Shown here: piece by piece, positions 1 to 64,000 of the stretch
Layout of the letters: each line of letters begins with the position of its first letter
Numbering within the stretch: position 1 is the first letter of the stretch
Assembly (NCBI GenBank): GCA_964247055.1
Contig: OZ176051.1
Location: 8,246,001 to 8,310,000 of the forward strand
Direction of reading: 5' to 3'
Length of the DNA stretch: 64,000 bases
DNA from: Paragordius varius
Taxonomy: Eukaryota; Animalia; Nematomorpha
Notes under the pieces: generated by a model
Databases searched by the model: none
Seen by the model: the letters and a program-made list of their open reading frames with translations, nothing else
Told to the model about the DNA's origin: nothing
Program-made: the position numbers and the translations under genes

Positions 1-1498
1 TAAAATTGGATAAAGATTATAAATAATAACCTATGTGCATTTAAAGAAAACACAACAATGTTTTTTATTGTTATAAAATTATTGGTATATTTGGTTCTAA
101 TATATAATAAAAAAATCTAAACACCAAAACTATTATGGTCAAAATGATATCAGTTGTATGATTTAAATTTATTTAAGGTTTTTCCTCCAATTTTTCGCAC
201 TGAATGTCCAATAAACTCATCTAAAAATGTTCGATAATCCATTAAAGTCATACAATGTCCATAAGTTATTCGCAGTATAGGTCGGCATTTCATTACTTTT
301 GGGTGCCAAATTTTTTAAATAGCAAATGACCAAAATGTTATCAGCATTAATGATTATAATACGGGATATGAAATAACTTCAAAATATCTACAAATTAATT
401 ACTAAACAGTATTATGAAACAATTTTAGGTCCCTATGATAATCAATCATATCTTGATGTTATAAACAGGATGATTGCGTTAACTTATATATTTTCCAAGC
501 ATGATTTATTCTAAGACGCTGAAATAATAGATAAATATTGCTACGCATGAATAAAAATTCTCTCCTATATCAAAATTTTTAAATTTTAAATTCCGTAAGT
601 TTTGGGTAAAAGATATTCAAAACGAAAATAATAAATAATTAACTTTTTATAAATGTTGGAGAAGGTATTTTTATGAAATATAATTTGGGGTTGTTTATAA
701 ACAACTCATCCTAAATATTCACCTTTATATTTCAAAGTTAAATGGAATCTTATATATATTTATTAGATAATCAATGAAAATACCTTGGTTGAATATTGAA
801 TATAAAAAAATTTTTTTGCAAAAATGGTGGATAAAAAATATATAGTAATTTTACCTATGGTTAACACCCCGTGCGTAATTGTTTATCGCGTAAAATAATC
901 GAAACTACTACGCTATTTTAAATATTAACTAGCATATAATAATAAAATTAACACTTTATAACCTTTTGGGGTAGTTTTATATCCCAGAGCGGTTGGAAAT
1001 TTAAATACTTTATTAGGTATTTTAGGTAGTAAAATATGCTTTTTAGCCATTTGGAATCATTAAATAGAATTTAAAAATGTAAAATCGTAAAAAATCATCA
1101 TCTAAAACTTTATCGCAGCCATTTTTATCTTATTTTTCTAAATCGTTAATGCAACAGGCAAATAGATGTATATTATGGTTAGAAAATGTGAATAATTAAC
1201 CTTTAAAAGCTTTCAGGCTACATTTTACCAGCAAAAAACAGCTGTTCATTTCAGCCGTGTTTTGGAGTACTCCCAATTTTAGATTCTAAAAGTAAATAAT
1301 GTAAGCTTTTTTTCTAATTTACAAGAAGAGGGTTTGAAACATAAATTTCCCCCAAAAAACTTTAAAACGTTAGTTTGTTACTATAAGCAATATCCAAATC
1401 TACCTCAAAATGTAATCGCATACAAAAAAATGAAAAGGTTATAAAGTGTTTAAGTTTTGTTAATATATATATATATTTATAAAAATATAAAGTGGTAA

Positions 1499-3176
1499 CT
1501 TTGTGATCTGTTTCCGGAAAACCGTTAGACCTATTCAAATCCATCATTAATAAATGCCCCAACAATAGCTTCGCCCCTTTTTTGAATTAAGCCCCCAGTT
1601 CGGGCCCACCCCGTACAAAAAACGAGTTTATTAAAAAGAAGTCCACAATCGCGTCTTTGAGACATTTACTTATTTTCGATTGCGCCGAACATAGTCGGCT
1701 CGCTTTTTTAATTTAGGCCCTCTGTTTATCCGCTCCCCCCGTAAAATGCCACTTTTTTCAAAAAAAATAAGTCCACAAAAATAATTTTTTAAATCTATTT
1801 TTCGCCCATAGTATGAGACCGTAAAATTCAAAAGAATTCCAGGTATTTTCTGTTATAAGGCAAAATTTTTAGTCAAGCGTTTCTTTGATGATAGCCGCTG
1901 GGTAAGGAGATACCCGCTAAAAACTGACCTGTCATATCGAAATATAGTGCTTTTGGGGCTAAGTTTCAGAAAATCTATCAGGTCATTGAGTTCAATAACT
2001 GCTTAAAAGATTACCCGTAACAAGGCAAACATTTAGATCGTGCTACTTTTTAAAATTAGCCGTTGATTAGGTTCACGCCCTAAAAAATGCGCCACCATAG
2101 AAGAATTTTTTAATTTTGAGGCAATTTTTTCAAAACTAATGAGAGCATATGGAATTTCCAGGTATTCTCCGTAAAAAGGCAAAAATTTAAGTCAAGAGAA
2201 TTTTTAAAAATAGCGGTTTATTAGGCTCTGGATAGGGGGCTACCCGCGTAAAACTGTGCGTCACTATATCGATACAGCATGCCTTTAGAGCCAAATTTCA
2301 GAAAACTTATGAGACCATGTGAGTTCAATAAGGGCCTAAAATATTTATTACCCCTTAAAAACAAATATTTTAGTATAGGGGGTTATTTCAATGAGTCGCT
2401 AAGAAATGTTTTACGCCCTGAAAAATTCGCCGCCATAGAACAATTTTTTAATTTTGAAGCAATATTTCCAAGACCTTATAGAAACATATGGTATAATTCC
2501 CTGATGTTCTTTTATACCTGCCTCTGGGTAAGAAGCTACCCGCCAAAAATTGTGCCACTATATAATTGCGTTGTTTTGGAACTTATTTAAAGAAAACTTA
2601 TGCCATATGAGCTCATTTAATGTTCGAAATATTACCCGTAACTATGAAAAAGGCCAGGCCTTTTTTTTTATCCGTTATTTGGGGCCTTTATGCCTTAAAA
2701 ATACGCCATCATATAACGATTATTAAGTGTTAAGGTATTTTTTCGAATAACCCATGAGCGATAGTCTCAAAGATGATTCTAAATATTTTCCCTATAAAGG
2801 CAAAAAATTTAACTAAGCGCTTTTTCCATATAGACCTATGGGTAGGAGTCTACCGGTTTAAAACTGAGACGCCATACAAAAATGGCATGGCTTTGGAGCT
2901 AATTTTCAAAAAACTTAGGAAGCCCTACGAGTTCAACAATGGCTTTAAATATTACCCATAAAAAGAAAAAAAATTATAGTATAGCGGTTTTTTCCGTTAG
3001 CCGTCAATTTGGGGCCTTTACGCCAGTAAACAATCATTTAGTATGAATGCACCGTTTTGAAAATCCTATAAGATCATAACTATTGAATATTTCGAAATAA
3101 TCCACATATATGGATCATTTATTAATCTCTTTTTTCAAATAGCCCCCCAGAGTCCGACGCAGCCCATTTACGCTAG
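1499..3176. repeat. Dispersed repeat head followed by about 4 diverged ~315-bp tandem units
   Basis: The head (1499 to ~1800) matches 19864-20215. The motif ctgggtaaggagatacccgctaaaaactg recurs in diverged form at ~1899, 2229, 2524 and 2839. The region ends in CTAG at 3173-3176. Confidence 0.75.
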
Positions 3177-3479
3177 TATAAAATAAAAATCGTTATTAAA
3201 CAAAAACCAAATGTAAATTCAACACACTCTCTATGAAAGGTAACATATCCAGAATACTTAATTATTATTATTTATTTGACTGGTCAATTTTTTTGCTTAT
3301 ATAATTTAATACATGATATTATTTATTGGAAATGACTTTATAATTAAATAATCTTATTATCTCCGTATTCAAATTTATATGCCATCAGCAGGAGTGTATT
3401 GACTTAAACTAAATCAAATTAATTTAAAAGATGGGATTTTATTTATTTCTCACGACAACCACACTTGCCTTTTTTCAAA

Positions 3480-3667
3480 CAGTATAAGTAAGTATACATT
3501 GCTAGAAAGTTATTTATTATTGCCAAATAGCATACACAACAAAGGGCAGTGTTATTGGCATATAGTTATTTTTTTCACTTACTAATATTAGCCAATAATA
3601 ATTCTCTTTGCTGCATATGCTATTTGGCAAAATTTAAAAACTTTCTAGCAAATACTTACACATATTG
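3480..3667. mobile_element. MITE family C
   Basis: Starts cagtataagtaagtatacattgctagaaag. It matches the copy at 50326-50509, with the interior in the opposite orientation. Confidence 0.75.
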
Positions 3668-4224
3668 TAAATCTCATTAACAATAAAACGTGAAGAAAGG
3701 TAAACACTTTACTAAAAGAGTGAATTTCTCCTAAAAATAACAATTATCCAATCGTAAAAAGTATTTATTATTTATTAGGTTAAAATAATCATTAACCAGC
3801 AAAATATATTGTTCAATTAACTATTAGATATCATATTTTGCAATTAAACAAATAAATTTCCAAAAAATATTCGCTTTAACGAGAACACCTTTTATAGTCT
3901 GGCTTCGATAATCTGTAGTGGTAATAATATACTATATCATTTTTAATTAACTAACGGTCAATTAATAAATTTATTGGGATCGTAAATTTATATATATAAC
4001 AACCTAGAATTGATGAAGTATCAAATTCTAAATTCATAATCTATTCGCTTTTTGCCATCCGCAATGACATAATAATGGGGTAGTTTTATATCACAGAGTT
4101 TAATCTTATATATAAAGTACTGTTAAAAAAGTTATATTAGTTAAAAATAATCATTTATCTAACATTGTACTACTTTAATAAACAAGGTTATATATTTTAC
4201 AGTATCATATCTTTTTGAACATTA

Positions 4225-4430
4225 ATACTCAAACCGCGGCCTACGAGCGGCATGGGTCTTACAAGTGCTTTTTTATGGCCCCGAATTATTTATTAATTTT
4301 TTATGCACTTATATATATAAAAATCCGCTATTATGTTTGCCATCTATAAAATTTTTATCAATATTCTATGGTGCATGGCTCTTGAGAGATAAATGTTTTT
4401 TGCGGCCCTTTAAATTTTTAAGTACCACTG
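4225..4430. mobile_element. Probable eroded hAT-type MITE
   Basis: The left end actcaaaccgcggcc and internal gcggccc motifs resemble hAT MITE subtermini. The right end aagtaccactg is the reverse complement of cagtggtactt. The left TIR is eroded and no TSD is seen. Confidence 0.4.
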
Positions 4431-5029
4431 ACCCAGAGTTTTAAATAGGGACTTTTTCAAAGCAAGGGTGAAAGAAACAGCTTTAAAATCAATAATATCA
4501 TATTTGTTTGCCTAAACGCAAGCTGAAAGTTACTAAAGGTAACTATTTACATTTCCCACTCATAATCTAGTTTATTGTGTTAGCATTAAAAAATTAAACA
4601 AAATGGAGGCCAAATTAAAATGAAATTTTTTTAAGATATTCAAGTTTTAAATCGTTCTGGCATATAAAACCACCTCAAAAAATATGAAGTGAAATTACAG
4701 CCGTGTATTAATGTTTGTAATCAATCAAACAGTTTGGAATTATATTCCTAGAAGTACATGAGGATATTTTATTTGGTTTTGGGACAATGTTCAAAATAAT
4801 TTTTTGTGTTAATTCCTCAATGTAAAATATTACAAATTTAACACATATAACGTGCACACCATGCTTTATTCCAAAAATATCATTATATATCATAACCATT
4901 ATTTCGTAAAAAAATACTTGTATTATTACTCATACACAGTACTTTGCTGCAATCGTTGTATTCTCAAACAGCCGCGATAAAAACACAATACGGTCCCACC
5001 GAATAGTTCCCTATCTTTAGAGGAGAACG

Positions 5030-5360
5030 GTTTGCGTGCTACTATGAGTTTGGAATTCGAAACTCTTCGTAATAAGAGTTTCAACCAAATTAGCCATCGC
5101 AAAGGTGATGCTTTACTCCGTCTCTATTTACGGGTCTGAATATTGGGTATGTAAATCCATCGACAAAGCCCACAACTTATTTTAAATGTGGTTTCTGGAA
5201 TTTTGGGTATTGACTGGCATCACATCTCCAATTCATATATATATTTAAGATCATCAAAAATTTTATTTTACGATCTGGTGATCCCCGGAAAAAACATTTT
5301 CTTTGGGTTGTTCGATGTATTCGCAAAAGAAGCCGTCCCAAAAAGCGTGGCTCAATATCT
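5030..5360 (+). pseudogene. Decayed RTE-type LINE C-terminal relic
   Basis: The frame STKLAIAKVMLYSVSIYGSEYW...F*MWFL resembles the RTE motif TKxRLxxxxVFPVxxYGCESW..AFEMWC. It contains stops and frameshifts. Confidence 0.5.
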
Positions 5361-6171
5361 TTAAATCCGTTAAAACCTTACCCTTTCGCAAATAATTCGG
5401 AAGTTTCAAAATCTCTGGAATGGAAAACGCTTATTTTTAAGAAAGATAAGAGTTGCTACGCGACCATCTATTAACACACTTATTAAATTTTTTGACCCTT
5501 TAAAAAGGACTTGTTGTCCTATACAAAAAAATTTTTTCTACACTGCATAAAGACAAAAAAATAAAAAATTCATACTTTGATTCACAAGCGATAAAATATT
5601 TGAATCTATATCATAATATAAAACATGATAAAAACATATAAAAATATTTAAATTATTATTGCAAGTTTATAAAAATTTGAAGATGCAGAAAATTCTGTCA
5701 CTTTAAACATTTAATTAATAAATATTCGTCCATAAATTTATTAAAAATACCAAATTTTGTTAAAAATTATATCATATTTTTTTGGAAGGATGTCAAAATC
5801 TGGCGCATATTTAAACTTTATTTGTACAATATCGGCAATTTTGAGAAACCTTGCCCATTTTAAACAGTCCGAATTCATAAAATTTTTCCCTACTTAAAAT
5901 TAAAATATATTTGGTATATATTAATGATATTTTTGTATTAAAGCATTTAGTTTTCACTAAAAAAATTATTTAAAATGTGCGCAAATTTTCTATTTCTTTA
6001 TTAAAACACTAACTGAATTGATAACAACTTAACAGTAAGGCATATAATTAAAAGCATTATAAGAATCAGGATAAATTTATCTGTGAGAATATAAATGTAT
6101 CACACCCCTCGATTTTGTTCACATTGTTATAATAACTCTGGATGGTTCAACGTACATGGTAATCATCTGAA

Positions 6172-9100
6172 ATGAGTAGTGATGCAGTCGCTACCAATCT
6201 TTTGGCTGAAAAAGTTGCATGCTGGAAGTCTAAAAACAATAAATGTCTCGCTCCACTTTCAGCACAAGAGTTTGACACTGTACAATTATTAAAAAAATTT
6301 TTACATGAAGAAATAAAAATTAAAACGCCAGATAAACTAAGCACAAATAATATTGATATACCTTATGAAGATCTTGATCCATCACTCAAAGCCCTAAAGT
6401 ATTTTTTTTCTTACCAAAGAATATACCAGGAAAATCTAAAACTGTTTAAAGTAAACACATTAAATCCTTTGCTGGATCAAATTGTTGAATTAACCAAACA
6501 AAGCGAACAAATTAGAAATGATTACGGAAAAGTGACGTCAATCATCAACTCTTTGCATGCTGAGAGCGAATCGATAAAGAAAGAAAAAGTACACATTATT
6601 TTTTGATTCATTAGGAAACATATCAAACCAAATTGCAATATATTGATCGGACCGTATCTTTATTTGATAGAATCGATAGTTTATATGAAGTATTTTACCA
6701 TTTTTTCGATTAATCTCTAAGCAATTTTGCCTGCATAATTATACCAAATATAATAATATTATGTATACTTTCTAAATTTTGTTTTAATATTTTTCAATCT
6801 AGTTCATTTTCGCTCATACAATTTTACATCCAAACTTTTTTTAAAAAAAATAAATTATATTGGTGCTTTTCCTTAAATAGAAAATGACATAGTTTTATTT
6901 TAATAGTTTACTATTTAGATAATAATTTTTAAATTAGGTTTTATTTAATATAATATTGCACGGATTTAAAGATTTTCTGATTTTGACTTATTAGAAAAAT
7001 GTTTCAATATCTTTTTAAACTTCTTAAAACTCATATTCTTAAGTTCTAATTGATAAATGTTTAAGAATTTTACCAAAATTTTTGTGTCCAATCTAGTGTT
7101 TTAGTTATTTTATTTTTGTTTTAGGTTAAGGTAAAATGAAATATATTGCGTAGTCAAAATTAAGTTCAATGAAAAGTAAATTTAGAATTAAAAATTGATG
7201 GGGTCAGGGAAACGTCTGCGTTTTAGGTTTTTTAAAATATATTTAATGCCAAATGTTGAAGATTATTGAAAAAATATTGGACTTCTGAAAAGTATGACTT
7301 TTTTAAAAAAAACTGGTACTGAAGGAAAAAGTTGCATAGTAATAACTTTAGTATTAGATCTAATAAAGGATAGAAAACTGCTTGAAAAAATTTTATGTGG
7401 AAGCGAAAACTTTTGGTTAGAATGAAAATAATTTCAAAGTATGGACCTGGTGTCATTTATAAAAAGTGCTTTTAATCCTCTTAATCTCGTTTTATAATGT
7501 GTTAAAGAAGGCAAAAGTGTTGAATTCAAATAAAATATTAAAATTTAATAATAATATGAGATGAAAGAAGTATTAAATAATAGACTGAAGGTTGAAAAAA
7601 ACCATGGTAAAAAAAGGTGCTAATTTTAAAATTTTTTGACAATTTTGGCAACAAACTCGCCCAATGAAATAACCACAAAATTAAATTCAATAGTAAACGA
7701 TAAATATTCTAAAACTCTTTTATAATTCCAATATACTTTGTTTTTAATAATCACAATGTAATTATACTTTATAATATAATAATTATATGTAACATTTCTC
7801 TAACCTCGTTATAATCCAACAAACAATATACAGAGATTTGTTACAAGTGAAAGTAAACTACCATTGGGCTTTGATACGTGTTTACATGTAATCCATCAAC
7901 TTGATGAAGATATCCTGTATTTACAAGCTCATGTAAGGCCTAATAAAATTAATTTTTTGTTTTATAATCATAAAAATATTTCAAATAATTAGATTTTTTA
8001 GTAGTTTTTTAATATTTTATGAAAAAATATATGTAATTACATTTACCACAGTTTAATTGGCATTATTTCACTTTTTGAAACGATTATATCAATATATTTT
8101 TGTGATTTTATTAAAATATATCGGTTTTTGCCTTTTTATTTTCCCTGTGTTGGCAATTTTTTATTTGCACATTTTAAATCTTTTAATTACTATAGCCGAA
8201 TTTCAAAGATTGTCCCATATATTTGGCTAAGGCATGGAATTTGGTACATAAAATGATATCAGAAACCCAGGCCAAAGTAATTGGTGTAATTGATATCGCT
8301 TTTACAGCTTTAGAGGCCGGAACTCAAACAGTTAATCCAAACTTGCCAAATCTATCTACAAATGTAATTTTATCTCTCAATATTCAATTTTATCAAAGTG
8401 GTGAAAAGACCGTAAAAATGTATATTTTAAAGATAAAATTTTAATATACGAAAGATTGAAAATTTTCATATGTACTCTGAGATGTTTTTATATAACGTTA
8501 TAATAATTAGTAAACTTGTCCAACATGAAATTGAGTATCTTACTATTTTACACTTCTAATCCTTATTTAGGACCCAAAATGATAGGTTATTTTAAAAAAT
8601 CAAGGTTCAAAAAATAATGATCACAATGAACACACTTTTATGTCCGATTTTCATAACTTTATTTACTGTATATAACTAACACCTTATTATACCTATTAGA
8701 CCTGCCATATAAATTAAGCAGCTTTTAAAACTATTGTGCAAATAGCGACAAAACACTTTTAAAATAAAATCAGCCGTAATGCTTAAAATTTTAATAATAT
8801 AATGAAAATTTTAATCTAGGTCTATACTTTGATTGAATTATTCCATAAAAAATATATAATTATCAATAAATTTCCATTTTATTCAAAAATTGCCTTTTTA
8901 AAGTTATGAATATTGCTGTTATTGTAAAACATTGAATAATAAAACCATTTTTTAAATATGCTATCTACCTACAACCATTTCTAATGCTTTTTATAAAATA
9001 TCAAATATAATAATTTAAATTTGAGCTGTACATTATATAATCATTAGAAACGTTGTCAAAAAATGTTTGATAAGGGGGGACATTTTTGTAGATATATTGA

Positions 9101-11267
9101 CTACATTTATATAAAATATTTTTTATAATGAGAAAACATGGCTGAAATTTTGAATGAGTTTCAGTGTTTATTCGAAAAGTTACGATTTACATAATAAGCA
9201 AAACTCTTGAATGGTTAACCCAAAATAATGAAATCATTTAAAAAATAAAGCTTATAATATGCATGATGTATTTGTGCCGAAAATTAAAATCAGATATTTT
9301 TTTAATTCATGTGAATAAATAGTCTGCCACATAAACGATGAGTTCCCATTTTTAACAAAAACGGCTGGAAAAGAATGACTCATTCACCAAATGTTAACTG
9401 GTTTGTAAAGAAATTTGATTCTAAAACAAACATAGATTTTAATGTAAAACATTATTTACACATTTTTTTACTTTAGAATTTATCGAATTCACAATCGGTT
9501 TTGGCTCAACCGACCGGAGTGCAGAGACCAGATGATATGTTATTTAGATTTTATGCCCTCTTCCGAAGCCACATTGCACCGTCTTGTACATCATTGCTGA
9601 AAACATTGGAAAAAGAATATTTTGACACTGCTAATAAAATGCACGCAAACCATTACAATTTAAACAAAAGCGAAACAGCCCATGTAATTTACCGTTTTTT
9701 AACCATTAATTATGATGAAACTAATTGATATTTTATAATTTTAATAGTATGACAAATTGATTAAATGATTACAGAAAAATATAACACAATGTATTTGTAA
9801 TTTTTGTTTTCAATTGAATTGCTATAATTGTGATATTTCCATGAAAAAACATAGTTATTTTATAAATATCTAATATCCCATGATAAATTCTTTAAAATTT
9901 TTAATGTTTTTCAAAAAATTGATTTTTATAAATGATTTATAATTTAATTAACATAAATTACATTTTTAGAATACTAATAATGGTTATTCAAGCGATAAAA
10001 ACCCCAAAGATACACAAACAGAATTAAAACCTATAACGGATCTACTTACGCAACACTTATTCTCACAATTAAGCTTGAAAAAAGAGTTAGTTTTTCCAAA
10101 CTTATTTTACTATAAATTTTAAAAAAAGGTCAAATATAAATATTTTTTGATTTAATTTTATTTTTTTTATTGATAATAGGGTGACAAATTTGCTGCATGA
10201 ATGCCGAACATATTATTTAACGCGTCGTGAAAAAGTTTTATTTCCAATCATCTATAATACGTTGGATGATTTGAATAAAAATCATACCCGTGAACATTGC
10301 AATATGGTTTCTTTTTAATATAATTTGGCTTACTTATGAATCAATTATGAGTTGTATTTTAAGTAATAATTAATAAAGCATAGACAAAATGCCATTTTTT
10401 GTAAGAAAAATATCTTATAGAAAAACCATATCGTTTAGATTGCCAAATTATTTAGAGAAATTTTGATTGATAACACCCTCACCATACCTTATAAATATAT
10501 GTATTCATTAAACATTATGAAATCAAAATAACTGTTATAAATCACAAATATTAGTTTACTTTTTTGTTTTGATTGTTTTATTCTTTAATGTTACTATTCT
10601 GCGTTTTTTAGGTTAGAAAATGCTGTAATTTTTTTGCCAATCTATACAATGATGAGGCCAGTCTATATCATTATATATTTTCACGACGCAAAAGTCCAGA
10701 ATTAATGTAATAATTTATAAGTTCTAATATAAGCAAATTTTTTAATATAAAAATAATAATATTTTTTAGGCAATACTTATCCAAGATCGCCAAAGTTATG
10801 TATGAAAGCTTAAGCACGAGAATTTTAAAAATTCGTCATATCGAAACGTTGGCAGAATTGAGTTCTGTCATAAGGGATGAAATTAGTTTGGCCACCGCGA
10901 TAGGGGACGAGGAAAAACATTCGATAGAGAGTGTGGAAAACGTTTCAAATATGCATAGTCCAAAGTAAAACTTGTATATATATTTCACCCTTAAACACTT
11001 TAAATTCACCCTTGAAAACTCAAATTCACCCTTGAATAATTCAAATTTACTCTTGAACAATTCAGATTCACCCTCAAATAAATTATATGTTTTTCAAGAT
11101 TAATAATTACTTATATTTTTATAAGATAATACTGAAAAAATAATAAAATATGCCATAAAGATATATCTCATATTAATAATGAGGTTCGAAAACACATATT
11201 TATTAGAGTGAATTTGAATGTTCACGGGTAACTTTGAATTGTTCGAGGGTAAATTTTAACTGTAAAT

Positions 11268-11327
<60 letters not shown>

Positions 11328-12246
11328 TGCACTTGGATCTTTTTTAAAAAGAAAAAAGAAAGTTTATTTCTGGATTTAATTCATTATACATAATATAAAT
11401 ATTAGAGTGTGCATTTTAAAGGTTGCTTATTTCACACTATAGTTGAGCACAATCAGCAACACGGTAGTGTATGGAAAAACAATAACAAAATATTGAATAA
11501 ATTAAACAAAGTGATTAAGAGAGTAAAAAATTGTTTATTCAATATTTTGTTGTTGTTTTTCCATACACTACTGGGTCGCGAATCACACAACTATAGTGTG
11601 AATAAGCAATCATTAAAATTGCATGCTATTTAAAGACAATTATTTCTTAAAACAAAGACAGCCATAGTTTTTGTTTATTTGATTTTTTACATATAACTTT
11701 ATGTTATGGAATTGTGAATAAATAATTTGGGTGTTTTACAGATTAAGATCTCAATTCCAACCTTAAACGGATAGGATTTATCTAAAAAATGGATTATTGA
11801 CAAAATATGGCTGTTATCTCTGCAAAAATATTAATTATTTTATTTTTTAAACTATGTCTGTTTTATTACTGTATTATATAAATTTAGTTTTACGTCAATT
11901 TCTTAAACAAAACTGTTCTTCCGGTTTTGGTGTTAAAATATGTTTTTAATTAAATTGTTTTTATTTAAGGGTTTCAACGTTTAAGTACTATGTTTGATTA
12001 TGTATGATTTTATATGAATTTCAAGATAAACCAAATATACCCAAATATTTTGAAATATAAATTATTAGTCACAAATGTTTCAACATGATTCACTAAAATT
12101 CAAACTTATATGATTAAATATATTGGAACCCATATATTTTGTTTAATATGGTATTCAAAAATAAAACATTAAATTATTTTTCATATCCGTTTTTTTATTA
12201 AAATAGTTAATATTCCAAATTTTTTGATTCTTTCAAATAGTGTTAG

Positions 12247-12277
<31 letters not shown>

Positions 12278-14525
12278 TGAAATCGTATAAGGTATCAAAT
12301 CAAACATATCATTTTGACCAAAATAGTACAATTAATTTTATATACTAGGCAACAAATCAATTTCCAGCAAACCAATCTAGAGAATGACAATATCAATACA
12401 AATAACCTTACAAATAACCATAACATAATTATGGATCACTTTAATGGGAATAATAGTAATTACGCCCTGTTGGCATGTTTGGACAAGCTAATTGGTGATA
12501 TTGGAGAAAGATTAGTTTACGTTACGCATATATATGTGGATACAGAAATTAGAAACTACCTTCCTAGCTCGGGTGATTTGGCTTACCCGGCTAAATTGAA
12601 TACTATCAAGGTGTGTGTGGTGTTTTTTATACTAATTTTTTATTTTCATCTTTTTTTGGTTTTAAAATGGGCGTACTCAAAAAATTTATATAAATTATTA
12701 TATGTAAATAGTTTTAGTTTATAGTTTTTTAAAACCTATTTTATTAAATGAAAATATTGGCAAATCTATACGAATATTACATTAATTGATACTTAAAAAT
12801 TATATACATGTGGGTATTTATTTGAGTGATATCTGGTAAACATTTTTAGTCTAAATTAGTTTCCCAAATAGAAAATCTAAGGTAGGCGCGAAAATTTTGG
12901 AAAATTAAATGAAAAAATAAAATAGAAACAAATTGAATGTTAGTGAGATCTCAGTTCCAAATTATCACGATTGATCCTCGATATGGGAAAAATATTTTAA
13001 GAATCAATACAAAACTCTCATTCATTATTAATATAAAAAACATTTTTTCTTTGTTTTTTTGCCAAAAAGGGAAGGGGCGGGCACTATTTTTTAATTTGCT
13101 AATATTAATAAAATTATAGTGTTATTCTATATCTGTTTGATTGACATAGCACTCTTTATATGTTATTGTATGAATTATTATTTAATAAGCGCTTTAGCTC
13201 TAATATTATTTTTTAAGGTAATAATTAGATAATTATAATTAAGCGATTCTACTGTTCAGATTGAATTTGATTTTGTAATCTTTTTAAACTCACCCCAGTT
13301 TTCAATAGCAAAATTGATTTATTACTTTATTTAACTGCATTGTGTAAATTTTTTAAAAAATTAATGAAAATGATAACCTTTTCCTTTCCAATTTACTAAT
13401 ATTTTACTTTGACTCTTTTCCTTTTTTATTATTTTGTCGAATAACTGTTTTGCAAATCATCTTTTAATTATACCAAAAATTTATGATGGGCGCTATAAAA
13501 TTATTTTCCTTATAACAAATTATTTTTTTCTTGTTACCTCCTATTTTTTTATATCGATCAAAATACCTTATAATAATATCTTTTTTTATATCTTTATTAC
13601 ATAGAAAATATCCGATTCAGTATTTAATTCGCAATCAGAGTCAATGATGGACAACACAAAAGAAGGCTTAAAACACATTGAACTGGAGACTCATGATAAT
13701 TCAATGGAAGAAAACGATAATATATTTATTAGTGATTCGGAAAGCGTAACATCTACATTAACGAATGATTCTGCTTTCTCTTTACGTAAAAATTATTCAT
13801 TTTCTTTTTTAAGCAAAATATTTATTACAATTCATGTCATTTTATAATTTTGAATCATCAATATTATGGATTGTATAAATACTTTTAGTAAGATGGAAAG
13901 GTTTTATAATGGTTAAAGCATGGATTGAATAAAACCTTTTATATTAATTTGGTTGCGTTATCTTATAAAAAAATTTAGTTGCACTATTTTTATTTTATTT
14001 TACCCATACTATATCTTTATTATTTTTGGTTGCTTCTTTTTTTGTTAAAAATATCTACTGCTACTCAGTTGTGCTACACATTTAAATTTCCATTAAAATT
14101 AAATTAATTAAATTATATCAAATGTCTTATATTATAGAAAAAAGCAAAAATTTGAAACCTAGAAATTATCTATCTTCGCGTGCCTCAAGTATCATAACTT
14201 CCTACACTGGTATCTCATCCAGGAGTCGATATGCAAACAGTCCATACGAACTTTTTGGATTTTGGTATCCCACAGTCCGTCGTACCATACTTTGTTTGAC
14301 TAAATTGAATCGGTGTTTAGAGGTTTAAATTTGTATTTTATGAAACAAAACTAATTATATTATTTTATGCAAAGATATTAGTTAATAACAATGCTGCTTA
14401 TATAACATTTTATTATTCTTGTTGCCCGGGTGCGCTTTCACAAGTCTTGAATCAAGACATTATTCTTTCATAAGAATACGAAAAAAAGAGATTTTATTAT
14501 ATTAAATTATTATTAATTGTAAAAA

Positions 14526-14556
<31 letters not shown>

Positions 14557-17500
14557 GATCTTAGTCAACAAAAAATTCGTAGTCTGAGTTTTATAGCGGA
14601 AATTCCGTTTAAGTTTTATAGCGGAAATTCAAAATTTTAGGTGAATTCTTAAAATCATTTGCGTTTAAGTTAAAATTTTCTATTTATTTAAGTTAAAAAT
14701 GTTTACATTTTTAAATATGACATCTCATAAATTTTGAAATATTTTAGTTTAAATAAATATCTATTCATGTTTTGAAGTCATATTTGTTTTTTATAATCAA
14801 TCTTATGGCCTATTTCTAGATATTTGGTATAAAAAACAAGGTTTAATATTAAGATTAATGGATTTATTTAAGTTTATTAGGTTAGTTATTTTCATATGAT
14901 ATCAATGTATACTTTCATGATAAACTTGAGCATATACAATTATTAATATCGGGATAAAATACATTTTGAAAAATTATCATTAGCTACCATTGCCAAAAAT
15001 CACTAATTTTTTATCTCTGAGATGTTTGAATTTTTCGTTAATATTAAGTACATTGTGCCATTATTTTTAGATTAAATAAGAATTGCCTCTAATTAAAAAT
15101 TTATCTTTATTATACATGCTGCGCATGTATGTTTATAAATCATATTTGGGATAGCAAAATCAGAATTATCGAAATAATATGCGGGTAAAATACTATGAAA
15201 AAGTTCTACCTTTAGCCAAAAAAATATCGCATATTAATTAAAACACATTCTTCGATAAAATTAAATCAATGGACGAAGTCGAAAATTTTATTTCTAAATA
15301 GATAAAAATGATTTGCAAAATATTGATACATTTCTTACATTTTTTCAGTCAAAATAACACAACAATTAAGGCTAAAAACTCGCACTTTGATGCGCAAGAT
15401 TGAATAAACATATTACTTTTTAAGTATTTATTTAAGAACTAAAAATATTTATATATAAACTAATGTATACGAATTTTTTCGATAATTTTATACAATAAGC
15501 CAGATAAACATGTAATTTCTACAAAGCCTTCTATATAAATATATGAGTTTTTCTATATTCGATAGAGAAAAAGCCATTTATTTATTTAGGGATTTAGGCC
15601 CCCGACAACTGTGATTGAATGCCATATTTGATTTTCACTTTATAACATTTTTTTATACGCGATTATAGTAAAAATATATGATAGTTAGTTGAATTATACT
15701 CTTTTACCGTGTTATACCATGTTTTTTATTTAAATTTGGTGACAAGTACGAATTATACCTTCAATCCTTGTAGTCTTATGATGGTTTCGTTTGGGATTAT
15801 CTTGAGATACACATGTTAACAAACGAAATTTAGTTAAAGCGTGTGGCGACTCTATTATATATTTATTTTTTTAATTTTGGTAATATCAAAAAATTATCTA
15901 CGTTTTTTTTCCAAGTATTTTAACTGCATTTATCATTTCGATATTATCCTAAAGTTTTTAGCTATTAAATAATATATATGAATCATAAATTTTTATATTT
16001 GAACCCCATTTTTGCCGAGCAGTGTGGTATATGATAGTTAGTCATTTGTAACATTATTTAATCTAAAATCATTCAAAATAACCTAAATTAATATTAAAGA
16101 TTTATCTCATTTTGATTAAACTTTTTGTTTAAAATAGGTGTGTTATATTAATTTAAAGCTATTTGTTCGTAAAAATTTATTGCGACAGATCATAGCAATT
16201 GTTGTTTTCTCAAATATTTGCTTTTAATGAGTTGAAATTGCCAACCATATACTTTCAAATCAATGTGTTTTGAACTCTATTTTAGAATAAAAAATAGATT
16301 TAAATATTTGTTTCACTGACCAAAATTAATAAATATATTAAAATTGTCCAAAATCTAAAAAATGGTAATGATAATGTTAATTAAACTGCTCTATGGATAA
16401 TAGTAATAAATAGTTAGATTAGTTATGTAAAAATACATTTATAATTAATATATATCTCTGAAATTTACAATATTTTTGTTAAATTTGTTTATATTTATGG
16501 TGTGTAAAAAGGGTTCGCCGATTTGATAACGACATCAACATCTTCCTATCTATGAACATATTTTTCTTTATTAATAATTCCCGTATTATGTATAATTTAA
16601 TATTTGAGATTTTACTCTAAATTCTAAATATCCGATCATTTTTATTGTAGAAATCTGTTTTTCAAAGCATATCACAAGACGTTTTGGAAGCATGTTTGGA
16701 TAGTTTGAACAAAGCCAGTATTACCATTAAAGAAAATTCGGTAATCTTTATACTTATTATTTTTTTTCATTTCGAAAAATGATTTTTTAAAAAAAAACCA
16801 TTTTTTTGCGTATTTTCTCCATAACCTATATTTAATTACGATATTTTTACCAATTCCTAAATCACAGCCCAAATCAATAAGGTATATAAACAAGAATAAT
16901 TATACATTGAAAACTATGTGTTTTATATAACTGATCGCCTAAAGTTTTAACGTTTTGTTTGTTTAATTTAATTTTTACTATATACCCTATAATTTTCATT
17001 TTTATGTTGTTTTTAGACTGCAATCGACTCACACTTGTTTTTGATAAAGCATTTACTCATACTTCGAGAGCAGATATCACCATTCCAAACCAAATTTATG
17101 CACAAAGAAATTAGCGTTGAACTTCCAAATGTTAAAGGTTTACAAACGTTGCTATGCGTTAAATTAAATATCTGTTTGAAATAAAATTAAACAAATATTG
17201 TAAATTAAATTATTTTTGTATTGCAGAAGCCGCTTACAAAATGTTACATGAGAAAATGGGGTTGCTATCGTTTGGAAAAAATAATGCGTTCCTGGAATTC
17301 ATACTTAATGTAAGGGTCAAATTTAAAATTTTACTACTTTATATATATTCTATCTTTTGTTGCGTTTTGAGGCATGTTTATGGATTTAAAACTTGTTCTA
17401 TGATTTGAGTCCAATATCTTTTCGATTGGGCGCAGGGATATGTAAATAAAGAATTTTTTTAACAGATGATTCTCTACTAGATCTGTATATGTGGCCGCCA

Positions 17501-19392
17501 AAGTAAGGAAGTCTATTTGTTCTGATAAAAGCTATTATTGTTTCTAGTTGATATATGGTGGTATTTATCTTCATATGTTTTAGCATTCTGTTTTTCGTTT
17601 TTTTAATCTCGATTTTAATGAGTAATGACATAATTTTCACTGGCATATGTATAAAAGGGTAGGGCAGACACCCTCTTTATATATAATAATTTTATTTTTT
17701 TACGGTTATGTCTTTATTTGTTAATACATCTGATTTTACAGAGCTCCCCACAAGTCCATGAAAAGCACATTGATTCCAAAAAGGTTGTAGATGACGTGTT
17801 ACGGACCATGTGTCAAGAATTCATAAGACTTGGAACACGTTATATGGTTGGATCTCTGCAAGATTTTTTAGCTTCCAAAGTAATTTGGATAAAAATAGAA
17901 AAATATTATTGTGCATTTTTTTATGTCCTAAATAATTTGTCATTCTTTTTAGGCTAAATTAATGCTGGATCAAAATGCACGATCGGACTTACATAATCTT
18001 AATCCTACCAATGAATTAGAAAAGAATGATGTATTAACAATAAACTCGCATTCCAATAATTTTCAATCTCAAAGCAATGACGTTTCAACGGAAACCCTTT
18101 TACCCATTGCCGTTGATTTAGCAAAAAATGTGGCTTCATTCTATAGAACATTAAAGGACACAACCAAATTTTTGAAGAAAAGTTTAAATCTATACCTTGC
18201 AAATCCTGACACCGAATATATTTTGTTTAAACCCCTAAAAGTATATGTAACTCATTATATGTTTAATATCATTTTCATTTGCAGAAAAAATTACTCTTAA
18301 TCGCGGGGATTTAATTATAGCAATTGCTAAAAACAAATTATTTTATTGTTATCTTTATAAATAAGGTATTTTCATGACCTTAGCATTGCTGCCTAATCCC
18401 AAATTTTATTTAGCCTAATACATTATTTATATTAAAATTTACATCCTTATGTATTAGATCAATGCACAATCTGCATTTAACGATTTGAGAGATTTCGTTG
18501 ATCATTACTATAAAAATGACGAAGATTCCGCTATAATAAATTGTCCGACTCAGGAACAGGTAAATTTGTTTTTGGTGAATAAATTTATTTTATCACAGTT
18601 TTTATTATACATCTCCAGCGTTTATAAGTTAATAAGTTCCTGTTGGTTATTATGTATTTTTCCGTTTTTTAAATCAGTTAGTTTTTGAGATATGTAAAAA
18701 TTGAAATCCTCTTTGAACGATAAAAATCCATAGTATAATATTATATATACCATAAATGTTATTATATTTTTATCAAAAATGGGTTTTCCTTCATTCGTGG
18801 TCATTTATAGATGGTTTAAATGTACCATTTGCACTTCAATGTCCTTTAACACTTTAAGTTGGTCCTTTACCATTTCAAGTTGGTCCTTGAACACTTCAAG
18901 TTGGTCTTTGAACACTTCATGTTGGTCCTTAAAATTTTTTTGATTTAACCATAATTTTTTTTAATTTTTATTTTATTATTTATAAACCCAATTTCTTTAT
19001 TTATTATATATTTATTTAAATAATAAAAATTTTCTTCAAAAACCTTTTTTTGTTTCATAGTAATTTTTTAATTTAACAAAATATTTTTAATTACATGTTA
19101 AAATCTCATAAATATCTAAAATAATTGTAAGAAGTTAATAAAGATATACGGTTTCTCAATGATTAAAAGTTGATAAAATAGGTTTAAAACGAAATATATG
19201 ATTGATATACGATTTAATTGATAAAAGTAAAAAGCAAAACAAAAATGACAAGGGACCTTGAAATGTTCAAGTACCAACTTGAAGTGTTTAATATTATATA
19301 CAATATATATATATATATATATATATTGTATATATATATATATATAAATTTAGCTTACAATGTTATTTGCTGGACAAATTGATATCACTTAA
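6172..19392 (+). CDS. COG3: Conserved oligomeric Golgi complex subunit 3 (Sec34), 19 coding exons, ~995 aa
   Basis: Exons: 6172-6588, 6615-6689, 7834-7932, 8196-8363, 9477-9683, 9970-10085, 10180-10306, 10612-10706, 10770-10964, 12349-12610, 13605-13785, 14138-14322, 16651-16740, 17017-17137, 17227-17309, 17742-17879, 17953-18240, 18458-18559, 19354-19392. All introns are GT-AG, phases are consistent and the sum is 2988 nt. COG3-like motifs: [117 protein letters not shown]. The last exon ([12 protein letters not shown]) is the least certain. Confidence 0.93.
6589..6614 (+). other. 26-nt GT-AG intron (COG3 intron 1)
   Basis: Sequence gtacacattattttttgattcattag. Removing it joins ...[12 protein letters not shown] to [18 protein letters not shown]..., gap-free against recalled COG3 (LHEACEQLLKEQSELVDLAENIQQKLSYF). 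Retaining it gives an in-frame TGA at 6604-6606. Confidence 0.85.
10983..11269. mobile_element. MITE family A with extra subrepeats, followed by (TA)n
   Basis: Repeated aaattcacccttgaa units on the left; gagggtaaattttaactgtaaatgg on the right. Confidence 0.75.
11270..11326. repeat. (TA)n microsatellite
   Basis: Direct reading. Similar runs occur at ~12248-12272, 14528-14553, 19305-19345, 26318-26361, 29498-29520, 29907-29929 and 60575-60602. Confidence 0.95.
11405..11628. mobile_element. MITE family B (near-palindromic hairpin)
   Basis: tgcattttaaaggttgcttatttcacactatagttg pairs with caactatagtgtgaataagcaatcattaaaattgca. It matches copies at 28890, 43136, 45262 and 57952. Confidence 0.8.
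17400..17560 (-). pseudogene. Decayed LINE 3' relic in a COG3 intron
   Basis: The peptide [30 protein letters not shown] resembles the LINE C-terminal IxxxRLRWxGHVxR....KKIL. Confidence 0.45.
18825..19292. mobile_element. MITE related to family A, in the last COG3 intron
   Basis: It starts ccatttgcacttcaa, then tandem ~21-bp units cttgaacacttcaagttggtc. An inverted remnant, gtaccaacttgaagtgttta, sits at ~19271-19290 next to (TA)n. Confidence 0.55.
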
Positions 19393-19863
19393 TTTTTATT
19401 CAATTTTATCTCCAAAGTATTTGTTAATGGGTTTTCATACAGGGCAATATATAGAAAATTTACTGTATACTGCGCATACACCTCACAACTCATATGTGAT
19501 TATTATTTATTATATTAATTTAATACTTAAAAATAAATTGGGATATAAACATAAATAAACACATCTTAACATGGCAACGAATTGGCAAATTATATACATA
19601 TTTAATTTTAGATCCTTCTTTTTAAGACCGTATTGATTTACATATTAAATTATTTTTTGTTGTAAATAAGGCGACAATCATAGCTAATATTAATTACAAT
19701 CTGTACCGCACGACATTGACCCAATAACCGAATATTGTTTTTACCTTAAAACGTGTTTTATTCGTTTTTATTTTATTATACATGATGACATTTTACACGT
19801 GCGTCTGATTTGAGGATTTTATATCTTTGAGTAGGTATACATTGCAGTTATGGAAAATGCTGG

Positions 19864-20240
19864 CTTTGTGATCTGTTTCCGGAAAACCGGTAGACCCATT
19901 CAAATCCAAATGTCGAAAAAAATATCATAGATGAATGCACCGACAATAGCTTTGCCCTTTTTTTGAATTCCCCCAGTTCGGGCCCACCCCGTGTAAAAAA
20001 CGGTTTTTTTGAAAACAGAAGTCCACAAAACCGTGTCTTTGACACAATTTTCCGGAGAACGTGTTGGATCATTCAATTTCAAATATGATTGTTTACTTAT
20101 TTTCGATTGCGCCGAACATATCGTCTCACTTTTTTAATTTAGGCCCTCTTTTTATCCGCTCCTCCCGTAAAACGTCATTTCAAAAAACAAAGTCCAAAAT
20201 ATTTTTTTGAATCTATTTAAAAGGCAAAAATTTTAGTCAA
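19864..20240. repeat. Truncated second copy of the 1499 repeat, between COG3 and SWEET
   Basis: It shares ctttgtgatctgtttccggaaaacc, ccccagttcgggcccacccc and ttttcgattgcgccgaacata with the first copy, and stops at aaggcaaaaattttagtcaa. Confidence 0.8.
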
Positions 20241-20799
20241 CCATGCCAAACCGGTCTAACACGAATGGCGAATCGCGTAGACAAGAAGACAGTGGTCTGT
20301 GAATTTTTTTAGAGTATTTAATTTTAAACAGGCCTGGAGCATTAAACGATCTCGAAGGACTTAAATGAATGTGTTGTATCTAACTGCTAAATAACATTAG
20401 ATTTTGCCTCAAAAAGTTTTTAAAAAAGCTTATTATGTTACACATTCTAACTTTTTCTTTTATAATGGTATCTTTTTGAAAATTTTTTAAGAGTTTGGTC
20501 TATTTGAATATTTTAGAATCAAGCTCATTATCTCTTATTCCTAATATATATACGTAAAAATTTAAAAGGTAATTCTCAACAGCCAATCTAAAAGATAACT
20601 ATTTTGCGTTTATTTTTATATTTATAATAAAATCTAAAAAATTTGGTCAATCTAAAGAATATAAAATTATTATTTCTTTTGTACGAAATGTATATATTTT
20701 TACCTATAATATGGTCAGGCATGTAATTTATCAGACCATATTGGATATTAACATCCATACAAACATCTGTTTAAACAGGGAATTTTAAAATAAATTTTT

Positions 20800-21904
20800 A
20801 TGCAAGAAATATTAGCATTATTTTGCACAATATTCACTTTGGGATTGTTTGTTTGCGGATTGTAATTTTATACTATATTATTAGCCCATCCTGTTACAAC
20901 ATAATAAAGAAAAAATCTGTTCAAGGCGCCCCGTTTGAAATATATTTGTTAACATTATTGACGTATCCATAATTTTTATTATAGAAATATTTCATCCATA
21001 TATTACGGCATTCTAATAAATGATAATCTCATATTACGCATTAATATCATTGGATTAACCATACAATCATTTTATATTTTAGTTTTTTTATACTATACAA
21101 AAGCCAAGGTATCTTAAAATGTAATTAACATAAATAGGTACCATGCTTAAGTCTATTGCTTAGCGTTATAATGTTTTTATTGCTACCAATATATGCGTAC
21201 CTTAATTTTTATGTCATGTTTGAAAGCGAAAGGATAATAAAAATGGGCTACATTGGAACCGTCATTGGTATTTGTGCCATGTTTGGTCCAGTAAAAGGAT
21301 TGGTAAAAATATGATTGATTTTTATCTATTTATTTAAAAAAATAAATCATTTTTCCACAAAATTAAATTTAGTTACATTGTATTAACTTTAAAACGGCGG
21401 AAAACATTTCACTTCCAATCATATATGGGGCTTTAGCTTGCGGACTGAGTTGGACTCTATATGGTCTTTACCTGGCAAACATTTTTATAATGGTAATCTA
21501 TTTTAATTTATCGTTTACTATAAAATTTATATTTTTAAAAATAAAAGTAGGCTTTATTTTATTATTAAAAGTGTATTCTTAAATCTTAATTTAATTTTAA
21601 CCCATCATGTGGCTTGTAAAATAAAAAAATTGGTAATAAACTTAATATGTATTTAACAAATATGGGTTATTTAAAAATTATAAACATAGTTTTTGAAAAA
21701 TGTTATACTTTTTTTACGTTTTTTGTTTATATAAAATTATTAATGTACGATAATATAATTACAATGTTTTTGCTACAACTATTTTTTTTATTTTAGCTAC
21801 CCAATGTGCTTGGAATATTCATAAACTTAATTTGCGTTTATTATGGCCTAAAATATAGTACATGCCCTAATGAAAAATCAACAAAAAAATCAAAAGCTAA
21901 TTAA
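20800..21904 (+). CDS. SLC50A1: SWEET1-like sugar transporter (MtN3/saliva family), 6 exons, 218 aa
   Basis: Exons: 20800-20861, 20885-20962, 20985-21108, 21138-21302, 21373-21492, 21797-21904 (657 nt). Translation: MQEILALFCTIFTLGLFVCGF PSCYNIIKKKSVQGAPFEIYLLTLLT NISSIYYGILINDNLILRINIIGLTIQSFYILVFLYYTKAK VPCLSLLLSVIMFLLLPIYAYLNFYVMFESERIIKMGYIGTVIGICAMFGPVKGL LHCINFKTAENISLPIIYGALACGLSWTLYGLYLANIFIM LPNVLGIFINLICVYYGLKYSTCPNEKSTKKSKAN*. It shows a 7-TM pattern with two MtN3 repeats (INxxG, SWxLYG, PNxLG motifs). Confidence 0.92.
20862..20884 (+). other. 23-nt GT-AG intron (SWEET intron 1, phase 2)
   Basis: Sequence gtaattttatactatattattag. Removal restores the SWEET frame; retention gives an immediate TAA. 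Confidence 0.87.
20963..20984 (+). other. 22-nt GT-AG intron (SWEET intron 2, phase 2)
   Basis: Sequence gtatccataatttttattatag. Removal restores the frame into NISSIYYG; retention gives TAA. Confidence 0.87.
21109..21137 (+). other. 29-nt GT-AG intron (SWEET intron 3, phase 0)
   Basis: Sequence gtatcttaaaatgtaattaacataaatag. Removal restores the frame; retention reads GTA TCT TAA. Confidence 0.85.
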
Positions 21905-22529
21905 TTGTGTGTTGATCGAAAATAACAAAGCCTCTCAAAAATGCATTTTATCGAATCTCATTTTTTTATGCAATGATTTTTGACAATGGATTTTTATACG
22001 TAACCATTTTTAACTAGTCAAAACAAAATAAATTGGCATTATATATGCGTATCCATTTATTATTACAATATATAGATATACGATAAAATAAGTAGAAGTA
22101 GAGTAAGAATTCTTTTGGTTGTATGATGTGGTTTTTACACATAATTTTATTTCAAAAAAGTAATATTGTAAATATAATTAATAATCCAATTATGTATTCA
22201 CAATGTTTTTTTTGTAAAGATGACAGGGATATAAACAGAACGATAATAGGGTTGTTGAGATTGTTGAACTAAAAATAATCACCATCGTAAATTTTAACAT
22301 AGATGCTTGTCTTTCAATTATGCGCCATAATATTTTTTGTCAAAATGTAAACATGTTAAAAAATATTTTTTCTTGGGGCCAAAAATGATATGTTTTTTTA
22401 TCATTCGTAATATTTTTTGATTCCTAAAATAGATTTTTGCATACATATTTGTGTGCGTGTGTCGTGTTTGATGTTGTCGTAGGTATAAAAAATTGTTTAT
22501 ACATTACAAACAAAATCATCATTAATGTT

Positions 22530-53890
<31,361 letters not shown>

Positions 53891-56778
53891 TTCAAAAAAA
53901 ATAATTCCAAAAGAATTCAAAGTATCACGATATTTAAAATAATATATGTATATACGTTGATTCAAAATATGCAATAAACTTTCTCTTGAAGATTATTTAA
54001 ATTAAAGTGTAAATATATCAATCCATAATTTGAATATTTCGATTAGGTTGTTTCAAGTGTCCATCCTATACTCTGATGGATTATAGAAAGTAAGGCAAGG
54101 CATTTCGTTAATACCTATACTTGAAACTCAAATCCTGTTAAGAATGTTGAATGAAATCATTATTTATATCATATGTTAATTTCAAGAAGTATAGTAGTAT
54201 ATCACAATAAAAAACGCGCATAATTAAATATTTTTACTAAACCAAGATAAAACAATTATGTAATGTGTCGGCGAAAAATATAATATAATAATCAAAAGTG
54301 GATAAAATCTATTAAAATGTAAAACAATGTGAGTAGTATATACAAACTACAATTTATGTGGATTGTAAACGAAAAATGAAAAAAAAACAATGTTTCTTTT
54401 GTTACAATAATTTATACAATGTTGTATAGAGGAGAGACAGGATTATAAATTATTATTATAAGCTCTATTTGTGAAACACATTATGTAGTTATATAAATAC
54501 AAAAAAGCAATGTGTTATGCGGTTGTTTTTATAAAATGAATGAGATATAAAAATAAAGATGAGCAGATATAGATATATATATACAAAAGTATGTAGAAAA
54601 AGATAAACACGTCTTTTTTGTATATCTTTTATACATTTGTACTATTTTTATAATCCGTGTTTGTGCATAACATATTTTTTGAAAGCGTTTTTCAATACAC
54701 ATATATATAATTGTAAATACAAATAGCGAAAAACGCTCAAGTGTGTAATGTAAATATTTAAATATATCATACGCATTTTAGTTTCGCTAACAATTAATTA
54801 TTTTTATCAACCATACTCATTTTTTATAAAACAGTATGTATGGGTTATATTATTTTAGCTTTAATTACCTTAATTTGCATAATTAGTAAACCGCTGTTTA
54901 TTGTTAAATACAAAATACTGCTAAATGAATATTAACACTATTTTGTGCCTAAATATATAAATACAAGTCGCGGGTACTTTTACCAAGGTTTGGGTTTTAA
55001 ATAGGGCAGCCCTTAATGCATGTATTTTATTGAGGTTTGGGTTTAAGATCTTATCGCCATAACCAAAAAATTTATTATAATAGAACAGTTATAAGACAAT
55101 ATAAACTTATTTGCCTTAAATAATGTATACATGTTTATGTTATAACTATAAATAGATTTTAAATATCGTTCAAAACTTTGTACCATTATGTTATTTTCCT
55201 AATCATGTGAAAAACATAAATTTGCTCTAACTAGCCACAAGCGGCCACATTTCAAATGTATCAATTACCAACCTATTTCTAACTGACTAACGTTTAAATA
55301 TTTTTTTACACGTGAATGCATAAGAGAGATCTGAAAATAAATTAAAATCGCAAAAACAAAGCGAAAAGGAAAATACAAATTTATGGGGGTAATTTCTGAA
55401 ATCATGTATTTAGCAACAACTAGACTCGGTTGTCAAAAAATTCTAATTTATTGATACTCTAAAATCAGTCAGCTGTTTTTTTGAATTAATTAGATACAAA
55501 TTATGTGCTTAACCATTTAAGTAAAAGACAACACTTTTTCAATTAAACGCTTTTTTCATCCAAAAACAACATTTTTTTAACTCAAATACATCATAATTTT
55601 ATGACATTCTATAGTTATGTATTTATATAATTTTAGGCTGATAATTATTTATTTTTTAGCAATGAATTAGAAAAAAATATATTACATATATGATGTCCAT
55701 ATGTATTTTAAAAATTATATATGATATATTTTTTACTATTTTAACCCTAAAAATCAGCTGATCCGCAACTTAAAATTAAATAACTAATAATTATAAACAT
55801 GCATAAAATAAAAGTTTGTCTCGGATGAAAAAATGTATTAAAAAATGTTGCATTCAATGTTGCGTTTGTTAAAATAAGTATTGCTTTAACTAAAAAAATG
55901 GAAAATTTTTGTAATAGTTTAGTAGAAGCCTGATAATTAAGTATAAACATATGATATATTTTTTTCGCTTTTTAAGAACGAAACATATTTTAAGGATTTA
56001 ATACTCAAATTATATTATAATTTAAAAAATTAATTGACCATTAAAATTGTTTGAATTTGATTTTTTGGGGAAATTTATAGGCCATCACAAAGACCCGTAA
56101 TGATATATATTTTATGCAATATCTAAACATGAATATACTGTTTCTAACCATTAAGCAATTTTTTGTAATTTAAAAACAACTGACTCTAATAAATAAGATA
56201 GTGGACCTAATTTCTTACACCAAATTATTTTCGGATATAAATCTAGAAAGTTTTCCATGTTTAAATATTAAAATTTTGCTGCATTCTGAATACAATATTT
56301 ACATCAAATTTTCCAAACAAATTTCTATGCTCCATTGTCCAGTGATTTGTTTGAGATTAATTTATAGATCAACATTTTTTCATTTTACAGACACGGCCTA
56401 GAGTTTTGCCTTTTATATAATTTAATATTTTCCACCTTTTTCCTTAATAAATAGATTATATCCGGATGAACAGAGGCGTTTATAGGAAATTAAAATTTAT
56501 AAATATACCATAAATGTATCATTATTAATAATATAGACATTGGTGTGCGAAAAAATCAATTACATTAGTATATAAATATGTAATTAACACCTATACGTGT
56601 ATGGAATACATTTTTTCCTTAGACTTCCTGCTAGTGTGCATAATAAAACTGTAATATCCCCAAATATTATGAAATGTGTTTGCCAATTATAGGTATGCGT
56701 TATCATTTTTATATATACCTTTGGCCTAATAGACATAATTTTAGATAATATAATAAGAGTCTAGGATACAAATTTATA

Positions 56779-57097
56779 CAGTCATGTATCCTTTATTTTA
56801 TCACAAATTTATTTTTCTTCGTTAAGTATAAATATTTGGTAAAGAATGAAAAAACAAGAACTCTATGATTTTACAGTCATGTATCCTTTATTTTATCACA
56901 AATTTATTTTCCTTCGTTATGTATAAATATTTGGTAAAGAATGAAAAAACATGAACTCTATGGTATTAACAATATCATATTCATCAAAAAAGTTAAGAAT
57001 TACCATAGAGCTCTTGTTTTCCCATTCTTTACCAAATACTTATACCCATTTAATGAAAAAAAATAATTTTTGATAAAATAAAGAATACATGACTGTA
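56779..57097. mobile_element. MITE family D, intact copy (56874-57097) preceded by a 95-bp tandem duplicate of its left arm
   Basis: Termini are tacagtcatgtat and atacatgactgta, with long inverted arms. The left arm occurs at both 56779 and 56874. Confidence 0.85.
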
Positions 57098-57951
57098 GTT
57101 GTCTTGCATTTATTGGAAGTTGATATTTTAAAAAATTTATAGACCAAATTAATAATGTTATCTGTGGTTGAGTCAAAACAAATAGCTTAGCGGCGGCATT
57201 TTAGACTTAAAAAGAACTGTGGACATATGTTAAATATATATGGGCATTAATAAAAATTTTATTAAGTTTGGGACATAAAACTGAATATGCAGACATGATA
57301 TAACTCGTTATTTCACCAACTTTTTCTCCAGTACGTTAATCGTAAAATATTCGGAATGTTACTTTAATAAATATTATGGTAGAGTTTTGTGAGCATATTT
57401 TGCAAATAATGGAATTTCGTATTTATTTAGATGCATACGGATATTAACAGCCCTTATTAATTAAAGTCTACGTATTTAAAAATTAACACTAAAACAAATG
57501 TCTACTACATTATATGACAAAATATCCGTTTTTGTTTAATTTAAAATTATTAAATTAACTTTAATATAAAGATAAGTGATTTACAATGCTCCAGGGACTT
57601 TTTATGCGTATATTAAATTACAGAAATATCATTGCTTTATTAATATTATTGCCTTTAATCAACGAGAAAAAATAAATGCATCATTGTTATGTAATTAATC
57701 ATAAATTTATCCTTCCTTACACTTAAAAATTATTATCGCCTAAAGTTATATAGTGTAAGTATATTAAAAAATGTCAATTATTTAGTAAATATACGGTAAT
57801 TAAATTGCGACAGATATTTGGTGAATTATGAGAAAGTGCGAGACATGATGATACAAATATTTCAGCCATCGGTCGTCTACACAAAAAAATTTGGCCTTAG
57901 GTAACAAAAATAAGCAATAATACTATTTCAAAATTGTAATAATGGTAATTA

Positions 57952-58128
57952 AGTATGCATTTTAATGGTTGATTATTTCACACTATAGTATGGCAATTTG
58001 CAACACAGTGGTGTGTATGGAAAAAACAACAAAATGTTGAATAAACAATTATTACTTTTTTTTTCATAAACTCCTCTGTTGCAAATTGCCCTACGAAAGT
58101 GTGAAATAAGCAACCATTAAAATGCAAT
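57952..58128. mobile_element. MITE family B
   Basis: agtatgcattttaatggttgattatttcacactatagt pairs with gtgtgaaataagcaaccattaaaatgca. Confidence 0.8.
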
Positions 58129-59956
58129 ATAATTAAAGCAAATAATATAATGCAAAAAAATGAAATAAAAAATGTAAATTTAATGTAAAAATTCTGAACT
58201 AAAGTTTATACGCGTTATGGGTGTTGCGGTTTTTATTTTCTTTCATTCCTGTCCATGTTACGGATTATAAAAAAAGTTTCGTTCAAACAAATTATTAAAA
58301 AACCAAGGAATCGTTTGAGGTCCATTGTTTTTGGTTAATGGTTTTGATTTGGGTTTAAAGAATAAGATCGCGAAAATTGTTAATATATATGCCTGAGAAA
58401 TTTATCGAATGATTTATTTATAAGCCTAAAAAACGTTAAACCATTTTTAGATTTTTATTGAATAACGATTATAAAATATACGATCCGATTCTACCACAAA
58501 AAACAGCTTAGGTAATCCCTTGTGATATTGCTAAATGTAAGAAAAATATTAAAGAAGTAAAGTTTAGGGTGAAGTTTTATGTTTATTAATAGAAGTTGTT
58601 AAATCCATGAAATAAAAAAAATTTAATTCTTTAGAGGGTTTCCATATATTAGAGTTTAATTATTTCCAACTATCAAAGTATTAACCAGACGCTGATCTAA
58701 ACCGATTATGATATGAATTTCGATTTATTTGAAAATATTTACCCCTAAAAACCTACATGGGTATATAAATATACTGAATTACATAATAATTTATAACGAA
58801 ACTATCAAATTTTAATAATCCTCCTACAATATATACATTATAAAACTTATATCTACTTGTTTATTACAGTATGTACATTAATGTTAATCAATTCGCATTA
58901 TTTTTGACCAATCTTGAATACAGTAACGTATGATTTACAACGAATTTTGTCATTATAAATATAATTTAAAGCTGTAAGATAGGGGTATAATTAATTTCAG
59001 CCCTTCGTTGTTTTTTACCCATACGCTATTGTATTGCCAATTGGCCATGTGAATATCAGAGGTTCAGCCTTTCTAAATCAATATACCTTTTTAATTAAAC
59101 CAGATTGATTTTTAAATCACAGAATCTCCACATTAAATATACGATATACCAAAATTCCAAATTATTTTATACGCCTTGTGTTTAGATTTATAGGAGTTTC
59201 CACAAAATGGTGTAATAAATAATTTATATTCAATTACTGTGCAATAAACGCTTAATTTTTTTTTGGTAATCGAAAAAAGTAAAAGTAAGCAAGAGCGGCC
59301 ACAATAGAACAAAAAACAGAAATAGCAATTGGCTAAGCCATTTCATTCTTCCCTGTAGGGAATTGTGAGATCATTTCAACAACTTTAGCTGCATAGAATA
59401 AAGTATTTGCTTAATGAAAAAATATATTTTTCTGTTTTGAACATTATACCAAAAAAGTCAATATATATCTTTTATATTCAAGTAACATTAAACAGATGGC
59501 TTTGAGAGACTACATTTAGGGAGGAGGTTATACTTAGTATTTATGTAATTTGCGTTAAAGTCATAGATATCACAAAAACGAATCATATAAATGACTAAAT
59601 GCAAATAATAGCAATAACGACAGAAGCCAAAACTCTTTTTAGCTTTTTATGTATGATAGATAGCCAATAAGCTAGTTACAGGTATTTGTGATAATCACCC
59701 TTTTTTATCAACTTTGATATTTAACTAAACAGGAAAGGAAGCTTGTAAAAGTAAAACGCAATAATTCATTTCACATTGTTATTGTTAAACAATTAATGAT
59801 AAGCAGCGTATGATATAAAACAAATTTTGTGCATTATGAAATTTACTAATATAAGATAAAAAAATTTAATTTCAACCATATGTTGTTTTTTATTTATACG
59901 CTACTGTATACCTTATGAATTGAGACCAACTCTAATACTTTAATATGCATATTTAA

Positions 59957-60569
59957 CACTGAGTGCAAAAAAGATGGTTAATTTTTTGACAAAGAAATTT
60001 TATTTCATGATATAGTTTATGATCAGCGAATTCATTTGTAACAAATTTTAATTTTGTTGACGACCTAGTTTTTAGAGAAATCGAAATCGGGCAAAAAGGA
60101 AAATTTATACTGATGTTATGAGATATTTTCAATATAAAAAGCCTAGGGTACGAGCCTAAAATCATATATTTAGGGTTTGTATGAAATTTCAATTAAAAAA
60201 ATGGCGTTTATCCTTTTAAGATACTTAAAAGAATTTTTTCATAAAACTATATTAAAATAATTTTTTTAATTATTTACCAACTATTAACATTCATATTTTA
60301 TTGAGTAAAAAAAACTTCTATACAAAATATTGTTTTATATTTTTTTGTCATCAGGTTTATGAGTGTAAAAAAATAATATACTTTTTGGAATCTTACATGT
60401 GTGGACATTATAAATTATATAAATTAATACAATAAAGGATTTAGAAATAGTGAGATATTATCAAAAAATTAGCACAAATCCCAGTAAAAATTTTACTTTG
60501 TGTTCAAACAAACCTTATAAAGGGATTTATACGGATTGTTGGTTGCACTACTTTTAAATCCTATTTTGC

Positions 60570-60606
<37 letters not shown>

Positions 60607-61099
60607 TCCAAAATAATATAGTATAAATTTTTTATACACCCATAAACCAGATAATTAAAAAATAAAACATTATTTTTTAGTGTTATTTTGATATATAAGT
60701 TTTTCTGAATAAAATATGGATGTTAAGATTTAATAGTGAGTTAAGGTAGTAAATAATTAAAAAATTATTCTAATATAATTCCATAAAAAAATTTTGTCTT
60801 TTAAGTATGCTAAAAGAAAAATTCTATCTTTTGAACTGAGATTTTATACAAACCCTAACTAAATAAAGGCTATTTATATATTGATTTCTCATAAAACGAT
60901 ACCAAATATCTCAACTTTTATCATTATTTTTGAATTATCCTTAATTATCCTAAATTTCCACTTTTTGCCCGATTTCGATTTTCTCTCAATATTTCAAAAA
61001 ATACGTCGTAAAAAAATAAAATTTTTTACGGCAAATGTATTAGCTGATAGGTGATACCATGAAATAAAATATTTTGTTTAAATTTTTTTGTACACAGTG
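59957..61099. mobile_element. Non-autonomous DNA transposon, ~1.14 kb, with ~150-bp diverged TIRs
   Basis: Outer ends are cactgagtgcaaaaa and ttttttgtacacagtg. The inner arm gagaaatcgaaatcgggcaaaaag (~60075) pairs with ctttttgcccgatttcgattttctc (60961). Confidence 0.65.
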
Positions 61100-64000
61100 T
61101 AACAGAACCAGAATAACCAAAAGAGATTAGAGTTACTCAGAAAACTGCTGTTTTCTTTAAAAAAATCATAAAATATTAAATTATATAATCACACCAGCCA
61201 AAAAGATATTATATTAATATTGAGACAACAACTTTATTTCTATAAAAGGAAAACCAATTACTTAATTGATGGTTAAGATATATTTTTTGGATGGATCCTT
61301 TCCATAAAATATTTATAGAAATATATTTTTTTTGCAATGCACGACAGTTAATATGGAGAGATGGATTTATGGTATTAGTAATAAAAGGAAAAACTATTAA
61401 AACAAAGTATATATATCTATGTATGTATTTGAGGATTAAATATTAAATATTTTATTATCATTAAAGATAGTAGATCCCATCGGATTAATTTTAGCATCAT
61501 AAATTATTAATGTATTTAAGCCTCATCTATATAGTTTTCTTTATGATCTGATGTTAAATGTATAACTTCAATAATATTTGATATAACATATTTGAACTAA
61601 CCATGCAGCAAAACCTTTTATATATTTTTACAAAAAAGAATTAAATGAAATTTGCTAACATATGTGTATCTTTGAAGAAAGTAGGAATTACCATGGAAAC
61701 CCAATCAGTAATGATCTGTTAAGTAAATCCAAGGAGCTTTAGTTATAACCAAAAGAAGTTTTTTTACATTTAATGTCAAAGAGTATTATTTGATAAAAGA
61801 CTGACACTGATTATAAATAAATGATATAGATGATTTAACCGAAATGACTAGTTTTGGACATCAACTTAAATTAAATTATTTTTAATCAGTTTTCTAAGAT
61901 TTCCAAAAATGATAAAAAATACACATATATACATCATAAAAATTGAGCGTTTTTATCTTTTGATTACTACGCTACTGGAATATTAATTAACATTTATAAT
62001 ATTAACTTAACGAAATTGGAGTTAACCTTTGTGTGCCACTTCAGTTATATTTTATCCTTACTGATGATTATACCAGCGGTGCGCAAAAAATTGGCAACTT
62101 AATTCTTCCTTCCCCGTTCTGTAATTCTTGACTCAATTTATTACAGTTGATGTTGCCTATGTCTACATCTGAAAGAGCATTCAATTCTACTTAAATTTTA
62201 GTTATCACTCAATAATTTTTTATCAACACCATATCTTTTGGGGTTAATATATATCCCAGAGTTTCTATTTGGATTTTTTGTTCAAAATTGTAAAATATAA
62301 TATGTTAATATTGTCAACGAGAACGAATCTTTTATGTTAAAATAATATGGTTAAAAAATAAAATTACTAAATTTTATAATTGCTTTTGATCACATAGTGT
62401 TTTACTAATTTAAAATTTTGAGTTTTGTATACCTATTATTCAGACAGGTTATCCTTGATACTCATAATATGACACAACTATCGGTCTTTATAGATAGATT
62501 TCAGAAGTGAACACTAAAAATTATCTGAGTCGAAAGTAAAACATGGGGTTCGTTATCCACAAATTTTAATTAAACTAAGTTGTAAGAAATTTTAAACTCG
62601 ATACATTATAATGAAACTGTGCTCTATGAATAGAGTTTGAAAATTGTCTCTAATTTGCAAAATTTGAATTGACATTATAACAAGTATACTCTCGAAAGTA
62701 TAATTAAAGTTGACCCGTACTTCTAGATGGTTTTTATGTTTAATTGGTAATTATTATCCAAGGTTGCATTCGGTGATATTATCATTTCAAATATTACAGA
62801 AAAATAATTTATTTGTTAGAGGTAGGAAACTGTCCAAAAAAGTTTCGTTGATTCCGCTCAAATTTTAGTAACTTAATATACCCAAAATAATGTATTTGTT
62901 AAGCTTTTAGGTTTCATCTTAAAAATATTTCAATATCTTATCCACTGTATATCTACTGTGGGAACTTTGGACTAATTGCAATTGAAAATACGAAAAAAAT
63001 ATGACAAATATAGGATTTTAAGCCACTTTTTAAGCATTGTATAAACTCGTTATGATGTTCATGGCGGGGTATGAAGGGTGCTATGAGATATATTTATTTA
63101 ATTTTTGTATATAATCTAGTTATTTTTCAAAATACTCTCATAAATAATTATATTATAGGAAAAATAAAAAAAATAAAAAACAATATTGTTAATGATGTTA
63201 CAGTATAAATAATTTATGATTTAAGTTAATCAAATTTCATTATTTCATTCTCGCTGCCTAAAAACTAAATATAACCAATTAAATAAATTGAATTTTAATG
63301 GCTCATTTGTGTACAGTTTTGAAATAAAAATTGTCATTTTGTTTGTCGTTTTTTTAATTTACCAGTTTTTGAAATTAATATTTATACGTTTTAAATGGTT
63401 TCGTAATAAACTCACCATTATAAAATTATTGAAGAGATTCCATATGAATTCATAAATTTTTTACTGCATTTTTTTGGTGTTTTTTTTGAAAATAATTAAT
63501 TTTCGCTGAAGTATATATTGTAGCCATAAAAAATATATACAACAAAATTTTGCAATTAAGATAAAATGTATTTATGGAATATATTTATAATTTAATTAAT
63601 AACTTTCCCTGACCCGCGTAAATCTGGTTTAGTGATATCCAAAATTATATTCGTGGGCAGCACTTTTATGATAAAAAGTCTAACCAAAATAAAGGGCATC
63701 ATATATTATTAGATTCCAAACATATAACTGAAAATCAATTATGAACACAATGAAAAAAACTATAAACTTCACCGAAATTTGCCAGCTTATTGCCAAAATT
63801 TGGAAAGACTTAGTTTAATTTTGTTTAAAAAAATTCAATTTTACCAAAATTTGTTTTATAAATAGCCATGTTTTTGCCGATTAGCAATTTCCTATTTATA
63901 TGGTCAAAATTTTTGTAGGGGGTTGCGAATTAAAGACCCATGATTGTGATAAATATTATATTCTTTATTTTTAATCTTTTTTATAGGAGACCAGTCGAAA

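What the first reader, a model, noticed from the sequence alone, without database searches (positions are those of the whole stretch)
20800..21302. Three consecutive ultra-short introns (23, 22 and 29 nt) in an intact SWEET transporter gene
Seen in sequence: removing three GT-AG segments of 23, 22 and 29 nt gives an uninterrupted 218-aa SWEET with both MtN3 repeats, while retaining any one gives a stop within a few codons. The ORF track misses the gene for this reason. Established knowledge: introns this short are below the minimum usually cited for animal spliceosomes and are best known from ciliates, nucleomorphs, microsporidia and dicyemids. Inference: the positions and phases (2, 2, 0, 0, 0) appear to match vertebrate SLC50A1 as I recall it, so these look like ancestral introns shrunk to a minimum, not new insertions.
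Basis: partly seen in the sequence, partly recalled or inferred. Interest (0 to 1): 0.92.

Follow-up and report, generated by a model that had tools for sequence, protein, structure and literature searches.

The report
Three tiny introns in a SWEET gene
A sugar-transporter (SWEET/SLC50A1) gene of this AT-rich animal reads as a normal protein only if segments of 23, 22 and 29 bases are cut out. These lie exactly where fish, scorpion and priapulid genes have introns of 73 to 5,964 bases, so they look like real, extremely shrunken introns, though I could not show the cutting in RNA.

Summary
Removing 20862-20884 (23 nt), 20963-20984 (22 nt), 21109-21137 (29 nt), 21303-21372 (70 nt) and 21493-21796 (304 nt) gives a 218-codon open frame with intron phases 2,2,0,0,0.

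- **Identity:** the product is a SWEET/SLC50 transporter. Exon pieces hit Pfam MtN3_slv in order in both repeats. The spliced model scores 133 bits against a profile of 12 animal SWEETs, the best of the 27 open-frame splice combinations tested.
- **Interpretation:** supported and extended. All five introns sit in the same alignment column and phase as in trout, Arapaima, a scorpion and a priapulid. Inner exons are 78/124/165/120 nt here and 78/124/162/120 nt there. A plant SWEET shares three or four of the positions. These are ancestral introns that shrank.
- **Not shown:** the splicing itself.
- **Context:** the held literature (Mol Biol Evol, Sept 2026) reports animal introns under 30 nt only in myxobolid myxozoans and Dicyema. 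Here they share a gene with 70- and 304-nt introns and lie near a gene with a 2.6-kb intron.
- **Earlier notes:** this scan has already noted the same intron class many times elsewhere in this genome, which those notes call a hairworm relative. This is one more case, and a particularly clean one.

The parts
20800..20861 (+). Exon 1 (62 nt, starts at the ATG; TM1)
   Evidence: It aligns to the TM1 region of animal SWEETs without a gap.
20862..20884 (+). Micro-intron 1: 23 nt, phase 2, GTAATT...TATTAG, 13% GC
   Evidence: Same column and phase as introns of 78-5,964 nt in the scorpion, trout, Arapaima and priapulid genes, and in a beetle and a plant. Retention gives a stop after 1.3 codons.
20885..20962 (+). 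Exon 2 (78 nt)
   Evidence: Hits Pfam MtN3_slv profile positions 21-44. It is exactly 78 nt in all four compared six-exon animal genes.
20963..20984 (+). Micro-intron 2: 22 nt, phase 2, GTATCC...TTATAG, 18% GC
   Evidence: The orthologous introns are 73-1,241 nt. The Pfam match runs on across the junction, from profile 44 to 50 with 5 residues between.
20985..21108 (+). Exon 3 (124 nt)
   Evidence: Pfam MtN3_slv, E 9.4e-08, 32.4 bits, profile 50-86 of 87. It is exactly 124 nt in the four compared animal genes.
21109..21137 (+). Micro-intron 3: 29 nt, phase 0, GTATCT...AAATAG, 17% GC
   Evidence: The orthologous introns are 166-5,379 nt. Retention gives a stop after 3 codons.
21138..21302 (+). 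Exon 4 (165 nt; TM4 and the start of repeat 2)
   Evidence: The orthologues have 162 nt, so this exon has one extra codon.
21303..21372 (+). Intron 4: 70 nt, phase 0, GTAAAA...ATTTAG
   Evidence: Same column and phase as in all compared genes with this intron, the plant included.
21373..21492 (+). Exon 5 (120 nt)
   Evidence: Pfam MtN3_slv profile 26-62, E 5e-4. It is 120 nt in all compared genes.
21493..21796 (+). Intron 5: 304 nt, phase 0, GTAATC...TTTTAG
   Evidence: The position is shared with all compared genes.
21797..21904 (+). Exon 6 (TM7, C-terminus, stop at 21902-21904). An AATAAA lies at 22027.

Best explanation
This is an intact six-exon orthologue of animal SWEET1/SLC50A1, a seven-helix sugar uniporter. 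Its first three introns have shrunk to 23, 22 and 29 nt, and the last two are 70 and 304 nt.

The three short segments are ordinary U2-type GT-AG spliceosomal introns, recognised across the intron. Each has a minimal 5' signal (GTA followed by A or T), an A/T-rich body with candidate branch adenosines 6-12 nt before the end, and a TAG 3' end. If one is not removed, a stop follows within about 3 codons, so an unspliced message could not yield a full-length protein.

Shown here: the anatomy, the family, and the identity of intron positions with other animal phyla. Inferred: the removal from RNA and the splicing signals used.
For: - **Model:** open frame of 218 codons, phases 2,2,0,0,0.
- **Family:** exon pieces hit MtN3_slv in order, repeat 1 at profile 21-44 then 50-86 and repeat 2 at 26-62. 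An exhaustive search with exon 3 returns SWEET proteins. The spliced model aligns to them with no gap at any of the three junctions.
- **Intron positions:** all five coincide in column and phase with Priapulus, Oncorhynchus, Arapaima and Centruroides. Inner exon sizes are 78/124/162/120 nt there against 78/124/165/120 nt here.
- **Best splice choice:** of the 27 combinations tested (the three shortest ORF-keeping choices per junction) the 23/22/29 model scores highest against a profile of 12 animal SWEETs. It scores 133.0 bits, the next 124.6, and the others fall to 74.9.
- **Composition:** exons are 23-36% GC and all five introns 13-18%.
- **Fold:** seven hydrophobic stretches in a 3+1+3 layout.
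- **Uniform signals:** all five introns, short and long, start GTA(A/T) and end TAG.
Against: - There is no RNA evidence.
- No protein over 44% identical to exon 3 exists among 1.84 billion cluster representatives, so no transcript-derived copy could be found.
- The protein is more divergent than its orthologues are from each other: 23-27% identity against 29-39%.
- The first-repeat tryptophan of the sugar pocket is a serine here. Some relaxation of function cannot be excluded.
- For each junction, longer introns (35-59 nt) that keep the frame open do exist.
Confidence: 0.85

Rival explanations
1. The gene is spliced at more distant donors, giving introns of 35-59 nt (for example 20847-20884, 20948-20984 or 21082-21137). 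That would be within the range usual for small-intron animals.
For:: each junction has two or more longer GT/GC-AG options that use the same acceptor and keep the frame open.
Against: - Each longer option removes 2-12 residues that align to conserved helix residues and costs 8-30 bits against the family profile.
- It would break the exact 78- and 124-nt exon sizes shared with four other animal genes.
- The alternative donors (GTTTGT, GTTAAC, GTTTTT, GCCAAG) lack the GTA(A/T) start that all five proposed introns share.
Confidence: 0.05
2. The gene is a young pseudogene. Deletions inside three introns left stumps too short to splice, and the exons have not yet decayed.
For: The protein is unusually divergent and has lost the first-repeat pocket tryptophan. 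No transcript-derived copy was found.
Against: - Three independent deletions would each have had to keep both splice sites and land in the narrow 22-29 nt range.
- The 218-codon frame is fully open across six exons, with chance probability 2.4e-9.
- The four helix prolines, both asparagines and the second tryptophan are kept.
- A 26-nt GT-AG segment also interrupts the first long ORF of the gene upstream in this window. Earlier notes report the same size class in many housekeeping genes, but those are leads, not evidence.
Confidence: 0.06
3. The short segments are an assembly artefact: longer introns collapsed or mis-polished.
For: Nothing positive. I could not lay raw reads.
Against: - A collapse would not leave clean GT...AG units that restore the frame three times and give exon sizes identical to the orthologues.
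- Runs X1 and X2 hold 74-75% of the sampled 31-letter words of 19500-23000, though I could not see which ones.
Confidence: 0.02
4. The segments are removed by something other than the major spliceosome, either as U12-type introns or by excision at the DNA level.
For: Intron 2 starts GTATCC and intron 3 holds TTAAC 9 nt before its end, faint echoes of the U12 signals.
Against: - Neither intron has the full U12 donor or branch box.
- The orthologous introns in four animals are plain U2-type, with GTAAGT or GTRAGT donors and a pyrimidine tract.
- The long introns 4 and 5 of the same gene have the same GTA(A/T)...TAG ends.
- GT-AG ends are not the mark of any known DNA excision system (my knowledge).
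Confidence: 0.02

Closest known systems
Ultra-short introns of myxobolid Myxozoa (Henneguya salminicola, Thelohanellus kitauei, Myxobolus) and of Dicyema japonicum (PMC13644364, Mol Biol Evol 2026)
   Same: - GT-AG introns of about 20-30 nt in animals, at positions conserved with other animals.
- Splice signals reduced to little more than GTA...AG, with a few A residues before the 3' end.
- Short introns tend to sit next to other short introns.
   Different: - In those genomes the short size is the median of all introns, in small parasite genomes. Here three micro-introns share a gene with 70- and 304-nt introns.
- The neighbouring Groucho gene has a 2,610-nt intron, and the window carries an intact LINE ORF.
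- The micro-introns are the 5'-most three of five.
- The paper's text names no nematomorph or other ecdysozoan with such introns.
Animal SWEET1 / SLC50A1 (RAG1AP1) genes, e.g. Oncorhynchus mykiss, Arapaima gigas, Centruroides sculpturatus, Priapulus caudatus
   Same: - Length of about 218-233 aa, two MtN3 repeats and seven helices.
- Six coding exons with identical intron positions and phases.
- Inner exons of 78, 124, 162-165 and 120 nt.
   Different: - Introns 1-3 are 22-29 nt here against 73-5,964 nt there.
- Identity is only 23-27%.
- Ser replaces the first-repeat pocket Trp, and 'GP' replaces 'SP' in helix 5.
Short introns of ciliates (Paramecium about 25 nt, Stentor 15-16 nt) and the Bigelowiella nucleomorph (18-21 nt)
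   Same: The size range is similar, and retention leads at once to a stop or frameshift. This comparison rests on my knowledge. Stentor is mentioned in PMC13644364.
   Different: Those are unicellular eukaryotes in which nearly all introns are of one short size. This is an animal genome with two size classes.

Membership tests
SWEET / SLC50 (Pfam MtN3_slv, PF03083) | Two MtN3/saliva repeats detectable by the family profile, in order | tested here: met
   repeat 1 is hit by exon 2 (profile 21-44, E 1.2e-3) and exon 3 (profile 50-86, E 9.4e-08, above the gathering score). Repeat 2 is hit by exon 5 (profile 26-62, E 5e-4, just under gathering for a 40-aa piece). The whole spliced protein could not be handed to Pfam because it has no reference. 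A local profile of 12 animal SWEETs gives 133 bits, E 1.6e-41.
SWEET / SLC50 (Pfam MtN3_slv, PF03083) | Seven transmembrane helices in a 3+1+3 arrangement, about 220 aa | tested here: met
   hydrophobic stretches near residues 3-25, 38-58, 62-85, 90-116, 122-145, 154-175 and 180-202 of 218 aa. This is a hydropathy scan only, with no structure prediction.
SWEET / SLC50 (Pfam MtN3_slv, PF03083) | Conserved helix prolines and the Asn/Trp pairs of the sugar pocket | tested here: inconclusive
   the prolines of helices 1, 2, 5 and 6, both Asn and the second-repeat Trp are present. The first-repeat Trp is Ser (residue 51). The roles of these residues are from my knowledge of plant SWEET structures.
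SWEET / SLC50 (Pfam MtN3_slv, PF03083) | Sugar transport activity | not testable with these tools
   This needs expression and an uptake or sensor assay.
Orthologue of animal SWEET1/SLC50A1 | Shared exon-intron structure (five introns, phases 2,2,0,0,0) | tested here: met
   same columns and phases as in Priapulus, Oncorhynchus, Arapaima and Centruroides.
Ultra-short (<30 nt) spliceosomal introns | GT-AG ends, length under 30 nt, and removal needed for the reading frame | tested here: met
Ultra-short (<30 nt) spliceosomal introns | Position identical to an intron in orthologues | tested here: met
   for all three.
Ultra-short (<30 nt) spliceosomal introns | Absent from mature mRNA | not tested
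No transcript-derived protein is in the protein collections.
Ultra-short (<30 nt) spliceosomal introns | Recognisable branch point | tested here: inconclusive
   A residues lie 6-12 nt before each AG (TACTATA in intron 1, TTAAC in intron 3). In 13-18% GC sequence this is expected by chance.
U12-type (minor spliceosome) introns | RTATCCTT donor and TCCTTAAC branch box | tested here: not met
   only partial matches (GTATCCAT, GTATCTTA, TTAAC); the orthologous introns are U2-type.

The most novel reading that the evidence does not exclude
This animal, which earlier notes call a hairworm relative, runs a two-class intron system. A discrete class of 22-32 nt introns, concentrated at the 5' ends of genes, would be spliced beside ordinary and kilobase introns in a large, repeat-rich genome. 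That would make it a third, independent animal origin of introns under 30 nt and the first outside compact parasite genomes. Gene finders and read aligners with the usual minimum intron sizes would then hide many genes, so part of the gene loss reported for the phylum could be an annotation artefact.
Probability: 0.5. Interest if true: 0.85.

Novelty: new variant of a known kind. Interest (0 to 1): 0.72.

Why it matters
- **A third lineage.** A paper of September 2026 states that animal introns under 30 nt are known only from myxobolid myxozoans and a dicyemid, both with small genomes in which short introns are the rule. Here three such introns sit in one gene beside introns of 70 and 304 nt, in a window that also holds a 2.6-kb intron and a LINE. 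Genome compaction therefore cannot be the whole explanation.
- **A clean history.** Each micro-intron stands at a position shared with fish, scorpion and priapulid, and intron 1 also with a plant. The gene documents shrinkage of ancient introns by up to about 200-fold.
- **A practical cost.** The gene is invisible to ORF scans, and no copy of its protein was found in two very large protein collections. Annotations of such genomes probably under-count genes.
- **A usable test case.** It offers a natural substrate for asking how a metazoan spliceosome places U1 and U2 on 22 nt.

Tried and rejected
1. **Reads.** Later whole-window work was local scripting only.
2. **Whole-protein searches.** The spliced 218-aa protein has no reference and I did not type it. 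Whole-protein Pfam, structure prediction, fold search and exact-sequence look-ups were therefore left out. I used exon pieces and local HMMs instead.
3. **Exon 4 search.** The search for homologous proteins with exon 4 (55 aa) found nothing.
4. **Closer relatives.** The profile search A1 found named animal and plant SWEETs but no close relative. I could not date the shrinkage or measure selection.
5. **Unbiased screen.** A whole-window screen for GT-AG segments of 15-79 nt that bridge open frames gave a flat length histogram. At 26% GC the background is too high for it to count micro-introns.
6. **Upstream gene.** The two exon pieces that flank the 26-nt segment gave no hit to any COG3 family in Pfam.
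7. **U12 idea.** Rejected.
8. **Rfam and tRNA scans.** Nothing in the window.
9. **Literature.** Searches for hairworm genomes with intron data found no statement on intron size. The Gordionus genome preprint never uses the word intron.
10. **Organism.** I did not identify it myself. 'Hairworm relative' comes from earlier notes.

Full report
**What is there.** The sequence at 20800-21904 on the + strand was rebuilt by script.
- Six exons: 20800-20861, 20885-20962, 20985-21108, 21138-21302, 21373-21492 and 21797-21904.
- Five GT-AG introns of 23, 22, 29, 70 and 304 nt, in phases 2,2,0,0,0.
- Together they give a 218-codon open frame. The mechanical ORF list shows nothing longer than 52 aa in this region.
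- Keeping any of the first three introns gives a stop 1.3, 3.3 or 3.0 codons past the junction.
- The window is 25.7% G+C, and stops are frequent at 0.087 per codon. A 218-codon open frame has a chance probability of 2.4e-9. Only one of 9,581 stop-to-stop runs in the window is that long, and it is the LINE ORF.
- Exons are 23-36% G+C and all five introns 13-18%.
- An AATAAA lies 123 nt after the stop.

- Exon 2 matches Pfam MtN3_slv at profile positions 21-44. Exon 3 matches at 50-86 (E 9.4e-08, above the gathering score). Exon 5 matches at 26-62 of the second repeat.
- The matches are in order. Across micro-intron 2 they continue, from profile 44 to 50 with 5 residues between.
- An exhaustive HMMER search of 1.84 billion representatives with the 41 residues of exon 3 returned SWEET proteins of 218-228 aa.
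- A profile search then gave named SWEET1 proteins of scorpion, priapulid, mosquito, beetle and fishes, and plant SWEETs.
- Built locally from the window file, the spliced model aligns to these over its whole length with no gap at any of the three junctions.
- It scores 133 bits (E 1.6e-41) against a profile of 12 animal SWEETs.
- It has seven hydrophobic stretches in the 3+1+3 layout.
- It is more divergent than the others are among themselves, at 23-27% against 29-39% identity. It has Ser where the first-repeat pocket Trp stands.

**Are the short segments the real introns?** For each junction I listed every GT/GC-AG pair that keeps the frame open.
- Longer options of 35-59 nt exist. They use the same acceptors with upstream donors.
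- Among the 27 combinations tested (the three shortest ORF-keeping choices per junction), the 23/22/29 model scores best. Each longer choice costs 8-30 bits.

The stronger test is gene structure. I fetched the genomic loci of six SWEET genes and solved their exons by exact translation.
- Priapulus, Oncorhynchus, Arapaima and Centruroides all have introns in the same five alignment columns and phases as the window gene.
- Their inner exons are 78, 124, 162 and 120 nt, against 78, 124, 165 and 120 nt here.
- Their introns at the three positions measure 73-5,964 nt.
- Leptinotarsa keeps three of the positions.
- The plant Corchorus shares three exactly, including that of micro-intron 1, and a fourth within two columns.
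- The orthologous introns are plain U2-type, with GTAAGT-like donors and pyrimidine tracts.

These are ancient introns that shrank, not insertions.

**Context.**
- The neighbouring Groucho/TLE gene on the other strand has two N-terminal-domain exons, 43437-43366 and 40755-40669. They are contiguous in the Pfam profile (62-82, 83-107), so the intron between them is 2,610 nt.
- An intact 751-aa reverse-transcriptase ORF lies at 45595-47850. This is not a compact genome.
- The first long ORF of the upstream gene is interrupted at 6589-6614 by a 26-nt GT-AG segment, after which the frame runs on. A first-stage note calls that gene COG3.
- Earlier notes of this scan report the same 20-32 nt class in many genes of this genome, mostly at gene 5' ends, and call the organism a hairworm relative. 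I treated these as leads.
- What I can confirm is the arrangement in this one gene: introns 1-3 are tiny and introns 4-5 are not.
- The window's G+C agrees with the published Gordionus montsenyensis assembly (26.93% G+C, 63.8% repeats). That is circumstantial, and that paper says nothing about introns.

**What is known.** Hadjez et al., Mol Biol Evol 2026 (PMC13644364), make these points:
- Introns under about 30 nt were thought absent from animals.
- They occur in myxobolid myxozoans (medians 22-27 nt) and in Dicyema japonicum.
- No other of 51 animal genomes examined showed them.
- Splice signals there are reduced to GTa...AG, with a few A residues before the 3' end.
- Short introns neighbour short introns.

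The three introns here fit that description. They start GTA(A/T), end TAG, and have A residues 6-12 nt upstream. The setting differs, because the two size classes occur in one gene of a repeat-rich genome.

**How it probably works (inferred).** The major spliceosome recognises each unit across the intron. U1 pairs with a minimal GTA(A/T) donor, and U2 pairs with an adenosine a few bases before the TAG. There is no separate pyrimidine tract, because the whole intron is A/T.

In a 22-nt intron nearly every base would be part of a signal. That may explain the narrow 22-29 nt range. The immediate stops on retention would make unspliced messages untranslatable, and probably targets of decay. A U12 reading was considered because of GTATCC and TTAAC motifs, and was rejected.

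**What I could not do.**
- There is therefore no RNA evidence and no raw-read check of the assembly.
- No close relative's SWEET and no transcript-derived copy is in the protein collections. Selection could not be measured.

**Verdict.**
- Observation: confirmed.
- Interpretation: supported.
- Splicing: strongly implied by comparative anatomy but not shown.
- Novelty: the kind, ultra-short spliceosomal introns, is known. Their occurrence in this lineage and genomic setting is not in the held literature. This scan has already met the class repeatedly elsewhere in the same genome.

Noticed in passing
window 6589-6614 (+): A 26-nt GT-AG segment (GTACAC...CATTAG, phase 0) ends the 139-codon first exon of the upstream gene, which a first-stage note calls COG3. 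The frame continues for 25 codons to a GTATTT donor at 6690. Pfam gave no COG3 family hit on the two pieces, so the gene name is unconfirmed.
   Followed up: partly
window 26024-43437 (-): A Groucho/TLE gene. TLE_N exons at 43437-43366 and 40755-40669 are contiguous in the Pfam profile, so the intron between them is 2,610 nt. A WD40 exon lies at 26024-26314. Kilobase introns thus coexist with the micro-introns about 5 kb away.
   Followed up: partly
window 45595-47850 (-): An uninterrupted 751-aa ORF with a reverse-transcriptase domain (RVT_1, E 4e-40). It looks like a young non-LTR retrotransposon.
   Followed up: partly
window 18820-18930 and about 19245-19290; (TA)n at about 19300-19345: Tandem copies of a motif of about 22 nt have an inverted partner some 350 nt downstream, like the ends of a small foldback or MITE-type element in the last intron or 3' region of the upstream gene. 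The stretch 18947-18986 between them was not examined further.
   Followed up: no
runs X4 and X5, for window 19500-23000: These two runs of unknown kind hold 21-22% of the sampled words. That is about the fraction expected if only exon-internal words of the SWEET mRNA were present, but it is also what DNA about 5% diverged would give. They are worth laying first.
   Followed up: no
spliced SWEET model, residue 51 (codon in exon 3, about 20995-20997) and residues 138-139: Ser stands where animal SWEETs have the first-repeat pocket Trp, and 'GP' where they have 'SP' in helix 5. The second-repeat Trp and both Asn are kept.
   Followed up: no
L006 (Corchorus SWEET) against the animal loci L001-L005: A plant SWEET gene shares three intron positions and phases exactly with the animal genes, and a fourth within two alignment columns. 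Most of this gene structure therefore predates the plant-animal split.
   Followed up: partly
window 19840-20360: A stretch clearly richer in G+C than its surroundings lies between the upstream gene and the SWEET gene, with short ORFs on both strands. It is possibly a repeat-element fragment.
   Followed up: no
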